The notes beneath the pieces were generated by a model. That model worked only from the letters and a program-made list of their open reading frames with translations. It was not told the origin of the DNA and made no database searches. The position numbers and the translations under genes are program-made. A stretch of 64,000 nucleotides of DNA from Parcubacteria group bacterium (GTDB lineage Bacteria; Patescibacteriota; Minisyncoccia; Moranbacterales; UBA11712). The DNA is taken from positions 178,771-242,770 of the forward strand of contig JBAZXV010000001.1 in NCBI GenBank assembly GCA_041659685.1. Reading direction: 5' to 3'. Shown here piece by piece: positions 1 to 64,000 of this stretch (positions within the stretch are counted from its first letter, which is position 1; each line of letters starts with the position of its first letter).

Positions 1-2320
1 TCGTCTTAAGTTCCATTGATTCAATTTCTGCGCCAAGTGAGATTCCCTGCTTGGTTTTTGCTTTTCGAATTTCATCAATTGCTTTGATAGCGCTTTCAAA
101 ATCGGAAATGTCCGGCTTCGAGGATAGTTTCATCTTTTCCGGCCATACTGAAACATGGACACTTTTCACTTTTTCCATATTTCTGAAAAAGGTCTGAAAA
201 ATTTCTTCCGTCACAAACGGCATGATAGGCGCGTACATTTTTAATATACTGAAAAAGACTGTGGAAAGCGTTTTTATGGCCGCATCTTTAGATTTTTTGT
301 CACTCCCAAAAAGGCGATATTTCACGAACTCGACGTAATAATCCGCCAGCTTTGACCAGAAAAATTTGTCTATCTCTTCCTTGGCCTTCGCGTAGGTATA
401 GTTTTCAAAATTTTTCGTAACAGCGGCAATAGTCTTATTCATTTCCTGAAGGATCCAGAGGTCGGATTTTTCCAACTTATCCTTGCTTCCCACAAGCATC
501 GGTTTTTTGGTATGCATCGAGAGAAGCCGCGCCACATTCCAAAGTTTCGTCGTCGTCCTCCGGCCTTTTTTCACTTCGAGAATATTGAACTTAAGGCTTT
601 GTCCCAGCGTCGCGCCCGTCGCCCAATACCGCACCGCGTCAGCCCCGTATTCTTCAATTATTTTTTCCGGAGGAATATAATTTCCAAGCCTTTTTGAAAT
701 TTTTCGTCCTTGTTCGTCAAGGCCGTGTCCTGATATCATCGCGCTTCGAAATGGCAAATGATTATGGTGATAATGGGATTTTACGATCGTATAAAACAGC
801 CAAGTCCTTATGATTTCAAAAGCTTGCGGACGAAGGGAAGAAGGATACAGTTTTTCCTGGATAGGTTTTTCGCTTACCAATTTTTGGGCGATAATCGGCG
901 TGAGAGATGATGTCGCCCAGGTATCAAGAACATCCTGTTCGGGGATAAATTTTTTTCCGCCGTCTGCCTCTCCGGCAGATAAACATTTCGGGCAGACTTT
1001 TATTTTCGGCTGCTCTTCAAGGGGATCGACCGGCAAATCTTTTTCTTCCGGCAAAATTATTTCTCCGCATTTTCCGCAGTACCAGACAGGAAAAGGAACT
1101 CCGTAATAGCGTTGGCGGGAAATGCACCAGTCCCATTTGATATTTTCGACCCATTCGTCATATATTTTTTTCATTTCCTTCGGATGCCATTTGAGTTCTT
1201 TGCCGCGCTTCAAAAAATCATTTTTTGCTTCGAGAATTTTAATGAACCACTGGTCCGATTCGATGTACTCGACGTCCGTTCCGCACCGCTCATGAGTATA
1301 GACGGAGTGCTTGATCGGCTCAATCTTTTCAATCGCGCCAACAGCCTCTAAATCCTCGACAATCATTTTTCTCACTTCGAGAACCTTCATTCCTTCGTAT
1401 TTTCCGCCTGCCTGCGAGAACCGGCCGTTAGGAAGAATAAGTTCTGTCGGCTCGGCTTCTGGATGGCGCGAAAGCCATTCAATGCATTCTCCGCCTCCAT
1501 AAGAGCAATAATAGACTACCCCGCTGCCATACTCCATGTTCGTGGCAACGTCGGCCGTGAGGACGACTTTTTTCTTCGTAAGCGGCATTGTCACTTTTTT
1601 GCCGATAAGTTTTTTGTACCGCTTGTCTTTCGGATTAACGGAAATTCCCATCACCGCCGGCAGAAGTTCCGGTCGCGTTGTGGCAAAAACCAGAGTGTCT
1701 CCCGTTTCCGCCTTAACTTTTATATAAACCAGATTGCTTTCTTTTTCCTCAGCTTCAAGGTCGGCTTGGGCGATGGCAGTTCGGCAAGTCGTGCACCAGA
1801 GAATCGGTTTTTTGGCTTTATATATTTTATTTTTTCTGTAGAGATCAAGAAAAGACCACTGGGAAATTTTTCGGCAATGATCATTGATTGTGCTGTATGT
1901 TTTTGTCCAGTCAACGGAAATTCCGAGAAGTGACCAAAGCTTTCGATAGGTTTCGGAACCTTTTTTGGTTTCCTTAAGACAGAGCTTTATGAATTCAGAT
2001 CTCGTTATTTTTGACTTGTTGATCTTGTATTTTTTCTCGACAAATCTTTCCGTCGGGAGGCCGTTGTCGTCAAATCCCATCGGATAATAGACATTGAAGC
2101 CGCGCATTCGCTTATAGCGGACGACAAATTCCGCCTGGGCATAACTCATTACGTGCCCCGCGTGCAAATGGTCGGCCGAGACATAGGGAGGCGGCGTATC
2201 AATTGAAAAAATTTCCCCTTTGGCTTTGGGATTGAATTTATATATCCCCTCTTTTTCCCAAAACTCGCGCCACTTCGGCTCAGCTTCGGAAGGATTATAG
2301 TGTTTTGAAATTTCTTTCAT
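1..2320 (-). CDS. valS: valine--tRNA ligase, partial (C-terminus beyond left window edge)
   Basis: Own minus-strand translation from ATG at 2320: MKEISKHYNPSEAEPKWREFWEKEGIYKF. It carries an HLHAGH (HIGH-type) motif, PMGFDDNGLPTE, KISKR (KMSKS-type) near 690-700, EYGADAVRYW and FFWSKLADYYVEFVKYRL. The portions I translated contain no stop, and the frame is still open at position 2 (no stop in the window), which explains its absence from the ORF track. Confidence 0.85.
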   Translation of the reverse strand, partial: MKEISKHYNPSEAEPKWREFWEKEGIYKFNPKAKGEIFSIDTPPPYVSADHLHAGHVMSYAQAEFVVRYKRMRGFNVYYPMGFDDNGLPTERFVEKKYKINKSKITRSEFIKLCLKETKKGSETYRKLWSLLGISVDWTKTYSTINDHCRKISQWSFLDLYRKNKIYKAKKPILWCTTCRTAIAQADLEAEEKESNLVYIKVKAETGDTLVFATTRPELLPAVMGISVNPKDKRYKKLIGKKVTMPLTKKKVVLTADVATNMEYGSGVVYYCSYGGGECIEWLSRHPEAEPTELILPNGRFSQAGGKYEGMKVLEVRKMIVEDLEAVGAIEKIEPIKHSVYTHERCGTDVEYIESDQWFIKILEAKNDFLKRGKELKWHPKEMKKIYDEWVENIKWDWCISRQRYYGVPFPVWYCGKCGEIILPEEKDLPVDPLEEQPKIKVCPKCLSAGEADGGKKFIPEQDVLDTWATSSLTPIIAQKLVSEKPIQEKLYPSSLRPQAFEIIRTWLFYTIVKSHYHHNHLPFRSAMISGHGLDEQGRKISKRLGNYIPPEKIIEEYGADAVRYWATGATLGQSLKFNILEVKKGRRTTTKLWNVARLLSMHTKKPMLVGSKDKLEKSDLWILQEMNKTIAAVTKNFENYTYAKAKEEIDKFFWSKLADYYVEFVKYRLFGSDKKSKDAAIKTLSTVFFSILKMYAPIMPFVTEEIFQTFFRNMEKVKSVHVSVWPEKMKLSSKPDISDFESAIKAIDEIRKAKTKQGISLGAEIESMELKT

Positions 2321-2330
2321 TGGTAATTTA

Positions 2331-2987
2331 TCAGTTAATAGTCGGCTCTTTTGCTTCGCCGAAAATCGCTTCCGATCTATTCAGTTCAAGAGCCCATTTC
2401 TGGTTCCCAAAATCAAAGTGCCACCATTCATCTTTGTCGACAGAAAAACCTTCGGCTATCATTGCCTCGCGAAGCATTTTTTGATTATTTCTAGCCTCGA
2501 TATTTGTGTCTGCGTTTTCAAAATAATACGAACTCGCCTCCGGACCGAAATAATCAAATTCGGTTCCCATATCCAGCTCATTCCCGTCTTTATCGACTAA
2601 TGTCAGATCAACCGAACCGCCAGTGGCGTGAGGGGGAATCCGATTCGCGTCATTGGCGTCGGTAACAAAAACTCCGACTTCGGCTTTCAGTTTTTCTTCA
2701 TCCCAATCGGGATTTTTTCCTTTCAATTCATTCCAAAATTTTTCATAGATGGCGTTTTGGACCTTTCGAGAGCGGTAACCATCCCAAAGTTTGAATTTAT
2801 AGCCTTTGAATCCTTGTTGTATTTTCAGCAATTTATCTGCGACAGTTTTTCTGAGAAACATTCTTGAGTCTTCCGACAAACCTTGCTTGAAATACATCGG
2901 CTCCAAAATAAAATCATAATTCTTAAGATCGACGAGCGGATCTTGCGATTCACTAATTGGAATGACTTGGAAGTTAAGTAAAGACAT
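2331..2987 (-). CDS. ddpX: D-alanyl-D-alanine dipeptidase (VanX/DdpX, peptidase M15D)
   Basis: 218-aa ORF with DGYRSRKVQ, HATGGSVDLTL and EWWHFD motifs typical of VanX-type zinc dipeptidases. Confidence 0.75.
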   Translation of the reverse strand: MSLLNFQVIPISESQDPLVDLKNYDFILEPMYFKQGLSEDSRMFLRKTVADKLLKIQQGFKGYKFKLWDGYRSRKVQNAIYEKFWNELKGKNPDWDEEKLKAEVGVFVTDANDANRIPPHATGGSVDLTLVDKDGNELDMGTEFDYFGPEASSYYFENADTNIEARNNQKMLREAMIAEGFSVDKDEWWHFDFGNQKWALELNRSEAIFGEAKEPTIN

Positions 2988-3006
2988 GCTAAAAGTGTAT
3001 TTTGAA

Positions 3007-5070
3007 TTATTTTCTTACTTTCACTTTCAGTTCTTTTTCGAGCGATGAGATTATTTTTTCCATCACCGCGTCGATTTCTTCGGAAGTCAAAGTTTTAGCG
3101 TCGGAGCCGATTTTGAGGCGCAAGGCTAAACTTTTCTCTCCCTCTTTTTCGAAAACATCAAAAAGATCAATATTTTTCACGAGACTCCCTCCGGTTTTTT
3201 TGACGTTTGCGACAATGTCAGCGTACTTTGTATCTTTTTCAATGAACATGGATAAGTCCCGCTCGACAATCGGAAACTTACTGATAGAGTGATATAATGT
3301 TTCTTTTGGAAGCAGTCTGAGTAGTTCTTCGGTTCCGAGTCCAAAATATGCAACGCGTTGTTTTATTCCGTATTTTTTTGATATCAGAGGATTTATTTCC
3401 CCGATTTTCCCGATTTTTTCTCCGTTAATTATAATCCTTGAGATTCTGCTTGGATGCCAAAAACCGAAATCCGTATCCTGCGCTTCGAATTTAATATTAC
3501 GCAATCCAAGCTTATTTAATATACTTTCCAATTCACCCTTTAGCGCTAAAATAGAGTTCTCTTTTGCTGAATTGCTAACCAATCCTCCCGCTAAAACACT
3601 TTCTTCATAAGGCGTATTCCCTTTCTTTCCAAATTCCCTTCCGATTTCGAAAATCTTGATATCGGAGAAATTTTTCAAGTTCAGATTAACATTTTTCAAA
3701 ATACCCGGAGAAAATGTTTCTCTCAAATATTGCTGCTCCGAACTCAATGGATTCGCCACTTCAATATGATCTTCTACTCTCAGGCCGCATTTTTCAATAT
3801 CCTCTTTTCCGTAGAATGAATAGTTCATAACCTCCGAAAAACCGAACCCGATCAAAATGTCACGCAGTTTATTTTCGAAATCCCTTTTCTCATTTCGGGG
3901 CAGTGCCTTCACTTCAGCGCAAGGCGCTTGCTCTTTGATATTTTCATATCCGTAGATGCGGCCGATTTCTTCAATGAGATCTTCCTGGGTTTTGAGATCA
4001 ATCCGGTGTGTTGGAATTTCAAAAAATATCCACTTAGACACCGAGTGTCTAAGTGATTTGAGGCCGAGATTTTCCAGGATATTTTTCATTTTTGCGATCG
4101 GAATATTTTCACCCAACAAACGATTTACATAGTTCGTGTCCAATTTTACCTGCCACGGCTTCACTTTTTTCGGATAAATGTCCATGATTGAGGCAGCTTC
4201 AATATTTTTTCCGCAAATCTCTTTTGTGAGTTCTATTGCCCTCGCCATCGCCGTTTCCGCCAAATTCGGATCAATTTCGCGCTCAAACCGGTGGGACGAT
4301 TCAGTGATAATATTTTGCGAAGTTCTTGTTTTTCGAATGCTTGTCGCATTAAAATTGGCCGATTCAAGAACAATCGAAGCAGTTTTATTGCTAATAGCTG
4401 AATCGGATCCGCCCATCACTCCGGCCAGCGCCAAAACTTTCTCGGAATCGGCGATCACTAAATCATTTTCACTTAACATATATTCTTTATCATCAAGCAA
4501 TATAATCTTTTCATTCTTCTTGGCTCTGCGAATAATAATTTTGATTTTTGAATTTGAAGTTTTGGATTTATTTGAGATTTCTCCTTTTATTTTCTCTAAA
4601 TCAAAGGAGTGCATCGGCTGTCCGGTTTCGAGCATGACATAATTTGTAATATCGACAATATTATTGATCGGCTTAACACCTGAAACCAGCAATCTTGTCT
4701 GCATCCATTTTGGCGAAGGGCTAATTTTAATATTTTTAATAACCGCCCCGACATAACGCAGACAAAGTTTTTTGTCTTTAATTTCAATATTCACCCCAAG
4801 GTCCGACCTTGGGACAGCTAGAGCGCTCCCAACATTAAATGTTGGAGTAAACTTCCGTCCTTCGAGAGCGCAGATTTCCCGCGCCATGCCGATGTGCGAC
4901 AGCGCGTCGTGCCCGCGGTTTGGGAGAATAGAAAATTCCATTTGCGTTTCTTTTCCTTCGGTTTTTAGGCCCTCAAACTCAAATGACCGCATGGTCAAAA
5001 GATCCGCCAATTGTTTTGGCGATTTTTTTGTTTTGGATAGTTCTTTTAGCCAGGTATATGAGTATTTCAT
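3007..5070 (-). CDS. pheT: phenylalanine--tRNA ligase beta subunit
   Basis: 687-aa ORF starting MKYSYTWLKEL, immediately downstream of pheS. Length and layout are typical of bacterial PheT. Confidence 0.9.
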   Translation of the reverse strand: MKYSYTWLKELSKTKKSPKQLADLLTMRSFEFEGLKTEGKETQMEFSILPNRGHDALSHIGMAREICALEGRKFTPTFNVGSALAVPRSDLGVNIEIKDKKLCLRYVGAVIKNIKISPSPKWMQTRLLVSGVKPINNIVDITNYVMLETGQPMHSFDLEKIKGEISNKSKTSNSKIKIIIRRAKKNEKIILLDDKEYMLSENDLVIADSEKVLALAGVMGGSDSAISNKTASIVLESANFNATSIRKTRTSQNIITESSHRFEREIDPNLAETAMARAIELTKEICGKNIEAASIMDIYPKKVKPWQVKLDTNYVNRLLGENIPIAKMKNILENLGLKSLRHSVSKWIFFEIPTHRIDLKTQEDLIEEIGRIYGYENIKEQAPCAEVKALPRNEKRDFENKLRDILIGFGFSEVMNYSFYGKEDIEKCGLRVEDHIEVANPLSSEQQYLRETFSPGILKNVNLNLKNFSDIKIFEIGREFGKKGNTPYEESVLAGGLVSNSAKENSILALKGELESILNKLGLRNIKFEAQDTDFGFWHPSRISRIIINGEKIGKIGEINPLISKKYGIKQRVAYFGLGTEELLRLLPKETLYHSISKFPIVERDLSMFIEKDTKYADIVANVKKTGGSLVKNIDLFDVFEKEGEKSLALRLKIGSDAKTLTSEEIDAVMEKIISSLEKELKVKVRK

Positions 5071-5073
5071 AGC

Positions 5074-6095
<1,022 letters not shown>

Positions 6096-6212
6096 ATTCT
6101 AAAAATACTCCAAAAATAAAAAAAAGTCCAGAATAAGGACTTGCTAAAAAGTTATGCGGCGGGGCAAGGAAACTGCAGATGCAGCCCTCGCCCCGGTCTA
6201 GTCAGATTTTAT

Positions 6213-6413
6213 TTAGGGCACGATTTTAGCGCGTTTCCAATCCTGCCAAAGCTTATACGCGCTAACAGCCGTTAGTGCAGCAGCTATGGCGGCCAGAATT
6301 AGGTGCGCTTGGGTATTTTCCAGATCCTTGCTTTCAATTGCTCCCAAGACCAATTTGCAGAAAAGGTTTGTGGTCATGAGAGTGGTCATGAATCGTATTC
6401 CTACGACGAACAT
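6213..6413 (-). CDS. small hypothetical membrane protein (66 aa)
   Basis: ORF preceded by GAAAGGAG Shine-Dalgarno. It has a hydrophobic helix (LILAAIAAALTAVSAY), lies in a locally GC-rich patch and is followed by two hairpins. Confidence 0.5.
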   Translation of the reverse strand: MFVVGIRFMTTLMTTNLFCKLVLGAIESKDLENTQAHLILAAIAAALTAVSAYKLWQDWKRAKIVP

Positions 6414-6468
6414 AATGGAGAATCTCCTTTCAAACCTTTATCAGGCGTCTTGGTTTTGGGCAGTCAGG

Positions 6469-6840
6469 TCAAGCGGCAGGTGGTCGGGGATCTTTGACCG
6501 ATACCACCAAACCTTCATGTTTGACGCACCAGCCCCGGCCGACATACAAGCCTGAGTAGCCAACAATGTAACGATCGCCTCCGGGCCAAAATTCGACTCG
6601 ATACTCGTTTTTACCCACTGCCTGTTTTACCAGGAATGGGATGTCCTCGGGAACATTTTCCCAGGGAATCGGCCTGCCGATCATGCGCCATTCAGCGAAC
6701 AGATAAGTCAGGGCAACGGCGCAAATAACTGCACTCAGCATAACGATAGCCATCTTATAACCTTCGACGATATAGCTATAGGTTATGGCGGAGACCACAC
6801 CGAAACTCATGAACGCCATCAATAACAATATTTTCTTCAT
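6469..6840 (-). CDS. hypothetical membrane protein (123 aa from MKKILLL)
   Basis: Internal ATG at 6840 is preceded by AAAAAGGA. Two N-terminal hydrophobic helices are followed by a soluble C-terminal domain. The ORF-track start at 6945 is probably too long. Confidence 0.55.
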   Translation of the reverse strand: MKKILLLMAFMSFGVVSAITYSYIVEGYKMAIVMLSAVICAVALTYLFAEWRMIGRPIPWENVPEDIPFLVKQAVGKNEYRVEFWPGGDRYIVGYSGLYVGRGWCVKHEGLVVSVKDPRPPAA

Positions 6841-7066
6841 AGTAGGATCCTTTTTAAAGTATATTTTCCCATTGCGTTGTTCCGCATACTGAGAATGTAT
6901 AATTACACTACTTTCAATGACAAAAGTCAAGCGTGAAGAACCCAACTCTAAAATTTACTTTAAGTATAGAAAAATACAGCCTCTGTTGGCTGTAAATTAA
7001 ATAATCAGCTTTGTATCGCGAAGAGATCTATATGATAATAAATGGCTTAATTAATGCTTCTTTGAC

Positions 7067-7104
7067 AGAGGGGCTAAGCCCCCAACTGGGGACTTAGCCC
7101 CTCT
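7067..7104 (-). terminator. long GC-rich hairpin downstream of the amidohydrolase gene
   Basis: AGAGGGGCTAAGCCCC/GGGG(A)CTTAGCCCCTCT gives a 16-bp stem with one bulge. A second hairpin, ACAGCC-N6-GGCTGT, lies at 6977-6994 and is followed by a T-run on the minus strand. Confidence 0.5.
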
Positions 7105-7153
7105 CAAGAGCTGAAATAATTTGAGTTGATCTGGTATAAAACATTAAGCAATA

Positions 7154-8584
7154 CTATCTCCCCGCCACTCTTTTTCTCAGCGCCATATGTCTTTTTTGGA
7201 GTTCGGCTAGGAGTTTGCTTTCATTAACAAGCTGATGGCGTCTCCCTGCCACGATAAATTGCCCGTTTATCATGAGATCCCGGACAACCCGCCCGCCGTG
7301 GGTAACGAGGTTTCCGAGAAGCGTCATGGGGTTTTTTTGATCGAATGGGATGAATCCGCGGTCTTTGAGTTTCCAAAAAGCAAGGTCGGCTTTCATTCCC
7401 GGCAAAATTCTTCCCCGGTCCGGCATATTAAGGACCCTGGCTCCGTTCACGGTCATCATTTTGAAAAGGGATCCGAATTTAACGGTTCTATTGTAAAGAT
7501 GGGTAACGCGAGTCTGATAGGCTTCAGAAAGAAGATCCAGGCGGCTCTTCGAAACCACTCCGTCGGTTCCAAGAGAAAGAAACTGCGAACCTTCGAAATC
7601 GCGAAATTTCCACAGCGGAAATGTCCCGCTTTTATGGATAACATTCGATGTCGGAAGATGAACGACTCCCACTTTGTTCTTGATAAGTTTTCTTATCTCG
7701 GCGTCGTTAATGTATATCGAATGGGATACTATCGTGCGATTGGTAAGCAGATGATATTTTTCCAGAGTTTCGACTTCCCGCATCCTGTGTTTTCTCAGGC
7801 ACTGCTCGGCCACATTTTCGCTTTCCGCCATGTGGCAGGTTATCAAAAGATCATATTTATCACTGAGCCTCTTCACTTCCTTTAATACTTTTGGGGAAGC
7901 TTTATAGACATAGTGAAAGCAAATGGCAAGATGCGAAGAATCATTTTTATTTTCTTTCACCAATCGCTCGATCAGTTCCGGGGAGTTTTCCGGATGTACG
8001 CTGGAAGCAACACTGACCGCATTTATGACATTCTGCTTTGTCGCGCGAGCAGCGATTTCAAGGGGATGATAAGAAGAAAAATGACTAAGTGTCGTTGTAA
8101 TTCCTCCTTTTTGCTGTTCGGTGATGTCACCTATTGATGAATATGAATAGTCTTCCTCGCTCATTACCTGCTCCCACTGGGGAAATGAAGCAATGGTTTC
8201 GTCCACTCCCTCCCCTTCATCAAGCATCATCGCAGACCGCATCAAATACATGGGCGGATGGGCATGCGCATTAATGAGCCCCGGCGTCACCACGATTCCA
8301 CCCCGCATGCCGGCATCGTATGTGTTATCGAATTTTTGATGTTTTACCTTTTTTGAAGGCAAGACCTCTTTTATGGTGTCACCCTGGATGATAATGGAAT
8401 GATTTTCATAGCAGCGCAGTTTCTCGGTTTCGTCGCAGGAAAAGAGATAAGGAATATTTTTAATAAGGATTGTTTTTGGTTTCCTTCCCCTCTTATCTTT
8501 TAGCCGGCTATGCTTGGCGCTTTCCTCAAACGGAATTGCCCTTAAACTGCTTTTGATTCTTTTATATAATTTTTCATGAGACAT
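7154..8584 (-). CDS. amidohydrolase-superfamily protein (MtaD/SsnA/chlorohydrolase-like deaminase)
   Basis: Metal-binding HxH (LINAHAHPP), CHMAE, HSIY and a GTDG aspartate motif. Start set at ATG 8584 (MSHEKLYK) because the track's N-terminal extension to 8722 overlaps an intergenic repeat. Confidence 0.75.
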   Translation of the reverse strand: MSHEKLYKRIKSSLRAIPFEESAKHSRLKDKRGRKPKTILIKNIPYLFSCDETEKLRCYENHSIIIQGDTIKEVLPSKKVKHQKFDNTYDAGMRGGIVVTPGLINAHAHPPMYLMRSAMMLDEGEGVDETIASFPQWEQVMSEEDYSYSSIGDITEQQKGGITTTLSHFSSYHPLEIAARATKQNVINAVSVASSVHPENSPELIERLVKENKNDSSHLAICFHYVYKASPKVLKEVKRLSDKYDLLITCHMAESENVAEQCLRKHRMREVETLEKYHLLTNRTIVSHSIYINDAEIRKLIKNKVGVVHLPTSNVIHKSGTFPLWKFRDFEGSQFLSLGTDGVVSKSRLDLLSEAYQTRVTHLYNRTVKFGSLFKMMTVNGARVLNMPDRGRILPGMKADLAFWKLKDRGFIPFDQKNPMTLLGNLVTHGGRVVRDLMINGQFIVAGRRHQLVNESKLLAELQKRHMALRKRVAGR

Positions 8585-8700
8585 ATTTTTTTCTGATTTA
8601 TGGATATTACCAAAGCCTGTCTCGAATTCATGACAGACTACATATTTCCGAGACAAGCTCCTAACTAAAACCACCCATTGCTGGACGATTATCATTTTAT

Positions 8701-8760
8701 CCCCTTGCGCAAAAGACCGCAAACGCCTGCCGGCAAGGCAGGCAAGCTTCGGGGAGCTTC
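8701..8760 (-). repeat. GC-rich two-hairpin intergenic repeat, copy 1 (also likely terminator of the Clp-like gene)
   Basis: The reverse complement GAAGCTCCCCGAAGCTTGCCTGCCTTGCCGGCAGGCGTTTGCGGTCTTTTGCGCAAGGGG aligns at about 80% identity with 63779-63840. Its core hairpin is CCTGCC-N5-GGCAGG. Confidence 0.6.
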
Positions 8761-8777
8761 ATTGGATTATACAGGCG

Positions 8778-11243
8778 CTATAGCAAATCATCAAGTCCCA
8801 CAGCGCAATCATCTCCTTTTCTTATGTCTCCGCCGATTAGCCTTTTGACTATCTTGTCGCCGATTTTATCCTGGATAAAACGATCGACGGATCTGGCTCC
8901 GAATTTGCGGTCAAAGCCCCTGTCGACAACATAGCTTGCGATTTCCGGATCGAACTGGATGTTAATGTTTTCTTCCTTTTTTAGGCGGGCGGCATATTTT
9001 TCGAGCTGTAGTTCGGTCACTTCCATTATTTCTTGTTTCAAAAGAGGATGGAAGAAAATAACTCCATCGAAACGATTGAGAAACTCCGGCCTGAAAATCC
9101 CCTCCTTAATAATATGATCAACCAGTTTCCCCTGAATCTCATCGGGGTTCATCCGGGCATCAACCGCTTCTTTTATGAAATCCGATCCGGCATTGGAGGT
9201 TGCGATAATTATCAAATTTCTGAAATTCACTTTTTTTCCGAAGGCGTCCGTAAGCCATCCTTCGTCAAGAATCTGCAAAAATAAGTTAAGGACATCCGGA
9301 TGAGCTTTTTCTATTTCATCAAGAAGCAGCAATGAGTATGGATTTTCCTTGACCTTATTGGTCATTTGTCCGCTCATATTTATTTCAACCGACCCGAGCA
9401 ATCGGTCAAGCGCTTCGGCTTTTTGATATTCGCTCATATCCAGGCGAATCATCCGGTTTTCGTCTCCGAAATAAGCTTCCGCCAGAGCTTTCGCTGATTC
9501 CGTTTTTCCGACGCCAGTAGGGCCCAAAAAAAGGAAACTGCCCATAGGCTTGGCGGCATTTGCCATGCCGACTCGCGCCCGCCGCATCGTTTCTGCAATT
9601 TGCTTTATGGCAAAATTCTGGCCGATTATCCGCTGATGGAGGATATCTTCAAGACTCAAGAGTTTTTCCTTTTCACCTTCCTGCATCTCGCCCAAGGGAA
9701 CTTTGAATTTTTTTGAGACCACTTCGGCAACTGTTTGCGGACTGATATGCTTTTCAGACGGTTTTTGCGACCAAAAAAGAAAAACTTCCTCCATAAGATC
9801 GAGTGCCTTTTCCGGAAAAGGAGAATCCGTAATGTATCGGTCCGAAAGCTTTACGATCTCCCTCAGAGCCTGGTAAGTGAATACAACCCTTTGCTCTTCA
9901 ATTTTTTTAAGGCCGAAAAGAAGCACTTCCATCGTCTGGTCGGCGCCTATTTCCTCAAGCTGAACTTTATCAAAATATTTGGTTATCCCCTCTTTTTTTT
10001 CTATATTTTCATGGAACTCGGCGGGAGTCGCCAGGCCGATTACTTGAAAAGTGGGAATGCTTAGGAATTCTCCAAGCACGTTTGAAATATCCTCGCCGGG
10101 ATTTTTTTGATTTGAAAGAAAGTGACGGCCGATATTATCAATAACCAAAATTATGTTTCCGGCATACGCCGCTTCAAAAAACATCGACCTCAAAATATCC
10201 TCGATTTGGTTCTGGTCGCTAAGGCCGGAGCACATTTCCCCCATATTGATTTCAAGAACTCTTTTTCCGATCAAATAAGGATTTGATTCCCCTTTTCTGA
10301 TTTTCCTCGCCAAAGAATGGACCAGAGTCCGCTTTCCGACGCCGGCTTCGCCGACAATAAAGGCGCTGTTCTGGCTGGGTCGGGTCAAAATCAGCTCCAA
10401 AAGTTCCATTTCCTGCGCCCGTCCGATTAATTTCGCGTTTTTATATTCCGTCAGATCGCCTTCTGAGAGGTCTGCCGCATACCTGTCCAGATGAACCGTG
10501 TAAGCGTAAGTCCAATACCGGCCAATAGGCAAAGTATTATAGAGGTTTTCTTTGATCCAAAACTTTTTCCTTTTTTCATTTTCCAGCCAGCGCATTGTCT
10601 CCCAATTGATAATTTTTTCAAATTCTTCCGTTGTGACATCGCATTCCCTCAGAATTTCTTTCAACGCATCCGGATCCGGCAAAGAACTTCGGTTGCCTCC
10701 CTCAAAGTCTTTTCCGATTCGCTGCCAGATCCTTGAAAACCATTTTTGCGAAATCAATTTTTCCAAACTGCCTGTCGTATTTTTTTTGGCGGCAGAAAAT
10801 GACCTCCAGGAAACAAGAGTAATGACAACCGCAACGGCGAAGGAAAAACCTTCAATAACAGCGGGAAAATACGACTTTGCGGGAACGGAATAAAAAAGCC
10901 CGACCCCTAAAAATAAAAAGAGCGGCAGGAAAAGCCACATAACCAAAATCATTAATCCCAAAACAAGAGTCGAAATTTCCGCCAACACTCCCAGGAGTAT
11001 GATAAAAGTTCTTACCGTCGCTCCTAAAAATCGGGTAATGAGATTCTCAAAGGCAGACTGCGCCAAAAGAAGCGGATGAAATCCCAGCCGCGAAACATGG
11101 GAAATATCTCTTCTCCAGGATGAAAACAATGTTCGAAAATGCCTGGAAACGCCGAAATACCACCAAAAAAATCCCAGATAATTTTTCCAAATATCCAAAA
11201 GTTTTCTTGTTCCTTGGAGATAATGCCAAGTGAGAAAATTCAT
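8778..11243 (-). CDS. membrane-anchored Clp/Hsp100-like double AAA+ ATPase
   Basis: Two Walker A motifs (GEAGVGKRT; GPTGVGKTESAKALA), a D2 Walker B (LLLLDEIEKAHPDV) and a ClpB/ClpC-like C-terminal D2-small domain. The N-terminal ~150 aa contain hydrophobic helices in place of a Clp N-domain. Start taken at MNFLTWHY (11243). Confidence 0.8.
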   Translation of the reverse strand: MNFLTWHYLQGTRKLLDIWKNYLGFFWWYFGVSRHFRTLFSSWRRDISHVSRLGFHPLLLAQSAFENLITRFLGATVRTFIILLGVLAEISTLVLGLMILVMWLFLPLFLFLGVGLFYSVPAKSYFPAVIEGFSFAVAVVITLVSWRSFSAAKKNTTGSLEKLISQKWFSRIWQRIGKDFEGGNRSSLPDPDALKEILRECDVTTEEFEKIINWETMRWLENEKRKKFWIKENLYNTLPIGRYWTYAYTVHLDRYAADLSEGDLTEYKNAKLIGRAQEMELLELILTRPSQNSAFIVGEAGVGKRTLVHSLARKIRKGESNPYLIGKRVLEINMGEMCSGLSDQNQIEDILRSMFFEAAYAGNIILVIDNIGRHFLSNQKNPGEDISNVLGEFLSIPTFQVIGLATPAEFHENIEKKEGITKYFDKVQLEEIGADQTMEVLLFGLKKIEEQRVVFTYQALREIVKLSDRYITDSPFPEKALDLMEEVFLFWSQKPSEKHISPQTVAEVVSKKFKVPLGEMQEGEKEKLLSLEDILHQRIIGQNFAIKQIAETMRRARVGMANAAKPMGSFLFLGPTGVGKTESAKALAEAYFGDENRMIRLDMSEYQKAEALDRLLGSVEINMSGQMTNKVKENPYSLLLLDEIEKAHPDVLNLFLQILDEGWLTDAFGKKVNFRNLIIIATSNAGSDFIKEAVDARMNPDEIQGKLVDHIIKEGIFRPEFLNRFDGVIFFHPLLKQEIMEVTELQLEKYAARLKKEENINIQFDPEIASYVVDRGFDRKFGARSVDRFIQDKIGDKIVKRLIGGDIRKGDDCAVGLDDLL

Positions 11244-11379
11244 TTTTATTTTTTTGATATATAAATATTTTAGCATAAATCAAGGGAAATAAAAACAACC
11301 CGGCAGACTGGTTGCTAGATCATTATACGATTAATTAATTTTACTAATCAGTTTCTATGCATATTGCTTAATTATCAAT

Positions 11380-11521
11380 TTTCCCTGTTCGATTGTGGGT
11401 GGAGAGGGATGCAAACATCGCTGCTGCGCTCCTTGAAACCCATCGGTTTCAATACTTCCGCCGCGGGAAAACTCCCGTTTTCCCGACCCCTTTCCCTGTT
11501 TGATTGTGGGTGGAGAGGGAT
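11380..11521. repeat. 31-nt direct duplication of the tRNA-Tyr 3' end/trailer bracketing an 80-nt insert
   Basis: tttccctgtt[c/t]gattgtgggtggagagggat occurs at 11380-11410 and 11491-11521 with one mismatch. The second copy overlaps the T-arm/acceptor 3' half of tRNA-Tyr. Confidence 0.85.
11405..11491 (-). ncRNA. candidate structured RNA / miniature element, copy 1
   Basis: On the minus strand there is a closing helix AGGGGT/ATCCCT. Hairpin 1 is GGGAAAAC-GGGA-GTTTTCCC (GNRA loop) and hairpin 2 is TTGAAACC-GATG-GGTTTCAA. A homologous copy lies at 23823-23911. Confidence 0.45.
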
Positions 11522-11589
11522 TCGAACCCCCGTAGCCCGAAGGCGCCAGATTTACAGTCTGGTACAATTGACCGCTCTGTCATCCACCC
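11507..11589 (-). tRNA. tRNA-Tyr (anticodon GTA), long variable arm, no encoded CCA
   Basis: Hand-folded cloverleaf: acceptor GGGTGGA/TCCACCC, anticodon stem CCAGA/TCTGG with loop CTGTAAA, variable arm GCGCCTTCGGGCTAC and T-arm GGGGG-TTCGAAT-CCCTC. Confidence 0.9.
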
Positions 11590-11602
11590 ATGTTCAATTT
11601 TG

Positions 11603-11675
11603 AGCCATCCATCGGAGTCGAACCGATAACCTACTGTTTACAAAACAGTTGCTCTGCCAATTGAGCTAGGATGGC
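11603..11675 (-). tRNA. tRNA-Thr (anticodon TGT), no encoded CCA
   Basis: Hand-folded cloverleaf: acceptor GCCATCC/GGATGGC, D-arm GCTC-AATTGGCA-GAGC, anticodon stem ACTGT/ACAGT with loop TTTGTAA, and T-arm ATCGG-TTCGACT-CCGAT. Confidence 0.9.
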
Positions 11676-11749
11676 GTTCTGGTGCAGGTGAACAAAACCG
11701 TTGTTCTGGCTGTGCGCCTCCGGCAGAAGCTACGCTGAATTTTTGTTTT

Positions 11750-12469
11750 TCAGTTCCCCAGCCTCATCCGCATTTCAATTTCTTTCAAGCTTGTTTTGGC
11801 CTTCAGATCCCTTGGACGCAGCCTAAGCACCATCTTAAAGGACTCTTTTGAGTCTTTTATGTTTCCGATCATCAAATAGTAGTCGCCCAGGTCCCGATAA
11901 GCTTCAATATCCTTGGGATTTTCCGCAATCCGATGGATCAATGCTTCTTCAACCACCTTATCCTCCGGAGCAGGCTCTTCTTTTATTATTGCAGGCGGAA
12001 TTTCGGGTTTTTTCCGAACCACCACTCCGGGAGCCAGTGTTTCGGGCTTTTTGGCTTCTCTTATTGATATATCGATATTTTCATCTTCGCTTACAAATGA
12101 AATATCGCTTTCCGTGAGATCAGGAGTTTTTATCTCTTCTCCGGGAAATAATACCTCTTCCCGGTTTTTCTTCCCGGTCCTTCTTTCCTTGATCTGCCGA
12201 AGCCAGTGGTTCAAGGCCTCTTCAGACTTTCTAAATGCAACCCTTATGTAATATAAAAGCGTCTCGAGTGTTCTTAATATGCCTTGGCCGATCATCTTGA
12301 ATCGTTCGCCTTTGTTTTTTTGGCCCGGAAAAGCTTCGGCCTGCGATTTTAAAGGCCTCTGCGCTTCAAATTTTTTAATAGCCGCCGTTTTCTTGCCCAA
12401 GACAACAGTCAGTCCGATAAGGGCGGCCAGTAGTATTATAGGCGGAACATAAAGCCAAATTGCGCTCAT
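11750..12469 (-). CDS. hypothetical membrane-anchored protein with C-terminal TPR-like repeat
   Basis: N-terminal TM helix (IWLYVPPIILLAALIGLTVVLG), a charged linker and a C-terminal AYRDLGDYYLMIGNIKDSKESFKMVLRLRP TPR-like segment. It overlaps the upstream gene by 4 nt. Confidence 0.5.
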   Translation of the reverse strand: MSAIWLYVPPIILLAALIGLTVVLGKKTAAIKKFEAQRPLKSQAEAFPGQKNKGERFKMIGQGILRTLETLLYYIRVAFRKSEEALNHWLRQIKERRTGKKNREEVLFPGEEIKTPDLTESDISFVSEDENIDISIREAKKPETLAPGVVVRKKPEIPPAIIKEEPAPEDKVVEEALIHRIAENPKDIEAYRDLGDYYLMIGNIKDSKESFKMVLRLRPRDLKAKTSLKEIEMRMRLGN

Positions 12470-13263
12470 GACAGGTCGCTTTTTTTAATAATTACGAAAT
12501 TTCTTCCCTCCAACTCAACCTTAATCTCATCTGATAAAACATTCACCTCTTTGATTATTCCCGTCTCGCCCTTCACTTTAATTTTCGTTCCAATCGGCGG
12601 ATACTCTTCAAGCATTTCCCTGTATTGATCGGCCTCATACGCCAGACAGCACATCAGCCTTCCGCATACGCCTGAAATCCTCTCTGAACCCCGATGGGCA
12701 ATATGCTGAACTTTTGCCATCTCAGAGGTTATGCTTGGCAATCCACCCTTGAATTTTGCACAGCAAAGTTCCCTTCCGCATATCCCATATCCGCCGCATT
12801 GCCGGCTTTCGTCCCGCGCGCCGATTTGATACAGTCTTATGGATCTTTGAAATTTTTTGGCAAGATTTTTTACCAATTCCCGAAAATCAATTCTACCGTC
12901 AGCGATAAATGCAACCGTTATGCTTCCCCCGTCAAACGAGAGTCCGGCATCGACTATTTTCATCGGAAGATCGGTTTTTTTCGCTTCTTTCCGGCACACT
13001 TCCGCCACTTCCTTTTCTTTCTTGCGATGTTCCTTGATTATTTTCAAATCGTTTAAATTGGCTTTGCGCACGATTTTGATGCCGTTTTCCGCCGATACTT
13101 CCGCCGGATTTTCATTTCCTCCGGGAACACTTTCCTCGACAATTGCCGCCTCCAAGCCGTTGGAATTCTCAATAATAACCACGTCTCCCTTAGAGAATTG
13201 ATGGGCGCTGGCGATATTTATTGAATTTTCCCAACTTCGTATTTTTAAAAATATTGTATTCAT
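12466..13263 (-). CDS. PSP1 domain protein (YaaT/RicT-like)
   Basis: 265-aa ORF with the Cys-rich PSP1 C-terminal pattern (CGGYGICGRELCCAKF ... GVCGRLMCCLAYE). Confidence 0.75.
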   Translation of the reverse strand: MNTIFLKIRSWENSINIASAHQFSKGDVVIIENSNGLEAAIVEESVPGGNENPAEVSAENGIKIVRKANLNDLKIIKEHRKKEKEVAEVCRKEAKKTDLPMKIVDAGLSFDGGSITVAFIADGRIDFRELVKNLAKKFQRSIRLYQIGARDESRQCGGYGICGRELCCAKFKGGLPSITSEMAKVQHIAHRGSERISGVCGRLMCCLAYEADQYREMLEEYPPIGTKIKVKGETGIIKEVNVLSDEIKVELEGRNFVIIKKSDLS

Positions 13264-13317
13264 TTGGCAATTGGCATAAAAATCATTCCCTAAAACATAC
13301 TTCTTCCGCGCATTAGT

Positions 13318-13917
13318 CTAGATCTCGAACCGTTCAATCCTTCCAATCTGGATATTTTCGCCAATTTTTGCGATTTTTTCTTTTATCAGATCCTCGATTG
13401 TCATTTCATTATTCTTTACAAAGGGCTGACTCATGAGAGAAATTTCCGCAAAATGCTTTTTAATTTTTCCTTCAACAATTTTCTCGATTATGTCCGCCGG
13501 CTTCTTCTCTCCCGAAACCTCTTCCCGGACGATTTTTTCATATTCATCCAGGTCATTCTTCTCTATCTTTTTGATCGAAACATACCTTGGCGCCATTGCC
13601 GCAACATGCATTGCAATATCATAAGCCAATTCCTGAAATTCTGAATTTTTAGCCACAAAATCGGTTTCGCAGCGGAGTTCCACCATTGAACCCACTTTTT
13701 TATTGCTGTGTATGTAGGAAGCGATTACCCCTTCCCCTGTCTGTCTTTCCGATTTTTTTCCGGCTTTTTCTTTCCCGCTTTGTCGCAGGTATTTTATGGC
13801 CTCTTCAAGATTTCCTCCCGATTTTTCGAGAGCCTTCTTGCATTCCATGATGCTGGCGCCGGTCTGCTCGCGAAGTTTTTTAACGTCTTCGGCGGAAATA
13901 TTTTTTTTATCCGTCAT
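13318..13917 (-). CDS. tsf: translation elongation factor Ts (short form)
   Basis: N-terminal UBA-like VKKLREQTGASIMECKKALEKSGGNLEEAIKYLR, then GSMVELRCETDFVAKN. It lies downstream of rpsB as in the canonical rpsB-tsf pair. Confidence 0.9.
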   Translation of the reverse strand: MTDKKNISAEDVKKLREQTGASIMECKKALEKSGGNLEEAIKYLRQSGKEKAGKKSERQTGEGVIASYIHSNKKVGSMVELRCETDFVAKNSEFQELAYDIAMHVAAMAPRYVSIKKIEKNDLDEYEKIVREEVSGEKKPADIIEKIVEGKIKKHFAEISLMSQPFVKNNEMTIEDLIKEKIAKIGENIQIGRIERFEI

Positions 13918-13953
13918 AATGCTGAAAATTTAATTTTATTTGCTCGAGATATC

Positions 13954-14775
13954 TTAACGGCTTTTTTCCGCTTGCGGTTTCACATTGACGCTCTTTTCCG
14001 GACTTTTCTTGATCTCTGATTTTGCCTCTTTTATGTTCTTCACAATAAGCCCTAAGATATACTTCAATGAAGAAAGCGCGTCGTCATTGGCCGGAATGGG
14101 AAAATCCACTTGAGTCGGATCAGTATTGGTATCGACTATCCCAACCACGGGAACTTTCGCCTTTTTTGCCTCTTTTACGGCCAGATTATTTTCTTTGATA
14201 TCAATGACAAACAGCGCCTGAGGATGGTTATCGATCTTTTTTATTCCTCCGATTTTTTCGTTCATCCGCTCCATTTCCTTTTTCATTTGGCTTTGTTCGT
14301 ATTTTGTATATTTATCAAGTTCTCCCTGAGCCATTTTCTTCTCCTGTTCATTCAAATACTTGATCCTTTTTTTTATTTCCGGAAAATTTGTGAGTGTTCC
14401 CCCGAGCCATCTCTTGGAAACAAAAGGCATTTCGGCTTCCCTTGCTGCTGTTTCCACCAACCTCTGAGCTTGCGGTTTGGTTCCGACAATCATTATCTTT
14501 CCGCCATTTTGGACCAAGCCTCTGATATAATTCAGCGCTTCCCGAAACAGTCCTTCTGTTTTTTCGAGATCGATTATATGGATGTCGTTCCGGCTGCCGA
14601 ATATGTATTTTTCCATTTTCGGGTTCCAACGGGATTTTTTATGGCCAAAATGCACCCCTCGTTTGAGCATTTCTTCGACCGAAAGTTTGAGATCTTCGTA
14701 CATAAAATCAGCCCCGGAAACCTGGCTGTTTTCTGACGTCGAGCCTGTATTAGGCTTGTTTTCCTCTTTTTTCAT
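13954..14775 (-). CDS. rpsB: 30S ribosomal protein S2
   Basis: GVHFGHKKSRWNPKM, GGKIMIVGTKPQA, RWLGGTLTNF and VDTNTDP motifs. Confidence 0.95.
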   Translation of the reverse strand: MKKEENKPNTGSTSENSQVSGADFMYEDLKLSVEEMLKRGVHFGHKKSRWNPKMEKYIFGSRNDIHIIDLEKTEGLFREALNYIRGLVQNGGKIMIVGTKPQAQRLVETAAREAEMPFVSKRWLGGTLTNFPEIKKRIKYLNEQEKKMAQGELDKYTKYEQSQMKKEMERMNEKIGGIKKIDNHPQALFVIDIKENNLAVKEAKKAKVPVVGIVDTNTDPTQVDFPIPANDDALSSLKYILGLIVKNIKEAKSEIKKSPEKSVNVKPQAEKSR

Positions 14776-14992
14776 GATAATTTCCTTTAATTATTACGGC
14801 TACTTCCTTCATTGCGGCTTTTGGACCCGATTTGGATAAGTCCGCGTCGGGGCAAGGAAAAACCGCTCTGGAAGTATGATATTTGCCGCACCAGTGTTTT
14901 TCAAAACGGGAAATAGCGCCTTGTCAATACGATAAATCGCATCAAACAATTGCGGAAACTCCCTGTTTTTAGTGCGGTATTTAACGTTATTG

Positions 14993-15021
14993 ATATTAGC
15001 ACCCGCCGAAAGACTTGTCAA
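14993..15021 (-). promoter_or_regulatory. candidate sigma70-type promoter for rpsB-tsf
   Basis: On the minus strand, TTGACA (15021-15016), a 17-nt spacer and TAATAT (14998-14993). This implies a ~200-nt leader. Confidence 0.4.
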
Positions 15022-15043
15022 TTTAGGACAATAATGCTATCAT
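15015..15043 (+). promoter_or_regulatory. candidate promoter for rpmE, -35 overlapping the divergent rpsB -35
   Basis: TTGTCA (15015-15020), a 17-nt spacer, then TGc-TATCAT (15038-15043, extended -10). Confidence 0.4.
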
Positions 15044-15176
15044 AGCTTAGAAATATGGATTCCATATGAATATATGAAAGTTTTTATCGTTTTTAAAAAT
15101 TTCATTCGTGTATTCATATTTTCAGCCCTGGGCTGATATCCGCCTTGAGCGGAGATTAATAATTCTTCAATAAATC

Positions 15177-15527
15177 ATGAAAAAAGATATCCACCCAAAA
15201 TATTATCCGGAAGCGAAAATAATTTGCGCTTGCGGAAATATAATTGTCACCGGATCAACCCGGCCAGAAATGAAAGTCGAGGTTTGCTCGGCTTGCCATC
15301 CTTTTTATACCGGAAAAAAACGGCTTGTCGATGCGACTGGACAGCTTGACCGTTTCAAGAAACGCTTTGAAAAATCGGAAAAAATAAAGGCTGAGAAGGT
15401 GAAAAGAGCCGAAGATGCAAAGAAAAAATCGAAGGCCGCCAAAGCCGGGAAAGCTAAGACGGAAAAACCAGCAAAGACGCCCAAAAAGAAGCCGGCCGTA
15501 AAAAAGACTCCGCCGAAGAAAAAATAA
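15177..15527 (+). CDS. rpmE: 50S ribosomal protein L31 with Lys/Ala/Pro-rich C-terminal extension
   Basis: [10 protein letters not shown] ... [11 protein letters not shown] core, followed by a ~50-aa basic tail. Confidence 0.9.
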
Positions 15528-15546
15528 TAACTTTGATATATTGCAT

Positions 15547-15575
15547 AAAAACCCGCCTCAGGCGGGTTTTTCTTT
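15547..15575 (+). terminator. rho-independent terminator of rpmE
   Basis: CCCGCC-TCA-GGCGGG stem-loop flanked by an A-run and a T-run. Confidence 0.7.
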
Positions 15576-15728
15576 CTTTGCAGTCGCGTGAAAAACTCAG
15601 CAATCCGTCCGAAAAAAAGATACACCTTATAAAATATGATTATTATTCAGAAAGAAATATTTTCTTTTTTTGAGTGTATTGGGGTATATAGCAAATTGTT
15701 TCAAATGAAAACAATAAGGAGGAGCCTT

Positions 15729-15926
15729 ATGCCTAAAGTTAAAATGGAAATGAAAGGCTGTACGGATTGTCAAAGTTTTCGATACACATTGGACGAAGGA
15801 AGCGTCTGCCTAAAGGTTGGGCTTGCGCGAATGCTGCAGGAAAAATTGTGGCACCAGTATAATCAAGATTTTCACGCGAACAAGCTCTTCGAATCGATTC
15901 CGGATTGGTGTCCGATCAGGCTATAG
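15729..15926 (+). CDS. small Cys-containing hypothetical protein (65 aa)
   Basis: ATG at 15729 lies 7 nt after AGGAGG. The protein has C-x2-C plus two distal Cys (CTDC ... C ... C), and a perfect 26-nt palindrome follows the gene. Confidence 0.45.
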   Translation: MPKVKMEMKGCTDCQSFRYTLDEGSVCLKVGLARMLQEKLWHQYNQDFHANKLFESIPDWCPIRL

Positions 15927-15947
15927 CGCAATTTTAGGTTCCCGTCT

Positions 15948-15973
15948 CAACCGGCTGGCATGCCAGCCGGTTG
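15948..15973. terminator. perfect 13+13 palindrome between convergent genes
   Basis: CAACCGGCTGGCA|TGCCAGCCGGTTG. Confidence 0.5.
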
Positions 15974-15977
15974 CAAT

Positions 15978-16232
15978 TTATTTATAAATAAATTTTGCGG
16001 CAATCAGCGCCCCTGCCAAAACAAGTTCCACCGTATTGGTAATAATCAGCGGCATTTCGTTGATCCCAAATGCATAAATTTGAAACAAAACCAATCCGAA
16101 AATATAAATTACATTCCAAAGAAGTGAAATGTCGGCGGTGGATTTTGTTTTCCAGGCTTTTGAGACCTGCGGCGCAAGCGAAACCGCGATTATGAATCCG
16201 GCGAGATAGCCCGTGAGTTGAATCGAGTTCAT
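15978..16232 (-). CDS. SemiSWEET / PQ-loop family transporter (84 aa, 3 TM)
   Basis: Three hydrophobic helices and a PQ motif (SLAPQVSKAWKTKS). The size is typical of bacterial SemiSWEETs. Confidence 0.7.
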   Translation of the reverse strand: MNSIQLTGYLAGFIIAVSLAPQVSKAWKTKSTADISLLWNVIYIFGLVLFQIYAFGINEMPLIITNTVELVLAGALIAAKFIYK

Positions 16233-16234
16233 TT

Positions 16235-16765
16235 TTATATTTTTAAATCAATAATTTCAGCTTTTTTTGTTGCGGTATCATAGAGAGCGACCGTGGCAGG
16301 CTGGATTCCTGTTTCTGCCATATATCCGATGAGGGATCCGGGGTTTACGACCAACGTTTTTCCTTTTTGTCCGATAAGCGGCTTGTGGGTATGGCCAAGA
16401 CACAAAACGTCAAACATCTGCGACTCTGTCAGACAAGCATTCATATTCTCATCGTCGCCATGGAAAACTCCGAAACGGATTCCTTCGATCGAAAATTCAA
16501 GGAAGCGGGACGACAAACTCAAATCCAAATCTTTCAACATCTCAATATTCTGCAATTGATAAAGATATTTCTGAATATCCGGATCGCCATTTCCCATAAC
16601 GCCCCTAATCGGGCATTTCAGCGCCAAATACGCCCTCAATGAGAATGGCGCGTCCCAATCGCCGCAATGAACGAGAAGGCTGATTTTTTCTTTGTTGAAA
16701 AATTCAATGGCCTTTTGAAGATGCCGCAAATTGTCATGCACGTCCGAAATTATGCCTATTTTCAT
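16235..16765 (-). CDS. metallophosphoesterase, YfcE/MJ0936 family
   Basis: ISDVHDN, HCGDW and GHTH motifs in a 176-aa protein. Confidence 0.75.
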   Translation of the reverse strand: MKIGIISDVHDNLRHLQKAIEFFNKEKISLLVHCGDWDAPFSLRAYLALKCPIRGVMGNGDPDIQKYLYQLQNIEMLKDLDLSLSSRFLEFSIEGIRFGVFHGDDENMNACLTESQMFDVLCLGHTHKPLIGQKGKTLVVNPGSLIGYMAETGIQPATVALYDTATKKAEIIDLKI

Positions 16766-16794
16766 TTTTTTCTAAAATTAGATGTTAGTAAATA

Positions 16795-17184
16795 CTAGAT
16801 TTCCTGCAATAATTTCTCCAACTCGCATTCGGCGAAATTGACGGAGGCGTGGTCGAATTGGTTTTTTAAAAAAACGGAGGCTTGAAATCTCTTGAGAGCC
16901 GTTTTTATGAATTCTCTCAATGTGTCAATATTATCTGGATAATCGGCTCTTAGTAAAACAACAATCACACGCCCGATTAATTCCGTTTTCTTGAGGTATA
17001 CGCTGACGACAAGTTGGACCGCTTCTCCCTGCTTTTGATAGGGCATCAGTTCAAGAAAATCCTTATGTTTCTCCGCGACTATTTCAATCTGCTTCTTGAG
17101 AGGCAGGAATCCGAAGTCCAGAAAATCATCATTCTTCGGCCGGTCGCTTGTCAATTCAATTTCACCGATGAAATATTCGGACAT
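16795..17184 (-). CDS. hypothetical protein (129 aa)
   Basis: ORF whose start overlaps the upstream stop (TAATG), so it is translationally coupled to the kinase-like gene. No motif recognised. Confidence 0.5.
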   Translation of the reverse strand: MSEYFIGEIELTSDRPKNDDFLDFGFLPLKKQIEIVAEKHKDFLELMPYQKQGEAVQLVVSVYLKKTELIGRVIVVLLRADYPDNIDTLREFIKTALKRFQASVFLKNQFDHASVNFAECELEKLLQEI

Positions 17185-17708
17185 TATTTTTTTAGCTTAC
17201 TCAATATCATCTCAGCAACTTTTTTGGGTGATAAATTGGTATTGTCTATCTTGATATTTTCGACAAATGGAATTTCTCCCCAGTGATGTTGGTCGCGTTT
17301 TAGAATTTTTATTGTGCTGATCTTTTTGTATTTCTTTCTTTCCGGGCTTTTGACTCGTTTCAGAAGTTCTTCTTGGGAGCAATCAATGTAGAAAAAGAAT
17401 ACTTTTCCGCCGTGCTTTTTGATAATCCTGACAATTTTCTTGATAAAATCGGGAGATTTTTTCGGACGGAAACCATATGTAAAAATCAAGTTCGGCACCT
17501 GGCCGCTTTTGGCGGCCGCTTCGAAAGCGCTCAGCATTATCTTTTTGTTGAGTTGGCTGTATTCGGGAGTTCCCCATTCAAAAAAAGTTTTTGCCAAATC
17601 AACGGAAAGGTGATTGTGGAAAAGCGTGAAGCCCGTCTTCTTCTTCAATTCTTTGGCGATAGTTAATTTTCCGACGGCCGGCTGGCCGTAAATGAAGATT
17701 AAATCCAT
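17184..17708 (-). CDS. P-loop kinase-like protein (AAA_33 / shikimate-kinase-like fold)
   Basis: N-terminal Walker A (IFIYGQPAVGKLTIAKEL) in a 174-aa protein. Confidence 0.6.
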   Translation of the reverse strand: MDLIFIYGQPAVGKLTIAKELKKKTGFTLFHNHLSVDLAKTFFEWGTPEYSQLNKKIMLSAFEAAAKSGQVPNLIFTYGFRPKKSPDFIKKIVRIIKKHGGKVFFFYIDCSQEELLKRVKSPERKKYKKISTIKILKRDQHHWGEIPFVENIKIDNTNLSPKKVAEMILSKLKK

Positions 17709-17711
17709 AAA

Positions 17712-18149
17712 CTATGCTTTGCTTCGTTCTTTGATAAAAGCCCTTATATCTTCCTTCATGCCCGGTTTTTCCATCATTTTCAAAGCTTCTTCCGCCGTGA
17801 CCCAGGCATAGCCCGAATGCTCCTCGGATACTATCACCTCTTCAGAATCAGTTTTGCACCAAAACATAATCCCTACAAGCTCATTTTCGGCGATTTTTTC
17901 GCCTCGAAAAATATGAAAAATAGAAATTGGTTTAACTATTTCCACTTCGAGTCCTGTTTCTTCCATAACTTCCCGCCTCAAACCGTCCTCAGGATCCTCG
18001 AATTGATGCAGGCGTCCGGTGGTGTATTCCCAAATTCCCGGCGAATAATCCTTTTTTCCGCTTCGTTTCAGCAAAAGAATTTTGCCGGTCGTTGAGTTTT
18101 CGACGATGGCGCCTGTCGCGACCAAAAATTTTCCGATTTTGTTTTCCAT
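17712..18149 (-). CDS. NUDIX hydrolase
   Basis: Nudix box GRLHQFEDPEDGLRREVMEETGLE. Confidence 0.8.
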   Translation of the reverse strand: MENKIGKFLVATGAIVENSTTGKILLLKRSGKKDYSPGIWEYTTGRLHQFEDPEDGLRREVMEETGLEVEIVKPISIFHIFRGEKIAENELVGIMFWCKTDSEEVIVSEEHSGYAWVTAEEALKMMEKPGMKEDIRAFIKERSKA

Positions 18150-18295
18150 AAAATCCTTCTATATTGCCAGTTTCCCTAATTTAGGCGCAGTCGAGGACCG
18201 TCCTCAACTGACTTGCTTTTAATTTTAGAGGGCGTTAGAAGATAAATACTGGGGGAGGAATAGCGCCAACGAACCATTCCTCCCATAATCTCCCC

Positions 18296-18523
18296 TTAAG
18301 GATTTCTCTTTTTCATTGCCAGCGCCAGGACTTCTTCCGGACTCATACCGAAGTCCTGTGGTAACGGCTTGCCGCTTTGCGACACGTGGATCTTCTCGTC
18401 GAGTGTCTGGGGAACGAGAATGAGAGTGTATTCCCGTCCGGTCGCTCGCTCAAATGTGGCAAGCGCGTCGTTCAACCTGATTAGAGCCGCGTCACATTCC
18501 GGACCAAGATGAAAAAATCCCAT
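18296..18523 (-). CDS. small hypothetical protein (75 aa), GC-rich patch
   Basis: Strong SD (AAAGGAGGTGA) upstream of the ATG. Local GC is higher than the surroundings, and a downstream hairpin is GGGAGGAAT...ATTCCTCCC. Confidence 0.6.
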   Translation of the reverse strand: MGFFHLGPECDAALIRLNDALATFERATGREYTLILVPQTLDEKIHVSQSGKPLPQDFGMSPEEVLALAMKKRNP

Positions 18524-18570
18524 ACCTCACTCACCTCCTTTGGATTCAGCTTGGGGTTGAAGAGAAAATC

Positions 18571-18804
18571 CTACGCCGCAAGCGCAAGCGGCATTTCCTC
18601 TTTTTCCGCCTTTCCCCTTTTTTCCTCCGGATCTGACGGAAAATCGCAGGCTGGAAACATATGAACCTTAAATACGAGCAACCGGCCCCTCTCCCACACC
18701 TGGACTGAGCCTTGGTAGCAATCGCCGGGTTCGATATATTTGCAGCACATGTCGCACCAGTGCTCGATTTGAGCGATATGCTGGAACGTTCGAAGTATCC
18801 GCAT
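18571..18804 (-). CDS. small Cys-rich hypothetical protein (77 aa), GC-rich patch
   Basis: Strong SD (AAGGGAGGAG) 5 nt before the ATG. Contains HWCDMCC and a distal Cys. Confidence 0.6.
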   Translation of the reverse strand: MRILRTFQHIAQIEHWCDMCCKYIEPGDCYQGSVQVWERGRLLVFKVHMFPACDFPSDPEEKRGKAEKEEMPLALAA

Positions 18805-19306
18805 ATTTTCTCCTCCCTTTGGAAATTCGAATTGTGCAACATTCTTAAATTGTTGATTTAATAGTAATATATCGCGGGCTTAAAGTCGAATTTGGCGTTT
18901 TGACAAAAGCACTTTTTTTTGCGAGTATTAGAATCAAGTGGTCATAGAAAATTTTTGAGGAGGTGATAACTAATTTGCGAAAGACGATCTTAACGCTTGA
19001 AAGGGATTAGCCCGGCGGGCCACACCTAGGGCACTCGAAAAAAGGTGGAGCAGGTTCCCATTCTCCTTCGGGAGGATTAGGCCCCGCGCCGCAAAAGAGC
19101 CACCCAGCTGACTGGAAATCGTTCACTTGATCCATTTGGGCTGGAGAGAGTGAAGACACCACCGGCGACGCCAGTTAGCGAACGGAGGGGAAATGGCAGG
19201 CGCCTAAGGTTTCGCAATTCTCCGAATCATGGCCACCAAGGGAGAGTAATTGCTTTATGCAGCATCAAAGCAATGTCCAATACTCTCCAGTTTTTTATTA
19301 TTACTT

Positions 19307-20374
19307 ATGAAAAGCCAGGTCGAAGAAGTGAAAAAAGAATACAAGAGCCTGAAAAGCGAGCTTGAAAAGCCCGAGATTGTTTCCAATTCCCAAAAAATGA
19401 AGACCGTGGGCAAGAGATTGGCCGAGCTTGAAGAAATTATGACTAAGATAAGAGAATTTGAAGATATTGAAAAACAAATGCGCGAGAACGCCGAAATTGT
19501 GAATACGGAAAAAGATCCTGAATTCAGGAATATGGCCATGGAAGAAAATATCAATCTTTCAAAGAACAAGGAAACGGTTGAAAAAGAGCTTCAGTCCCTC
19601 CTTATCCCCAAAGACCCGAATGATTCCAAAAATATTATCGTGGAGATCAGAGCCGGAGCCGGCGGTGACGAATCCGCTCTTTTCGCAGCCGAGCTTTTCA
19701 GAATGTACAGCCGTTACGCCGAAAAAGAGAAATGGAGGATATCTCTCCTCAATTCCAGCCAAAACGCAATTGGAGGCTTTAAGGAAGTAGTTTTTGGCGT
19801 CGAAGGATCAAGCGTATACGGAAAAATGAAATATGAATCCGGCGTCCATCGGGTGCAAAGAGTCCCGGAAACAGAAAAGATGGGAAGAGTCCATACTTCA
19901 ACAGCCACGGTTGCCGTTCTTCCTGAAGCAGAAGAGGTTGACCTCGAAATCAATCCCAATGACCTTCGAATCGACACTTACTGCTCTTCCGGTCCCGGAG
20001 GGCAAAGCGTAAACACGACTTACAGCGCCGTGAGGATTACCCACATCCCCACCGGGACGGTTGTCACCTGCCAGGACGAAAAATCGCAGATAAAGAACAA
20101 GGAAAAGGCGCTGAAAGTCCTTCGCTCCCGAATTTTGGCCGAGCAAGAAGCCAAAAAAGCGAAAGAAATGGGAGATCAAAGACGCAGTCAGATTGGGACG
20201 GGTGACCGCAGCGAGAAAATCAGGACTTATAATTTCCCTCAGGATCGAATCACGGATCATCGGATTAAAGAAAGCTGGAGCAATATCCAGGGAATATTGG
20301 ACGGAGATTTGGGGAAAATTATCAACAAATTGGAGGAAGAAGATATGAAGAGGAAAATGATCAACAGTCAATGA
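19307..20374 (+). CDS. prfA: peptide chain release factor 1
   Basis: RVQRVPETE (PxT tripeptide), the GGQ motif ([11 protein letters not shown]) and a 355-aa length from [12 protein letters not shown]. The ORF-track start at 19250 is probably too early. Confidence 0.9.
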
Positions 20375-21264
20375 AAGCCATCGACATAACCATCAAAGAT
20401 CTCCTGCAAAATACTGCTTTAGCAAAAAATTTAGCTCCTTTAGATCGGGAGCTTCTTTTATCCTTGGTTCTGGGAAAGGATCGGGAGTATGTTTTGGCTC
20501 ATCCGGAAAAAAAGCTGACTGCCGCCCAAACGGCAAAGTTTATTCAATTCGCAAAAAGACGGCTCAAGGGCGAGCCTGTGGCTTATATTTGCGGCAAAAA
20601 GGAGTTCTACGGATTGGAGTTCGATGTTAACAAAAATACATTAATCCCCCGTCCCGAAACCGAACTGCTAGTTGAAGCTTCGCTTCAAAGAATTATGAAT
20701 TATGAATTAGGAATTAGGAATATTATTGATGTTGGCACGGGTTCGGGCAATATTATAATTTCCATAGTTAAAAATATTCCAGCTAACATTAGAAAGAAAT
20801 TAAATTTCTACGCGTCTGACATTTCGGGAAAAGCCTTAAGAGTTGCTCAAAAAAACGCGCTAAAGCATAAAGTCAATCGATCTGTTAAATTCATAAAATC
20901 GGACCTCTTGAAATTCGCCCTAAAGAAAAAAATGAAGGGGAATGTCATAATTCTTGCCAACCTGCCTTATGTTTCTTCCAAGTTGTATAAGAAAAATAAA
21001 AAGAATCTTCAATTCGAGCCAAAAGAGGCTTTAATAAGCGCAAATAATGGCCTCGCCCATTACACTAGACTCCTCGAGCAGATAAAAATATTATCCGATT
21101 TGCGTCATGCGTTATGCGTTACGTGCTGCTTTGAGATAAGTCCCGAACAAAGGATTCCGGCAAAAAGGTTTTTATTGAAATATTTCCGAGGGGCAGAGGT
21201 TGTTTTTCATAAAGATTTGGCCGGAAAATTCAGAATTCTCGAAATCAATATTGAAACGAGATAA
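20371..21264 (+). CDS. prmC: release-factor glutamine N5-methyltransferase (HemK/PrmC)
   Basis: Overlaps the prfA stop by 4 nt. It has a SAM-binding DVGTGSGNI motif and NLPY in place of NPPY. Confidence 0.85.
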
Positions 21265-21285
21265 GTTCCCTTCTTTCCACTTAAA

Positions 21286-21315
21286 TTGACATTTTTTTCC
21301 TATTCCTGCTATATT
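21286..21315 (+). promoter_or_regulatory. candidate promoter for 21392 gene
   Basis: TTGACA (21286-21291), an 18-nt spacer, then TGc-TATATT (21310-21315). Confidence 0.35.
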
Positions 21316-21391
21316 TTATAGTACAAAAGGCATAATTCCGGAGGGCTCGAACATTAATAATTCAAACTAATCTAGAAAGGAAGGTGTACAC

Positions 21392-22057
21392 GTGGAAAAT
21401 AATTCTGAAAATTCGGAGAAAAAAGACGAGTCTTCTTCGAATGAAGGGAGGGAAAAAATGAAAGTCTGGCTCCAGGAGAATCTCCGCATGCTAGTCAGCA
21501 TTGTTATTGTGGTTGTTATAGCAGGCGGAATATACGCATATTCCAAGCGCACTCAGGCCCCGATGAACAATAACGAACCCGCTGTCAGCGAGGAATCCGG
21601 CGAAGGTAAAATAAGCGTTATTGGCGGCGACACAGCCAACGAAGAAAACAATGAAGCGGCTAATAACGAAGAACAAACCGCTCCTCAAGCCGAAGAAATG
21701 CAAAAACCGGCTGAAACAACGCAACAAAATGAAGCTGTAACAGCACCGGCAAGCCAGGAAACCGGATCTTCGTTTGTGGAAACGGCGGCTCCGGGCGACG
21801 GAACGACAAAATTAGCCCGAAGAGCGCTGGCAAATTATCTTGAGAAAAATCCCGATACCAGTTTAACAGCCGAGCACAAGATATACATCGAAGATTACCT
21901 AAGACGCCAGGTGCCAAACGGAAAACTAGCAATCGGAGCAACCAGAGAATTCAGCAAAGGCATGATTGCCAACGCGATTGAAAAATCAAAGAACTTGAAC
22001 GAGAAGCAGCTCCAAAACCTGCAAAAATACGCAAATGCTGTGCCTGGATTGAATTGA
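21392..22057 (+). CDS. hypothetical membrane-anchored protein (GTG start in track)
   Basis: Acidic N-terminus, one TM helix (LVSIVIVVVIAGGIYAY), a low-complexity Glu/Asn/Ala region and a conserved-looking C-terminal domain. Confidence 0.5.
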   Translation: MENNSENSEKKDESSSNEGREKMKVWLQENLRMLVSIVIVVVIAGGIYAYSKRTQAPMNNNEPAVSEESGEGKISVIGGDTANEENNEAANNEEQTAPQAEEMQKPAETTQQNEAVTAPASQETGSSFVETAAPGDGTTKLARRALANYLEKNPDTSLTAEHKIYIEDYLRRQVPNGKLAIGATREFSKGMIANAIEKSKNLNEKQLQNLQKYANAVPGLN

Positions 22058-22132
22058 TTAAATCCAAAACATCTTAAATAAAAATTGTTCCTTCTTATAA
22101 AACCGATCTTGATTAGTCTTTAAAGATCAGCT

Positions 22133-22158
22133 AAAAAACCGGCAAGGCCCGGTTTTTT
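22133..22158 (+). terminator. terminator after 21392 gene
   Basis: AAAAAACCGG-caaggc-CCGGTTTTTT. Confidence 0.5.
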
Positions 22159-22227
22159 AGTTTTTATTCCTCTTATGGTACCGGGGCAATCCTGTACAAA
22201 AGCGTCTATTTGATTTAATATGCTTCT

Positions 22228-23691
22228 ATGAAAAAGATTCACCGCCGCCTCATTTTTTGGCTTTTTTTCGTGTTATTTGCCGTTTCCACGCCGATAGCTG
22301 TGCTTTACTCTCAGGGATATCGTTTTGATCAGTATCGCCAAATTTTCATCCACAGCGGGTCAATCACCGTCAAATCAATACCCGCCTCAGCCAATGTATA
22401 TTTGAACGGAAAATTGCAAACCGGGAGCAGTCTCGATATTATCAATAATTCCTTCACCCTAAACGGCCTGCGTCCGGGAAGTTATTCACTGCAGGTAAGC
22501 GCCGATGGTTACCAGGAATGGGTAAAGCAAGTCGAAGTCCATAGCGGCATATCCAGCGAGTTTTGGAATGTTTTTTTAGCTCCCCAAAAGCTGTCTCCCA
22601 ATGAATTGTCAGCGACAAAGGTGGAACGTTTTTTCCCCTCTCCTTTTGGAAAATATGTCGCTTTTGTGAATAATGATCAGAACAAGTTTCACCTCTGGTC
22701 TTATGATGTCGAAAACAACGAATCGACAGCGATATACGAGGGTGACGAACTTGAATTTTCAAAAAATAAGTCTGAAAACCTGGAATGGAATTTTAAAGAA
22801 AGATTGTTATTGAGCCCGGTTTCAAGGAATGACCGGAAGGATTATCTTATTTCCGACCTGGAAAAGGAATATGACAGTTTTTTTCTCTCAAATTCAACCG
22901 AGCTCCGAAATTTTAGCAGTGCGCGCTGGAGTTCGGAAAATCAATGGACGCTATATTTTCTGGCAAGGAAATCAGATGAAGATCGGCAGAATTTATACAG
23001 TTACGATGTTTCAACCAAAGAACTGAGAGAGATAACGGAAGATGTGTTGGCGTTTGATTTTTCGGGAAGCAGTATATATGCCATACGGAGCAACAATGTT
23101 ATATATAAATTCAATATTGACGGAAAAGAAATAAATCAGGTCACAGTCAGTCCGATCTCCGACGAGGAGCTGGGAAACTCTTCAAGACTTATAATTTATG
23201 ACGAAGACAGGCAGGCGGTGATATCCGAGACAGGAGGGCTGTTTGTGCGCAATAATGAAACTGAGGATACCATCCGTAAAATAGCCGATAATGTGAACGA
23301 AATCCAATTTTCGGATGATGGGAAAAAAATGCTCTTTTGGAACAAAAATGAGGTCAGCGTTCTTTTCTTGAGGGATTGGGATGTTCAGCCGCAGCGAAAA
23401 GAAAATGAAATCCAGGAAATAATGAGATCCTCGTCTTCCCTTGACAATGTATTTTGGTTTCAGGATTATGAACATATTCTGTTCACATATCAGAATAAAA
23501 TTAAGATAATCGAACTTGACCCCAGAGATCATCGGGTTTCAATGAATCTCTTTGAGAATAATCTTGATTCTTTTCCCGCCGCCTATGATTCAAGGAATAA
23601 TAATTATTATTATATCGGCGATGGAAATGTGCCAGGAACTCTTTATCAAATACAGCTCCTTCCAAGACCCGGCCTATTTGGGCAACAATAA
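22228..23691 (+). CDS. PEGA domain protein with beta-propeller-like C-terminal region
   Basis: N-terminal TM helix and a PEGA-like segment (GSITVKSIPASANVYLNGK ... PGSYSLQVSADGYQEWVKQVEV). Repeated PD40/TolB-like strands follow. Confidence 0.6.
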   Translation: MKKIHRRLIFWLFFVLFAVSTPIAVLYSQGYRFDQYRQIFIHSGSITVKSIPASANVYLNGKLQTGSSLDIINNSFTLNGLRPGSYSLQVSADGYQEWVKQVEVHSGISSEFWNVFLAPQKLSPNELSATKVERFFPSPFGKYVAFVNNDQNKFHLWSYDVENNESTAIYEGDELEFSKNKSENLEWNFKERLLLSPVSRNDRKDYLISDLEKEYDSFFLSNSTELRNFSSARWSSENQWTLYFLARKSDEDRQNLYSYDVSTKELREITEDVLAFDFSGSSIYAIRSNNVIYKFNIDGKEINQVTVSPISDEELGNSSRLIIYDEDRQAVISETGGLFVRNNETEDTIRKIADNVNEIQFSDDGKKMLFWNKNEVSVLFLRDWDVQPQRKENEIQEIMRSSSSLDNVFWFQDYEHILFTYQNKIKIIELDPRDHRVSMNLFENNLDSFPAAYDSRNNNYYYIGDGNVPGTLYQIQLLPRPGLFGQQ

Positions 23692-23746
23692 ATCAAAATG
23701 ACTCTGGGCGAATCGTGCAATAAGCGCTTTTGATTCATTCAGAAAC

Positions 23747-23776
23747 AAAAAAGGCCCGTCTTTCACGGGCGTTTTT
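23747..23776. terminator. bidirectional rho-independent terminator
   Basis: An A-run, GCCCGT-CTTTC-ACGGGC, then a T-run, between convergent transcription units. Confidence 0.7.
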
Positions 23777-23822
23777 ATATATAGTCAAATGGCAAGAGCA
23801 AGAGCTATTATTTCTTCCATTG

Positions 23823-23911
23823 AGGGATCGCTCCGCCAAACGGCGACGCTCCTTGAAACCTTGCGGTTTCAATTCTTCCACCACGGGAAAACTCACGTTT
23901 CCCCGACCCCT
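23823..23911 (-). ncRNA. candidate structured RNA / miniature element, copy 2 (between rpsI stop and terminator)
   Basis: On the minus strand: AGGGGT ... GGGGAAAC-GTGA-GTTTTCCC ... TTGAAACC-GCAA-GGTTTCAA ... ATCCCT. The helices match copy 1 and both loops are GNRA here. Confidence 0.45.
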
Positions 23912-23933
23912 TTCCGCCCTTAATGTCAGGAAG

Positions 23934-24371
23934 CTATCGCTTTTTCCATTGAGGGGCGCGTCTGGCTTTTTTAAGGCCTGACTTCTTTCTCTCAACCACT
24001 CTTGCGTCTCTTGTTAAATATCCAAGATCTCTCAGGGGTTTTCGCAGCGATTCATTAAAAATGACTAACGCTCTTGCTACTCCAAGCCTGATTGCCTCCG
24101 CCTGCCCCCTTATTCCGCCTCCTCGAACAATAACGGAAGCATCGAACGAAGCTGTTTCCTGGACACTTATCAAAGGAGCAATGGCCGTATCGCGCAGTTC
24201 TACGGGACCAAAAAAATCATTCAGTTTGCGGCCGTTAACGATAAATCCTTCGTGAGAAGATTTCTTTTCATCCAAAGCAAAAAGCCTCACCTGGGCCACA
24301 GCAGATTTCCGTCGTCCGATACCCTTATAATACTTCGTCGGTTTCTTCTTTTCTTCTTTTTTTTCCGGCAT
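23934..24371 (-). CDS. rpsI: 30S ribosomal protein S9
   Basis: GIGRRKSAVAQVRL, GGGIRGQAEAIRLGVARAL and a C-terminal KKARRAPQWKKR. Confidence 0.95.
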   Translation of the reverse strand: MPEKKEEKKKPTKYYKGIGRRKSAVAQVRLFALDEKKSSHEGFIVNGRKLNDFFGPVELRDTAIAPLISVQETASFDASVIVRGGGIRGQAEAIRLGVARALVIFNESLRKPLRDLGYLTRDARVVERKKSGLKKARRAPQWKKR

Positions 24372-24393
24372 ATGGAATATTTTCGAGTAATGG

Positions 24394-24810
24394 CTAATTA
24401 GTTATCTTTTCTAACTTCTCTTTTATTCCGTGTTCCTTGTCCTTAAAAACCAAGAGTCTTTTCATCATCCGGTTTCTTAATTTATTTTTGGGAAGCATCC
24501 CGTACACTGATTCGACAACCACCTGGCGCGAATCTCTTTCCATTTTATCTTTTAACTTGCGCGATGTAATTCCTCCCGGGTAACCCGAAAAAGTGTGGTA
24601 CATTTTTTTATCCTTCTTTCCGCCGGTAGTCCTGATTTTATCAGTGTTCACCACTACCGTGAAATCGCCCCCGTCCTTGTTGGGAAGATAATCCTTTTTA
24701 TGCTTTCCCTGCAGGATAAAAGCGGCTCGCGCTGACATTCTTCCAAGAATAAAATCATCGCAGTCAAAAAGAAAATATTTCCTTGAATCCTTCGGCTGTT
24801 TGCTGTTCAT
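24394..24810 (-). CDS. rplM: 50S ribosomal protein L13
   Basis: LGRMSARAAFILQGKHK and YHTFSGYPGG motifs, in the canonical rplM-rpsI pair. Confidence 0.95.
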   Translation of the reverse strand: MNSKQPKDSRKYFLFDCDDFILGRMSARAAFILQGKHKKDYLPNKDGGDFTVVVNTDKIRTTGGKKDKKMYHTFSGYPGGITSRKLKDKMERDSRQVVVESVYGMLPKNKLRNRMMKRLLVFKDKEHGIKEKLEKITN

Positions 24811-24837
24811 AATATGTTCCCTCTTTATATATGCAAA

Positions 24838-25215
24838 TTATTCACTTAGCATTTCCAGGATTGCCATTTTTGCGCTGTCTGAGCGCCTGGCTCCCTTTTT
24901 GATTACTCTTGAAAATCCACTTTCTCTCTTGGAAAATCTTCCGGCAATGCTCTTTATTTGCTCCATTCCTACATTTTTAGGAAGCTGAGCAGTCAGGTAT
25001 CTCACAACGGCCAATTTACTGCCTTTTTCGTCAGTCGCGACCACCTGCTTGAATCTTGAAATAATCCGATCACTGATTCTTTTCAGCTCTTTGGCCTTAG
25101 CTTCAGTCGTGGTAATTCTTCCTTTCGTTATAAAGCTGCCAAGCATGGTTTTGAGCATCGCTTCCCGCTGATCCTTTTTCCGGCTAAATTTTCTGATTTT
25201 CTTTAAATGCTTCAT
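24838..25215 (-). CDS. rplQ: 50S ribosomal protein L17
   Basis: MKHLKKIRKFSRKKDQREAML ... TTTEAKAKELKR ... GFSRVIKKGARRSD, downstream of rpoA. Confidence 0.9.
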   Translation of the reverse strand: MKHLKKIRKFSRKKDQREAMLKTMLGSFITKGRITTTEAKAKELKRISDRIISRFKQVVATDEKGSKLAVVRYLTAQLPKNVGMEQIKSIAGRFSKRESGFSRVIKKGARRSDSAKMAILEMLSE

Positions 25216-25244
25216 TTTATTAGCAATTTCTCTAATGAATCAAA

Positions 25245-26231
25245 TTACGATTTCAGCGTCAGACCGAAATTTCCAACCGCTTTCTTTATTTCTTTTATGC
25301 CTTTATTTCCCATTCCTTCCATATTCATCAGTTCTTCCTCGCTGAATTTGATCAGGTCGGCAATCGTCTTTATGTTATTCTTTTCAATAATATTTGCAGT
25401 GCGTGTTGAAAAGGCAATCGTTTCCACGCTTCGATTCAGCGCTTCTTCATCCTGGTTCTTTTCAGTCCCTGCTTCAATTTTATCCGCGCCTTCTTTCTCG
25501 TCCGATTTTAACTCTTTTTCTTCATCGCTTTCCTCTATTTTTCCTTCGTCAAACGAACCGATGGCATCAAACTGCTCAATAACAATTTTCACGGATTTTT
25601 CAAAGGCTTCCTCCGGTGACATTGTGCCGTCCGTTTCGACTTCAAGGGTAATCTTGTCATAGTCAGTTCTCTTCCCGACACGGGTATTTTCAACGTTATA
25701 GTTAACTCTCTTTATCGGTGTATAAATAGCGTCGATAGCGATTAATCCTATCTCCTTTTTCTCCCTGTCCTGCTGTTCCACCGGAACATAACCCAGCCCC
25801 TTTTGAACTTCGATTTCCATTTCAAGCTCCCCTTTCTTATCCGTAATGGTGGCAATCGGCGCTTCTTTGTTTATCACTTCAACATCGGCCGGGCATTGTA
25901 TTTGCGCCGCCGTAATTTTCTTTTCGCCCTTTTCTTTTAAAGTCAGCCTTACGGGTTCATCCTTATGCACCTTGAAACGAACCTTTTTGAGATTCAAGAT
26001 TATTTGAATAACATCTTCCAGCACTCCCGGAAGAGTTGAAAATTCGTGAGATACGCCGGTGATTTTCACTGAGGTAATGGCCGCTCCGGGAAGCGAAGAA
26101 AGAAGCACTCTCCTGATTGCATTTCCAAGCGTTGTTCCATACCCTGGATAACATCCGTCTATTTCAATTTTTGCGGTATTTTTTCCCGTTTCGACGCATT
26201 TCGGTTTTTTGGGGACAGATACTTTTACCAT
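25245..26231 (-). CDS. rpoA: DNA-directed RNA polymerase alpha subunit
   Basis: GYGTTLGNAIRRVLLSSLPGAAI N-terminal domain and a C-terminal HhH domain (IAFSTRTANIIEKNNIKTIADL), joined by an acidic linker insert. Start taken at MVKVSVP (26231) after a GAGGG SD. Confidence 0.9.
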   Translation of the reverse strand: MVKVSVPKKPKCVETGKNTAKIEIDGCYPGYGTTLGNAIRRVLLSSLPGAAITSVKITGVSHEFSTLPGVLEDVIQIILNLKKVRFKVHKDEPVRLTLKEKGEKKITAAQIQCPADVEVINKEAPIATITDKKGELEMEIEVQKGLGYVPVEQQDREKKEIGLIAIDAIYTPIKRVNYNVENTRVGKRTDYDKITLEVETDGTMSPEEAFEKSVKIVIEQFDAIGSFDEGKIEESDEEKELKSDEKEGADKIEAGTEKNQDEEALNRSVETIAFSTRTANIIEKNNIKTIADLIKFSEEELMNMEGMGNKGIKEIKKAVGNFGLTLKS

Positions 26232-26305
26232 TTTTTTGCCGCCCTCTCTCAGTTTCAGAAAACTGAGCAAGGATTTAATTGTTTAATTGCTTATAAAAAC
26301 ATTAT

Positions 26306-26944
26306 TTATCTCGAGTAGTATTCAACGACCATTTGCGCATCCACATCCACACTCAAGTCATCCTTTGTCGGTCTTGATTTTACCAAAACAGTCATCTTTT
26401 CATCATTAACTTCCAGCCATCCGGGTTTTTTCATTCCTTCTCTGTTCTTTAAGGACTCAGCTAGCTTAACAAAGAAACCTTTGCTTTTCTTGCTTTGCTT
26501 CACCTCAACCAAGTCGTTAGGCTTTACTTCAAAGGACGGGACATTCACTCTTTTTCCGTTCACTGAAAAATGAGAATGGCTGACCATTTGTCTGGCTTGC
26601 CTCCGATTACTTGCCAAAGCCGCCCTGTAAATCACATTATCAAGCCTCATCTCAAGCTTTTGAAGCAGGAGATCTCCCGTTACGCCCTGTTTGTTCTGCA
26701 CTTCCTTAAAATATTTCTTGAATTGCCTTTCAAGAACATTGTAAATTCTCTTTATTTTTTGCTTCATGAGAAGTTGCTGCCCATATTCGCTCGACATTCT
26801 TTTCCCCTTCGCCCCATGGACACCTGGCGGATAAGCGCGCCGAACCATCGCACACTTCGGCGTCCCGCATCGATCACCTTTCAAAAAAAGCTTCTCTTTC
26901 GCTCTCCTGCAAAGCCTGCATTTTTTATTTAAATCTTGCGGCAT
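26306..26944 (-). CDS. rpsD: 30S ribosomal protein S4
   Basis: N-terminal CRLCRR ... C ... C zinc-type S4, YGQQLLMKQK and an S4 RNA-binding domain. Confidence 0.95.
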   Translation of the reverse strand: MPQDLNKKCRLCRRAKEKLFLKGDRCGTPKCAMVRRAYPPGVHGAKGKRMSSEYGQQLLMKQKIKRIYNVLERQFKKYFKEVQNKQGVTGDLLLQKLEMRLDNVIYRAALASNRRQARQMVSHSHFSVNGKRVNVPSFEVKPNDLVEVKQSKKSKGFFVKLAESLKNREGMKKPGWLEVNDEKMTVLVKSRPTKDDLSVDVDAQMVVEYYSR

Positions 26945-26979
26945 AATTTATATAGCTATCTAAGAATAATTACTTGCAA

Positions 26980-27534
26980 CTAAACTCTTCTGGGTTTTCT
27001 CGGCCGGCATCCGTTGTGAGGAATTGGAGTTATATCTTTAATCGACGTTATTTCAAAATCGTTATTCGCCAAAGCTCTGATTGACGCTTCTCTTCCTGAT
27101 CCCACCCCTTTTACATAAACTTCGACTTCACGAAGCCCGTATTTGGAAACTTTTTCGGCGGCTGTGTTGACTATCTGAGTGGCTGCGTATGGCGTCGCTT
27201 TTTTGGCTCCTTTGAAACCCAGCGATCCGGCGCTGCACCAAGCCAGAATCTTTCCTCCAAGATCGGAGAAAGCGACAATCGTGTTATTATAGGTGCATTG
27301 AACATGCACTTGGCCTTTGAGTACTTGGCGCCGCACCTTCTTTTTCTTTTTTTTCAGGGCTGCTTTTTCCTCATCCTTCTCATCACCCTCTTTTGGAGCA
27401 GTTGCCTCGGCCTCATTAATATTCCCGGGAATACTCTCGGTCTTTACACCCTTTTTTTTGGGAGCGGAAACATCTCCCGGTTTTTTCCCGGCGTCCTCTT
27501 TGCTTTCTTCGATTGTTTTAGTGTTATCGGTCAT
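26980..27534 (-). CDS. rpsK: 30S ribosomal protein S11 with ~60-aa Lys/Glu-rich N-terminal extension
   Basis: Core GQVHVQCTYNNTIVAFSDLGGKILAWCSAGSLGFKGAKKATPYAA ... PHNGCRPRKPRR. Confidence 0.9.
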   Translation of the reverse strand: MTDNTKTIEESKEDAGKKPGDVSAPKKKGVKTESIPGNINEAEATAPKEGDEKDEEKAALKKKKKKVRRQVLKGQVHVQCTYNNTIVAFSDLGGKILAWCSAGSLGFKGAKKATPYAATQIVNTAAEKVSKYGLREVEVYVKGVGSGREASIRALANNDFEITSIKDITPIPHNGCRPRKPRRV

Positions 27535-27593
27535 TTTATTCTATGGATTTTTCAAAAATACGATTATTTAACGCTATTTTATAAATTCAAGTC

Positions 27594-27983
27594 TTACGTT
27601 TTTTCAGCAGAGGGCTTCCTTCCGCTACCCGCAGTTTTTCTCACATTACCCCTGACTGTCCTGGTGTTCGTTTTGGTTCTCTGTCCTCTTACCGGCAGAC
27701 CCTTGGAATGCCTGATTCCGCGGTAGCATCCTATGTCTTTGAGTCTTTTTATATTCATCTGCTTCTGGTGCTTTAATTCCCCTTCAATCGTAAAATTCTT
27801 TTCAATATAATCTTTCAAATTATTGACAATGCTTTCGCTGAGATCCTTTGTCCTTATATTCTGATCCAATTTCAAAGCAGACAGTATTTGATTACTTCTT
27901 GATAAGCCTATTCCGTAAATATATGTGAGGGCGATTACTATTCTTTTGTCATCGGGTATGGTTACCCCTGCGATACGAGCCAT
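27594..27983 (-). CDS. rpsM: 30S ribosomal protein S13
   Basis: MARIAGVTIP ... ALTYIYGIG ... GLPVRGQRTKTN. Confidence 0.95.
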   Translation of the reverse strand: MARIAGVTIPDDKRIVIALTYIYGIGLSRSNQILSALKLDQNIRTKDLSESIVNNLKDYIEKNFTIEGELKHQKQMNIKRLKDIGCYRGIRHSKGLPVRGQRTKTNTRTVRGNVRKTAGSGRKPSAEKT

Positions 27984-28004
27984 ATGTTGGTATGTTTAAT
28001 TCTT

Positions 28005-28118
28005 TTAACCCTGTCTTTGCTTGTGTTTGGGCACAGTGCAAATAACGTAAAGCTTCCCTTTCCTTTTTATAATTTTACACTTATTGCAAATTTTTTTTAC
28101 TGATGCTCTGACTTTCAT
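28005..28118 (-). CDS. rpmJ: 50S ribosomal protein L36 (37 aa; below ORF-track size cutoff)
   Basis: Own translation: [37 protein letters not shown]. It sits between infA and rpsM as in the canonical operon. Confidence 0.9.
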
Positions 28119-28153
28119 ACTATTATTAATTGATCTAAATTTAATAAAATTAC

Positions 28154-28372
28154 TTACATTCTTTGCACAATCCTGCCTTTCGTAAGATCATACGGACTCA
28201 TTTCAACCATAACCCGGTCACCAGGCAAAAGCCTGATATAATTCACTCTCATGCGTCCTGATATGTGAGCCAGTATTTCATGGCCATTTTCAAGTTCAAC
28301 TCTGAATGTCGTGTTTGGAAGAGTTTCTTTTACCAAACCCTGCAGCTTAATTATCTCTTTTTCTTTTGACAT
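28154..28372 (-). CDS. infA: translation initiation factor IF-1
   Basis: [42 protein letters not shown] ... S1-like fold. The start at 28372 is preferred over the track start at 28438. Confidence 0.9.
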
Positions 28373-28508
28373 AATTATCGCCAAAGCGCATCCAAAATCA
28401 AAACAAAGGCTAATGCCCTGCCTTGTATAGCTTAACATTTAGGGCATTTCAATCCAATAGCTTGATTTGCTGTCTTTTGACTTTATTCAATCTTTTTAAA
28501 CTTTATAT

Positions 28509-28536
28509 ATATTAACAATTCTGTTTATTTTGTCAA
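28509..28536 (-). promoter_or_regulatory. candidate promoter of the infA-rpmJ-rpsM... operon
   Basis: On the minus strand, TTGACA (28536-28531), a 16-nt spacer and TAATAT (28514-28509). Confidence 0.4.
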
Positions 28537-28566
28537 CCCCAAAAGAACACTGTCTCAATATCTTCC

Positions 28567-30552
28567 TTATTTAATGGTAATTTCAACTCTTTTTTCGCTC
28601 ATAGGAACTCGAGAAACAAAAAACGGCCAAAAACTAATATCTGCTTTTAAAATGGCCGGATAAGTTTCCGCAAGGGAATTGATTTCACTGGCCTTTTTCC
28701 CCAAAATACCCCTTTTAAAATTTTCAATGTCAACGGCGCTGGCAACTCCAAAATCAGCCTTGGCTCCAAACTTTATCTCCCCTTCTTTCAGTTTTTCCTC
28801 CGACAAAACATATGTTATGGAGTTATTAAAGTTAACGAGCTGGCCCTGCTTGCTGATTTCCGCCTCTACAACTTGTCTTACATCATCGTCCGAAAAAGAA
28901 AGGGTTTGGGCTTTCACTTTCACCGCATATGTAAATTTTTCAGCCTCCGTCCCCGCGCTTTCCGAGGGCGCCGCACTCACCGTTTCCGTCACCACTGAAT
29001 CTTCAAATATTTTTTTACCGGACGGAAGATTTCTGCTTATTCCTTCAATAGCTTTTTTTTCCGCTTCAGCCACCAATTGTTCTTTCGCTTTCTCGATATC
29101 TTGCGCTGACACTATCAATGTTTCACCTTCCGAGCCGCCGCTCATCGCCTTTGAGGATTTGGCGTAAAATTTGTCGTATTTCGGTCCGCCTTCAAAGCCG
29201 GGTATCTTAAAGTCCGCCGGTTCGATATTGAAATCTTTTCCGGCTTTATCGGCCGCAACATCGACTTCAATTGCTCCAGGTTTTGTTTCGGACCCGACTT
29301 TAGTCATTCCGGGGACAATAACCGATTTTTTTATCCTGAATATCTTTCCGTCAGCCGTTTCGAGTCTCGTGGTGCTGACAAGCGGCTGATCGTCCGAACT
29401 AAATTCATTATATATCACGACTTTTCCGGTCGCCTTTCCTCCTCCATTCTTGCTTCCGGTCGCGTTAAAATCCCGTGATTTTTCCTGCGTTATTTCTTCA
29501 ACAGCCGCGGGGATTTTATTTTCGCTCCAATTGATTCCGGCTTGCGATGTGCTGGCGACAATATCCGCAGAACTTGTTTTTTCCTGCCCCTTTAGATGAA
29601 GGACCACTTGAGCCTTCGGGAGATTGAAATATGCCCAGGCAACGCCCGCCATAAGGAGAAAAACAACAGCGAAAAGCATAAAATACAAGCCGACTTTGCT
29701 CTTTATCTTCGTCTCCTTTAATTTTCCGGCCTTTCTTTTCGACACCTTTTCTTGCTTCTGAAGAGTTGGCGAGCCGCCAAAAAATTTTTCCGCCTGATTC
29801 TCAATATGGGCATCATTGTTTGTTTTTTGATAGAATTGTTCCATTGCCTCAGATTTTTTTTCGTCTTCCTGAAATCCTTTTTTTTCTGCTGCGGCAACAT
29901 CGCGGCTCTTTGCTTTTGATTTTGGCCTTGGTTTTGGTTTCGGGCTCGCCACAATATCAGACATCCGGACCGATTTATCCGTTTTTTTGTGTGTTTCGCT
30001 TTTTTCGGATTTTTTCCCCCCCTCTTTTTCATTGTTTAAATCAGCCATTATTTTCTCACTGCGGTCCGAAAATTCTATGTTTTCGATGTTGCTGTCCTTT
30101 GCTTCACCCCCTTCAGAAAACTTTTCCCCTTGACCCTGATTTTGGTTGATCCTGGGAGGATCTTCAAAATAATTTCCGGAACCAAATGATTCTTGTTCGT
30201 CATTCTCTCTCAAAATTTCTTCTCTTTCTCCCTCGCTGATCGTCATATTTTTCTGAAACGAATTTTCCGATATTTCTTCGTCCTCCATTACCGGCCCTTC
30301 AATTTCCCCTTGCACTAAAATTCCCGCCTTTTCTATCAGCTTCTTGCCAATCTTGTCTTGAGTCACGATCATAATTCTTCTTTTTCTCCGATCAGATTCT
30401 TTTTTAAGCAACTTTAAGTTCACAAGACTTTGAAGAAGCAAGGCTCGTTTCGGGGCAACAATAATAACTTCTCCGGCTTCAGCCTTCCTGATTCGATCGA
30501 TTATCGAAGTTATTTCTTCGTCTATGTCGATGTAAATGGTTTTATGAGACAC
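28567..30552 (-). CDS. hypothetical single-pass membrane protein (661 aa) downstream of ftsA
   Basis: Compact N-terminal cytoplasmic domain (KTIYIDIDEEITSIIDRIRKAEAGEVIIVAPKRA...), a ~200-aa charged low-complexity linker, a TM helix (VGLYFMLFAVVFLLMAGVAWAYF) and a ~360-aa extracytoplasmic domain. No motif recognised. Confidence 0.6.
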   Translation of the reverse strand: MSHKTIYIDIDEEITSIIDRIRKAEAGEVIIVAPKRALLLQSLVNLKLLKKESDRRKRRIMIVTQDKIGKKLIEKAGILVQGEIEGPVMEDEEISENSFQKNMTISEGEREEILRENDEQESFGSGNYFEDPPRINQNQGQGEKFSEGGEAKDSNIENIEFSDRSEKIMADLNNEKEGGKKSEKSETHKKTDKSVRMSDIVASPKPKPRPKSKAKSRDVAAAEKKGFQEDEKKSEAMEQFYQKTNNDAHIENQAEKFFGGSPTLQKQEKVSKRKAGKLKETKIKSKVGLYFMLFAVVFLLMAGVAWAYFNLPKAQVVLHLKGQEKTSSADIVASTSQAGINWSENKIPAAVEEITQEKSRDFNATGSKNGGGKATGKVVIYNEFSSDDQPLVSTTRLETADGKIFRIKKSVIVPGMTKVGSETKPGAIEVDVAADKAGKDFNIEPADFKIPGFEGGPKYDKFYAKSSKAMSGGSEGETLIVSAQDIEKAKEQLVAEAEKKAIEGISRNLPSGKKIFEDSVVTETVSAAPSESAGTEAEKFTYAVKVKAQTLSFSDDDVRQVVEAEISKQGQLVNFNNSITYVLSEEKLKEGEIKFGAKADFGVASAVDIENFKRGILGKKASEINSLAETYPAILKADISFWPFFVSRVPMSEKRVEITIK

Positions 30553-30672
30553 AATAAAAATAAAAAATTAAAGTTTTAAAATATTTTGAATGTTAAAATC
30601 ATTTTGGCATTAAAATAATTTTTGCACTTTGGATTGTCATTTTTCATTTTTATTTTTACATTTTCAATTAAT

Positions 30673-31935
30673 CTAGTTTTGCATCATTTTAACTGCCCGA
30701 CGGAGCATGCTGGAGAGCACTTTTTCCTCTCCAACCAAATCAAGGGCCAGGTTTGCGAGACCCATCGGAGTGACATCCTGCGGATTTTGCAAAAACCCCG
30801 TATTGTCATGAATGTTTGTGACATCTTTTGGCTGCAGAAATCCAACCGACGGCACTTTGGAAAAGGGGAGATTCTTAAGCCATTCCTGACTCTGCAAAGC
30901 CTTTTTTATGCCCGGCAGCGCCGAGCCTCCGCCGCAGAGCAGTATTCTGCGGGGCAAAAGATCCGATTCGGCATATTCTCCCAAAGAGAGCTCAACCCCG
31001 TCCAGCCACACCTGACAATCTTCCGCAAGCATCTTTTCAATCCTGCGGCTGACATCTCTCCCTGTTTCACCGCGGCCATATCTTATTTTAAGTTGTTCGG
31101 CTTCTTCAAAGTTAATGTTAAGCTCCTGCGCCAAACGTTTCGTGAAAGCCCTGCCGCCCAGAGCAAACATTTTTGTGCCTTCAAGGCCTCCGTTTCTGAC
31201 TAAGGCTATATCCGTAGTACCGCCCCCGATATCAATGAATATGGCGCTAAAATCAACTGTATTTTCAAGTCCCATTGATCTGGCGACAGCGTACGGCTCA
31301 GCCGCAATGCTGAGAAGATCCAGATTAAGTTCCTCCGCGATTTTTTGGAGCGCTCCCAGATGAATCATTGGAGCGTAAGCGTTAAAAACTCCTATGGAAA
31401 CATCCCTGCCCTGGAAACCGAGAGGATTTGTGACCCGGTATCCGTCGATCCTTACATCAACAATGGCGGCGTTAATAAGTTTGACATCGATTTCGCTGTG
31501 CCCCGTTTCCCAAGCCAATTGCTGCCTGATGCGGTCAAACGCCTTCCATTGAACTTTTTGGACAATATTTTTAAGTTCCGGAAGATCAATCCTGATTTCC
31601 GGCTTTACCCGCTCGTAATGGACAGTCGTTGTTGATCCCTTTACGAGCTCTCCCGCAATTCCCATTATGGTTTGTTCGACTTGCCGAACTCCTGCCATCT
31701 CCTCGGCTTTGGAGATCGCCTCTTCGCAAGAGCTGACGACGCCGGCAATATCGCTCACTGCCCCCGATTGCATGTCCCCCAGACGCTGCCTGGCACGCCC
31801 GACGCCGGCCACGATTCCTTTTTCCGATTCTTCGTCAATCTTAAAAATCAGGGCTTTTACAACCTCTGTGCCGATATCCAAAGCCAGCGCGTGACCGGCG
31901 CTTCGCCTCCGAAATATTTTCGATATTATTCCCAT
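30673..31935 (-). CDS. ftsA: cell division protein FtsA (actin-like ATPase)
   Basis: ALDIGTEVVKALIF phosphate-1 motif, an inserted 1C/SHS2-like segment, IFIDIGGGTTDIALV and LCGGGSALPGI. Confidence 0.8.
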   Translation of the reverse strand: MGIISKIFRRRSAGHALALDIGTEVVKALIFKIDEESEKGIVAGVGRARQRLGDMQSGAVSDIAGVVSSCEEAISKAEEMAGVRQVEQTIMGIAGELVKGSTTTVHYERVKPEIRIDLPELKNIVQKVQWKAFDRIRQQLAWETGHSEIDVKLINAAIVDVRIDGYRVTNPLGFQGRDVSIGVFNAYAPMIHLGALQKIAEELNLDLLSIAAEPYAVARSMGLENTVDFSAIFIDIGGGTTDIALVRNGGLEGTKMFALGGRAFTKRLAQELNINFEEAEQLKIRYGRGETGRDVSRRIEKMLAEDCQVWLDGVELSLGEYAESDLLPRRILLCGGGSALPGIKKALQSQEWLKNLPFSKVPSVGFLQPKDVTNIHDNTGFLQNPQDVTPMGLANLALDLVGEEKVLSSMLRRAVKMMQN

Positions 31936-32083
31936 ATACCGTTGTTCTTTGTTTTCATTTCAATTATACTAGAATATATGAAAGAGGAAAAGCGCCGCCC
32001 CATAAAATTTAATATTGAATAAGCCTCTCTTCGCATATCGGGTTCGGCATACTATCCGTAAACACGACATAATCTTCAAAAAA

Positions 32084-33079
32084 ATGAATTTCCCGTACGA
32101 AAAAATTTATAAAATATTGAGATTTATAATTTACCTTATTCCGGTTGCATCAGTAGTTATCGGTCTTTATCTGATCCTTTTTCCGATTGAAAGCTTTAAC
32201 TATTACAGCGACAAGCCAAGTCTTTCCAAATTTGAGTTTATGAAAAATATCGATGCGAACGAAATTCGTTTCGGTGTTTTTCCCCTTCGAAACCATCGCT
32301 TCATCAATCTCAAGATAAATTCAGCGCAAACAGAAAAAGACTCGTGCCGGAAGAATCCCCCGTCTGTGTATCTCGAAAGGACTTATCAGGCTTTTCTATA
32401 TCCCGATGGAGGAACAGTGAACTCAAAAGAGGAATTAAAAGATCTTTTATTCGCTGATAACAACACGGAATATCCCAACGGGTCACTGCTTCACCTTAAA
32501 CCGACCGATGAAGTTTTCTTCATAAGCCATGGAAAAAGGATTCTGTTTCCCGGTCCGGAAATATTTTTTTCGTTCGGATTCAATTTCGACAACTTAAACG
32601 AAGTGGATCAATCGACAATCGACCAATTTCCCGAAGCGGACGATAAAGTTTTTCTTTGGACTAATCCTCATCCCGACGGAACAATTTTTCAAGGATTTCC
32701 TTCCCATTCGCTCTATCTCGCGCTGAACGGAAGGAAATATCTGATTCCCAGTCCGGAAATTCTGAAAGATTTATGGCCGAACTATTACACAATCCCGGTT
32801 GATGACATATCGCCGGAAAACAAAACAGAGTGTCGTCCGTCTGAAAAAGATTATGCCCAGGGCGCCGTAGCTTGCAGTTTCGATACAAATAATCTGCCTC
32901 TTTCCATCGGAAAATATTATTTATTTACCGTGAAATATCCTGATTCGTGCCCCGTCTCGGATATCCACCCTGAAAATGCCCGGATAAACTTCATCGCTGA
33001 AAGATCTTATGCGACAATCAAGGATACGATAAGAACAATTTTTGCTTCAGTTCTCAATCGTTATATACAACAGCAATAA
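32084..33079 (+). CDS. hypothetical secreted/membrane-anchored protein
   Basis: From MNFPYEK there is one N-terminal TM helix, then a ~300-aa domain with no recognised motif. The track start at 32015 is a TTG codon. Confidence 0.5.
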   Translation: MNFPYEKIYKILRFIIYLIPVASVVIGLYLILFPIESFNYYSDKPSLSKFEFMKNIDANEIRFGVFPLRNHRFINLKINSAQTEKDSCRKNPPSVYLERTYQAFLYPDGGTVNSKEELKDLLFADNNTEYPNGSLLHLKPTDEVFFISHGKRILFPGPEIFFSFGFNFDNLNEVDQSTIDQFPEADDKVFLWTNPHPDGTIFQGFPSHSLYLALNGRKYLIPSPEILKDLWPNYYTIPVDDISPENKTECRPSEKDYAQGAVACSFDTNNLPLSIGKYYLFTVKYPDSCPVSDIHPENARINFIAERSYATIKDTIRTIFASVLNRYIQQQ

Positions 33080-33094
33080 CAGTAAATTATCTTT

Positions 33095-33481
33095 ATGACG
33101 CAAGATAAATTTTTTTACCGGTTGACAAAAGATCTTCTGATATCACTCGTGATAACTTATTTTTTGTCCCTAATCCCCGAACTTATTCTGCCCGGAGTGG
33201 TGAGTTCCCATTTTAATCCGAAATATCTTTTGTTTTTTATTTTGATTCTGGGAATAGTCTTCTTTTGGCTGGGTAAAAAATATCCCGTCCAGGAAAAATT
33301 AAGATTCAGAGCCATCTCAAAAAATCTTTTAAATTTCATGCTTTTCGTCGTAATGGTAATGTTGGCTCTAAGTCTTTATAAGATGAAGATTTGGCAGATA
33401 TTGATTGTTCTGGTACTATCATTAGTCCTCCTGATATCGGCCGAGAAAATGCTCGTACCGGAAAATAATGAGGAGCAGTGA
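33095..33481 (+). CDS. hypothetical integral membrane protein (128 aa)
   Basis: Four predicted hydrophobic helices. Confidence 0.5.
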   Translation: MTQDKFFYRLTKDLLISLVITYFLSLIPELILPGVVSSHFNPKYLLFFILILGIVFFWLGKKYPVQEKLRFRAISKNLLNFMLFVVMVMLALSLYKMKIWQILIVLVLSLVLLISAEKMLVPENNEEQ

Positions 33482-33529
33482 TTGTTCTTTAGACAGAGTT
33501 TGCTGTTAAACCAAGGAGGTTTGCGCATA

Positions 33530-33907
33530 ATGACCGACAGGCAAAAAGCAAGCGTTTTTTCTCTCGTGGCGGGCTTGATAATCATGCTAGCGGCACAGTG
33601 TGCTTATCTTGGATCGGGATATTCTTATCTCAAGAATGATATCCCCAAGCCTCTCGAATTATTCCTGGTGATTTTTGTCTTTGTATTCCTGCTTCTCCAC
33701 TTCTCCATGATTGACGGAAAAAGAAGCAGGCTCCTGCATTATCTGACCATAACCCTGCCGGCGATTTATTTTTTGGAAATATATTTTTTTCCAATCGCCA
33801 AAAGCAAAGAAGTCAAGTATTTGCTGGCTTCCGTGACGGTATGGTGGATTATCGGATGGTGGACAATTGCCTGGGCTGATTTTCTAAAAATTTTAGACGA
33901 CCATTAA
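33530..33907 (+). CDS. hypothetical integral membrane protein
   Basis: ATG at 33530 lies 9 nt after AAGGAGGT. The protein has multiple hydrophobic helices. Confidence 0.5.
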   Translation: MTDRQKASVFSLVAGLIIMLAAQCAYLGSGYSYLKNDIPKPLELFLVIFVFVFLLLHFSMIDGKRSRLLHYLTITLPAIYFLEIYFFPIAKSKEVKYLLASVTVWWIIGWWTIAWADFLKILDDH

Positions 33908-33966
33908 AAACGGGCTCGGTTATTATAACCGGGCCCAGCGTATTTTAGCGGATACATTCGTTCTAA

Positions 33967-35529
33967 TTATTCTATTTTTTTCCCCTCTCCGACTCCTGCC
34001 ATTTCGGTTCGCTTTGCTTTTATAATATTTTTATATCCCATGGAAGCGGCGAGGCTTTTTGTCGCAAACTGCCGCCGCGCTCCGTTTTCGATGAAATAAT
34101 ATTTACTGCGATAATTCACCGTCGCGCCGCTCTGAAAAGGAAAAACTTCCCTTGTTTTGTATTTTTTCAAAAATTTCTGTGAAACTTTTATGGCCATTCC
34201 CCGGGAAAAAGTGGCCCGAAAAACGTCTTTCGATATTTTTTTCTTAAGGCCTTTTTCAGAAACATAGAAATAATTTTTATAGTCGCCCGTAAGAAGCGCG
34301 CCTGCTGGAAAACTATCCGCGCTGGAAATAATTTCACCCTCTGCATATCGGGCGCTTTCCCCGTCCGAAATATCGTGCGCAGAGCTCCGGTCTATTGATT
34401 TCAGATCACTGTCCGAGAGAATTATCCTTCTTTTTTTATTTCCTGATAAAATGAAATAATTCCCTCCTAAATCTTTCACGAAGGCGCCGTTTCGAAATTC
34501 CGCCGGCGATCCGCTTGGGAAACTTGCCCATTTTTCGCTCGTAATTTCCACAAAACTTGAAGAGTCATAACTGGAAGAAAGAAGGCTGTCACCGCTTATT
34601 GTCCGCAAATTTCCATTCTCAATAATCCCCCGCTTTCCCTCGGAAGAAACCTTGACCAATGTTCCGGACGGATAATCAAACAACCCTTGCTGGACGGAAA
34701 CTTCCGCATCGCCTCCCGATCCATAAGCAAGAATCTGGTTTTTCGAGATATTGACTACCGGCTGCCGCCCGCTTTTCGAATATCTTTTTCCGTTTGCTAT
34801 TTCATAGGCAGTACCGCCAACTTCGTATGAATATGCGTAATTTGAAAATTCTTCCGAAAACTCGGCGCCCTTTGATCTCATCGCATCCAAATTATCGTAT
34901 ATTCTTTTTCCCGGACAGTCGGTGCTGCCGATATCCCTGTGGCCGATAACTGTGTTATCCAGCTTTTTACCGTGAAACTTTATGTCGGAATTGACGGTGA
35001 TGCTATTATTGGCCGCCAGCCATCCCACAAGTTTTTGAAGCGAATCCTGCGCTTCGGCCGATAATTTTTCGTCATCGTAATTTCCAATAACTGCAATTCC
35101 GATCGATCCCTCATTGTAATTCGTCCCGTTGTAATAAGCGTGTCCGCCGACTGCGCCGTTCCCGCCATAACGACCTTCGAAAATCTTCCCGTCTTTTCCG
35201 ATTATATAATTATATCCGATGTCACCCCATTTTTTGGTGTATGAATGGTATTTATATATTTTCCTGACTTGCTTTGCCGTCGATCCGGAATATGACGCGG
35301 CAGTGTGATGGACAACGATTACTTTCGGATCCTCATATTTCGCCGGCCAAATATTTTTCGTTCTTTTTTCATAGCTTGACTTGGACCAGCTCGATCGCGG
35401 ATATATTTCCGGAACGTCTGAGACGGACAGCTTCGAATTCTTGGCCGAGACAAAACAAAAAGGCGCGCCCGACAGACCCGCGATTGCAATTAATATGATG
35501 ACAGCTTTTTTTGTTTTTATTTTAGTCAA
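33967..35529 (-). CDS. N-acetylmuramoyl-L-alanine amidase (Amidase_2/PGRP domain) with C-terminal repeats
   Basis: Signal peptide, then VVHHTA ... WGDIGYNYIIGKDGKIFEGR ... GHRDIGSTDCPG. Confidence 0.75.
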   Translation of the reverse strand: MTKIKTKKAVIILIAIAGLSGAPFCFVSAKNSKLSVSDVPEIYPRSSWSKSSYEKRTKNIWPAKYEDPKVIVVHHTAASYSGSTAKQVRKIYKYHSYTKKWGDIGYNYIIGKDGKIFEGRYGGNGAVGGHAYYNGTNYNEGSIGIAVIGNYDDEKLSAEAQDSLQKLVGWLAANNSITVNSDIKFHGKKLDNTVIGHRDIGSTDCPGKRIYDNLDAMRSKGAEFSEEFSNYAYSYEVGGTAYEIANGKRYSKSGRQPVVNISKNQILAYGSGGDAEVSVQQGLFDYPSGTLVKVSSEGKRGIIENGNLRTISGDSLLSSSYDSSSFVEITSEKWASFPSGSPAEFRNGAFVKDLGGNYFILSGNKKRRIILSDSDLKSIDRSSAHDISDGESARYAEGEIISSADSFPAGALLTGDYKNYFYVSEKGLKKKISKDVFRATFSRGMAIKVSQKFLKKYKTREVFPFQSGATVNYRSKYYFIENGARRQFATKSLAASMGYKNIIKAKRTEMAGVGEGKKIE

Positions 35530-35581
35530 GATATTCCGATCCCCTAATTTTATTATAAATTACTCTTGGAATTATTTTCAA

Positions 35582-36550
35582 CTAATCCGCTTTTCCCAAT
35601 TCCGCGTCATCGTTGACATACTGAAATGTGCAATTTTCATTTGTTTTTGCATCAATAGCGCTAAAAGCCTCCGGCGAAAGTCCGCCAACCCGCCCCGTCC
35701 AAATAGCCGGCCCCGATTCAAGGATCGCAGCCACAACTTTTTTTCCGTTTCGCTTGTTGGTGACCAGCACTTTTTTCTTTTTATACCACTTTTTTTTGGC
35801 AGTGTTCGCGTCCAGAGCGCGCGTGACTCTCTCCCATTGTCCTCCTTTATACCGATATTCCAATTTCACGCTATCCCCTTTGTCATGGCTCGCCACTGAG
35901 CTCTTATAGCCTCTCTTCAGGCCCTTTAGCTTGTCTCCTTGCTTTGATGAATATCTTATATATTCGCTTCCGATTTTGACATAACCGGATTTAGGAAAGT
36001 CATCCGCCGAGTCAAGGAGTAAAGAAGCGCTGTCTTTTCCCAGTTTTTCTTTGAGATCCGATTCCGGCTCTTTCCAGTCGGCATATTCCCAGCGCATCGT
36101 AACGTAATATTTTTCGTATTTTTCATCGTCTTTATCAAGAGGACCGAATGAACCGTATCCTCCGGCCATGCCATTGCGGCAGGACGACGGAGTGTCCGCC
36201 ATTTTATAGTGACTTGAAGCTGACTGATTTTTTTTCAGCCAAAGATGCTGTTCGCGGGCAATTTTTCCGGACGAATCGGGAAGGGGATACTTTCCTTCAA
36301 CAATGTTTACGCTGCCCCCTGAGCCTTCTCCATTTTCTTCGCTTCCGTTGTTTTGGCCCGCCTGACAGTTTTTAACCGCTGTCTGATATTCGCTCCGGCT
36401 TATTTTTGGGAGATATTTTTGCCAATAAGCCTGGGGCACATTATTTTTTTCCAGCAAATTCTGCCACTTTGATTCTTTAGCGGCGCACAAAGTGGAATTC
36501 ATTCCAAAAACAGCAAACAAAACTAAAAGTATTTTCCAATTTTTTGGCAT
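35582..36550 (-). CDS. secreted protein with C-terminal RlpA-like double-psi beta-barrel (putative)
   Basis: Signal peptide. The C-terminal VLVTNKRNGKKVVAAILESGPAIWTGRVGGLSPEAFSAI resembles the DPBB_1/RlpA signature. Confidence 0.45.
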   Translation of the reverse strand: MPKNWKILLVLFAVFGMNSTLCAAKESKWQNLLEKNNVPQAYWQKYLPKISRSEYQTAVKNCQAGQNNGSEENGEGSGGSVNIVEGKYPLPDSSGKIAREQHLWLKKNQSASSHYKMADTPSSCRNGMAGGYGSFGPLDKDDEKYEKYYVTMRWEYADWKEPESDLKEKLGKDSASLLLDSADDFPKSGYVKIGSEYIRYSSKQGDKLKGLKRGYKSSVASHDKGDSVKLEYRYKGGQWERVTRALDANTAKKKWYKKKKVLVTNKRNGKKVVAAILESGPAIWTGRVGGLSPEAFSAIDAKTNENCTFQYVNDDAELGKAD

Positions 36551-36668
36551 TTTGCAATTTGCTTGTTAAATGTTTTTAGACTTTCTCTGCCTGCTTATTG
36601 ATATCATAACACATTTTACTGAAGCCCGTTTAGAGACTCCGGATCAACCCGGCAAGTCCGATAATTTC

Positions 36669-37145
36669 CTACGGCTGTAAATTTTCGGGCCTGATCTGGA
36701 TGCCGTCAGCCGTCATGGTGCCGTCGGAATTGCTTTTTCCGCTCACCATAACCTGTTCACCCATGTTAAGATCGGAAGAAGATCCCTGAATTGATTTTCC
36801 AATGGAAGTGCTGTCGGAAAAAAATATTATTTTCGATCCGCCATCCCTGGTCTTAATTGTCATGCTTTTGTCGTCTTTTGACATTATCTCCCCCGCCGCA
36901 ATGCCTCCGTTCTGAGCGCCCCCAGCTCCCTTTGCAAACCCGGAACCTCCCGCTCCTGCCGGACCGCCTTGTCCGCTTCCCATTTTTCGCTGCTGGCCGT
37001 CTTCAAACTGGCCGCCGCTGGCCTTTAAAAGCCCCTTTTTTCCAAGACTGCTTTTCTCAAAAGCCGTCCCGCCATAAAAAGCTCCTCCGCCGACAATAAT
37101 AATTAATATGATTCCGATAGATACGTACTTATTATTCATATGCAT
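36669..37145 (-). CDS. secreted Gly-rich protein with DUF5666-like C-terminal domain
   Basis: TM/signal helix, a Gly-rich linker, then [23 protein letters not shown] ... [27 protein letters not shown]. Confidence 0.5.
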
Positions 37146-37245
37146 TAAATTAAAAATTATTCATGAAGCTCCCAAGTTTGCAAAGGGGAATATAAACTCT
37201 AATTTTTTAAAAATCCAAATTTCTGGGATTTTGAGAAAAACTCTG

Positions 37246-37821
37246 TCACCTTGAGACGACATTGACGCTTGTCGTTTCATAGACAACTTTTCTGGCTCCG
37301 TCGAAGAGACCCTTTACGTCAATTTTATAATTCTTGTGAAGATAGGTTAATTTTTTCGTGCTGCCGCTCTTGGATCGGATAGTCGTATCATCAGACACAT
37401 ATACTTCCACTGTCCCGTGGCTCGATGTGCTTATCTTGATTATTTTTTTGGTCTTATCAATCTTTCTTATTTTTCCCCTTAGCGGATCTTCCAGCTTCCA
37501 AATAGAAAGATTGGTTACGCTGTCAGCCGATATGTCTTTGGAATTGTCTTTTTCTCCCCTTACATCGATATGGTCATTCTTTTTCATTTCATCGAGACTG
37601 GCTTTTTTCCCGTCATACCGGAAGAAATTAGCATCCGAAGTGTCAATATAATATTTTTTTCCGTTCAGTTTGGCTGTGATTGTGTCACCGGATACTTTGG
37701 TTATTTTAGCGTTCTCAAGCACCAAATCGCTTGACGCTTTAGCTGGCAAGATTGAAAAGAGTAAGGCAAGGGAGAAAAGAACAACTTTAACGGCAGTTTT
37801 CATTTTTAATGTTTTTTCCAT
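37246..37821 (-). CDS. secreted protein with two DUF5666-like repeats
   Basis: Signal peptide and two repeats of the pattern seen in 36669-37145 and 41068-41565. Confidence 0.5.
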   Translation of the reverse strand: MEKTLKMKTAVKVVLFSLALLFSILPAKASSDLVLENAKITKVSGDTITAKLNGKKYYIDTSDANFFRYDGKKASLDEMKKNDHIDVRGEKDNSKDISADSVTNLSIWKLEDPLRGKIRKIDKTKKIIKISTSSHGTVEVYVSDDTTIRSKSGSTKKLTYLHKNYKIDVKGLFDGARKVVYETTSVNVVSR

Positions 37822-37858
37822 TTTAGTTTTACTTTATTGATATATATTAAATTATTGC

Positions 37859-39073
37859 TTATTCGTATCTCAATGCTTCGATAGGGTTTAAATTGGCCGC
37901 CCGCCGGGCTGGATAGAATCCAAAGACTATTCCGACTGCCGCCGAAACCCCGAAGGCAAGCAGGATTGAATACGTTGAAATCTGCGTATTTTGGCCGGCA
38001 AATTTGGTGACGGCAAGAGATGCGCCCCAACCGACTAAAATTCCGATTATTCCGCCCAAAAAGGTCAGGGCAACCGCTTCTGACAGAAATTGCAGATTAA
38101 TATAGGCTTTTCTGGTACCAACCGCTTTCCGAAGTCCGATTTCCCTCGTTCTCTCCGTCACATTCATTAGCATCATATTCATTATCCCGATCCCTCCGAC
38201 AAGAAGCGAGATTCCGGCAATAGAGGAAAGCAGAATGGTGAATGTATTTGTCACGCTTGTCGCTGTGGCAATAATATCATTTTGGTTCAAGATATTGAAG
38301 TCCGCCTGCGTCGCATCCGAGATTTTGTGCCTCACAAGGAGGAGATCGGAAATTTGCTGCTGCACCGAAGTCATCGACGATTGGTCCACTGCGGCAATGC
38401 TGATGTCTGAGAGATAATTATTCCCGGTAAGATAATGCTGGGCAGCCGTAATCGGAACATAAACATAGTCGTCCGGATTATTAAATCCTGACCCGCCTTT
38501 AGCTTGCGTCACGCCAACCACCTTGAAATCAACTCCCTTTATTTTTATGGATTGGCCGACCGGATTGGAATTTTCGCCAAAAAGATCATCCCTGGCAGTG
38601 GGACCCACAATAGCCGCTTTTGCCGAGCTTTTGATTTGTTGGTCGGAAAAAAATGAACCGATGTCCATCGTCACGTTTCGGGCTGTCAGATAATCAGCGA
38701 TGGTTCCAACCACTTCCGTGTTCGTATTATTGCCTTTCGCCGTCACCTGATATCTTCGCGAAGATTCCGGAGCCACCGCCTTTACGCTTTGAATTTGATC
38801 TTTGATTGCCTGGGCATCCTCAGTCGTAAGCGTTTGAGAACTGCCGGCACCTTGGCTTATCCCGCCGACTCTCTGGGCTCCGGGCATGACAATGATAAGA
38901 TTGGAGCCGATAGCCTCAATATTGCTTTCGATGGAGCTTTGGGCTCCCTGCCCTATCGCCACCATTGTGATGACGCTCGCTATGCCGATAACAATACCCA
39001 AAATTGTAAGTCCGGAGCGGGCTTTATTTTGAGTCAGGGCCCAAATTGTTTCCTCAATTAAATCTTTTATCAT
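37859..39073 (-). CDS. ABC transporter permease, MacB/FtsX family
   Basis: MacB_PCD-like periplasmic domain between TM1 and TM2, and a C-terminal FtsX domain ending NPIEALRYE. Confidence 0.85.
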   Translation of the reverse strand: MIKDLIEETIWALTQNKARSGLTILGIVIGIASVITMVAIGQGAQSSIESNIEAIGSNLIIVMPGAQRVGGISQGAGSSQTLTTEDAQAIKDQIQSVKAVAPESSRRYQVTAKGNNTNTEVVGTIADYLTARNVTMDIGSFFSDQQIKSSAKAAIVGPTARDDLFGENSNPVGQSIKIKGVDFKVVGVTQAKGGSGFNNPDDYVYVPITAAQHYLTGNNYLSDISIAAVDQSSMTSVQQQISDLLLVRHKISDATQADFNILNQNDIIATATSVTNTFTILLSSIAGISLLVGGIGIMNMMLMNVTERTREIGLRKAVGTRKAYINLQFLSEAVALTFLGGIIGILVGWGASLAVTKFAGQNTQISTYSILLAFGVSAAVGIVFGFYPARRAANLNPIEALRYE

Positions 39074-39130
39074 TTCTTCCTGCCCAGTTAAATGCCTCCG
39101 ACAAAGTCAAGGCAATTTCGCAAGGTGAAA

Positions 39131-39814
39131 CTATTTAACGGATTGAATGTCGCTTTCAATGAGGCCGTCACGGACAGAAATTATCCGGTCTGCGAAATCA
39201 GCCACCTCCATTTCGTGCGTAATAAGAACAATAGTATGGCCATTTTTGTTGAGTTTTTTGAAAGTATCCATGACTTTATGGCTGGTTTTTGTATCGAGAT
39301 TGCCTGTCGGTTCATCAGCCAAAATAATCGAGGGATTGTTTATAAGAGCCCGCGCAATAGCCACTCTTTGCATCTGCCCGCCGGAAAGCTGATTAGAGAG
39401 ATTAAAAAATTTTCCCTCCTCGAGTCCTGTTTGCTCCAATGCTTTTCTGGCTCTCTTCTCCCGTTCTTTATATGGCGTGCCCGTATAAAGCAGCGGCATC
39501 ATTACATTCCGAAGCACTGTTGTCCTGGGAAGAAGATTAAATGCCTGAAAAACGAAACCTATTTTATTTCGGCGCAGATCAGATAATTCATTATCCGAAA
39601 GCATGGAAACTTCTTTTCCGTCCAAAAAATATTCTCCGCTTGTCGGAGTGTCCAATGCCCCCAGCAAGTGCATAAGAGTGGATTTTCCGCTCCCGGAAGG
39701 TCCGATTATGGAAACAAATTCACCTTCCTTTATCCTGAATGAAACTTCCTTAAGAGCGGTTGTTTCCACATCGCCGTTAATATAAACCTTTTTAAGATTT
39801 TTACATTCTATCAT
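39131..39814 (-). CDS. ABC transporter ATP-binding protein (MacB/LolD-type)
   Basis: Walker A GPSGSGKST, signature LSGGQMQR and Walker B ILADEPTGNLD. Confidence 0.9.
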   Translation of the reverse strand: MIECKNLKKVYINGDVETTALKEVSFRIKEGEFVSIIGPSGSGKSTLMHLLGALDTPTSGEYFLDGKEVSMLSDNELSDLRRNKIGFVFQAFNLLPRTTVLRNVMMPLLYTGTPYKEREKRARKALEQTGLEEGKFFNLSNQLSGGQMQRVAIARALINNPSIILADEPTGNLDTKTSHKVMDTFKKLNKNGHTIVLITHEMEVADFADRIISVRDGLIESDIQSVK

Positions 39815-39845
39815 AGTTTATGTTGAGCTTTTCGGAACGCAATAT

Positions 39846-41066
39846 TTAACGGCCGCCGCCGCCCAATCCGGGAATCCTAAGGGATGACGATCCTCCCCCT
39901 GCCCCGCTTGAAGAACTTGCGCTTGTCGCATTCAGGTTGATGGTTTGGGTGACAACTTTATCTCCCTCATTAATCCCGTTTGCAATTTCCGTGTCTGTTC
40001 CGTTTGAAATGCCGATTTCAACGTTTTTCCGCACCGGAGTCTGGCCGTCATTTAAGACTTCCACATATGTTAATCCGCCCTGGCTTTTTACAGCGCTTGC
40101 CGGCGTTATTAAAACATTTTGCTTGACGTCGGTGATTATAGAGGCTGAAACGCTCATTTCCGGCTTAATTCTTGAATCCAGTGAATCAATATTAATCGTG
40201 ACGTTATAAGTCACAACACCTTGATCGATAGTGCCCAGAGAGTCTATTTTTTCAACTGCTCCCGTTGTCTGAAGCCCGTCGACAGCGTCAAAACTTAGCG
40301 AAACTTTTTGCCCTTGAGACACATTCGCCACATCCACTTCGTTAACTTGCACTTGGGCTTTCATCGTTCCAAGATCACCGATGATAATCGGCGCCTGTGA
40401 AGTACTGCTTGAAGAGAGCCGGCTGAGATCATCACCGTTCTTTATGTTTACGGCGTTAACAGTTCCGTCGATCGTGGCCGTTACCTTTCTTTTGCCAGCC
40501 TCGGTCAGAGTGTTGCTGTAATCCGCCTGGGTGGCGGCGAGATTTTTTTCCGCCTGGGTGACTTTATCTTCAGCCGTATCAATCTTGTCCTTCATTACTT
40601 TCAATTGTTTGTCAGTGTAAGTCCCCGGAGTCTTTTCTTCTTTCTTTTTGTTGGCATTATAGTCGGCTTTAGCTGACTTCACATCCACTTTTGCTGATTC
40701 AACGGCGTCTTTGGATTGTTTTAGCGAGGCATTCGCTTTCGCAACGCTAACCGTCAAATCACCGTTGACAATATTAAAAAGAAATTGGCCTTTTTTCACT
40801 TGGTCCCCCACAGCCACCGCCAAATCGGCCACCGTCCCTGTGATTGTCGGATCGACTGTGGCGCTTTGGTCCACTATAATATTTCCGCTTGCAGAGATAG
40901 AGGAAGTAAGAGTACCTTTTTCGACAGCCTGAGTGGTATACTGCGCCTGGGTGGTCGTCGTTTTTGATTTTTTGTACCAGTAATAGCTTCCCCCGGCTAT
41001 TAACAGCACTATCGCAATCCAAACATACTTCCTCTTTTTTCCAAGCATGGAGTGTATTTTTGCCAT
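39846..41066 (-). CDS. HlyD/MacA-like periplasmic adaptor (membrane fusion) protein
   Basis: N-terminal TM helix, a biotinyl-lipoyl-like segment (GTVADLAVAVGDQVKKGQFLF), a coiled-coil hairpin and beta-barrel domains. Start taken at MAKIHSML (41066). Confidence 0.75.
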   Translation of the reverse strand: MAKIHSMLGKKRKYVWIAIVLLIAGGSYYWYKKSKTTTTQAQYTTQAVEKGTLTSSISASGNIIVDQSATVDPTITGTVADLAVAVGDQVKKGQFLFNIVNGDLTVSVAKANASLKQSKDAVESAKVDVKSAKADYNANKKKEEKTPGTYTDKQLKVMKDKIDTAEDKVTQAEKNLAATQADYSNTLTEAGKRKVTATIDGTVNAVNIKNGDDLSRLSSSSTSQAPIIIGDLGTMKAQVQVNEVDVANVSQGQKVSLSFDAVDGLQTTGAVEKIDSLGTIDQGVVTYNVTINIDSLDSRIKPEMSVSASIITDVKQNVLITPASAVKSQGGLTYVEVLNDGQTPVRKNVEIGISNGTDTEIANGINEGDKVVTQTINLNATSASSSSGAGGGSSSLRIPGLGGGGR

Positions 41067-41067
41067 A

Positions 41068-41565
41068 TTAATTGTTTTCACTGCCGCTAAAAACTCGGAC
41101 CAGATCAGCATTCACCACGCCATTGTCTCCCGGGCTTCCCATAACTACGATTCGGTCATCCTTTTTAAGGTCGCCGATTTTAATGTCATCGCTTTGCCGC
41201 TTGATAATAGTTTTGTCCGTCACCGCAACAGTGTTTTCTTTTCCGTCTCTGTCCCTGACGATTATATTATTGTCTGAAATTGAAATAACTGCTCCGGCAA
41301 GCCCATGAGCATTTCTAAAATCCCGACTCTCCGGATCAAATGGCAGGCCGGGCCTCGCCTGCGGTCCCGGCGGAAAATCAGGCCTGATCCGGTGGGAACC
41401 GACAAAGTTTCGCTCGTAATTTTCGCCGAACTTATAGGAAAACCTGGCTTTTTTAAGACCAACCGCCACACCGCCGGCAAAACTGGCAAGGATTACCAAA
41501 AATACCCCTATAGCCAGAGCGGCCACTTTGATCATTTTTGATTTTGTCGCTTCTTGCGTATCCAT
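41068..41565 (-). CDS. membrane-anchored DUF5666-like protein
   Basis: TM helix plus ISISDNNIIVRDRDGKENTVAVTDKTIIKRQSDDIKIGDLKKDDRIVVMGSPGDNGVVNADLVRVF. Confidence 0.5.
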   Translation of the reverse strand: MDTQEATKSKMIKVAALAIGVFLVILASFAGGVAVGLKKARFSYKFGENYERNFVGSHRIRPDFPPGPQARPGLPFDPESRDFRNAHGLAGAVISISDNNIIVRDRDGKENTVAVTDKTIIKRQSDDIKIGDLKKDDRIVVMGSPGDNGVVNADLVRVFSGSENN

Positions 41566-41731
41566 ATATATTATATATCTTAATTAAATAATTACCCTTC
41601 GCCATCAGCCTGCCCTCCGAAAAAATTATATTTTTATACCTTTATTTAGCGGACCGCCGCCTCCCGCATCCGGCGCAAAAATAAAAACCTGAATCCTGTC
41701 CGCTAATTTTCAAAAAAGCGGATCAAAAACC

Positions 41732-42139
41732 TCACACCCAGTTTTTAGTGTGATAATTGCTTGTCGATTTAAAATAAAAATCGATCGACAAAATCAGAAG
41801 CAAAACCGACGCAAGAACTATGGCCAAAGAAGCGGCCGGAAATGTTTCAAGAAGCGAAAAGGCAAAATCCTTCCAAAATGAAGCGACTGCCGCCGTATCA
41901 GATCCCGCCAGCCTCAAAAGGCTCCAAAATTCCGATTTGGCGATTCCGTTCCAAAAATTCATAACAACAAAAATAAAAGCCCCGAGAGAGAAAAGTGTGA
42001 GCGCGTCCGCAAAAATAAGCCTTTTCTTTGACCGCCAGCTTTTTTCCAAAGCAATTGATTTCAGTATTTTCTCTTCGATCCCCTGCGAAGGTTCGATATT
42101 TTTGAGGTTTTTGAACAGGCTCTGCATAGTATGTGGCAT
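41732..42139 (-). CDS. hypothetical membrane protein (possible anti-sigma factor)
   Basis: Short cytoplasmic N-terminus followed by TM helices. Position near the ECF sigma gene is the only functional hint. Confidence 0.35.
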   Translation of the reverse strand: MPHTMQSLFKNLKNIEPSQGIEEKILKSIALEKSWRSKKRLIFADALTLFSLGAFIFVVMNFWNGIAKSEFWSLLRLAGSDTAAVASFWKDFAFSLLETFPAASLAIVLASVLLLILSIDFYFKSTSNYHTKNWV

Positions 42140-42245
42140 ATAATTATATTACGAGTGAATGCCTGTTATGGACGCATCCGTGTTTTTTGTGGTATTTTTG
42201 CCTTAGCTTTGATAAAGTTTTACTGATAAATCTGCCGACAACAAA

Positions 42246-42884
42246 ATGAGCCTGATTAAGACAAAATACGATAAAAATTATTTTGAAAATTATTTTTATC
42301 GAGAGAAATTAAACTCCCAAAGAAACGAAAAACGGATCAAGGAGCTCCTCAAAAACAAAAAGGATGGAGAATTGCTGGAATTGGGATGCGGCGAGGGTAA
42401 TTTCCTTAAGAAGGCAGAACCATTTTTTAATATTAGCGGATTGGACATTTCCAGTTATGCCGTAAGGAAGGCAATCAAATTGCTTGGATACAAAGTTTAT
42501 CAAGACGATATTAACGGAACTTCTCTACGAAAAAATTATTACGACGCAATTATAGCATTCAATGTGCTGGAGCACATGAAAAATCCTAAGATAATTATTA
42601 ATAAGTCATGCCAAGCGCTCAAAAAGGACGGGATATTGTTTGGGTCTGTTCCAAACAACTTCGGAGTTATTGGCAAAATAGCGACAAAATTTTCAAATAA
42701 AATTGATAAAACGCACTGTTCGACTTATATCCCTTCCGTTTGGAAAAAACATTTTTCTGACGCGGGCTTTAAAAGCATAATTTTCTTCGGCGAAACTCCG
42801 ATCGGAAGAAATCGCAATATCTACCTTAAGAATAAATTATGGAAATATTTTTCATTTAATCTTATATTTGTTTGCAAGAAATAA
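42246..42884 (+). CDS. class I SAM-dependent methyltransferase
   Basis: Motif I LELGCGEGN and an AFNVLEHM post-II motif. Confidence 0.75.
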   Translation: MSLIKTKYDKNYFENYFYREKLNSQRNEKRIKELLKNKKDGELLELGCGEGNFLKKAEPFFNISGLDISSYAVRKAIKLLGYKVYQDDINGTSLRKNYYDAIIAFNVLEHMKNPKIIINKSCQALKKDGILFGSVPNNFGVIGKIATKFSNKIDKTHCSTYIPSVWKKHFSDAGFKSIIFFGETPIGRNRNIYLKNKLWKYFSFNLIFVCKK

Positions 42885-42925
42885 TTCCTTACCCGTCCCG
42901 GCACTTAAAGTCGGGGTGAATTTTT

Positions 42926-43477
42926 TTATTTTAGAAATTCTTTCAGCTTTTTCAGCCCTCTTTGATGCCGGCTTTTGATAGTGTTATACGGCTCTTCCAA
43001 AATTTCAGAGATTTCGTGGAGGGAAAAGTCTTCCTTATAGCGCAGAAGCAATATCGCGCGGTAGTGCGGCGGGAGTTTTTGGAGAAGGGCGCCCAATTCT
43101 TCGGCGATGTTTTTTCGTTCCAGAATTTCATCCGGCAAAAATTTTTCGTCCTCAATATTTTCGAGCCAATTTTCCCCTTCTTCATCTGAAAATTTGGAGA
43201 AGGGAATTTCTTTTTTCTTCTTGAAATAATCAAAGGCCGTGTTTTTGGCGATGGCGAAAAGCCAAGTTTTGAAACTCTTCTTCGGATCGAAACGCCTTAG
43301 GTTCTTCCATACCTTTACGAAAGCGACTTGCGTTAAATCTTCGGCCGTATCGCGGTCGTTCACTAATCGGAAGATAAAATTATATACCGGTTTCAGGTAT
43401 ATTTTCACGATTTCCGAAAAAACGGCTTCATCGCCGCTTAAATGTTTTTTGATCAGTTCCTTGTCGTTCGATTCCAT
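42926..43477 (-). CDS. RNA polymerase ECF-type sigma-70 factor
   Basis: Region 2 (DTAEDLTQVAFVKVWKNLRRFD ... FKTWLFAIAKN) and a region 4 HTH (FSLHEISEILEEPYNTIKSRHQRGLKKL). Confidence 0.85.
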   Translation of the reverse strand: MESNDKELIKKHLSGDEAVFSEIVKIYLKPVYNFIFRLVNDRDTAEDLTQVAFVKVWKNLRRFDPKKSFKTWLFAIAKNTAFDYFKKKKEIPFSKFSDEEGENWLENIEDEKFLPDEILERKNIAEELGALLQKLPPHYRAILLLRYKEDFSLHEISEILEEPYNTIKSRHQRGLKKLKEFLK

Positions 43478-43490
43478 AAACTTTCCAAAT

Positions 43491-44603
43491 TCAACTTTTT
43501 AGCCATTCCAGTGTTTCACGCGCGCATTTCTCCCACAAAAAATCCTCAGCTCTTTTGAGGCCCTTTTCTGCCAGTTGTTTCTGCAGATTATTGTTTCCCA
43601 GGATTTCCCGCAAAGATTTTTCCAATTCAATGGCATTATTTGGCTTATATAAAATACCGTTTCCCCCTATGATTTCCCCCAGACTTGAATTATCAGCCGC
43701 AACAACCGGCGTTCCGCAAGCCATCGCCTCGAGAACAGGTATGCCGAATCCCTCATAAAGAGAGGGAAGAACGAAAACTTCCGCGCCCCAAAGGAGAGCC
43801 GGCAGATCCGCAGTCTCATATTTTCCCGTCGAAATAATCTTCGGATTATTTTTTATGCGCTTCATTGTCTCTTCATACATCCATCCCAGATCCCCGGCAA
43901 TCACAAGTTTTTTTTCTTTTACCGATCCGTCTCTTTGCAGAGATTCAAACGCGTCGATCAAGGCCTGGATATTTTTTCTCGGCTGCAAGGCTCCGGCATA
44001 GATTATATATTTGTCCGCCGGCAATTTGTATTTAGCTCTTATTTTTTCCATCCGCTCTTCCGAGACATTTCTGCTAAATAAATCTTTGTCGTATCCGTGA
44101 TAAATGACTCTTATTTTCTCTTCGCGCAGTCCCGGATATATTTTCAGGAGATCATTTTTTGTCGAATTAGAAACGGCAATCAGCTTGTCGGCGTTGCGAA
44201 CCGCATAGTCAGTGAAGAAATTCAAGCGGCGCAAATCTTTTTTAGGAAAATGATCGGGAAATAATTTGAAAGCGAGATCATGGATCGTGACAATGGTTTT
44301 AGTGTTCTTTGACCTGAGAAGGGGCAGGGAATGCATCGGCATCCAAAGGATATCAGGTTTTGTTTTTCGCATTTCCCAGGCAAAACGGGTTTGCGTCCAG
44401 TAAAAGGGAAACTTAAGCTTTATTATTTTGTAATTGTCAAAAACGGGAAATTTTAATTCCGGATTAAATTCATTTTCGTGATATATCAAAAATTGGTCCT
44501 CCGTGTCAAGAAGACCAAAATTTTTTAGAACGTTTTGAATATAAATCCGCGTGCCGTCAATCCGCTTATGGTCAAGATCCGCCGCACTTATGGCAATTTT
44601 CAT
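43491..44603 (-). CDS. glycosyltransferase family 4 (GT-B, group 1)
   Basis: C-terminal EGFGIPVLEAMACGTPVV signature. Confidence 0.8.
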   Translation of the reverse strand: MKIAISAADLDHKRIDGTRIYIQNVLKNFGLLDTEDQFLIYHENEFNPELKFPVFDNYKIIKLKFPFYWTQTRFAWEMRKTKPDILWMPMHSLPLLRSKNTKTIVTIHDLAFKLFPDHFPKKDLRRLNFFTDYAVRNADKLIAVSNSTKNDLLKIYPGLREEKIRVIYHGYDKDLFSRNVSEERMEKIRAKYKLPADKYIIYAGALQPRKNIQALIDAFESLQRDGSVKEKKLVIAGDLGWMYEETMKRIKNNPKIISTGKYETADLPALLWGAEVFVLPSLYEGFGIPVLEAMACGTPVVAADNSSLGEIIGGNGILYKPNNAIELEKSLREILGNNNLQKQLAEKGLKRAEDFLWEKCARETLEWLKS

Positions 44604-44604
44604 A

Positions 44605-46095
44605 TTAATAATTTTTGAATTTTCCTTTTTTCACATCCCTCAAAAATTCCATAAAACCTTCCTGCGCTTCCTGTTCAAACATCGCCCTAACGGCCATAGG
44701 CGTGGTCGCCGGTGATTTCCAGTTGTATATGGGTTTTAGGTTTTTTCTCATGATATAAGCGGTTTTGACCAAAAAGTTCGTGTCGCCCTGCACGGGACAG
44801 GCGTAGATATAGTCTTCAGGATCACCGCTTTGATTAAATCCGCCCTTGACCTCAAAAGTAACCGGCAAACCCTGGTTTTTTATTTTCCTGAACGCCTCAA
44901 CCGGATCCGGATAATGATTGAAATTTTTATTGAGATATTTTATATTCTCGTTTTTTATATCTTTGAGTTGATGAGACTCAACCATCACAGTGCGGCTGAG
45001 TTTCCGGTCAAAAAAACAGGCTCCGCCTTTTTGGGGCTTCAAGGGATTTTGGGCCACAATCTCCATCACCATGTTATATCCCTTTTTCCCAAGCTCAAGC
45101 GCCAGAGCAAGACTGGGAAGATCCACGGCGCAGGTGAGATAACCCAGATCCTCGACGTTATAAGAGAGCAGATCGTCATGAGCAGCCAGAATATCCTCAA
45201 ATTCCCGGCTGGAAAGAAAAAATCTCCTGCCTGTGTCCTTCGGATCAACCCTGAAAATGACATTGTCATGTGTTTTTTGCATGATCATCTGTCCGTGATT
45301 GTGAAGCCTCTTGTTTTTTTCCGTTGTTCGATCATAAAAAAGACTTCCTTCTTTGATATACATCCCGTGAAAACTTCTTTGGATCATGAAATATATCCTT
45401 TGCGGGCTAAACCCGAAAAAATTGAACCGCTTGAATTCATCAAGAATTTCTTCCGCCGTCTGCTCGTTCAAAACGATCAAGGCGCTTTGTTTTTCCAGAA
45501 CGTTGTTTGGATTTTTGTTATTCTGCCTTGCAATCCTGGCGACATCATAAGCCATTTGAAGCATGTGCCGATTGCCAAGGGAAATGCTTCGCATCTCCCG
45601 GGGATCTCTTCCTGCGATTTCCAGAACCTTTTTTTTGGTTATTTCTCTTGCTATTCCCCTTCTTTTCTCAGCCAGTTTTTTTCCTTTTACTCCGCCTTTT
45701 TTTAGTTCCTGAAGAGCCTCCTGGCGGATGTGTCCGACAACCTCGTCGAGAGAGAATTGGCTGAGATCGAGGAGATATTTTGTTCCCAACCCCAAACGGG
45801 TGGCTTCCCCCGCCGCCGTATGCTCCCAGAAAAATTTTCCCTCAAGGATCGCTTTTTCCGAGACCGAAGTTCCTATTTTGTCATCATCAAGCACAATTAT
45901 CCTTTTCTCGTCAATCGGCTCGAGATATTTATAATTTTCGTAGGCGTTAATCTTTGGCTGATCTTTTTTTATCTCGGCAATTGTCGTTTTTCCGGCATTC
46001 TTATAAAAACGATGCAGCATCCATTCAATATACCGCGCCACCGAGATGCGGTATTCCTCAAATGAATCGAGATGAATTTTCGGTTTATTGCCCAT
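44605..46095 (-). CDS. putative sugar-1-phosphate nucleotidyltransferase (UDPGP-like); function uncertain
   Basis: 496-aa ORF with AAGEATRLGLGTKY, resembling the G-x-G-T-R-L nucleotide-binding loop. It lies within the polysaccharide locus. Confidence 0.35.
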   Translation of the reverse strand: MGNKPKIHLDSFEEYRISVARYIEWMLHRFYKNAGKTTIAEIKKDQPKINAYENYKYLEPIDEKRIIVLDDDKIGTSVSEKAILEGKFFWEHTAAGEATRLGLGTKYLLDLSQFSLDEVVGHIRQEALQELKKGGVKGKKLAEKRRGIAREITKKKVLEIAGRDPREMRSISLGNRHMLQMAYDVARIARQNNKNPNNVLEKQSALIVLNEQTAEEILDEFKRFNFFGFSPQRIYFMIQRSFHGMYIKEGSLFYDRTTEKNKRLHNHGQMIMQKTHDNVIFRVDPKDTGRRFFLSSREFEDILAAHDDLLSYNVEDLGYLTCAVDLPSLALALELGKKGYNMVMEIVAQNPLKPQKGGACFFDRKLSRTVMVESHQLKDIKNENIKYLNKNFNHYPDPVEAFRKIKNQGLPVTFEVKGGFNQSGDPEDYIYACPVQGDTNFLVKTAYIMRKNLKPIYNWKSPATTPMAVRAMFEQEAQEGFMEFLRDVKKGKFKNY

Positions 46096-46113
46096 AACTT
46101 TAATATGTTTACG

Positions 46114-46923
46114 CTATAGTAATCTTTTTTTCGCAATCGCTTTCAATTCCGCGTTGAACTCTTCAATCGCCTGATCGATGAGAGGATCAAAATTCTTGTA
46201 TATTTCTTTGTCTCTGACAATATTCCCGGCATCGAGCAAAGAATCATAAGTTCCCGCATCCAGCCATTCGCCGGATATTTTGTTAACATTCAGCTCGCCC
46301 ATATCCAAATATTTTTTATTTACATCGGTTATTTCTATTTCCCCTCTTTCCGACGGCTTCAGGCTTTTGGCAATTTCTACGACGCGATTGTCGTAAATAT
46401 ACGCCCCCGTCACGCAATAATTGCTTTTCGGATTTTCCGGCTTCTCTTCGATTGAAATGGCTTTTCCGGTGCCGTCGAATTCAACGATTCCGAATCTTTC
46501 CGGATCCGGAACCTCTTTGGCGAAAATCATTCCTCCCTCTCCGAATTTCTTTATAAACGAAGAAAGATCGTCTTCAAAAATATTGTCGCCAAGTATCATC
46601 GTTACGCTGTCCTTTCCAATAAAGGGTTCTCCCAAAATAAACGCATCCGCCAGTCCTTTGGGAAGCTTTTGAACCTCGAAATAAAGATGAATCCCGTGAT
46701 TTTTGAAAATCGATCCGAGAAGATTCAGAAATTGGCCTGAATGATCAGGCGAAACAATCATCAGAATATCTTTGATTCCCGCCTTGATAAGGACATTCAG
46801 CGGATAAAAGACCATCTGCCGGTTATAAACCGGGAGAAGCTGCTTCGAGGTTGTCGCGGTAAGCGGAAACAGTCTTGTAGCCGTCCCGCCGGCGAGAATT
46901 ATCCCCTTCATTTTTTTTGCCAT
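46114..46923 (-). CDS. rfbA: glucose-1-phosphate thymidylyltransferase
   Basis: MKGIILAGGTATRLFPLTATTSKQLLPVYNRQMVFYPL and EITDVNKKYL ... WLDAGTYDSLLDAG. Confidence 0.8.
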   Translation of the reverse strand: MAKKMKGIILAGGTATRLFPLTATTSKQLLPVYNRQMVFYPLNVLIKAGIKDILMIVSPDHSGQFLNLLGSIFKNHGIHLYFEVQKLPKGLADAFILGEPFIGKDSVTMILGDNIFEDDLSSFIKKFGEGGMIFAKEVPDPERFGIVEFDGTGKAISIEEKPENPKSNYCVTGAYIYDNRVVEIAKSLKPSERGEIEITDVNKKYLDMGELNVNKISGEWLDAGTYDSLLDAGNIVRDKEIYKNFDPLIDQAIEEFNAELKAIAKKRLL

Positions 46924-46927
46924 ACGA

Positions 46928-47797
46928 TTATAAATTATAGTTTTTATTCAAATATTCTTTGAGCGCGTCTTTATAATTTCGGAGCGGCTTCAATTTAGTG
47001 TTGCGCAAGACCGAAGAATGCGGCCTTTTGGCGGGGCGGGGAAATTCCGACGACGGAACCGGGATTATTTCCATCTCGATGCCGGCCATCTTGAAAAGCT
47101 CCTGCGCCGCTTCATACCAGGTGCAGGGACCTTCATTGACGACGTGATAAATTCCAAAAGGAACGGCTTCCTCGATAATTTTTTTCGTCTCGAGAGCAAG
47201 ATCGGGAGTGTAGGTAAAACAGCTCCTTTCTTCATCAACAAGCTTCAGGGTGCTGTTGTCTTTTGCGAGTTGCATCATCGTATCAAAAAAACTTCGCTTA
47301 GACATTTCCGATCTCCCCGGATTTCCAAAAAGTTTTGAGGTTCTGATGATATAAAATTTATCCGCGTTCTTCCTGATTTCCTCTTCACCCAGAAACTTCG
47401 AACGGGCATAATTGGAGATTGGATTAGGTTTGTCATTTTCGTCATATTCTCCTTTTTCGCCGTCAAAAACATAGTCACTGCTGTAGTGTACGACCGGAAT
47501 TCCCTTTTCTTTTGCTATTTTAGCCAAAAATCCCGGACCAAAGCCGTTAACTTTTTTTGCCAGCTCAAATTCAATTTCATCCGACTCGCAGCGGTCAACC
47601 GCATTGTAACCGGTTGCATTTATGACCGCAATCGGATCAATTTCCTCAATCTTGTTCCTCAGACTTTCTTCGGACGTTATATCGATTTCACTGCGATCAA
47701 AAGCAAAAACTTCCCAGCTTTGGCTGTCTTCAAAAACTTTAACAAGGTCTTGTCCCAGCATTCCGTGCGAACCGATGACCATAATGCGATTATTCAT
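46928..47797 (-). CDS. rfbD: dTDP-4-dehydrorhamnose reductase
   Basis: GSHGMLG Rossmann motif, SSDYVFDG and YARSK catalytic motif. Confidence 0.85.
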   Translation of the reverse strand: MNNRIMVIGSHGMLGQDLVKVFEDSQSWEVFAFDRSEIDITSEESLRNKIEEIDPIAVINATGYNAVDRCESDEIEFELAKKVNGFGPGFLAKIAKEKGIPVVHYSSDYVFDGEKGEYDENDKPNPISNYARSKFLGEEEIRKNADKFYIIRTSKLFGNPGRSEMSKRSFFDTMMQLAKDNSTLKLVDEERSCFTYTPDLALETKKIIEEAVPFGIYHVVNEGPCTWYEAAQELFKMAGIEMEIIPVPSSEFPRPAKRPHSSVLRNTKLKPLRNYKDALKEYLNKNYNL

Positions 47798-47815
47798 TCT
47801 GCAGGGCGCTAATAA

Positions 47816-48874
47816 TTAATTATTTTCACCGGATTCCCCATATTGCTTTTCATAATATTTCATATATTCCCCGCTTTTAATTTTCCGCCACCAAGACTCG
47901 TTGGCTTTATACCATTCGACAGTTTTTTTCATTCCTTCGTCAAAATTTGTCCGCGGCTCCCATCCGAGTTCGTTTTTAATTTTCGTAAAATCAATCGCAT
48001 ATCTTCTGTCATGGCCGGGCCGGTCCTTTACGTATTCTATCATTTCCTCTCCCTTTCCGAGAAGATCCAGAATTTTTTTGGTAATTTCGATATTTGGCTT
48101 TTCCGAGTCGCCTCCGACACAATAGGTTTCTCCGATCTTCCCTTTGTGGATGATCAGGTCGATCGCCTCGCAATGATCCTCAACGAAAAGCCAGTCGCGA
48201 ACTTGCATCCCATCGCCATAGACAGGAAGCTTTTTTCCCTCAATCACATTCGTAATAAAAAGCCCGTGGAGTTTTTCGGGAAACTGGAATGGGCCGTAGT
48301 TATTCGAGCAATTGGAAATTGTGACTGGCAGGTTGTGGGTATGAAAATAGGCCATCACAAGATGATCAGCGGCAGCTTTTGAAGCGGAATAAGGGCTCCG
48401 CGGCGCAAAAGGGGTTTTTTCGTTGAAAAGCGGGTCATTCGGTCCCAAATGGCCGAAAACTTCGTCCGTCGAAACGTGATGAAATCTCTTCGGGCCGTTT
48501 GCTTTCGCGGCTTCCAGAAGATTATGCGTCCCGACGATATTGGTGCGGATAAACGCCGCGCTGTCGAGAATAGAGCGGTCTACGTGTGATTCCGCGGCAA
48601 AGTTAACAATAACATCAATGTCCTTAGCAAGATCATTAACCAAATCTTTATCCGCGATATCGCCTTTTACGAACTTATAATTCGGATTATTTTCGATATC
48701 TTTAAGATTTTCGAGATTTCCCGCGTAGGTTAAAAGATCAAGATTTACAATCTTGTAATCCGGATAATTCTTGAGCATGTAGCGGACAAAATTGGAACCG
48801 ATGAATCCGGCGCCGCCGGTGACAAGAAGTGAGAGTTGGGATTTGTGAGTTGGGATTTGTGAGTTATTTTTCAT
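47816..48874 (-). CDS. rfbB: dTDP-glucose 4,6-dehydratase (with unusual 15-aa N-terminal leader)
   Basis: VTGGAGFIGSNF, YSASKAAADHL and ISNCSNNYGPFQFPEK motifs. Confidence 0.9.
   Translation of the reverse strand: MKNNSQIPTHKSQLSLLVTGGAGFIGSNFVRYMLKNYPDYKIVNLDLLTYAGNLENLKDIENNPNYKFVKGDIADKDLVNDLAKDIDVIVNFAAESHVDRSILDSAAFIRTNIVGTHNLLEAAKANGPKRFHHVSTDEVFGHLGPNDPLFNEKTPFAPRSPYSASKAAADHLVMAYFHTHNLPVTISNCSNNYGPFQFPEKLHGLFITNVIEGKKLPVYGDGMQVRDWLFVEDHCEAIDLIIHKGKIGETYCVGGDSEKPNIEITKKILDLLGKGEEMIEYVKDRPGHDRRYAIDFTKIKNELGWEPRTNFDEGMKKTVEWYKANESWWRKIKSGEYMKYYEKQYGESGENN
48833..48865. repeat. 14-nt tandem repeat x2.4 at rfbB/4HB junction
   Basis: gttgggatttgtga occurs at 48835-48848 and 48849-48862, plus partial units. 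It encodes part of the rfbB N-terminal leader (SQIPTHKSQLS). Confidence 0.8.
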
Positions 48875-49217
48875 TATATTTGATTAATCCGCTTAGCATT
48901 TTCGCAATTTCTTCGCTTTGTTTATATAATTTATTGTAATCTTCTTTCGAAATATAACCTTGCATTAATGCTAAATCTAATAAACTAACGACTTCATACA
49001 ATGATCCCTTAGCGATATTGAATAAATTTCTGCTTTCTTTATTACTAATTCTGCCACTCGCTTCAGCTATATTAGCAATTACTGAAATTGCAGCTCTTAT
49101 AATTTGACTAATTAACGAAAATTTCAAATGTGGTGGAAACTTTTCTGATATTTTGAAAATTTCGCCATTAAACACTAAGGCTTTTTTGTAAACGTCCAGT
49201 CTCTCGAATTTATACAT
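48864..49217 (-). CDS. four-helix-bundle protein (23S rRNA intervening-sequence protein family)
   Basis: FERLDVYKKA ... IIRAAISVIANIAEASGR ... AKGSLYEV ... pattern typical of TIGR02436-type proteins. It is AT-rich and overlaps the rfbB start by 11 nt. Confidence 0.75.
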   Translation of the reverse strand: MYKFERLDVYKKALVFNGEIFKISEKFPPHLKFSLISQIIRAAISVIANIAEASGRISNKESRNLFNIAKGSLYEVVSLLDLALMQGYISKEDYNKLYKQSEEIAKMLSGLIKYNEK

Positions 49218-49220
49218 AAA

Positions 49221-49249
49221 TCTCTATCTCAATTCTCTATCTCAAATCT
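49221..49249. repeat. 13-nt tandem repeat x2.2 at 4HB/rfbC junction
   Basis: tctctatctcaat at 49221-49233 and tctctatctcaaa at 49234-49246, plus a partial unit overlapping the rfbC stop. Confidence 0.8.
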
Positions 49250-49814
49250 AAAACGGCGAAACAAAATCCTTAAAAAACTGCAGTTTTTCGTCCTTGCCCG
49301 ACAAAACCGGGTTTTCAATCGGCCAATCTATATTCAAAGTCGGATCATTCCAAATGATTCCGCTTTCCGCTTCCGGCGCATATAAATTATCCACCTTATA
49401 CATAAATTCCGTGTTGTCTTCAAGCGTGCAATAGGCATGGGCAAATCCGCGCGGGACAAAAAGCATCTTGGAGTTATCCCCGCCTGCCGGCGAGGCCGGG
49501 GCCGAAAGTTCAAATCCTTCCCATTTCCCGAATGTGGGCGAGTCTTTGCGAAGGTCAACAATCACGTCATAAACCTTGCCTCTTGTCACCCGCACCAATT
49601 TCGCCTGCGCATTTGGCGGAAGCTGGAAATGAAGCCCCCGAAGAACTCCTTTTTTCACTGAAAGAGAATGGTTATCCTGGACAAATCTTGAAACGATTCC
49701 TTTTTCAGAAAACACATTCTCACTGTACGACTCAAGAAAAAAACCTCGCTCGTCGCGAAATACTTTTGGTTTGATTAAGTATGCGCCCTTAAGAGTGGTT
49801 TCAATAAATTCCAT
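49248..49814 (-). CDS. rfbC: dTDP-4-dehydrorhamnose 3,5-epimerase (with 7-aa GC-rich insertion)
   Basis: FRDERGFFLESY, VLRGLHFQ, KLVRVTRGKVYDVIVDLR and VPRGFAHAY motifs, with an inserted PASPAGG after LSA. Confidence 0.9.
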   Translation of the reverse strand: MEFIETTLKGAYLIKPKVFRDERGFFLESYSENVFSEKGIVSRFVQDNHSLSVKKGVLRGLHFQLPPNAQAKLVRVTRGKVYDVIVDLRKDSPTFGKWEGFELSAPASPAGGDNSKMLFVPRGFAHAYCTLEDNTEFMYKVDNLYAPEAESGIIWNDPTLNIDWPIENPVLSGKDEKLQFFKDFVSPF

Positions 49815-49913
49815 ACAAAATAATACTACTCTATCTCGTAAAAAAAATCAAAAATCAGCCGTGAGCTGATTTATTGAATGATTATCGCGAAGCGATGGCT
49901 TAACTTTTACTTT

Positions 49914-50772
49914 CTAAAGCTCTCCCCGCATCAGCTTGTTGAGCCGCTCCTTCACTTCTGCATCGCTCGGTTCGCCTGTTTCTCCGGTTGAAACCACCGT
50001 TTTTTCCTGATCGCTTTCCGCTATCGGAAGATTGGACGGAGCGACATTCTGCATATCCCGCGAAGTAATAATCGGTTCGGGAGCCTCTTCCTTTTTCGTC
50101 ACAGCCGAAGTTTCCGCTTCAGACATCTTAAAAACTTTTTTTTCCGGCACAATAACCGGCGAAATTAATGTTTCCGCTGATTCTTTTTTCACTGCAATCT
50201 CGTCTGGAAAATCACTGCTGCCGCGCGGCATCCCGAACGCTTCAGAAAACAGCCAGAAAAGAAAATACAGCAGAAATCCAATGCCGAATCCCCAGCCGAC
50301 ATTTCGGATTACGTCCGGCTTGACCGGGCTCTGAGAAACTTGCGGATCGCTTACGAGTATATATTTAAACGGCGATCCGCCGTAAAGATCTCTCGCATGG
50401 GACGCGATTTTTTCCGGCAAACCGGAAATAACATCTTCTGCCGGTTTTATATCCGCTTCTCCCGCCAGAAAAATAACGGTAATCGTCGAAGAATTTGAAC
50501 TAAGCTCCGTATGGTCGTAATCCTTTGCATCGCTTCCCAGAATATTACCCTTGAAGCTGGGACTATTCATCATTTCTGCCGTGTTTCCCGCCTCAAGATA
50601 GAGATTCTGTCCGGCGGTTGCCGAGTTTCCGGACGGAACAATTACGATCTTTCCGGTTACCTGCCAGTATTTTGTGACAAAGAGCGAGTATAAACGCTGC
50701 CAGCGCAAAAATCAAGGCGGCGAATATCGCCCGGCTAAGTAAAATTTTAAATTGGCCTTGCTGCTGAGGCAT
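49914..50772 (-). CDS. Wzz-like (polysaccharide co-polymerase) 2-TM protein, apparent +1 frameshift near 50679-50681
   Basis: ATG at 50772 gives MPQQQGQFKILLSRAIFAALIFALAAFILAL (TM1) in one frame. The 264-aa ORF (49914-50708, TTG start in the track) continues FVTKYWQVTGKIVIVP ... and carries TM2 (VGWGFGIGFLLYFLFWLF). Removing one T of CTCTTTGTC fuses the two. Confidence 0.5.
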
Positions 50773-50795
50773 AATTATATGTTATCTAAAAAATA

Positions 50796-51992
50796 TTAAA
50801 GCCATGTGCCGCGCCTGGGGGCGAGAAATTGTTTGCCTTTCCCCGCATTCGCCTTTTCCCGCTTTTCAAGGACAACTTGATGATACACGCTCTCTATTTC
50901 GTCAACGATCTTATCCCAATTATACTCTTCTTTCACCATCCGGCGAGCCTTTTCCCCCATCGCTTTCGCTTTCAGGGGATGATTTACCAGATATTCAAAC
51001 TTGCTCATAAGGTCAAACGTATCCCCCACCCGAAAAACGAATCCGTTCTCATGGATAGCAGAAAGGTTCTCCGGAATATCGCTGACAAGCGGAGCAAGTC
51101 CCATCCCCATGGATTCGAGAAGCGCGAGCGACAAACCTTCCGCGCGCGATGGCTGGGCATAAAAAGCCGCGTTTTTATAGAGAGCCGCCAATTTTTCGCC
51201 TCTCTGCACACCCGCAAAAACGATGTCTTTCCGGCCCCGAATCATAGCCTTGAGCTCTCGGACATAGTCATCCGTATAGCTTCCTCCCCCGGCGACTACC
51301 AGCTTGAACTCTTTATCGATTTTTTCCTGAGCCTTGAGATTGATAAAAGCCTGAATAAGGGTGTGAATTTCCTTGTGGGCAACCAAACGGCTGACAGCTA
51401 AAGCGTATTTATTCTTCTTCAGCGGCCATTTTTTGAAAACATCCAGCGAAGACGCCTTTTTAAACACAGTGACGCCGTTGGGAATCACAAGGGAATCCCT
51501 TCCATATTTTTCCAGACCGATATTTCTCAAATGATCCGTAACAGAGATTGTCTTATCGGGAACATTAAGGATAATTCTTTCCCCCAGCCGCAGATAGGCC
51601 CGGGCTATGAATCCCCATTTATGATGCTCATAATCCTGAGACTGATAAGTCGAAACGACAGCGGTCCTGCCGCAAAAAATTTTTGGAATAAAAGAAAGGG
51701 TCGACGGTCCCAGAGAATGATAATGGATCACATCGTAATCCTGGAAAAGGGCATGGATCGTGGAAAGAAGAGTGTGGGAAATCGCATCAAGATGCTTCGT
51801 CTTGATGGTTGGTATATGAACCAGCTTTACTCCCTTGTAGCTTTTTAAGTTTTTGGGAGTATAATAGTCCCTCACATACACAAAAACCTCGTGGCCTTTT
51901 TTCGCCATCCGGACAGCCACTTCGTCCACATATCTTTCCACGCCTCCAATCTTGGCGGGAATTCCTTTTTGTCCTATGTATGCAAGCTTCAT
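50796..51992 (-). CDS. glycosyltransferase family 4
   Basis: N-terminal GGVERYV and C-terminal EGLSLALLESMGMGLAPLVSD signature. Confidence 0.8.
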   Translation of the reverse strand: MKLAYIGQKGIPAKIGGVERYVDEVAVRMAKKGHEVFVYVRDYYTPKNLKSYKGVKLVHIPTIKTKHLDAISHTLLSTIHALFQDYDVIHYHSLGPSTLSFIPKIFCGRTAVVSTYQSQDYEHHKWGFIARAYLRLGERIILNVPDKTISVTDHLRNIGLEKYGRDSLVIPNGVTVFKKASSLDVFKKWPLKKNKYALAVSRLVAHKEIHTLIQAFINLKAQEKIDKEFKLVVAGGGSYTDDYVRELKAMIRGRKDIVFAGVQRGEKLAALYKNAAFYAQPSRAEGLSLALLESMGMGLAPLVSDIPENLSAIHENGFVFRVGDTFDLMSKFEYLVNHPLKAKAMGEKARRMVKEEYNWDKIVDEIESVYHQVVLEKREKANAGKGKQFLAPRRGTWL

Positions 51993-52054
51993 AAAATTGC
52001 AAATTTGCCTTCCTTATAAGATTCTACGCCAGGCAAACGATAAACTTTGAATCA

Positions 52055-52663
52055 TTAGGGCTTTACGTAAAAATCCTGAGCATTGGAATTATTTTCTCCA
52101 TCCGTCACAAAAACAGAGTATGTCTTGTCTTTCGCAACATTGGGAACCGCGACACGAATAGTTTTGTTTGATCGCTTGATGATCTTTGCGCTCTCGCTTC
52201 CGAACTTTACTGATATATTCCTTTTGTTGAAATTAATCCCCTTTATTTCCAGTTTGTCTCCAACGCTTCCCTTGTAGTAATCGTTTTTATTGGAAATATT
52301 TTTTATCCGGTAAAGCTGAGGGCCCGGATACGTCACAAAAAATTTCATCGATTTTGTGCAAGCGCCGACATCCTTGCAAACCCGCACCCGGTATGTGTTT
52401 CCGAGCTCCACTTCCGGAACATAAACATAGATTTTTTTCTTGCTCCATTTCTTCACTTCGGCATTAGTGTCCCCGAATTTCACCTGTCCTTCTTCGTTTC
52501 CAAAATCTTTCCCGGATATCTTAATCAGCTTTCCCGGCGAGCCTTTGTATGCGGAAAATTTGTACAGTCTCGGACATTTGGCCGCCCCTGCATTTTGGAC
52601 GGATCCAACCAAAAAAGAACCGGCTAAAATTAGCGCTATGGCGGTTTTTCTTAGTTTTACCAT
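52055..52663 (-). CDS. secreted protein with two IPT/TIG-like domains
   Basis: Signal peptide and two repeats of the pattern GSPGKLIKISGKDFG ... VKFG ... YVYVP. Confidence 0.6.
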   Translation of the reverse strand: MVKLRKTAIALILAGSFLVGSVQNAGAAKCPRLYKFSAYKGSPGKLIKISGKDFGNEEGQVKFGDTNAEVKKWSKKKIYVYVPEVELGNTYRVRVCKDVGACTKSMKFFVTYPGPQLYRIKNISNKNDYYKGSVGDKLEIKGINFNKRNISVKFGSESAKIIKRSNKTIRVAVPNVAKDKTYSVFVTDGENNSNAQDFYVKP

Positions 52664-52710
52664 AAGTTTATATTACTTATTAATAAATATTAATAAATTG
52701 ACATTTCAGG

Positions 52711-54000
52711 CTAGCAAACAGACCGAAAAATGTCAATTATATCGCGATTATATTTTTCTGGGTTGAATTTTTCAGCCGGAAACTCAAAATTCGGCTTATT
52801 TCCCGATGCATATGCCATTATTTTGTCCTTAAATTCCTTTTGATTATTCGCCAGATAACCGTTTTGGCCATTTTCTATTATTTCGTCGTATCCTCCGGTT
52901 TTATAACCGACAAAGGGCTTTCCTGCGCTGATCGCTTCAAGTGCAATCAGTCCAAAAGTTTCCGGAAGCCGTGAAGCGGAAACAACGAAAACCGATTCCT
53001 GAATCAATTTATTTAACTCGATATTATTTTTAAAACCGGCATATTCCGTATTTGCGCAAAGCGGAATGTCGAAGCCGCTCTCTTTACTGCCTGCTAGAAC
53101 TAATTTTATCGGCATATCCCTGAAAATCTCGGTCAACTCATCGATATTTTTTTCTTTAGAGATGCGGCCGAAATAGAGAGCGAATTTTTCCCCGCCCGCG
53201 GCTGGCGCGGAATGCGCATTCCGGATATTCGCGAAATGAGGCAGAACTTTAATTTTGCCTTCGGAAAAGCCCGCCTGGACAAGAATATTTCTTACAAACC
53301 GGCTCGGAGCGATGAACAAATCGACATTTTTTTCATAAATGCCGAGCCAACGATGAAAATAAATTCCTAAAACGCTTATTAAGCTTTTAAGATAAGAATT
53401 TTTCACGCATTTTTTCGGAACGCAGTGCCAGTATTTTCCAGCGACGCACTTTTCGCAATAAGGCTTTTCGTCCGCCTTTGCAGAAAAATATTGTTTTTCT
53501 GCGGATTTTTCAGACCCTGAAATTATGTTCTGCTCCGGCGAATGTTCGCCGCAACGGTTCTTTTGCGGTTTATCCCCTGCAACTTCGCAGTTTAAAAGAT
53601 AATTCGGACAAATTAGCTTCCAGTCATGGACAGTCATAACAATCGGAATTCCTCGTTTTTTTATTTCAGGAAGAATTGAGGGGGAAATTTGATGGTAAAT
53701 ATTATGAATATGGACGACATCCGGCCGAAATTCATCCAGAATTTTTGCAATTTTTCGCCTGGCTTCAAATGACCAAAAAATGCGGAGTCCGCCTTTGATT
53801 TTATTTATCGCGCCGCCGTTTTCATAGTCCACCCGGCTGACAAAATGATTTGAAAAATCCGAATGCAGATTTTTCGGATGGCTCATTGAAAAAACAGCGG
53901 CTTCATTTCCGTTTGAATTCAGCAGCTTCACGAGATCGACAAAATGCTTGTCGGCTCCGCCTCGGACATGGTTGAATTTATTGATTTCAAGGATTTTCAT
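52711..54000 (-). CDS. glycosyltransferase family 4 with Cys-rich insert
   Basis: Start MKILEINKF (54000) overlaps the upstream stop (ATGA). It has a C-terminal ETFGLIALEAISAGKPFVG motif and a CEKCVAGKYWHCVPKKC insert. Confidence 0.75.
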   Translation of the reverse strand: MKILEINKFNHVRGGADKHFVDLVKLLNSNGNEAAVFSMSHPKNLHSDFSNHFVSRVDYENGGAINKIKGGLRIFWSFEARRKIAKILDEFRPDVVHIHNIYHQISPSILPEIKKRGIPIVMTVHDWKLICPNYLLNCEVAGDKPQKNRCGEHSPEQNIISGSEKSAEKQYFSAKADEKPYCEKCVAGKYWHCVPKKCVKNSYLKSLISVLGIYFHRWLGIYEKNVDLFIAPSRFVRNILVQAGFSEGKIKVLPHFANIRNAHSAPAAGGEKFALYFGRISKEKNIDELTEIFRDMPIKLVLAGSKESGFDIPLCANTEYAGFKNNIELNKLIQESVFVVSASRLPETFGLIALEAISAGKPFVGYKTGGYDEIIENGQNGYLANNQKEFKDKIMAYASGNKPNFEFPAEKFNPEKYNRDIIDIFRSVC

Positions 54001-55523
54001 TTGTTTTCTTTTGTGTGAATATTTTTGTTTATTTCTTCCGGATAGCCTCCCAGAACAGCCAGTCCTCCAAGGATAATCCAAAAGAATACTGCCAGAAGAT
54101 TCGTTTCAAGATAGGTTTGAAATAAAAAGGCGATCAGATAATTTATAAACAATACTACAAAAACCACTTGAAAAAATTTTATCTCAGCGTTTCCCGCCGG
54201 CCCTTTTCTAGGCTTTCTGATATTGGAATAGAGCGGCCTGAATATTGAATAAAATATCGCGGTTATGAGGGCAATGCTCCAAATTCCCATTTGGATAAAC
54301 ATCGTGAGAAGGGAATTATGGATATTTCGCACTTCAATAAAATCTTTGTATTTCAGCCCAATCTCAACGGAAACCATTTTTCCGTAGCCCAATCCAAAAA
54401 TCAGCGAATGCTGAAAGTCCGTCCAGGCCGCCTCCCAAACGGATTTGCGCCAATTGAGGCTTTCATCGGAACTGACTTGCGCCGTGGAAACAAATCTTTG
54501 TCCGGCCACTCCGGCCGCTCCCCTGAAAACTTTGGAAACTCCGGATTGGGGGAAGATAAAGGATATGTAGGCGGCCAGAATAAACAGCACGGCCCCGAAA
54601 AAAGCGTAATGAAGAAGCATGGTCTTTAAGGTCTTGCTGTTTTTTTGAGGAAGAAGATAAAAAAGAAATAAGACGGAAATAAAAAGGCTTATCCAAAGAT
54701 GGCGCATGAGAGACCCGATAATGCCCGCGGTCCAGATTGGAATAAGGGCATATAAAAATTTATTGACTTTTGATTTTTTAAAACTCAGCCAGACAAAAGA
54801 GGCCAGCAAAGCCATTGAGAAATAAAAAGCGTGCGGAAAAGCCAAAATTCTTGTCCCCGGAGTGGAAAGAGGGGTAAATTCCGTCCAAAGGCCTTCGCCG
54901 CGGATAATCCCTATGAAAATGAAAATGGATGCGGCGGATGCGGCGGCCAAAAAAAACTTAAGGAGCTGAAAAATTTTTTCTCTTTCACTGAACAGGAAAA
55001 TAAAGGCAAAATAGAAAAGTCCGTAGAAAGAATAATTCTTGAATGTGCTGAAAGCGATGGCTTCGTCGGCGTGAAGAAAAAAAGCGCTCGCGAGAAAATA
55101 AACCGCGCTCGCGAGAATGAAGATTGCAATCAAATAGTCAACAATTTTCAGTTTCCTCGGCAAGCCGTTTTTTATGATCTGATAAATCGTTCCCAGCATC
55201 ACGCCGGCAAACAGGATGTCAATGGGGTATATTTTATATTCCGTCCGGTTCCAATATATCGGAACCAAAGTGAAAAATCTTTCGAAAATCACGGTCAGAA
55301 AAACAATGGCATAAAATCCGCTTCTTGGAAAAACAATCGAAAGCGCAAAACCGGCAGCCATTGCAAAAAAATAGATCGGGAAATTGAACCCGGCAACAAA
55401 ATTAGCCAGAATAAAAAGCGAAACCGCCGCAATAATGAAAACAGCGGTGGAGGTTTCTATGAATTCGCTTTTAGCGATTTTGACTGAAATAGTTCGCATA
55501 ATGTTGGGTATATTTTTTCGCAA
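53997..55523 (-). CDS. O-antigen ligase/polymerase-like (Wzy/WaaL family) polytopic membrane protein
   Basis: About 12 hydrophobic helices and a large loop with GLGYG and HNSLL motifs typical of the Wzy_C domain. Confidence 0.7.
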   Translation of the reverse strand: MRKNIPNIMRTISVKIAKSEFIETSTAVFIIAAVSLFILANFVAGFNFPIYFFAMAAGFALSIVFPRSGFYAIVFLTVIFERFFTLVPIYWNRTEYKIYPIDILFAGVMLGTIYQIIKNGLPRKLKIVDYLIAIFILASAVYFLASAFFLHADEAIAFSTFKNYSFYGLFYFAFIFLFSEREKIFQLLKFFLAAASAASIFIFIGIIRGEGLWTEFTPLSTPGTRILAFPHAFYFSMALLASFVWLSFKKSKVNKFLYALIPIWTAGIIGSLMRHLWISLFISVLFLFYLLPQKNSKTLKTMLLHYAFFGAVLFILAAYISFIFPQSGVSKVFRGAAGVAGQRFVSTAQVSSDESLNWRKSVWEAAWTDFQHSLIFGLGYGKMVSVEIGLKYKDFIEVRNIHNSLLTMFIQMGIWSIALITAIFYSIFRPLYSNIRKPRKGPAGNAEIKFFQVVFVVLFINYLIAFLFQTYLETNLLAVFFWIILGGLAVLGGYPEEINKNIHTKENK

Positions 55524-55630
55524 TTGATAATTTTCAGAATTTTATGGAAACAAGCGGTGCTTTTTATTTCCATGAAACTCTGCCTCTCCCGCGGCATTGC
55601 TGCAGGAGAGGAGGCCTAAGGTACATTGGG

Positions 55631-56083
55631 TTATTTGCGCTTACGCCCGAATGGATCAGGCGTGACTTTCCAGGCGGTGACGAAGAACTCCTGGGCAGCA
55701 TAATCCCCTGTGACGGGACTGATGACGCCAACCTGGATCTTGGCCCATTTCACGGCACCGAAATCAAACTTGAGGATGTAGGTGTTGCCACCCGCATACT
55801 CAACCTTGCCGTCTTTCCAGTCGCCGTCGATATTATAGCGGGCGACCACGAAATCCCAATGGACCCGACGATCAAACTCGATCGCCATGCGGTAGCAAGT
55901 AATCCCGGAAACTGGCCCTGGTTCATTGTCTGGCCAGAGACCCTTCACAGTCCCCATAATTTGCCATCTGGGCATATCGTCCACGTATCTCACCCAGCTA
56001 AAGTCGGCCGCTTGACTACAGACTGCCCCGGCCAGCAAGAGAGCAAACCACACAAACAAGCAGACTATGCATTTTTTAAACAT
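55631..56083 (-). CDS. secreted hypothetical protein (150 aa), GC-rich island
   Basis: Signal peptide MFKKCIVCLFVWFALLLAGAVCSQA with predicted cleavage before ADFSW. No motif recognised. Confidence 0.55.
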   Translation of the reverse strand: MFKKCIVCLFVWFALLLAGAVCSQAADFSWVRYVDDMPRWQIMGTVKGLWPDNEPGPVSGITCYRMAIEFDRRVHWDFVVARYNIDGDWKDGKVEYAGGNTYILKFDFGAVKWAKIQVGVISPVTGDYAAQEFFVTAWKVTPDPFGRKRK

Positions 56084-56101
56084 AACTCACAACCTCGCAG
56101 T

Positions 56102-56614
56102 TTATTGAATTTCAATATTGATGTTGCCGCCGCCGTTTTCCATGGTGACAGCTATGCCATACATCCCAAAGGCCAAGTCTGAGTTGGTTCCCCAGTATTT
56201 CATGACCTTTTCAGGCCAAAAGGAGAAGAGAAACATTCTCTCGACATCCAGAGCATCGTTGACATTCGCTCCCCGAGCAGATGCCACATAAACAAGAGAT
56301 GTTTTGATGAGGTCTTTAGCCGCCTTTTGATCCGGTGGCATCGAGGCAAAGAGGGACTTTATTTTCTTCCCCGTTTCATCCGCGGTCATAATGACCGTGA
56401 TCCTGCCGCCAATGGTCATTTTCTGAAAAGACCGCGATTCCGAATACCAGTGTCCGCTGGTGAATTCGAAACCCTGCTCTAAAAAGGATCCGGTCGCCAG
56501 AATCGCCGAATGGGTCAAGCTGCCGACTTTTTCTTCACTGGCATTGGAAATATTCGCCAGGCAGAAAGTCGCGATGAGGACCATAATAGAAATTAAAAGA
56601 GCCGATTTTTTCAT
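56102..56614 (-). CDS. secreted hypothetical protein (170 aa), GC-rich island
   Basis: Signal peptide MKKSALLISIMVLIATFCLANISNA. No motif recognised. Confidence 0.55.
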   Translation of the reverse strand: MKKSALLISIMVLIATFCLANISNASEEKVGSLTHSAILATGSFLEQGFEFTSGHWYSESRSFQKMTIGGRITVIMTADETGKKIKSLFASMPPDQKAAKDLIKTSLVYVASARGANVNDALDVERMFLFSFWPEKVMKYWGTNSDLAFGMYGIAVTMENGGGNINIEIQ

Positions 56615-56841
56615 GGTTTACCTCTTCATTTAGAATATTCGGGAAAGATAGGCTTATCTCCCGAAAGATGCGCTTAAGGAAGCGAATTTTTCGAAAGATT
56701 AACTTTGTCCTCCTTTGCAGAACGCTATAAACGTAAACCCGCGAGTAGATGATAATGTTCTGCTTCGGCAGATTTCGCTCCGCCGAAGAATTAGAGAATG
56801 ACTTAGGAGCCAGTTCGCGGAGCTTCATTTTTTAACTCAAT

Positions 56842-56870
56842 ATAATATCATTTCGCCGCAAATTTGTCAA
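56842..56870 (-). promoter_or_regulatory. candidate promoter for 56102/55631 operon
   Basis: On the minus strand, TTGACA (56870-56865), a 17-nt spacer and TATTAT (56847-56842). This implies a ~220-nt leader. A divergent TTGTCA-17-TATAAG lies on the plus strand (56864-56892). Confidence 0.4.
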
Positions 56871-56983
56871 GTATTATTTTAGCTTATATAAGGCATTATT
56901 TTCTAATTTAGCATATATTTAATAAATTATCTATAATCTATCTCATGGATTTGCTTTAAGCAATAGGATCTTTCTCCAAAAAC

Positions 56984-57011
56984 TTGCCATTCCTGGGCGT
57001 ATGGTTATAAT
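56984..57011 (+). promoter_or_regulatory. candidate proximal promoter for the L,D-transpeptidase gene
   Basis: TTGCCA (56984-56989), a 16-nt spacer and TATAAT (57006-57011). A GGAGG SD lies 8 nt before the ATG at 57043. Confidence 0.4.
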
Positions 57012-57042
57012 GGGATATTAAAAAACAAAAGGAGGGCGAGGG

Positions 57043-57510
57043 ATGAAAAAATTTCATCTTTTGGTTTTTTTTCTTGTTCTTTTCAGCGCTTCCGCTCTCC
57101 GCTCCGAAACATCGGAAGAATTTTGGAGAGGGAAAGTAATTTTCGTCAACCAGTTGACCCAGGAGCTGATTACCTATCAGGACGGCAAAGAATTGCGCCG
57201 ATTCGATGTGATTATGGGAGACGCAAAATTCAAGACTCCGCAAGGAATTTACCGCGTGCAACACAAGGACCGGAAATATTGGTCCAATCAATACAGCACC
57301 TGGATGCCCAATTCTCTTTTTTTCATCTGGGACGAAAAAACCCGGATGGCCATCCACGCCGGTATTGTTCCGCTGAACAAGGAAATTACCCGCCAAAAAG
57401 CCACCCATGGATGCGTGCACGCGAGAAACAATGATGCGGAGTGGCTGTTCGACTGGGCGGAAGAAAAAGCAACCAAAATCATAATCTACGGGGATCGTTC
57501 CCAAGACTGA
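57043..57510 (+). CDS. L,D-transpeptidase (YkuD domain), secreted
   Basis: Signal peptide. The YkuD catalytic region reads IHAGIVPLNKEITRQKATHGCVHARN (H ... HGC motif). Confidence 0.8.
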   Translation: MKKFHLLVFFLVLFSASALRSETSEEFWRGKVIFVNQLTQELITYQDGKELRRFDVIMGDAKFKTPQGIYRVQHKDRKYWSNQYSTWMPNSLFFIWDEKTRMAIHAGIVPLNKEITRQKATHGCVHARNNDAEWLFDWAEEKATKIIIYGDRSQD

Positions 57511-57547
57511 CAGTCCTGATGTTGCATCAGGACTGTTTCATTTTTTC
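57511..57547 (+). terminator. rho-independent terminator of the L,D-transpeptidase gene
   Basis: An 11-bp stem CAGTCCTGATG/CATCAGGACTG with loop TTG, followed by a T-rich run. Confidence 0.7.
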
Positions 57548-57565
57548 TCCTATTTTAATTTGTAT

Positions 57566-57695
57566 CAGTAAACTAGTTTACTGGTTTGAAAAACCTAGAC
57601 ATCCGATGTCTTTTGACTTATGAATATTTATTCAGAAACTTTTTATAAGAAATAATTATTTTCGGTATCCTCAAGCGTTTGGACATCCAATGTCC
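57566..57695. repeat. cluster of palindromes: an 18-bp perfect palindrome plus two related 15-bp inverted repeats
   Basis: CAGTAAACTAGTTTACTG (57566-57583), AGACATCCGATGTCT (57597-57611) and GGACATCCAATGTCC (57681-57695). Confidence 0.7.
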
Positions 57696-57721
57696 AAAAT
57701 AGACAATTTTTCCAAATTAAA

Positions 57722-57755
57722 GAGCCGTATCAGTACTGACACGGCTCAATTTTTT
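57722..57755. terminator. hairpin terminator downstream of 57819 gene (bidirectional-looking)
   Basis: GAGCCGT-N12-ACGGCTC with T-rich flanks on both strands. Confidence 0.55.
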
Positions 57756-57818
57756 CTTTGCCCCCTTTGTTACCTCCTTATGGGGGCGGTTATTTCGTGG
57801 CCGGGGTCCGGCCGGGGA

Positions 57819-58301
57819 TTACTTAACGTTCAGCGACGGTGGCCAGGGGTTGCCGTTGGGATCTAGTCCCCGGTCCTTGTCGGCATAGAGACCACCCTCC
57901 AGTTTGTAGACATATTGACCAGAGTTGACTGCGCCCAGGGATTCTACCGGAATCAACAGCCAGTATTTCCCGTGCTTAAACTGGATGCCGGTGTAAGAAC
58001 CCATATCAACCTTTTCGCCAGTCTTGACACTCCGGTTGGGCCCAAACAAGACCACCTCGGAGGGCTGCCAGCCTTGAGAATTCTTCACCGCGAAAGAAAT
58101 ACTGTTGCCTTCCTTGACGGCCGTAAATACGGTGCCCGCGGGCGGCAGAAACGTTTTGGACTTCGCGGTGTCAACCACGATTTTGACGTTACCTTGGGCC
58201 AAAGCCGTGGTCGTCATAAAGAACATGGAGGCGCAGAGCAGGACGCTCATGAAAACTCCGATACCCAAAATCTGCCACTCGGTTTTCCTTAATTTATTCA
58301 T
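57819..58301 (-). CDS. secreted hypothetical protein (160 aa), GC-rich island
   Basis: ATG at 58301 follows a GAGAGGAG SD. Signal/TM segment WQILGIGVFMSVLLCASMFFMTTTALA. The track start at 58448 overlaps the upstream gene. Confidence 0.55.
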   Translation of the reverse strand: MNKLRKTEWQILGIGVFMSVLLCASMFFMTTTALAQGNVKIVVDTAKSKTFLPPAGTVFTAVKEGNSISFAVKNSQGWQPSEVVLFGPNRSVKTGEKVDMGSYTGIQFKHGKYWLLIPVESLGAVNSGQYVYKLEGGLYADKDRGLDPNGNPWPPSLNVK

Positions 58302-58395
58302 TACCGATCTCCTCTCAGTGTATTCCCCGCTAATGCAGGGAAGTTGTGTTCCGCGCCATTGGTTTTCACCTTTAGCGCGGAACGGGTTCATTGGG

Positions 58396-60963
58396 TCAGT
58401 CCTGATCAGGTCCCGCTTGTCTGACATCCTTTTTTTCAGGAACCGCAACAGGATTCTGTGGCTTTTCCAGAAACTGGGGCGGAGCGGACGACTCTGCCTT
58501 GGGTGTTTCCGGAGTTATTGGTTGTTCCGGCTTAACTTCTGCCGGAGTTTGAGGCGGCATAGCAGGCGGTTCCGCCGGCTTGGCCTCTGGTTTTTCCGGA
58601 ATTGATGGAATAATTATTTTTCCGTCCGGAACCTCAGGCAGAACAGGCTGTTCCACCTTGGGCGCATCCGGAACCGGCGTCGGAGCCTGGGCAGGTTGCT
58701 CAGGCTTGTCCGGAGTGATTGGTTGCTCCGGCTTGGTTTCTTGCGGAGCCGGGATTGGTAGCGCCGGAACCTTGATCGGCGTTTCCGGCTTGACTGCCGG
58801 ACACCGCTCCCTCAACTTCTTTTTACGTTTCGGCGGTTTTTTTACTTTTACCGGCGGAGCTTTTTCAACTGCGGGAGGACAGATAATTTTCGGCTCAGCC
58901 GGAATTATCGGTGCTGGAGGTAAAACCGCAGGAACAATCGGCTCAATTTCCGGCGTGTCCCAAGGAACTTCTTTGGTCCCGCATTCCACCATCGCGCCCT
59001 GGATGGTCCAAAATACGCGATAAAAATCGACAGAATCCAGATAGTAGTTTCTTTTCCCAAAATATCGGCCGTAGGAGAGGTATACTCCCCCAACTTCGAC
59101 CTGCACTTTGCCTCCGCCGCCCTTGGGGCCATGGCGGAAACGCAGAAAGGCCGGGCCCGCCGATATTTTGAACAGGTCATCGCACGGCGATTGATACAGG
59201 ACCGGCATAATACCGGCATGGAAAAACCCGTCCGTCTCCCAGAGCAGGAAGGCCTTCGCTCCCGGGAGCAGCTTGCCATATTTTCCGCTCTTCACCGGCT
59301 TCCACCAAAATTCCGTGGCGGCGTCAACCGTTGCATAGCGGCGGGACATCCGATAGTTAAAATCCCCTTTTTCCCAGCGTCGGCCCGCAAGAAGGCCAAT
59401 CGTCGTATCCGTCCCGCCCCAATCATGGCGGGTGATAATCTCCGGCCAAATGCCGAATGAACGGCTACAGCCTGATCCGGAGAATTCGGACGGGTGAACT
59501 TGATACTCATACCACCCGAACTTTGCCGCAGGTCCGACTCCCAAAAATACGTTGGGCGCCAATTCTGCTTCGAACGGCCGCAAAGCGATATTATGCCATG
59601 CAAACCGTCCCGAGAGATTCGGCTCACGGCTGATTCCACCTCCAATCGGTATTTCTACCCGTTTCGGATCGACCCACCAACGAATGCGCTGAGGAAGATC
59701 GATGTAGTCATTGAAGGTTTGACCTTGGCCTTTGACATCGGCAACAAACTGCCGATAGGGAATCTCACCGCCGATGTTGGCATTGTTTTCCCGGACATAC
59801 GACTGTCCATAACTTTTTTCGCTCTTCGCCGGGTTTGGATAGGCGCCGACTTTTTCATCTTTCCGGAAGGATTGCCAGAAAGCAAAATCCTTCTCGAAAA
59901 GCTCTACGCCATTTGTCTCGGTAGAGAGGCAAGGCGTGTTGTGATTGCGCAGAACGGTGGATGTAAATAATGCTGATCCAGCGCTCATTGCCATCCCAAT
60001 CGGCTCAGGACTGATTGTCAGCCCCCCATCATCGGCAAAGCGAACATAGCCACGGCGCCGGTCGGGTTTTTTGCAGGCCTCGACTAATTCGCCACGATCT
60101 GCCGCATAGCGGATCCCGTCCATCGGGACATAATACTTATTAAGGCCGGCAGCCCGAATAACTCCATCGAGCTGGCCTTTGTTGATGAGGCTCGTTCTCT
60201 GGAGACTATCAAGGCTCGTGCCATAGGTCTCGGCAACCAGAGCCATATACTCAGGATCTTTTTCTTCATACATTCCGCCCTGAAGTTTGGCATACTTGGT
60301 GCCTTCCAACCCCCAAACAACCAACTCACCACGTTTGTCTCCGCCAATGGCATTGTTGAAAAAACGGTCGCCACTGACAATTTTCCAATCGGAGGCAGAA
60401 CCAGTGAGTTCGGAGTTGAAATAGACTACGACCGGAAGCTTGCCATTCTTGTCGCTGCCGGACGGCAGAATAAAACCGTCCTCAATCCGACCAGAGCCGG
60501 AATTGACGGCCACCGCCTTCATGGTCTTTCCCTTAGCAAATTTAAGCGCAGGTGTGGGGATAAAACCTCTCACGGCAGTGACTTTTTTGGAGTCTTGCGG
60601 AGGTTTTTTGGTTGACCATGAATCACGAGGGGTGCAGAAGGGGGATTTCCATAATTTCCCATCTTCCCTATCCCCGTTCTCCGGGTTTTCCCACTTGTTG
60701 GGTTTGCGGGCCGTGTAAAACTGCCCGCTCTCCTGGTTCAGCCTTTCCTGGTAGATTTGGCCGTCACGAGAATTCTTCCACTCGCGGACCACACCGGGAT
60801 CGGCTTTTTCGGCGGAAGCGGCTTCTGAAACCTCTCCTCCGCTGCCGGAGCACTTATACCATCCCGGTTCGGAACCGGGAATTGGGTCTGCAGCTTTTGC
60901 TTGGCCGCTGGCAAAAACCAGCGAAAGGCCGAGCAGAGCAGCGATAAAAGACTTTCTGACCAT
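58396..60963 (-). CDS. large secreted protein (855 aa) with Pro-rich C-terminal tail, GC-rich island
   Basis: Signal peptide MVRKSFIAALLGLSLVFASGQAKA, a beta-strand-rich central region and a C-terminal ~170-aa Pro-rich region with KPEQPITP twice. Confidence 0.65.
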   Translation of the reverse strand: MVRKSFIAALLGLSLVFASGQAKAADPIPGSEPGWYKCSGSGGEVSEAASAEKADPGVVREWKNSRDGQIYQERLNQESGQFYTARKPNKWENPENGDREDGKLWKSPFCTPRDSWSTKKPPQDSKKVTAVRGFIPTPALKFAKGKTMKAVAVNSGSGRIEDGFILPSGSDKNGKLPVVVYFNSELTGSASDWKIVSGDRFFNNAIGGDKRGELVVWGLEGTKYAKLQGGMYEEKDPEYMALVAETYGTSLDSLQRTSLINKGQLDGVIRAAGLNKYYVPMDGIRYAADRGELVEACKKPDRRRGYVRFADDGGLTISPEPIGMAMSAGSALFTSTVLRNHNTPCLSTETNGVELFEKDFAFWQSFRKDEKVGAYPNPAKSEKSYGQSYVRENNANIGGEIPYRQFVADVKGQGQTFNDYIDLPQRIRWWVDPKRVEIPIGGGISREPNLSGRFAWHNIALRPFEAELAPNVFLGVGPAAKFGWYEYQVHPSEFSGSGCSRSFGIWPEIITRHDWGGTDTTIGLLAGRRWEKGDFNYRMSRRYATVDAATEFWWKPVKSGKYGKLLPGAKAFLLWETDGFFHAGIMPVLYQSPCDDLFKISAGPAFLRFRHGPKGGGGKVQVEVGGVYLSYGRYFGKRNYYLDSVDFYRVFWTIQGAMVECGTKEVPWDTPEIEPIVPAVLPPAPIIPAEPKIICPPAVEKAPPVKVKKPPKRKKKLRERCPAVKPETPIKVPALPIPAPQETKPEQPITPDKPEQPAQAPTPVPDAPKVEQPVLPEVPDGKIIIPSIPEKPEAKPAEPPAMPPQTPAEVKPEQPITPETPKAESSAPPQFLEKPQNPVAVPEKKDVRQAGPDQD

Positions 60964-61037
60964 GGTCTTACACTCCTTTGCCTCGCTTCCCTTTCGTTTC
61001 TTCCTAAGCCAGACTCGGCGCGAATTTTTTTCATTTA

Positions 61038-61102
61038 ACCCGGGGAACTTAACCCGGACATTAAACGAAGAAAATTCAGTTTTTATGACCCGGGGAACTT
61101 AA
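61038..61102. repeat. 15-nt direct repeat x2 upstream of the 855-aa gene
   Basis: ACCCGGGGAACTTAA at 61038-61052 and 61088-61102, 50 nt apart. Confidence 0.75.
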
Positions 61103-61330
61103 TCACCCAGAATGAAACACCATAAGAACTTTGCTTTTGTCTTGCTTTTGGAAAATCCGGAGGAGTCGCAAGAAATTTTTGTGGGACAGCCGCCAGGCGG
61201 CTGCCATATATTGACTTTATACTGACAAAGTTGTAAATGAGCTGGCCCTCGTTTTCAAGGGTTGAGTGTCCCAAAGCCGCGGCTTTGAAAAACTCAGCCT
61301 CCGAAAAGATGGTTTTCAAGCCATCACGTT

Positions 61331-61371
61331 AAAGGCAAAAGTGGAATTCGCAGCTAAACCGCAAATTCCAC
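61331..61371 (-). terminator. terminator of the Wzz-like gene
   Basis: 8-bp stem GTGGAATT/AATTCCAC (61341-61371) followed by TTTTGCCTTT on the minus strand. Confidence 0.55.
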
Positions 61372-61411
61372 CTGCCTTTCAGTGTGTTGCTCTTAAGGTT
61401 CAACTTGAAAT

Positions 61412-62146
61412 TTACGTTTCTTTGAAATTGACTATCTCTCCCGTTTCTACGTCGATAATGTTTCCGGAATCGTCTTTCGTTATCGTTCTTCCCCAAATGC
61501 CGTTTATATCTTTTCCGCTGCCCGCTAGTTTCCCCTGACTAACAAGGCCTGCATAAAATGAAATTGCAAATATAAGGAAAAGTCCCACAAGAAATGATGC
61601 GCCGACCGAAAACGCCAGCATTGCGGCTCCCGGATTATTCTTTATCACCGGCGCGTTAATCATCCGCACTTCAATTTTTTGGTTTTCGCTGATAAAAAGA
61701 TTATTATTGTCCGCCAAAACTCCGGCCACTGTTTTTGAGATATTTTCTGCGTTCGTTCGATCACTCGCCAAGACCCTGAGGTGACTCATCCCCAGCTCCA
61801 TATTAAGCGATGTCCGAACCGTTTTTGCCCAGGATTTCATCCTGCTCTCCCGATCAATGGGCAAAATTTTAGAAAGTTCCGGATAACCTTCCGCAGCCTT
61901 ATTAAGAAAAGTTTCCGTGTAGATGCTTTCCGAAAGAAGCTTCGAAAAATGTTCGGTCGACTTCGCCAGAGTATAGGAATCAACGAATCCTTCCTGGTTT
62001 TGAATGACCAGCACGTCCAAATTGGACTGATATTTGGGAGTAAAAAGCATCATCCCCCAAAAAGTCACGGCCGCAAAAAGAAGGCCTGCCAATATCATGA
62101 TTCCTGATTTTTGCCTTAAAATAGCGGCAATTTGAGAATAATTCAT
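61412..62146 (-). CDS. Wzz-like polysaccharide chain-length determinant (2-TM PCP)
   Basis: TM1 (IMILAGLLFAAVTFWGMMLF), a ~150-aa extracytoplasmic domain and TM2 (AMLAFSVGASFLVGLFLIFAISFYAGLV). Confidence 0.6.
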   Translation of the reverse strand: MNYSQIAAILRQKSGIMILAGLLFAAVTFWGMMLFTPKYQSNLDVLVIQNQEGFVDSYTLAKSTEHFSKLLSESIYTETFLNKAAEGYPELSKILPIDRESRMKSWAKTVRTSLNMELGMSHLRVLASDRTNAENISKTVAGVLADNNNLFISENQKIEVRMINAPVIKNNPGAAMLAFSVGASFLVGLFLIFAISFYAGLVSQGKLAGSGKDINGIWGRTITKDDSGNIIDVETGEIVNFKET

Positions 62147-62221
62147 GTTTATATAATTTAATTAATCAACCTGTTATTATACGCCTTTTTTATTATTTTG
62201 TCAATATGGACGTATGAATCG

Positions 62222-63628
62222 TTAAAAACTCAAGACTTTATCCCCTGTCAGCTTTTCATTCAATTCTCCTGTTGTCCCGTCGGTTTTTTGCATCTTAGCC
62301 GTGAAATCAATCTCTCCGGATCCGGACTGCTTCTGAACCAGCAGACTGTATGCCTTATTTTTCAGATCGGCCGGCAGGTTATACTCCAAAGTTACTGATT
62401 CCGTCTTCCCAATTTGAACATTTACGGGAAATCCAAAAACCTTTTTCCCCAGCTCATCGCTAAACCTCATTTCTTGCCCGGGAATACTCGACGTTTCAAG
62501 CCATGATCCTGCCGGAACGTAAACTCTCGCCCAATCATTGTAATTGGTGGTCATCCAGTCCTTGGCGCGGCAAGTGTGTTCATAAGTCAAAGTTAATTTT
62601 GCCTTCGGGTTTTCACCATTCATGTCAACGCTGTATTCAGCTTTTCTCTTGATACAGATATCGCTTTTCAGAGAATTAAGATTGGCGTCGACAACCATCA
62701 GATAGTCTCCGCTGTAATCCCGCACCTTTCCCGTCCAGTTCATATTTTCCGCCTCCGCCTCAAGGCTTTCGTCCTTAAAATACATCTGGATGTCTTTTTG
62801 CTTGAGGTGTTCTTCCATTTTTTTCCCGAGTTCCAACTGCTGGGAAAGCGTGAAATTATGGGCTTTTTCAATGAGAACCTCGGCCATTTCTTTCATGACG
62901 CTTTTTCTCTCTCCTTTGTCGATTCCCTGATCGCGATAGCCTTTTTCCACCTGGTATTCGAGCTGGAGAATGGCCGTTTCGTCGTTGTACTCCCCCGGAT
63001 AATCGTTGATTTTGACCGGCCCGGTTATCGAAAGGAAAGAATTAAGCACATTTGTGTTAACGGCAACGACCCCGTCAAAATTTTCTCCGCCCTGCCCGAG
63101 TTTATAGAAATATTCCGCTTTTTCGGCATTGGTCTTGAAATCAGGCGACCAGTTTGAATCGCGCAATTTCCAGGATTTAATATAGAGCATTTCCCCCATC
63201 GGATAAGGAGGGGTTTCCGTTTCAGGAATCCGCCCGTCGAAATTTCCCGTGTCGTGGATTTGAATATCGCTCACTTTTCCGTTTTTCGTCTTAAGAATTC
63301 CGAAAGACCCGATAAATCCGCCTCCGGGACGAAGTTCCATGTCATTTTGGAAAAGGATGAGAAAAGTTTGCTCGCGATTGAATCCGCCGGCTTTTTGATA
63401 TATGTCCGTCAAAACCTGAAGTTCGTTTCTGCGCTCGGATCCCACCGGCAAAATTTTCGCCAGCGGTTTTAGGTTTTCAATATTCCGGTTTTTCACCTGG
63501 AGAAACACATACCATCCGAAAAGCAGAACGACCGAAGCCAGCCAAAAAATCAGCCAAAACTTCCACGTGTTCTTCTTAATTTTCTTTTTTCCTTCTTTTT
63601 CAGGCAAAATTTCAGCCTTTTTTTCCAT
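62222..63628 (-). CDS. DUF4012 domain protein (membrane-anchored)
   Basis: N-terminal TM helix and an ELRPGGGFIGSFG motif, which I recall as the DUF4012 signature. It is adjacent to the Wzz-like gene. Confidence 0.65.
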   Translation of the reverse strand: MEKKAEILPEKEGKKKIKKNTWKFWLIFWLASVVLLFGWYVFLQVKNRNIENLKPLAKILPVGSERRNELQVLTDIYQKAGGFNREQTFLILFQNDMELRPGGGFIGSFGILKTKNGKVSDIQIHDTGNFDGRIPETETPPYPMGEMLYIKSWKLRDSNWSPDFKTNAEKAEYFYKLGQGGENFDGVVAVNTNVLNSFLSITGPVKINDYPGEYNDETAILQLEYQVEKGYRDQGIDKGERKSVMKEMAEVLIEKAHNFTLSQQLELGKKMEEHLKQKDIQMYFKDESLEAEAENMNWTGKVRDYSGDYLMVVDANLNSLKSDICIKRKAEYSVDMNGENPKAKLTLTYEHTCRAKDWMTTNYNDWARVYVPAGSWLETSSIPGQEMRFSDELGKKVFGFPVNVQIGKTESVTLEYNLPADLKNKAYSLLVQKQSGSGEIDFTAKMQKTDGTTGELNEKLTGDKVLSF

Positions 63629-63732
63629 AAATTTGCTTTAAATAAAGTAAAATTATTATCTGCATATTAATACGTACTGACCCCTTATTTTAACTTTATA
63701 AACTAGCAAAAAAAGCATCTTTTGTCAATGGC

Positions 63733-63760
63733 AACCCAGCCGGGCTGGTTTTTTTGTTTT
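63733..63760 (+). terminator. orphan plus-strand terminator-like hairpin
   Basis: CCAGC-CGG-GCTGG followed by TTTTTTTGTTTTTTT, with no annotated plus-strand gene upstream. Confidence 0.4.
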
Positions 63761-63778
63761 TTTCACATAAGTTAAGAT

Positions 63779-63840
63779 AAAGCTCCCTGAGCTTACCTGC
63801 CTCGCCGGCAGGCAGGCGCTCGCGGTTTTCTGCGAAGGGG
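63779..63840 (+). repeat. GC-rich two-hairpin intergenic repeat, copy 2
   Basis: AAAGCTCCCTGAGCTTACCTGCCTCGCCGGCAGGCAGGCGCTCGCGGTTTTCTGCGAAGGGG aligns with the reverse complement of 8701-8760. Confidence 0.6.
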
Positions 63841-64000
63841 AATAAACTCACTTCATCTTTTGGCCAAGAAAATATTTCTGGAACTTTCGGGAATTAATCG
63901 GGATTATTTGAATTAAAAAAAGATTATCCGCACCTTAAACATCGGAAGTATTGCGCTTTTTTTTGCCTATGCTATAATTTTCTCAAACCATGATCCATTT

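Follow-up and report, generated by a model that had tools for sequence, protein, structure and literature searches.

Two structured copies behind tRNA-Tyr and rpsI

The window, by which we mean the whole 64-kb stretch of DNA analysed here, carries two minus-strand copies of a hairpin-forming, non-coding element. Copy 1 begins 16 nt past the end of tRNA-Tyr(GTA), on the same strand, which is the placement of the tRNA-linked repeats (TLRs) of Escherichia coli, and copy 2 follows rpsI, the gene for ribosomal protein S9. Both copies had been located correctly in the first-pass annotation; their adjacency to tRNA-Tyr and rpsI, the most informative feature of the region, had been overlooked there. 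The features of locus 1 are:

11602-11675, tRNA-Thr(TGT), directly upstream of tRNA-Tyr (ARAGORN; Rfam tRNA)
11506-11589, minus strand, tRNA-Tyr(GTA), host of copy 1 (ARAGORN; Rfam tRNA)
11491-11527, minus strand, left direct repeat GTTCGAATCCCTCTCCACCCACAATCAAACAGGGAAA (repeat search: 37 nt, 92% identical, spacing 111)
11427-11498, minus strand, conserved core of copy 1 (model R1, 93.1 bits, E = 3e-24; fold)
11496-11491, minus strand, linker GGGAAA (sequence)
11490-11485, minus strand, junction strand GGGGTC (sequence)
11485-11464, minus strand, hairpin 1 (fold)
11463-11453, minus strand, junction CGGCGGAAGTA (sequence)
11452-11433, minus strand, hairpin 2 (fold)
11432-11427, minus strand, start of the third arm, GGAGCG (sequence)
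11417-11432, minus strand, variable third arm GGAGCGCAGCAGCGAT (the two-copy alignment diverges there)
11380-11416, minus strand, right direct repeat GTTTGCATCCCTCTCCACCCACAATCGAACAGGGAAA (repeat search; direct-copy score 26.5)

Those of locus 2 are:

23934-24371, minus strand, rpsI (ribosomal protein S9), host of copy 2 (ORF; Pfam PF00380 Ribosomal_S9 on the identical protein)
23932-23955, minus strand, left repeat CCCTCAATGGAAAAAGCGATAGCT (local alignment of upstream versus downstream flanks)
23917-23925, minus strand, inverted copy CATTAAGGG (read from sequence)
23847-23918, minus strand, conserved core of copy 2 (model R1, 91.7 bits)
23916-23911, minus strand, linker CGGAAA (sequence)
23910-23905, minus strand, GGGGTC (sequence)
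23905-23884, minus strand, hairpin 1 (sequence)
23883-23873, minus strand, junction TGGTGGAAGAA (sequence)
23872-23853, minus strand, hairpin 2 (sequence)
23852-23847, minus strand, GGAGCG (sequence)
23827-23852, minus strand, third arm GGAGCG-TCGCCGTTTGGCGG-AGCGAT (fold: 5-bp hairpin inside GAGCG...CGAT)
23803-23826, minus strand, right repeat CCCTCAATGGAAGAAATAATAGCT (flank alignment; sequence)
23745-23775, minus strand, intrinsic terminator of the rplM-rpsI transcript, GCCCGTGAAAGACGGGC followed by a T run (terminator scan)

The Rfam tRNA model scored 57.6 and 68.6 bits on the two true tRNAs, and the rpsI product ends in ...ARRAPQWKKR, with the stop codon TAG at 23936-23934. The ORFs near the copies encode a ClpB-like AAA+ protein, S9/L13 and a PEGA-like protein. 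The two cores are ~88% identical, and the 69-nt block that they share (11427-11495 versus 23847-23915, 88% identical) forms the largest direct-repeat family in the window. The motif AAAGGGGTCGGGRAAACG was found exactly twice, versus 0.22 matches expected by chance, and a search of the window with the covariance model R1 of the core, with filters off, scored the two copies at 93.1 and 91.7 bits and returned no third copy, the third-best match reaching 16 bits.

Each copy folds into two hairpins of 8-9 bp and a variable third arm, as had been proposed, and shuffled sequence folds worse than the two copies (-36.9 and -42.4 kcal/mol, z = -3.4 and -4.1). The loops read from the letters alone (GGGA and GTGA in hairpin 1, GATG and GCAA in hairpin 2) and the change of an A-U pair to G-U were all right. 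A hairpin-rich region at the 3' ends of genes could in principle reflect chance resemblance or a degenerate terminator array, but this explanation is already refuted, given an identity of 88% over 69 nt, the 0.22 motif matches expected, model scores above 90 bits, hundreds of homologues and hairpins that have no T runs after them.

Duplicated host 3' ends frame both copies

The limits first given to the element (11405-11491) are too small, as the framing repeats span 11380-11527 at locus 1 and 23803-23955 at locus 2. At locus 1 the left repeat runs from the T-loop of tRNA-Tyr to its 3' end and on through a 15-nt trailer, and the trailer sequence AATCAAAC-AGGGAAA is similar to the T-loop complement and linker seen across the family described below. 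The right repeat copies the same tRNA-Tyr 3' end and trailer, with the T-loop changed from TTCGAAT to TTTGCAT; the two repeats agree at 34 of 37 nt, among them the final 22 nt of tRNA-Tyr, a repetition of the upstream gene's 3' end of the TLR kind. At locus 2 the left repeat takes in the stop codon of rpsI with the six codons before it and the 2 nt after it. It is followed by the inverted copy CATTAAGGG, which matches the reverse complement of CCCTCAATG at all but one position, and then by the linker CGGAAA; the right repeat copies the rpsI 3' end directly, stop codon included, but has decayed (19/24 identical). Since the rplM-rpsI terminator lies downstream of copy 2, this copy sits inside the rpsI 3' UTR, and its host is a protein gene, not the stable-RNA gene that hosts a TLR.

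The helix AGGGGT/ATCCCT, originally taken to close the element, is not conserved in the family. Its ATCCCT strand is a duplicated piece of the upstream gene (the tRNA-Tyr T-loop/T-stem at locus 1, rpsI codons at locus 2), and the conserved stem is the one formed by the inverted and direct copies of the host 3' end. Both window copies have a short host-derived stem: locus 1 has ~5 bp (CAAAC/GTTTG), locus 2 pairs 8 of 9 bp, and RNAfold favours GGGGUC:GAUCCC pairing over it in both copies. An empty-site allele was found for neither window locus; contigs encoding the identical S9 protein stop within the element or turn chimeric there. More generally, metagenome contigs of CPR bacteria break at the element, which thus causes assembly breaks in CPR metagenome bins.

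A large family with one plan and many hosts

Both window copies belong to a large, unannotated structured-RNA family of Patescibacteria. The covariance model detects only the two copies in the window, and pattern scans of Patescibacteria genomes and metagenomes yielded >200 further homologues. About 75 of the ~113 genuine copies in the genome set lie 16-125 nt past the end of a same-strand tRNA or tmRNA, and 57/110 copies in an independent metagenome set lie behind a same-strand tRNA or tmRNA, which amounts to ~60% of copies overall. The other hosts include S9 in 8+3 loci (10 further besides copy 2) and L33 (rpmG) in 3 loci, and the host range takes in ~35 anticodons, tmRNA, S9, L33, PGK and one large protein. 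All copies have the orientation of their host, and a few in the metagenome set sit in tRNA 5' leaders.

The family follows the plan host 3' end, inverted copy, conserved core, direct copy. A complete unit consists of the host 3' end (with or without trailer and terminator), the inverted copy, the linker RGGAAA, the core GGGGUC-P1-GYGGNGGAAG-P2-(P3) and the direct copy, and the position of the third arm is occupied by a variable hairpin, often GCGAAGC. The inverted copy always stops at the complement of the T-loop start, and the direct copy begins within the T-loop; the inverted copy is fixed at its cargo-proximal end and variable at its distal end. It is placed as at locus 2 in ~75 other loci, and the median inverted-match score was 11 in tRNAs with a core versus 6 in those without. 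A 12-nt strand of T-stem and acceptor was matched with <=2 mismatches in 56/73 tRNA-linked loci, and folding of family loci gave closing stems of 10-23 bp. In L088 and L089 the inverted copy is closer to the host gene than to the direct copy, which hints at pairing with the host RNA itself and not at a simple closing stem.

The direct repeats are 13-105 nt long and take in trailer and terminator DNA, reaching at most the linker/core boundary (L039, L084, L042, L074 and window locus 1). An intrinsic terminator stands between host and element in many loci, and in many the right repeat also copies the host terminator, producing a dual-terminator layout. In each lineage the direct copies linked to rpsI match that lineage's rpsI, some copies form tandem arrays (L074, L143, L084), and unrelated cargos are found in the same host-derived frame. 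Between 1 and 5 copies were seen per genome. In 9/10 within-genome pairs, all but the L062 pair, the two copies are less alike (0.49-0.81 identical) than their best cross-genome matches (up to 0.97).

Direct repeats that run from the T-loop past the tRNA 3' end are also left by tRNA-integrating islands, and tmRNA genes are among the sites here, so the repeats could be read as attL/attR scars of an integrative element using the tRNA T-loop, with the core as a leftover attP arm. This reading is close to refuted. Only ~75-110 bp lie between the repeats, which is no island, and no integrase is found nearby; one core stands behind ~35 tRNAs as well as protein genes and has a matching repeat in every case, a pattern that site-specific integration does not account for; and the stem covariation and permuted form described below indicate selection at the RNA level. 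Two other origins for the flanks were rejected. An internal-deletion tRNA minihelix as the source of the 5' flank is ruled out by L007 and L077, because in these loci non-palindromic T-loops (TTCAAAT) occur as the true reverse complement, ATTTGAA. A retrovirus-like primer-binding site, or copying of a mature tRNA, was discarded too: CCA is not enriched in the direct copy (3 loci have it in the direct copy but not in the gene, and 3 show the reverse), and the inverted copies have no initial TGG.

Stems covary across the family

The proposal that selection acts on the RNA structure was borne out by the family. In hairpins 1 and 2, 97.5% of cells are paired and 13/17 pairs show compensatory changes, covariation values that were reached by 0/500 shuffles, and on the host strand G-U exceeded A-C mismatches by 9 to 2. 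The GGGGUC junction strand is almost invariant, and GGGGTCGGG is kept in 72/91 canonical copies, a sequence that the metagenome search pattern had not demanded. The family also has a circularly permuted form, whose outer stem covaries in five distinct loci; since circular permutation is expected of a three-dimensional RNA fold and not of a DNA site, it favours the RNA-level reading. The GNRA loops once regarded as a feature of the element are not kept family-wide: hairpin 1 has GGGA, GGTA, GGAA, GTGA or GAAA in ~40% of copies, while the remainder have loops such as ATTT, TCTA or ACTT. A peptide-coding role, like that of tpr inside the E. coli repeat RtT, was rejected, as there is no conserved ORF and the stems change by compensatory substitutions.

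Searches for known families, partners and carriers

Rfam searches by gathering threshold and E-value with both window copies, extended L041-type loci and permuted copies returned only the true tRNAs; no family passed its gathering threshold and none was sensible at E < 0.01, the match to IMES-2 (19 bits, E = 0.007) spanning the rpsI end and being judged spurious. Nothing that would speak against the element as first described, be it a known Rfam family, a lack of covarying copies or a terminator array, was encountered. The 5' flank consensus GGAAUCGAAC-AGGAAA recalls the 5' ends of tmRNA, but it corresponds to the T-loop complement, and a tmRNA or two-piece tmRNA was dismissed; ARAGORN and Rfam call the two true tRNAs only and no tRNA- or tmRNA-like gene in the element, the permuted-tmRNA model scoring 10.6 bits.

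The ORFs around L041-type copies have nothing in common that would point to a linked protein partner, and the window contains no CsrA-like ORF. Genes for a transposase, integrase or reverse transcriptase adjoin none of the copies. Viral contigs held no genuine copy, and their one pattern match was a chance occurrence in GC-rich coding DNA. A search of the literature found no description of the Patescibacteria motif. The uS9/uS2-linked RNA (bioRxiv 10.64898/2026.09.15.751765) is mainly from Bacteroidota and has a different gene context, and for these reasons we do not equate it with the present family.

The core could also be catalytic, perhaps a small self-cleaving ribozyme of a new class, and trim the read-through trailers of tRNA and ribosomal protein transcripts or define unit-length RNAs. 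It is compact (~60-70 nt), with two covarying stems, nearly invariant purine-rich junctions and variable loops, and it has a GUC triplet immediately 5' of P1. Like hammerhead and twister, which are multi-stem junctions of 50-80 nt with invariant junction nucleotides, variable loops, permutants and repeated genomic copies, the family includes a circularly permuted form, and it occurs in several copies and tandem arrays (L143). Permutation is however found in aptamers and protein-binding RNAs too, and none of the known self-cleaving classes (hammerhead, twister, twister-sister, pistol, hatchet, hairpin, HDV-like) is matched by its model: with both window copies and three permuted copies, no ribozyme model in Rfam was significant even at E up to 10, the best match being the hairpin ribozyme (13.7 bits, E = 5.2, versus a gathering score of 65) and the twister-sister match a trivial one of 18 nt. 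Neither a conserved pseudoknot nor a cleavage-site signature was identified in the core, and the junction sequences of the family are unlike every ribozyme consensus known to us. We consider a ribozyme distinctly improbable.

A proposed trailer-borne RNA cassette, or possibly a copied one

The explanation we prefer, and to which we give an even chance, is that both copies belong to a widespread family of trailer-borne structured RNA cassettes of the TLR kind, co-transcribed with their hosts. Each unit lies on the same strand directly behind a highly expressed gene of the translation apparatus (tRNA, tmRNA, rpsI, rpmG and occasionally another), and the inverted and direct copies would pair in the transcript as a closing stem, making the core the head of a three- or four-way junction. 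The cassette would share its host's transcript, with read-through carrying transcription past any first terminator in between, and would then be released or stabilised as a small RNA. The direct copy would supply the host's own signals for 3'-end processing or termination a second time. The nearly invariant junction strands would be the functional part, through binding to a conserved protein or ligand or through catalysis.

The position of copy 2 between the rpsI stop codon and the operon terminator fits co-transcription, and old within-genome copies at low copy number fit maintained genes better than a recent transposon burst. In the minimal genomes of Patescibacteria, multi-copy non-coding sequence that is retained is unlikely to be junk. 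In the many loci with a terminator between host and element, transcription would depend on read-through. Other observations sit less well with such a cassette: the host-derived closing stems of both window copies are short, the inverted copies of L088 and L089 hint at pairing with the host RNA, and a purely functional account does not cover the DNA-level duplication, with repeats of up to 105 nt that include trailer and terminator.

This duplication is what a selfish, non-autonomous cassette would leave if template switching or a trans-acting enzyme placed copies of its conserved cargo at the 3' ends of strongly transcribed genes. Insertion would duplicate the 3' end of the target and snap-back synthesis from the cargo-proximal end would yield the inverted copy, so that the RNA structure would serve copying and not the host. 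The direct repeats are indeed DNA-level (13-105 nt, with trailers and terminators), the inverted copy has the fixed cargo-proximal and variable distal end that primed copying predicts, the hosts, from ~35 anticodons to protein genes, are very diverse, and unrelated cargos share the frame; tandem arrays and rpsI-linked direct copies matching the lineage's own rpsI agree with it as well, as does the T-loop complement GCGGATTTGAAC in the 5S-linked rrB unit of E. coli, as if it had moved there from a tRNA. We nevertheless regard it as rather unlikely. No copy adjoins a transposase, integrase or reverse transcriptase, an empty-site allele was not found and viral contigs were free of genuine copies, within-genome copies (1-5 seen per genome) are more diverged than cross-genome ones, and the core is kept phylum-wide, unlike that of typical MITEs.

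A broader reading, which we put forward as a speculation somewhat less probable still, is that the host-derived frame is the product of a general templated copying process, that the core represents a new class of catalytic or ligand-sensing RNA tied to translation output, or both. Templated copying might proceed by retro-like snap-back synthesis, or by staggered cleavage with fold-back priming, and would install structured RNA cassettes behind the most-transcribed genes in Patescibacteria and Proteobacteria alike. If true, either outcome would explain what tRNA-linked repeats are.

Comparison with known repeat families

The family resembles MITE, REP, ERIC and Correia-type repeats in being short (~100-150 bp), non-coding, hairpin-forming, multi-copy and intergenic, with direct-repeat flanks and contig breaks. 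Unlike in MITEs, its inverted repeats are copied from each host gene and are not element-specific, its direct repeats are 13-105 nt long versus a fixed target duplication of 2-10 bp, and it combines low copy number and old within-genome copies with a phylum-wide core and covarying stems. The flanks differ by locus and match the host, and the window holds 2 copies in 64 kb where a MITE would have many near-identical ones. Of the two possibilities raised initially, a novel structured RNA or a miniature mobile element, the structured RNA stands, with no Rfam family, >200 copies and covariation. The mobile element looks rather unlikely, since there are no shared terminal inverted repeats or fixed target duplication and within-genome copies are the more diverged. 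The claim of novelty held only in part: Rfam has no match, but the plan is already that of the E. coli TLRs (PMC8144298).

These repeats, first described in 1978, are still without accepted function or origin (PMC8144298, summarising Egan and Landy 1978 and Rudd 1999). They include RtT/rttR, which follows tyrT-tyrV (Rfam RF00391), as well as rrA, rrB and rrF, which follow 5S rRNA; rrB of E. coli is produced by read-through between the terminators T1 and T2, with processing at the repeat (PMC8144298). In both TLRs and the Patescibacteria family the unit lies directly 3' of a stable-RNA gene on the same strand, and its 3' end repeats that of the upstream gene, over 18-19 bp in E. coli versus 22 nt of tRNA-Tyr plus trailer in copy 1. 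The closing stem comes from inverted and direct copies of the host 3' end in RtT as well, where the Rfam consensus has the stem GGGGAAGGAU/AUCCUUCCCC and the tail CACCACCA. Tandem partial units (3.14 in tyrT, ~1.3 in window locus 1), the dual-terminator layout (rrnB T1/T2 in E. coli), GCGAAGC mini-hairpins and a T-loop complement, GGAUUYGAAC, before the cargo are likewise common to both, and the rrB unit behind 5S rRNA carries this complement as GCGGATTTGAAC.

There is however no sequence or model homology between the two, the core GGGGUC-P1-GYGGNGGAAG-P2 being specific to Patescibacteria. The RtT model (RF00391) gave 13 bits (E = 9) at 11397-11474, versus a gathering score of 45 and 133-137 bits for the E. 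coli units, and model R1 found no match in the E. coli RtT region. Unlike TLRs, the Patescibacteria family also has protein genes (rpsI, rpmG and others) and tmRNA as hosts, with copies made from an mRNA 3' end, and it has a circularly permuted form and a few copies in tRNA 5' leaders.

The Patescibacteria family is a distant analogue of the E. coli TLRs, with a shared plan and not a shared sequence, and the window ties these repeats to a much larger, deeply conserved family that is a ready candidate for a new Rfam entry. Beyond what the E. coli repeats provide, it offers hundreds of diverged, covarying copies, an invariant junction amenable to mutagenesis, a circularly permuted form and mRNA hosts, which make the RNA role and the origin of the frame directly testable. 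What is new is the Patescibacteria family with its core; the plan of a repeated host 3' end was already known from the TLRs.

A repeated element behind tRNA-Tyr and rpsI

The two minus-strand stretches picked out by the first-pass annotation are both present in the sequence as described, and the repeated element they form in the window is real and far beyond chance. Copies 1 and 2 align without gaps over their first ~70 nt and diverge at the third arm; a 69-nt block (11427-11495 versus 23847-23915, 88% identity) was the top-ranked direct-repeat family in a repeat search of the window. The window has exactly two occurrences of the 18-nt signature AAAGGGGTCGGGRAAACG, where chance predicts 0.22. 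The proposed fold also held, since each copy forms two 8-9 bp hairpins (P1 and P2) and a variable arm (P3); the z-scores are -3.4 and -4.1. We built a covariance model of the core, R1, on alignment A4 and searched the entire window with it unfiltered; it picked up the two copies alone (93.1 and 91.7 bits), and the next match had 16 bits. Only the neighbouring tRNAs match Rfam around either copy, and no known family covers the element.

The adjacency to tRNA-Tyr and rpsI and the flanking repeats of these host genes, absent from the first-pass annotation, are as follows.

Features at the two window loci (minus strand)
11506-11589, tRNA-Tyr(GTA), host of copy 1, which starts 16 nt after it; tRNA-Thr(TGT) lies directly before this tRNA
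11491-11527, left direct repeat of locus 1, 37 nt, from the T-loop of tRNA-Tyr up to the core start
11380-11416, right direct repeat of locus 1, directly after the core, 34/37 identical to the left repeat
rpsI (S9), host of copy 2, which starts 23 nt past the stop codon
23955-23932, left repeat of locus 2, CCCTCAATGGAAAAAGCGATAGCT, the last six rpsI codons, stop codon and 2 nt
23925-23917, inverted copy at locus 2, CATTAAGGG, just before the core, the reverse complement of CCCTCAATG with one mismatch
23826-23803, right repeat of locus 2, CCCTCAATGGAAGAAATAATAGCT, the recurrence of CCCTCAATGGAAAAAGCGATAGCT after the core
23775-23745, intrinsic terminator downstream of copy 2

Because this terminator comes after copy 2, the copy lies within the rpsI 3' UTR. 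Direct repeats of the host 3' end flank both cores, so the 3' strand (ATCCCT) of the closing helix AGGGGT/ATCCCT proposed at first is duplicated host sequence at both loci. The two window copies have only a short host-derived stem, and RNAfold favours the initially proposed GGGGUC:GAUCCC there, a predicted pairing that these copies may use.

Contigs encoding an identical S9 protein (L001, L002 and L003) end inside the element or turn chimeric there, a behaviour that points to a repeat. L001, a public assembly of the same organism, stops inside the element. L003 runs from the 5' core half into a different third arm and on into another tRNA's 3' end (GATTCCCACCGAACCCACC); it is probably a chimera created in assembly, at what would be a third copy of this genome. 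No empty-site allele was found.

The element is widespread in Patescibacteria

The element is structured, absent from Rfam and widespread in Patescibacteria. A pattern drawn from the core (GGGGTCGGG N10-18 CCCGNGGNGGAAG) matched at least 119 stretches in species-representative genomes, nearly all Patescibacteria, the matches listed including Saccharibacteria, many Parcubacteria/Paceibacterota lineages, Berkelbacteria, Kazan and Doudnabacteria. Five matches in other phyla lack hairpin 2 and were rejected as chance. A second pattern without the 5' motif added at least 120 metagenome stretches, all family counts from both scans being lower bounds, and no genuine copy was found in viral contigs. 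Among the matches listed R1 recovered 103 full copies, spread over 98 loci, and all but three fall within the strict pattern; the core sequence is therefore tightly conserved, conservation at the positions specified by the search patterns being partly imposed by the search itself. Copy number per genome is low, and in 9 of the 10 pairs compared, copies within one genome were more diverged from each other than from those of other genomes.

Covariation and a permuted form

Selection on RNA structure, which the first-pass annotation had argued from two copies, was borne out in a model-based alignment of 115 matches, where 97.5% of paired cells are standard pairs and 13 of 17 pairs have changed on both sides. 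None of 500 shuffles reached any observed covariation measure, the signal collapsed when pairing partners were moved by one to three columns, and chance resemblance is effectively excluded as an account of the family. On the host strand P1 carries nine G-U against two A-C combinations. In the metagenome set GGGGTCGGG was kept in 72 of the 91 canonical copies among the matches listed although the search pattern did not require it, and the variants are mostly single changes (GGGATC, GGGGCC, GGGGAC, GGGGTT).

A circular permutation was found in five distinct metagenome loci among the matches listed, of the form 5'-[N5-7 CCCCCG]-UGGAGGAAGG-NNU-P2-AGA(C/U)-GGGGGUC-[CGGGGG N'5-7]-3'. Here the break falls in the P1 loop, so that P1 forms the terminal stem; the outer part of this stem covaries between loci, and the 4-nt link AGA(C/U) takes the place of the host-derived closing stem. 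The form occurs in L135, L205, L220 and L233, and in L132 and L223 it lies within a canonical copy; the L220 copy is again flanked by direct repeats (AGCGACCC[A/G]TGGCAGTTCAAGAA). A permutation that keeps the junction strands is expected of a folded functional RNA and not of a DNA recognition site. That the flanking repeats are att-site scars is effectively excluded. Rfam models gave no match to the permuted form. We think it quite improbable that the folded core is a ribozyme.

The unit is framed by copies of the host 3' end

All copies share the orientation of their host. In the genome set a same-strand tRNA ends 16-125 nt upstream of ~75 of the ~113 genuine copies among the matches listed, with some 35 anticodons represented and tmRNA as the upstream gene in two loci; in the metagenome set the upstream gene is a tRNA or tmRNA in 57 of the 110 listed. 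Other hosts among the matches listed are rpsI (8 genome and 3 metagenome loci) and rpmG (L33; 3), and occasionally PGK or a large protein ending in GWAKF.

Read 5' to 3', every unit opens with the 3' end of the host and a trailer in which an intrinsic terminator is common. An inverted copy of that 3' end follows, then the linker RGGAAA and the core (GGGGUC, P1, G-YGG-NGGAAG, P2, AG and in some copies a P3, commonly GCGAAGC). A direct copy of the same 3' end closes the unit. Where the host is a tRNA, the inverted copy invariably ends on its cargo side with the complement of the T-loop start (...GGAAUCGAAC) and varies at its far end; the direct copy begins in the T-loop and extends to the discriminator base and further. 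The two copies fold into closing stems of 10-23 bp, and the median inverted-match score is 11 for tRNAs with the core against 6 for those without. A minihelix made by deletion was excluded as the origin of the inverted copy by true reverse complements of non-palindromic T-loops (TTCAAAT appears as ATTTGAA). The direct copy measures 13-105 nt, often takes in trailer and terminator, and reaches the linker/core boundary at most (L039, L084, L042, L074 and window locus 1), so that the duplication is a DNA-level event. Some loci (L074, L084, L143) hold 1.3-3 tandem units.

Only 10 of the 56 tRNA-linked genome loci among the matches listed have a host gene encoding CCA; most CCA-less hosts continue from the discriminator base with CA and then an A-rich trailer. 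In most cases the direct copy keeps the discriminator base and CA before diverging. In L102, L174 and L178 the element follows an orthologous protein of 1100-1400 aa ending ...IIGNF(T/Q)(E/Q)IFGWAKF, whose final codons (TGGGCAAAA...TAG) are similar to the S9 ones (PQWAKR), possibly by sequence preference or by microhomology transfer between hosts.

Two features hint at primed fold-back copying, either at a staggered break or on cDNA: the inverted copy is fixed on its cargo side and variable on the other, and the repeats stop at the core boundary. For this reason we keep a duplicative selfish cassette as an explanation, albeit an unlikely one. To a structured RNA co-transcribed with its host, then released or stabilised, with the junction as its working part, we give about even chances; it leaves the origin of the flanking host copies unexplained. 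In its favour, the units lie behind highly expressed genes of the translation apparatus and in host orientation, their closing stem is made of host sequence, P1 and P2 covary, the junction strands are almost invariant, a permuted form exists, and copies are few and old within a genome. On the co-transcribed-RNA reading the unit would be transcribed with the host, by read-through where the first terminator intervenes (read-through transcription has been shown experimentally for E. coli rrB; PMC8144298), and would fold as a long hairpin headed by a three- or four-way junction, the presumed working part; the RNA would be released or stabilised through 3'-end signals of the host that the direct copy would supply again. 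No partner protein for the element was found.

Related cargos and subtypes

Behind other tRNAs of the same genomes unrelated cargos carry the same inverted and direct frame (L004 behind tRNA-Ser, L094 behind tRNA-Val, L018, L078, L090, L057 and L075; also L042, L104 and L022), which makes the frame more general than the studied core. One further cargo family has the plan GCCGGAG...GGGGTCGCG-hairpin-GTGACC; there is at least one other. All cargos join the direct copy at GUGA, opposite GAAC of the inverted copy, where tandem G.A/A.G pairs could form.

An extended subtype with no tie to tRNAs (L011, L028, L035, L041, L110, L136, L153, L206, L207, L210, L212, L215, L230, L239) has conserved hairpins before the core (TGTCTCCCTT-AGGAGGGAG-TACCCGTAAAAAG-GCTTTAGCC) and after it (GCAAATCNCATTTGC-GACGGGGGAGGGTGGA); the L041 copy has a type I restriction gene (hsdR) on one side and a Fic-domain gene on the other, and neighbour genes showed no conservation between the loci compared. 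In L139 and L184 the core stands in the 5' leader, not the 3' trailer, directly upstream of a complete tRNA-Arg(TCG) and after a terminator and promoter-like stretch, with a closing pairing of only 5 bp (GGCGT/ACGCC). Conserved modules of 50-100 nt are inserted in P2, of one type in L046, L116 and L121 (GGGCGAC...GGAAGTACTCTTGTGGTGTTTCC) and of a second in L095 and L104 (...GGTGTACNGCTTCTGTAAGAAG...); a module related to the second is the sole cargo behind tRNA-Arg in L042, and together these point to nested or modular cargo.

Comparison with E. coli tRNA-linked repeats

We found no description of the Patescibacteria motif in the literature. The closest known kind is the E. coli tRNA-linked repeat (TLR), with 22 units on record, spread over ten loci of tRNA and rRNA operons; the last 18-19 bp of these units repeat the end of the upstream gene exactly, and no function is established for them (PMC8144298). 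The architecture is common to both, since the tyrV and rrfB units show the host-copy plan of the Patescibacteria unit. In the tyrV region (L123) each 178-bp unit holds GGGGAAGGAU...UUCGACC, which is the reverse complement, with an interruption, of the 3' end of tRNA-Tyr, and the unit behind tyrV ends in CUGAGUAAUCCUUCCCCCACCACCA; the closing stem of the consensus for RtT, the Rfam family of the TLR behind tyrT-tyrV, pairs exactly these segments. The rrfB unit (L245, E. coli rrnB, NC_000913.3 4171719-4171960) sits between terminators T1 and T2, and its cargo starts after GCGGATTTGAAC, a tRNA T-loop complement; the unit contains a GCGAAGC mini-hairpin and GGCCCGGAGGG and ends with an 18-nt copy of the 5S rRNA 3' end.

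The sequence is not shared: the RtT model scores 13 bits on a window copy against a gathering score of 45, and R1 found nothing in the E. coli RtT region. We count the Patescibacteria element among the TLRs; what sets it apart from the E. coli units is a distinct conserved core, an explicit inverted host copy, a permuted form, and hosts that include protein genes and tmRNA. The GCGGATTTGAAC, GCGAAGC and GGCCCGGAGGG segments of the rrfB unit resemble the second Patescibacteria cargo family though the host is 5S rRNA, and it looks as if this unit came from a tRNA locus and had only its 3' copy re-matched to the new host.

Follow-up and report, generated by a model that had tools for sequence, protein, structure and literature searches.

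The tRNA-Tyr gene of a Parcubacteria-group, Moranbacteria-like CPR metagenome-assembled genome (so named by its source label) is followed by a member of a family of small elements, designated here as E, whose core lies between two copies of the end of its host gene. We see about an even chance that E is a non-autonomous, integrative, homing-like cassette that recombines into the ends of conserved genes and brings a replacement end with it. The family is apparently undescribed so far, and a literature search for a tRNA-linked element of CPR bacteria and for strings of the core sequence found none. Read on the sense strand, the general geometry is a gene end (a-b), a short spacer, usually an inverted copy of the start of a (a'), E and a second a-b. 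In the window, i.e., the whole stretch of 64,000 nucleotides that was analyzed, a-b comprises the 3' part of tRNA-Tyr, from the T loop onward, and its trailer. Loci in other genomes are designated by L numbers.

The tRNA-Tyr locus, its relatives and a second copy at rpsI

The original prediction was that a 31-nt duplication of the tRNA-Tyr 3' end brackets an 80-nt core, and both parts were confirmed. The repeat TTTCCCTGTTYGATTGTGGGTGGAGAGGGAT occurs at 11380-11410 and at 11491-11521 with one Y difference (0 such pairs expected by chance in 100 shuffles), and the segment between the copies is exactly 80 nt long (11411-11490). A repeat finder extended the pair to 37 nt, of which 34 are identical (11380-11416 versus 11491-11527, spacing 111). 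The order on the minus strand is tRNA-Thr(TGT), the first of the tRNA pair (11675-11602; ARAGORN; Rfam tRNA, 68.6 bits), the intact host gene tRNA-Tyr(GTA) (11589-11506 by ARAGORN; Rfam tRNA, 57.6 bits over 11507-11589), a 15-nt trailer, the 80-nt segment and a second tRNA-Tyr 3' end with its trailer. The host gene ends in ...ACCCA-CA and has no encoded CCA.

The features described below all lie on the minus strand. The upstream repeat copy, DR1 (11491-11527), comprises the T loop, the 3' half of the T stem, the acceptor 3' strand and the discriminator (11527-11506, approximately 22 nt) together with the 15-nt trailer (11505-11491). The trailer part of the 31-mer (AATCRAAC-AGGGAAA) overlaps the usual 5' flank of E, a point absent from the original prediction, and contains a degenerate inverted T-loop segment, AATCAAAC (11498-11505), at whose position other family members have the reverse complement of their host tRNA, starting at G53. 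The first copy of the core (11420-11495; covariance model R1, 88.2 bits, E = 4.9e-20) starts with GGAAAGGGGUC, hairpin 1 (11465-11484, GGGA loop) and the junction GCGGCGGAAGUA, and continues with hairpin 2 (11433-11452), GGAG and a short third hairpin. It is joined through a further junction, GAUGUUUGC (11411-11419), in which the T loop is altered (GUUUGCAU in place of GUUCGAAU), to DR2 (11380-11416), the second, spare or displaced, tRNA-Tyr 3' end and trailer. The closing helix proposed earlier (GGA.AGGGGU / AUCCCU.CUCC) reappears in the minimum-free-energy fold of 11395-11495, in which a closing stem encloses three hairpins (-42.6 kcal/mol, z = -3.45). The inverted segment of this copy is only degenerate, and in the predicted fold the conserved purine stretch GGAAAGGGG pairs with CCCUCUCC instead. 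Further downstream, a weak hairpin with a T run (CAACC..GGTTG TTTTT; 11291-11314) corresponds by homology to the terminator found immediately 3' of tRNA-Tyr in L002, L005 and L006, which are relatives with an empty site, and on this ground is probably the end of the tRNA transcript; a promoter and terminator scan of 11150-11850 called nothing, this hairpin included. The neighboring genes encode a ClpB/ClpC-type ATPase, an amidohydrolase, the 239-aa protein next to the locus, PSP1 and EF-Ts, in agreement with the predicted absence of an integrase. No integrase was found in a syntenic relative either, where approximately 10 kb on each side holds housekeeping genes only.

A strong Shine-Dalgarno-like AAGGAG lies in the core of the window copy, with an ATG 10 nt further on that opens a 16-codon ORF through the spare tRNA end (11361-11418, minus strand), and L008 has a 9-codon counterpart with the same AAGGAG-N10-ATG arrangement (10987-11016). 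This short ORF was set aside as a feature of the family, its start codon being missing in most members.

It had also been proposed that the tRNA-Tyr locus be compared in related genomes for empty and filled sites. Homologues of the adjacent 239-aa protein provided 25 metagenomic loci and one genome-derived locus, among which L002, L006 and L016 are empty and L008 is filled. In L002 and L006, tRNA-Thr and tRNA-Tyr are directly followed by the terminator and the ClpC gene, and L016 has a tRNA-Tyr one base off that of the window and no element. The arrangement of the window, with its unusual junction (GAUGUUUGCAU), recurs in L008, which is more distantly related (49% protein identity) and is the only one of 22 relatives to give a score with model R1. 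The acceptor 3' strand of its tRNA-Tyr differs from that of the window at three positions, and all three differences recur in its spare copy. The genome with the empty L002 site carries E at two other loci. For the closest relatives, with a 62-68% identical neighbor protein and all from one JGI sample, empty and filled sites were compared by intergenic lengths only.

A search with hairpin 1 revealed a second copy of E in the window, absent from the original prediction, at approximately 23915-23840 of the minus strand and directly 3' of the stop codon of rpsI, which encodes ribosomal protein S9 (23934-24398, minus; Pfam Ribosomal_S9, E = 2e-37). On the same strand, the first repeat, DR1' (23932-23955), consists of the last rpsI codons (P Q W K K R stop) and 2 nt. 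It is followed by CATTAAGGG (23917-23925), an inverted copy (8/9) of the repeat start CCCTCAATG, by the core (23840-23915; model R1, 79.4 bits) and by DR2' (23803-23826), a second rpsI end (P Q W K K stop) that differs from DR1' by two synonymous changes and one stop. The bracketing pair reads CCCTCAATGGAAAAAGCGATAGCT and CCCTCAATGGAAGAAATAATAGCT, and a strong terminator lies 3' of DR2' at approximately 23747-23770. The two cores are 88% identical over 69 nt, and in the 64-kb window model R1 found only these two copies (88 and 79 bits).

The copy at rpsI bears on the suggestion that the repeat arose as a one-off local tandem duplication or is a degenerate second tRNA-Tyr gene. The 111-nt spacing (1.33 units) and the continuation of the repeat into the 5' flank of E itself, seen in the window and in L008, are consistent with such an event. 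Against it stand the second copy, the family-wide recurrence of the pattern described below and the lack of tRNA similarity in E, over which neither ARAGORN nor Rfam called a tRNA. The one-off tandem duplication put forward in the original prediction is thus contradicted, and we regard this explanation as so improbable that it hardly needs to be considered further.

The element family and its tRNA hosts

Species-representative genomes were scanned with a degenerate hairpin-2 pattern, and at least 115 stretches were obtained. About 111 of those listed are true copies of E, a sample biased towards conserved copies by the near-invariant hairpin 2 that the pattern demanded. Almost all come from metagenome-assembled CPR genomes, which often have several copies, and they are distributed over Paceibacteria, Moranbacteria, Yanofsky-, Jorgensen-, Uhr-, Sung-, Falkow- and Doudnabacteria and genomes labelled Saccharibacteria. 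The pattern had no match in viral contigs. E had no match in Rfam 15 (tRNA, tmRNA, rtT and self-cleaving ribozymes included) at gathering or permissive thresholds; over the whole window only the two tRNAs passed, and the best scores over E were 10-19 bits, far below the gathering scores.

The core of approximately 76 nt is hairpin-rich and protein-less, in elements of roughly 80-90 nt. It is approximately 85% conserved across very distant lineages and has GNRA-type loops (among the copies listed); hairpin 1 has C-GNNA-G loops and one compensatory pair, A-U to G-C, in 10/36 sequences. Among the copies listed, similarity was 0.891 within one genome versus 0.852 between genomes, which points to an intragenomic route or to co-evolution with a host factor, and no significant grouping of variants by host tRNA was found across genomes (0.862 versus 0.852). 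The third hairpin contains GCGAAGC, an exceptionally stable DNA mini-hairpin, in 25 of the 103 copies among those listed (e.g., L051, L059 and L079), a feature that is compatible with a single-stranded DNA stage but no proof of it. Several bins with E carry labels from outside CPR: L059 (Bathyarchaeia), L040, L066, L076 and L138 (Bdellovibrionales), and L118 (Gammaproteobacteria). These are probably mis-binned CPR contigs, not true occurrences outside CPR; the L059 contig carries a bacterial tRNA-Ile/tRNA-Ala spacer.

A same-strand tRNA gene lies at most 320 nt upstream in 74 of the 114 copies listed, with at least 17 amino-acid specificities represented, and in 67 of these 74 copies a repeat of its own 3' end immediately follows the core. 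Among the copies listed, the start of this repeat lies at -15 to -23 and its end mostly at +0 to +2; in apparently young copies it is up to 60 nt long and takes in the trailer and the terminator. In spare copies, the T loop has usually changed, with GUGAGAU and GUGAAAU as the commonest forms, and only 5 of 34 copies listed keep the T loop of the host.

These numbers separate the explanations offered in the original prediction. A tiny non-autonomous element that targets tRNA 3' ends fits best, the same core standing behind at least 17 tRNA specificities with the repeat in 67/74 copies listed, and a deletion remnant of a larger island is at variance with a constant size and content in at least 100 loci without cargo. 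The att-like interpretation held in one respect, since an insertion-type repeat does flank E at the tRNA end; a classical integrase att site was not supported, as there is no integrase, the targets are many and include protein-gene ends, and the target is also present as an inverted copy. In the usual att geometry, the 3' end of a tRNA is directly repeated from within the T loop onward. The repeat confirmed in the window has this geometry, as a scar would if a tyrosine-integrase island or prophage in tRNA-Tyr had since been lost nearly completely. The same history would have to account for a 76-nt core of constant size at at least 110 loci without cargo, for targets that comprise tRNAs of at least 17 amino-acid specificities and nine protein families (copies listed), for the absence of an integrase within approximately 10 kb and for the lack of matches in viral contigs. 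A scar of this kind is therefore very improbable.

Two ideas on how the element meets the tRNA were rejected. An exact insertion point at tRNA position 56|57 holds for approximately half of the copies, the others having 1-nt indels or other replacements. An origin by reverse transcription of mature tRNA was judged too weakly supported, a CCA that is absent from the gene being present in only 3 of 49 spare ends and the reverse in 0. The three spare copies with CCA, where the gene has CA or another sequence, are L056, L091 and L123. The tRNA genes of the CPR loci mostly end in discriminator-CA rather than discriminator-CCA, and the CA is kept in the spare copies. In L047, approximately 300-420 nt into the region, the repeat spans the tRNA end, the terminator, the inverted copy and GGGAAAGGGG, after which a different core-like sequence follows; this tandem suggests, as far as its sequence goes, that elements accrete at one site and that a second, divergent type exists.

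From about G53 onward, the host tRNA has its reverse complement in the 5' flank of the core, which the original prediction did not mention. This flank tracks the T-loop variant of the host, with ATTTGAA at TTCAAAT hosts and AATCGGA at a TCCGATT host. Its complementarity to the real tRNA end exceeds that to the spare copy in 33 of the 43 copies listed and falls short of it in 2. Together with the spare copy, the flank forms an outer stem of approximately 9-21 bp that encloses the core, is unique in sequence at each locus and contains G.U pairs. This helix is no mimic of a tRNA minihelix, since it is offset from the acceptor and T stems: its pairs involve T-loop residues, the 3' half of the T stem and no more than 3-6 residues of the acceptor, and another sequence stands in place of the T loop.

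These flanks allow for an RNA switch, in which a' would pair with either the real tRNA or mRNA end or the decoy copy, the core would act as a sensor, and the maturation or stability of the host RNA end would thereby be controlled. Such a switch is favored by the way in which the flank reproduces the host from G53 and follows its T-loop variants, by the preference for the real end (33/43 versus 2, copies listed) and by the fact that all three segments track the host sequence. It is difficult to reconcile with window-like copies, which are almost devoid of a', and with the order of synthesis, in which the tRNA cloverleaf would fold before a' is transcribed; the elements at 5' ends of protein genes and the synonymous bias described below add an orientation problem and an unexplained observation, respectively. 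We consider the switch improbable.

A more general possibility is that E is a functional small RNA or a cis-acting module of tRNA operons that is co-transcribed and cut out by tRNA-processing enzymes. The spare end and its complement would then form a protective or processing helix that ends in discriminator-CA, and the repeat would exist because the RNA needs the helix. This possibility is consistent with the position of E on the strand of the tRNA in 74/74 tRNA-associated copies listed, as well as on that of its rpsI, rpoD, mreB and mraY hosts, with the conserved loops and the compensatory pair of hairpin 1, with the G.U pairs of the outer helix and with the discriminator-CA kept in spare ends. 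In L059, L132 and L143, E abuts the 5' end of the next tRNA, so that RNase P would set the 3' end of E, and in L058 and L137 the spare end is identical to the tRNA over 25/25 positions, with a tRNA-E spacer that has visibly diverged between the two loci. Terminator hairpins that often lie between the tRNA and E (L046, L052, L067 and L118) argue in the other direction, as does the offset of the outer helix from a true acceptor/T-stem mimic, and the protein-gene hosts weigh further against an RNA function.

Protein-gene hosts and the proposed replacement of gene ends

Seventeen further copies have no tRNA host and lie at the termini of conserved genes from nine protein families (copies listed), with repeats of 14-85 nt. 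Eleven of the 17 are at 3' ends and on the same strand, namely S9 (nine in the count, which leaves out two recognizable S9-end copies, L111 and L115), MraY, MreB and RpoD. The remaining six are at 5' ends and on the opposite strand: EF-G twice, L14, a LepA-like GTPase, a DinB-like polymerase and RNase H. The core is always oriented away from the intact gene in the 17 protein-gene hosts listed.

In coding hosts, the two repeat copies differ by 38 synonymous versus 10 non-synonymous changes (copies listed), with p = 3.6e-8 against a synonymous fraction of 40%, which is our own estimate for the decay of a dead copy. This synonymous excess indicates that both copies derive from functional alleles. 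In L131, the complete sigma-70 C-terminus is present through the stop codon in both copies, and in L040 the spare copy retains what reads as its own GTG start. Functional ends in both copies are as expected if an incoming element brings a replacement end and displaces the native one.

A functional RNA does not account for these hosts well. In 6 of the 17 protein-gene hosts listed (fusA, rplN, LepA-like, DinB-like and rnhA), E lies upstream and on the opposite strand, and transcription of the host would hence yield the antisense of E. Likewise, the need for a helix leaves the synonymous bias, the duplicated coding ends, the stop codons and the terminators unexplained. Taken together, we regard an RNA module as rather unlikely.

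In the homing-like cassette that we prefer, E would enter the terminal part of a conserved gene by recombination inside a shared segment and bring a replacement gene end, so that the gene would stay intact and E would be flanked by one complete and one spare end. The flanking direct repeats would also permit precise loss of the element. The recombination may follow a Campbell-like or a double-strand-break-repair route and may involve a circular or single-stranded intermediate and an enzyme acting in trans; the colonization of new loci and the roles of a' and the core are likewise inferred. Against this cassette speak the tRNA repeats, which at 17-22 nt are short for recombination of the RecA type, the inverted copy a', for which a simple Campbell model has no place, and the conservation of the whole core with its GNRA-type loops, which keeps the functional-RNA explanation alive.

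If the cassette interpretation is true, CPR bacteria harbor a very widespread, tiny and protein-less element whose targets are the most conserved sequences of the genome, i.e., tRNA 3' ends and the termini of S9, sigma-70, EF-G, L14 and MreB, and which spares its host through the duplicated or replaced gene end. Inverted and direct target copies would be built around a strongly conserved structured core. Such an element would provide a new model for the persistence of selfish DNA or RNA in minimal genomes, would account for the many tRNA fragments in CPR genomes, and would point to a recombination or nuclease activity supplied in trans, perhaps with programmable targets. Gene calling and tRNA annotation in CPR metagenome-assembled genomes can be led astray by the spare gene ends and tRNA fragments.

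Known systems and other insertions in tRNA genes

E was compared with each known system by the defining features of that system, and at least one such feature was lacking in every case. Integrase islands and prophages reportedly use att sites in tRNA genes, for which Williams is said to have defined a T-loop sublocation class in 2002. E resembles these sites in that the repeat begins in the T loop, the gene is rebuilt by an element-borne end, the native end is displaced to the far side, and tandem accretion occurs (L047). Unlike these sites, E has no integrase and a cargo of only approximately 80 nt, one and the same core uses many tRNAs and protein-gene ends including 5' ends, and an inverted target copy is present; the rule of one target per family that holds for integrase elements does not hold for E.

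The E. coli tyrT locus reportedly contains 178-bp repeats and the rtT RNA, as described by Rossi in 1981 and by Bosl and Kersten in 1991. In both cases, the tRNA-Tyr 3' end (its terminal approximately 19 nt in E. coli) is repeated downstream inside the same transcript, whereas the tyrT sequence is unrelated, proteobacterial, confined to one locus and without an inverted copy.

MITE, REP and Correia-type repeats share with E a small size, multiple copies, hairpin formation, the lack of protein-coding capacity and a location at gene ends. However, these repeats have constant terminal inverted repeats and short, fixed target duplications, neither of which was found in E; its flanks, inverted and direct alike, are taken over from the host gene, and conservation is seen in the interior instead of at the ends.

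Casposons integrate by Cas1 at tRNA 3' ends, with the last approximately 14-15 bp duplicated on both sides and the tRNA kept intact (PMC5137440). A duplicated tRNA end likewise flanks E next to an intact tRNA. In contrast to E, casposons are large and encode a casposase and a polymerase; their terminal repeats are fixed, as is the length of the target duplication. E encodes no protein and has a repeat of 14-85 nt, a variable length that does not match the fixed 14-15-bp duplication of a casposon-derived miniature element.

Two further systems are intronless homing by a free-standing endonuclease, as in T4 SegB in a tRNA cluster (PMC2330249), and the omega-RNA elements of TnpB/IscB, in which a scaffold is followed by a flank-derived guide (PMC13565253). 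Intronless homing is similar to E, as interpreted here, in that a selfish element spreads into conserved genes through break repair, the flanks are co-converted, and synonymous polymorphisms occur near the site. In E, the flanks at coding hosts come from different functional alleles (38 versus 10, p = 3.6e-8), as in a homing cassette. Omega-RNA elements are similar in that a conserved, RNA-like scaffold directly abuts a copy of the host target, although a guide function of that copy in E is putative. E differs from both in having no linked nuclease gene and in having the target copy in both orientations. By this comparison, E appears closest to tRNA att sites and casposon duplications in outcome, to E. 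coli tyrT in appearance, and to intronless homing and omega-RNA elements in logic, and there is a real chance that it is of a new kind.

Tentatively, and well short of an even chance, E may be the scaffold of a system for integration or homing guided by homology, acting as an RNA or in the form of a single-stranded DNA hairpin that mimics the double-stranded target. This system would colonize the ends of essential genes and tRNAs while a recoded spare end keeps their function. If true, selfish elements would have, in addition to introns and inteins, a third mode of residing in essential genes, and in this mode the element would require no protein gene of its own.

Insertions of other kinds were observed among the relatives of the tRNA-Tyr locus. 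In L013 (10897-11470), and also in L007 and L014, an 84-aa GIY-YIG nuclease ORF (Pfam E = 7.5e-16) and a complete tRNA-Tyr gene interrupt an older tRNA-Tyr gene at its anticodon loop, after which a still older tRNA-Tyr 3' fragment follows. Judged by its sequence, this arrangement resembles serial replacement of the tRNA gene by a free-standing homing cassette, which brings a replacement tRNA of its own. A second kind of insertion, in the T loop, was found in L006 (7678-7744), L019 (1023-1098), L024 (4648-4750), L021 (4095-4370) and L022 (11053-11480), where a GC-rich hairpin (CCCGCCCCGC...GCGGGGTGARAAT) takes the place of the T loop in tRNA-Thr and tRNA-Tyr fragments; the loop of this hairpin holds a whole new tRNA-Tyr gene in L021 and L022. 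The motif GCGGGGTGARAATCC is present in the loci of 5 relatives. The spacers between tRNA-Thr and tRNA-Tyr are unusually long in L010 and L011 (686 nt), L012 (811 nt) and L018 (477 nt), and these may contain further homing cassettes.

Follow-up and report, generated by a model that had tools for sequence, protein, structure and literature searches.

The GC-rich stretch that precedes prfA in a Parcubacteria/Moranbacteria MAG contains a conserved structured RNA on the same strand as this gene. The core of the RNA spans positions 18936-19240 of the window (the whole 64-kb stretch of DNA that was analysed; all features described below are on its plus strand except the small genes p1 and p2), it is closed by a helix, P1, formed between 18938-18948 and 19227-19236, and an intrinsic terminator follows it. 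In our estimation there is about an even chance that the element is a previously undescribed, lineage-restricted 5' leader of prfA-prmC working as a riboswitch-type transcription attenuator, and the leader probably acts as a switch on prfA. The prfA gene (19307-20374) encodes a protein with PCRF and RF-1 domains and lacks a Shine-Dalgarno (SD) sequence, and prmC (20371-21264) overlaps it, prfA-prmC being the presumed regulated operon. The neighbourhood of these two genes shows the same gene order in relatives, and among related loci the interval between rpmE and prfA is a hot spot for insertions.

The region had been singled out, in an original prediction made from the window, as a GC-rich patch with two small ORFs and several structural features upstream of prfA, all of which are present where they had been located. 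The mean GC content of the window is 43.4%, versus 52.2% for p1, 52.6% for p2 and 53.1% for the RNA core, which ranks in the top 3.7% of 305-nt windows; the highest 200-nt value, 58.5%, is reached at 19000-19199. The GC content is therefore raised, as had been claimed, but to a moderate rather than an extreme degree; a richer stretch is located at 58.4-59.3 kb of the same window.

No ORF in the GC-rich stretch is common to the window and the two homologous sequences described below, which agrees with the stretch being non-coding, as originally proposed, and rules out a protein-coding reading, including that of a minus-strand ORF reported earlier. On the plus strand the sequence folds better than its shuffled versions (z = -2.09, with 0 of 100 shuffles as good), versus z = -0.60 on the minus strand; the helix cells, read on the plus strand, include 17 G.U vs 7 A.C combinations, and a U-tract is found 3' of the terminator hairpin on the plus strand only. 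The fold z-score, the G.U vs A.C count and the orientation of the terminator exclude a minus-strand RNA acting as a leader of p2. A search of the whole window with Rfam 15 (4227 families) at gathering thresholds rendered just two tRNAs, at 11.5-11.7 kb, and a search at E<=10 of 18100-19400, 18930-19310 and the two homologues rendered only chance matches of the microRNA/snoRNA type (14-22 bits). The only predictions of ARAGORN in the window are tRNA-Tyr and tRNA-Thr, both outside the GC-rich stretch, for which it gave neither a tRNA nor a tmRNA, and no T-loop of the GGUUCGAnUCC type was seen in the RNA sequence. The statement that the element is not RNase P, tmRNA, SRP or a known riboswitch thus holds, given that Rfam is blank even at E<=10. 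Features of RNase P, SRP, 6S, T-box, cobalamin and group I RNAs that can be picked out by eye are superficial resemblances; for instance, the sequence AAGAUAUAG of contig L007, which looks like a group I S-element, is not conserved, and CCUAAG/AAUGG, which resembles the 11-nt GAAA receptor, is not kept in contig L008. A group I or group II intron was also rejected: the Rfam intron models are silent, the element ends in ...UUACUU ahead of the ATG, and its internal intrinsic terminator would block transcription of the downstream exon.

Homologues of the RNA were found in two Logan contigs, L007 (86% identity) and L008 (70%), which derive from runs SRR22315506 and SRR22388067, and the three contigs share the order p2, RNA, prfA. 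The identity of the window to L007 is 86% in the RNA, versus 79% over the whole aligned 1.6 kb. Searches with blastn, nhmmer and a covariance model of 305 positions, which covered 80 GTDB prfA loci, other loci and the window, rendered nothing beyond L007 and L008. About 85 related prfA loci are devoid of the RNA, among them that of the P0038 contig (87% PrfA identity), and the RNA is missing from the P0090, P0057, P0041 and P0050 loci, which belong to close PrfA relatives. According to the gene map, the gap ahead of prfA measures 505 nt in the P0037 contig, from JGI sample 3300075153, vs 100 nt in the P0038 contig. Neither the window nor 574 kb of related DNA was found to contain a second copy. 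In viral contigs, a three-motif pattern gave 8 chance matches, and three further scans gave 0, 1 (chance) and 0 matches. A metagenome scan detected only an unrelated repeat, in sample Ga0049107; this collection is uninformative for the RNA, since the window's own contig was not recovered from it. With three or four representatives in one narrow clade, the element is, as judged from the sequence collections searched, rare and lineage-specific.

The small genes p1 (18296-18523, 75 aa) and p2 (18571-18804, 77 aa, Cys/His-rich) are on the minus strand, opposite to the RNA, a fact that had been overlooked, and they bear the strong SD sequences AAAGGAGGTGA and AAGGGAGGAG, respectively, that had been attributed to them. 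They are real genes, separate from the RNA, that represent two widespread and unannotated families of small proteins. The p1 family, with 32 relatives in Patescibacteria, consists of highly conserved small proteins whose core motif is LNDALCSFERATGREYTLILVP..DEKIHMSQSGKPLP. In p2, the HWCDMCC cluster already noticed occupies residues 15-21; in the alignment of its family H15, C17, C20 and H48 are invariant and C53 is nearly so, and the members end in Ala-Ala. An exhaustive profile search (E<=1e-3) identified at least 236 cluster representatives homologous to p2, and a word-indexed search only two close homologues; the AF2 model of p2 is poor (pLDDT 47). The original reading of these ORFs as unrecognisable is consistent with the absence of matches to either protein in Pfam, NCBIfam, PADLOC and PDB, and of any Pfam match among 50 members of the p2 family tested, yet both belong to conserved families. 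A MADS-box (SRF-TF) DNA-binding fold for p1 was discarded, with no significant structural or profile match, as was a toxin-antitoxin or defence module made up of p1 and p2, for which PADLOC, Pfam and NCBIfam are blank and the genes are not consistently paired: p1 occurs without p2 in L001, L003 and L005, and p2 without p1 in L010. Because p1 and p2 are found apart and without the RNA, a fixed p1-p2-RNA module is ruled out; that the three do not make up a constant unit elsewhere had also passed unnoticed. These two families, one of which combines a conserved Cys/His site with Ala-Ala at the C-terminus, deserve names.

The structure rendered by RNAalifold for the three sequences comprises 71 pairs, 90.6% of whose cells are paired. 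Compensatory changes are found in 15 pairs, vs 1-4 in slid controls, and none of 500 shuffles reaches the observed value, although these statistics are optimistic because the structure was derived from the same three sequences, two of them close to each other, that were used for the test. The proposal of a structured RNA is therefore substantiated by homologues in two contigs that carry compensatory base-pair changes, the region being conserved and matching no known family.

Inside P1, helix P2 is formed between GGAGGUG (18959-18965) and the anti-SD-like CACCACC (19157-19163). Its seven pairs are 90% paired, with one compensatory change, and its 5' strand lies within GGAGGUGAU, a perfect 9-nt SD sequence. 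A three-way junction (19010-19092) has closing helices at 19010-19011/19091-19092 and 19015-19021/19080-19087, and bears a hairpin with an A-rich loop (19023-19027/19043-19047) and a UUCG hairpin (19060-19066/19071-19077), the latter being the 7-bp hairpin recognised in the original prediction. The junction helices (4-7) are 95-100% paired, and six of their pairs are altered on both sides. The two copies of the GGAUUAG(G)CCC direct repeat that had also been described, GGATTAGCCC (19004-19013) and GGATTAGGCCC (19074-19084), are indeed present and represent the flanks of the junction. Further downstream, a long hairpin (19104-19144) is made up of 19104-19109/19139-19144 and 19113-19119/19127-19134, with four pairs showing compensatory change, and the conserved single-stranded segment GANAGAGNNNAGACA is located directly 3' of it. 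Finally, helix Px, which pairs CGGAGGG (19183-19189) with UUCUCCG (19218-19224), encloses the invariant loop GGGAAAUGG. The 7 bp of Px are kept in the three sequences with differing bases (CGGAGGG/UUCUCCG in the window and L007, ACAGGGC/GCUCUGU in L008), and Px takes the place of helix 10 of RNAalifold (19165-19172/19208-19215), which is broken in L008. The 3' strand of Px is the candidate switching strand.

Upstream of the RNA there is a promoter-like block, TTTTGACAA-N11-TTTTGCGAGTATTAG (18897-18931), that is homologous to the prfA promoter of related Moranbacteria, as seen in an alignment with L012-L016. In these relatives the promoter directly abuts the ATG of prfA, ending about 10 nt ahead of it, and over-extended PrfA gene calls contain translated traces of the block. 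The promoter motif TTGACAA..TTTGCGAnTATTAG occurs only once in the window, and no second prfA promoter is evident. The layout of promoter, RNA (18936-19296) and prfA ATG (19307) is found in the three sequences. Since the promoter ahead of the RNA is homologous to one that abuts the ATG in relatives, the element was inserted between the ancestral promoter and the start codon, and the position of the promoter in the relatives indicates that their prfA is apparently leaderless. The original prediction had overlooked that the RNA's own promoter is the ancestral prfA promoter, as well as the closing helix and the full terminator that give the element the look of a leader or attenuator.

The intrinsic terminator (19241-19296) ends 10 nt ahead of the prfA ATG. 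Its outer stem pairs GGAGAGUA (19241-19248) with UACUCUCC (19281-19288), its inner stem of 8 bp is formed by 19249-19256/19267-19274, and an asymmetric internal loop, UGUCCAA, is followed by AG and by the U-tract at 19291-19296. An 8-bp hairpin with a T-run just ahead of prfA had been pointed out before; it exists, as the inner part of this larger terminator, which had been missed. The 3' half of the terminator, of 24 nt (CAAAGCAATGTCCAATACTCTCCA), is invariant in the three sequences. A candidate antiterminator (19217-19247) would be formed by AUUCUCC (19217-19223) and GGAGAGU (19241-19247), with the 3' strand of P1 in its loop. The best candidate helix of this kind predicted in silico has 7 bp in the window, 7 bp in L007 and 5 bp in L008; it appears in local folds before the 3' half of the terminator is made, and it forms when the 5' strand of P1 is blocked in the folds. 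The candidate antiterminator is without covariation because the terminator strand is invariant, and it calls for caution in that a free G-rich strand readily finds some partner in silico. Another antiterminator, CUGGAGAG:CUCUCCAG, was discarded, since it is not kept in L007 or L008. In the folding models, an alternative pairing is possible in which one strand, UUCUCCG, can be common to the aptamer helix and the antiterminator, which corresponds to classic riboswitch logic.

If the leader is an attenuator, transcription would start at the former promoter of the leaderless prfA, and the first ~300 nt would fold with P1 closing the structure, the SD/anti-SD-like P2, the three-way junction, the long hairpin, and Px beside P1. 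In a fold stabilised by an effector, Px and P1 would hold UUCUCCG, so that the hairpin and the U-tract would stop transcription 10 nt ahead of the ATG. In the unstabilised fold, UUCUCC would pair with GGAGAG of the terminator 5' strand, and the resulting antiterminator would permit read-through into prfA-prmC. As effector one may think of a protein such as RF1 or PrmC, which would act in an autogenous loop, of a metabolite, or of a ribosome occupying a short upstream ORF. What the analysis shows is the conservation of the RNA with its compensatory pairs, its strand, the homology of the promoter, the terminator and the possibility of the alternative pairing; the existence of transcripts, the regulation of their termination, the direction of the switch and the identity of any effector are inferences. 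Since most genes of this genome do without an SD sequence (17 of 60 have one), it is plausible that prfA is translated from a read-through transcript whose start region is AU-rich.

Several considerations speak against an attenuator. The association with prfA could be mere inherited synteny, and metabolite riboswitches do not usually have an aptamer as large as ~300 nt. Regulation by the leader would be dispensable, since the P0038 relative and the other ~85 prfA loci manage without the element. In thermodynamic folds the closed P1 form is already the minimum without a ligand, which would lead to constitutive termination of an essential gene unless kinetics or an effector step in.

It is possible, although unlikely, that the RNA is instead the product of a stand-alone sRNA gene of ~360 nt, trans-acting or housekeeping-like, that took over the promoter formerly used by prfA and stops at an efficient terminator of its own. 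In that case prfA would be expressed by unregulated leak-through or as a leaderless mRNA from a weak internal promoter over the U-tract (TATTAT at 19296-19301, 5 nt ahead of the ATG). A sequence at a distance fitting a leaderless start is found both in the window (TATTAT) and in L007 (TAATAT), in line with the apparently leaderless prfA of relatives, but no convincing -35 element was found, and the -10 position of L008 is occupied only by TTTTAA/TTTAAA. The invariance of the 24-nt terminator 3' half, internal loop included, exceeds the needs of a terminator and could reflect such an overlapping promoter. The strong terminator with its 6-U tract and the joining of the 5' and 3' ends by a closing helix, as in stable RNAs, would also suit an sRNA, whereas a strand common to Px, antiterminator and terminator would be purposeless in a free sRNA, and no further copies or homologues of such a gene are found in the window or in the 574 kb of related DNA. 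Decay of inserted material must also be considered, the element being then a relic without function, left at the prfA start by inserted or mobile DNA (MITE-like, an intron remnant or a decayed gene), and the GC-rich patch being horizontally acquired. This we regard as highly improbable. Its presence is patchy in close relatives (the gaps of 505 and 100 nt in the P0037 and P0038 contigs), the rpmE-prfA interval is prone to insertions, GC content and SD strength are unlike the host norm, and the junctions, CAT|AGAAAA ... ACTT|ATGAAAA, look like a target duplication of 7 nt, ATGAAAA, in imperfect form. However, the RNA is more conserved than the adjacent coding DNA and its substitutions keep base pairs, unlike in decaying DNA; there is no common reading frame, no group I/II intron signal in Rfam and no G at the 3' end, and neither terminal inverted repeats, on inspection of the ends, nor a second copy in the window or the 574 kb were found. 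With inverted repeats and multiple copies missing, and only the imperfect A-GAAAA/ATGAAAA at the junctions, a MITE or insertion-sequence remnant was rejected.

A ribosome-mediated attenuator that senses translation termination, giving RF1 feedback via an ORF of 8-11 codons, appears very unlikely, for all the features of the sequence that could be accommodated in it. A ribosome awaiting release factor at the stop codon would keep P2 and the junction unfolded, leading to the antiterminator and to more prfA, and after fast termination the RNA could close and stop transcription. The possible ORF (18975-19010), as read from the alignments, would start at a TTG followed by 8 sense codons and a TAA in L007 and L008, whereas the window has GAA there and runs to a TAG at 19008-19010 (11 codons), so that its stop position is off by 3 codons. 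These stops lie within the invariant AAAGGGAYUAR, which runs into the closing helix of the junction at 19010. The SD sequence GGAGGUGAU, the TTG and the 25-nt spacing from TTG to AAAGGGA are kept in the three sequences within the most variable stretch of the RNA, and a strong SD is uncommon in this genome, an SD-like motif being found in just 17 of the 60 long ORFs of the window; on the other hand, 11 nt separate the SD from the start codon in the window and in L007. Translation and folding would compete for the SD strand, which doubles as a strand of P2. The stop codon is the RF1-specific UAG in the window, UAA and then an in-frame UAG in L007, and UAA and then an in-frame UAA in L008, but the first stop is thus UAA in two of the three sequences, and UAA is also read by RF2. 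Autoregulation of prfB by frameshifting and the stalling at the tnaC stop codon that controls downstream termination are precedents. Nevertheless, an open frame of 8 codons is expected by chance about two-thirds of the time, the peptide is not conserved (the differences between the window and L007 are all non-synonymous), and the ~230 nt that separate the stop from the terminator downstream contain a large conserved fold for which this model has no use.

The attenuator preferred here resembles riboswitch-type attenuators in being a 5' leader RNA that shares its strand with the operon behind it, with a conserved multi-helix fold that is closed by a helix between its 5' and 3' parts and directly followed by an intrinsic terminator, and with a predicted strand common to the aptamer helix and the antiterminator. 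It differs from them in matching none of the 4227 Rfam families, in a ~300-nt fold larger than nearly all metabolite aptamers, in having only three or four representatives from one narrow clade, and in its downstream gene, a release factor. We know of no riboswitch for a release-factor gene, and a literature search for riboswitch or other cis-acting RNA control of RF1 found none. Autogenous leaders such as those of the L20/infC operon, L10, S15 or the thrS operator are likewise cis-acting structured leaders before translation-factor genes; leaders of this type typically have a narrow phylogenetic distribution, and the distribution and size of the element would suit protein binding, negative feedback fitting an OFF switch. 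Unlike in those leaders, mimicry of an rRNA site was not detected with the Rfam rRNA models, and no RNA leader that binds RF1 or PrmC is known to us. With the prfB +1 frameshift and tnaC the element may share a short ORF with a strong SD in a release-factor leader, stops in a conserved motif, and feedback via termination efficiency, but it has neither a frameshift site nor a conserved arrest peptide, UAA is used in two of three sequences, and the coupling would span ~230 nt and involve an intrinsic terminator, not Rho. As for the large orphan RNAs of bacteria, such as the raiA motif, OLE, ROOL, GOLLD and HEARO, they are also GC-rich structured intergenic RNAs in AT-richer genomes that were found by the same cue; the element has no Rfam match to them, is far rarer, and is a tightly placed leader with a terminator rather than a free-standing gene.

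The synthesis of RF2 is autoregulated by the well-known frameshift, and to our knowledge no comparable cis-acting control exists for RF1. A leader of prfA-prmC that combines a structured domain with a terminator would represent a new class of regulatory RNA, although its weight is limited by the handful of representatives (three sequences). The element is also a candidate structured RNA of the Candidate Phyla Radiation, from which we know of no lineage-specific non-coding RNAs; a literature search found none, although its results matched loosely and did not carry the name of the group. It is conceivable, if quite unlikely, that this leader is the first RNA-based sensor for RF1 feedback, one that binds RF1 or PrmC or reads the speed of termination at the short-ORF stops, and that was recently acquired by insertion into a leaderless gene; if true, it would represent a new riboswitch-like class controlling a translation-termination factor. 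Moreover, since in relatives the same promoter is fused to the start codon, the locus offers a natural before-and-after case of how a leaderless essential gene may gain a complex leader.

The GC-rich patch upstream of prfA has two distinct components. The first consists of two small minus-strand genes, p1 (18296-18523) and p2 (18571-18804); the second is plus-strand non-coding DNA lying between p2 and prfA. prfA starts at 19307 and is overlapped at its end by prmC (from 20371), both on the plus strand. All the features listed for this patch in the original prediction were found where it had placed them. The window proteins are NCBI WC831_00990 and WC831_00995, from a Parcubacteria-group MAG, and the nearest relatives of the window are Candidatus Moranbacteria (Moraniibacteriota). 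The higher GC attributed to the patch holds, p1, p2 and the RNA core (18936-19240) having 52-53% against 43.4% in the window, with a 200-nt peak of 58.5%; it is enriched, not extreme. The window reaches its GC maximum elsewhere, at 58400-59300 (305-nt windows of up to 59%), within an 855-aa ORF (58396-60963, minus strand). An SD-like motif at most 22 nt from the start was found in only 17 of the 60 long ORFs of the window, which suggests that SD-independent initiation largely prevails in this genome. Against this background p1, p2 and the leader are conspicuous for their perfect SDs, and the SDs of the two small genes are as unusual as had been claimed.

Judging from their sequences, p1 and p2 are real genes, and their families, which the original prediction could not recognise, have no match in Pfam, NCBIfam, PADLOC or PDB sequences. 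The 32 homologues of p1 (53-79% identity, core strongly conserved) are spread across Patescibacteria, and its predicted model (pLDDT 77) consists of a helix, a small sheet and a helix, with weak top structural matches to MADS-box domains. p1 occurs without p2 in unrelated contexts, once adjoining a Y1 transposase; in locus L001 (2669-4225), a distance of 650 nt separates a p1 homologue from an IS200/IS605-type Y1 transposase gene upstream of it. This neighbour and the 71-77% DNA identity of p1 homologues between otherwise unrelated loci hint that p1 may be a mobile small gene. In L007, one of two Logan contigs with RNA homologues, the p1 SD region is retained after p2 (1520-1609), with the ATG replaced by AAG and stops after it, so that p1 seems to have been lost or to have decayed in that RNA-bearing lineage. 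For p2, a word-indexed search gave just two close matches and an exhaustive profile search 236 cluster representatives. In the family alignment H15, C17, C20 and H48 are invariant and C53 nearly so, forming an invariant H-x-C-x-x-C ... H motif followed by a nearly invariant P-x-C, and almost all members end in Ala-Ala, often as ..LAA or ..ALAA, an ending that resembles that of the ssrA degradation tag and is taken as a lead only. Motif and ending suggest a zinc-binding, possibly protease-labile small protein. The single PHROG match of p2 is weak (E 0.0015) and to a PHROG of unknown function, and its predicted structural model is unreliable. Since p2 is in turn found without p1 (locus L010), a fixed p1-p2 pair is ruled out. 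Homologues of both are everywhere 8-9 GC points over their host loci, so their high GC is a family trait.

The arrangement p2, RNA, prfA is also present in the two Logan contigs, L007 and L008, whose RNA is 86% and 70% identical to that of the window, respectively, the whole L007 alignment reaching just 79%. No reading frame common to the three sequences was found in the non-coding stretch. RNAalifold gave 71 pairs, with 90.6% of the cells paired in the three sequences; both sides have changed in 15 pairs, against 1-4 with slid partners, and none of 500 shuffles reached the observed value. Support is strongest for the closing helix P1 (18938-48/19227-36), a three-way junction with the UUCG hairpin, and a long hairpin at 19104-19144. 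The RNAalifold helix 19165-72/19208-15 fails in L008, Px (19183-89/19218-24, plus strand; CGGAGGG/UUCUCCG in the window and L007, ACAGGGC/GCUCUGU in L008) being the better alternative. The fold z-score (-2.09 on the plus strand vs -0.60 on the minus strand), the 17 G.U vs 7 A.C cells in helices and the position of the U-tract indicate that the RNA lies on the plus strand. As anticipated, no known RNA signature emerged: no Rfam family matched even at E<=10, and neither a tRNA nor a tmRNA was found. This comparative evidence shows the non-coding part to be a conserved structured RNA, and both the observation and the cautious interpretation of the original prediction are supported. Two invariant blocks, CCAUUU (19134-19139) and AAAUGG (19190-19195, within GGGAAAUGG), are complementary over 6 bp, a C to U change in L008 retaining a wobble pair; in these three sequences the two blocks may be in long-range or pseudoknot contact.

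In most related Moranbacteria, rpmE and its terminator are followed by a promoter-like block, TTGACAA-N-TTTGCGAnTATTAG (~2440-2503 in the related loci L012-L016). Since this block ends about 10 bases before the prfA ATG, with no SD, the prfA mRNA of these relatives looks leaderless or near-leaderless; gene callers sometimes render the block as an N-terminal extension of PrfA (FLTKLPFFAIIKTSD...). The same block precedes the RNA in the window (18897-18931), L007 and L008, with no second copy within the 64-kb window, and the RNA 5' end (..GGTCAT/AGAAAA..) aligns with ..AGTCAT/ATGAAGAA.. of the relatives. Block and junction alignment thus place an element of ~360 nt downstream of the ancestral prfA promoter and ahead of the start codon; its 3' end is ..ACTT/ATGAAAAGCC, and its two junctions resemble each other imperfectly over 7 nt. 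Upstream of prfA, the ORF-free interval is 502 nt in the window vs a median of 90 nt in 49 relatives. According to the relatives' gene maps, the rpmE-prfA interval (15527-19307 in the window) is an insertion hot spot, whose minus-strand genes differ among relatives (among them PQ-loop, GNAT acetyltransferases, DUF1653, methyltransferase, NUDIX, an AAA kinase and a metallophosphoesterase). A 174-aa AAA_18-type kinase-like protein (17184-17708, minus strand) has a weak PADLOC match to VakA (E 2.4e-5).

The element is rare and patchy. Besides the window, L007 and L008, the contig of the close PrfA protein P0037 (88% identity) probably carries it, to judge by a gene map in which the NUDIX and kinase neighbours recur and the gap is 505 nt. 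The P0038 contig (PrfA 87% identity, gap 100 nt) lacks it, as do the contigs of P0041, P0050, P0057 and P0090 and the 80 GTDB loci; pattern scans of viral and metagenome collections gave chance matches only. The RNA pattern matched an unrelated repeat (..AGAGAGGACAGACAGAGCCTGGTTTAGTCGCC..CCGGCCGGGAAATGGAGCGGGTC..) dispersed in one metagenome, Ga0049107, in five copies (L098-L102); this repeat family apparently belongs to a eukaryote or another organism. Several Moranbacteria-like rpmE-prfA-prmC loci (L013, L018, L022, L023 and others) are titled 'Bathyarchaeia archaeon' or 'uncultured Bdellovibrionales' in GTDB records, and these contigs are probably mis-binned or mislabelled.

The order of promoter, P1-closed fold, two-tier hairpin with U-tract and, 10 nt on, start codon matches that of a transcription attenuator. 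The 8-bp hairpin and T-run previously noticed are present, the hairpin being the inner part of a longer terminator (19241-19296) rather than the whole, with an outer stem at 19241-48/19281-88 on the plus strand (GGAGAGUA / UACUCUCC). All 24 nt of the terminator 3' half (19267-19290) are invariant in sequences otherwise merely 70-86% identical, including a 7-nt asymmetric internal loop, UGUCCAA, whose GUCCAA could pair with UUGGRC at 19136-19141. The Px 3' strand, UUCUCCG, lies two bases before the P1 3' strand, and its bases can alternatively pair with GGAGAGU, the terminator 5' strand (7, 7 and 5 bp in the window, L007 and L008). In predicted folds of the nascent transcript, the minimum-energy structure includes P1 and leaves the terminator strand free; once the P1 5' strand is blocked, the terminator strand of each of the three sequences finds an upstream partner. 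From the shared strand and these folds we infer that the stability of P1 and Px should control termination: their stabilisation would favour termination, and their destabilisation read-through into prfA-prmC. Being invariant, the terminator strand provides no covariation for this candidate alternative pairing. Translation of a read-through transcript could begin at the SD-less, AU-rich prfA start, since most genes of the genome have no SD.

The perfect 9-nt SD of the leader (GGAGGUGAU) doubles as the 5' strand of helix P2 and is followed by a short ORF that starts with TTG at 18975 and ends in an invariant AAAGGGAYUAR motif, the stop being UAG in the window, UAA then in-frame UAG in L007, and UAA then in-frame UAA in L008. 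Through this ORF the leader might sense termination efficiency, and hence RF1; we rank this as an improbable rival or a sub-hypothesis, because an ORF this short could arise by chance, its peptide lacks conservation and ~230 nt separate it from the terminator. It is possible that the RNA is instead a free-standing sRNA, prfA being expressed from a downstream leaderless promoter, putatively the TATTAT 5 nt before its ATG, which would account for the invariant 24 nt of the terminator. That the element is a mobile relic devoid of function is unlikely, since it is better conserved than the adjacent coding DNA, its substitutions preserve base pairs, and it has neither terminal repeats nor a second copy.

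Our confidence in a leader with attenuator function is moderate, the claim being sequence-based and drawn from three sequences. Its effector input may equally be direct binding of RF1 or PrmC, that is, autogenous control, or binding of a metabolite. Most likely, the element is a new structured leader of prfA-prmC that acts as an attenuator and is restricted to its lineage.
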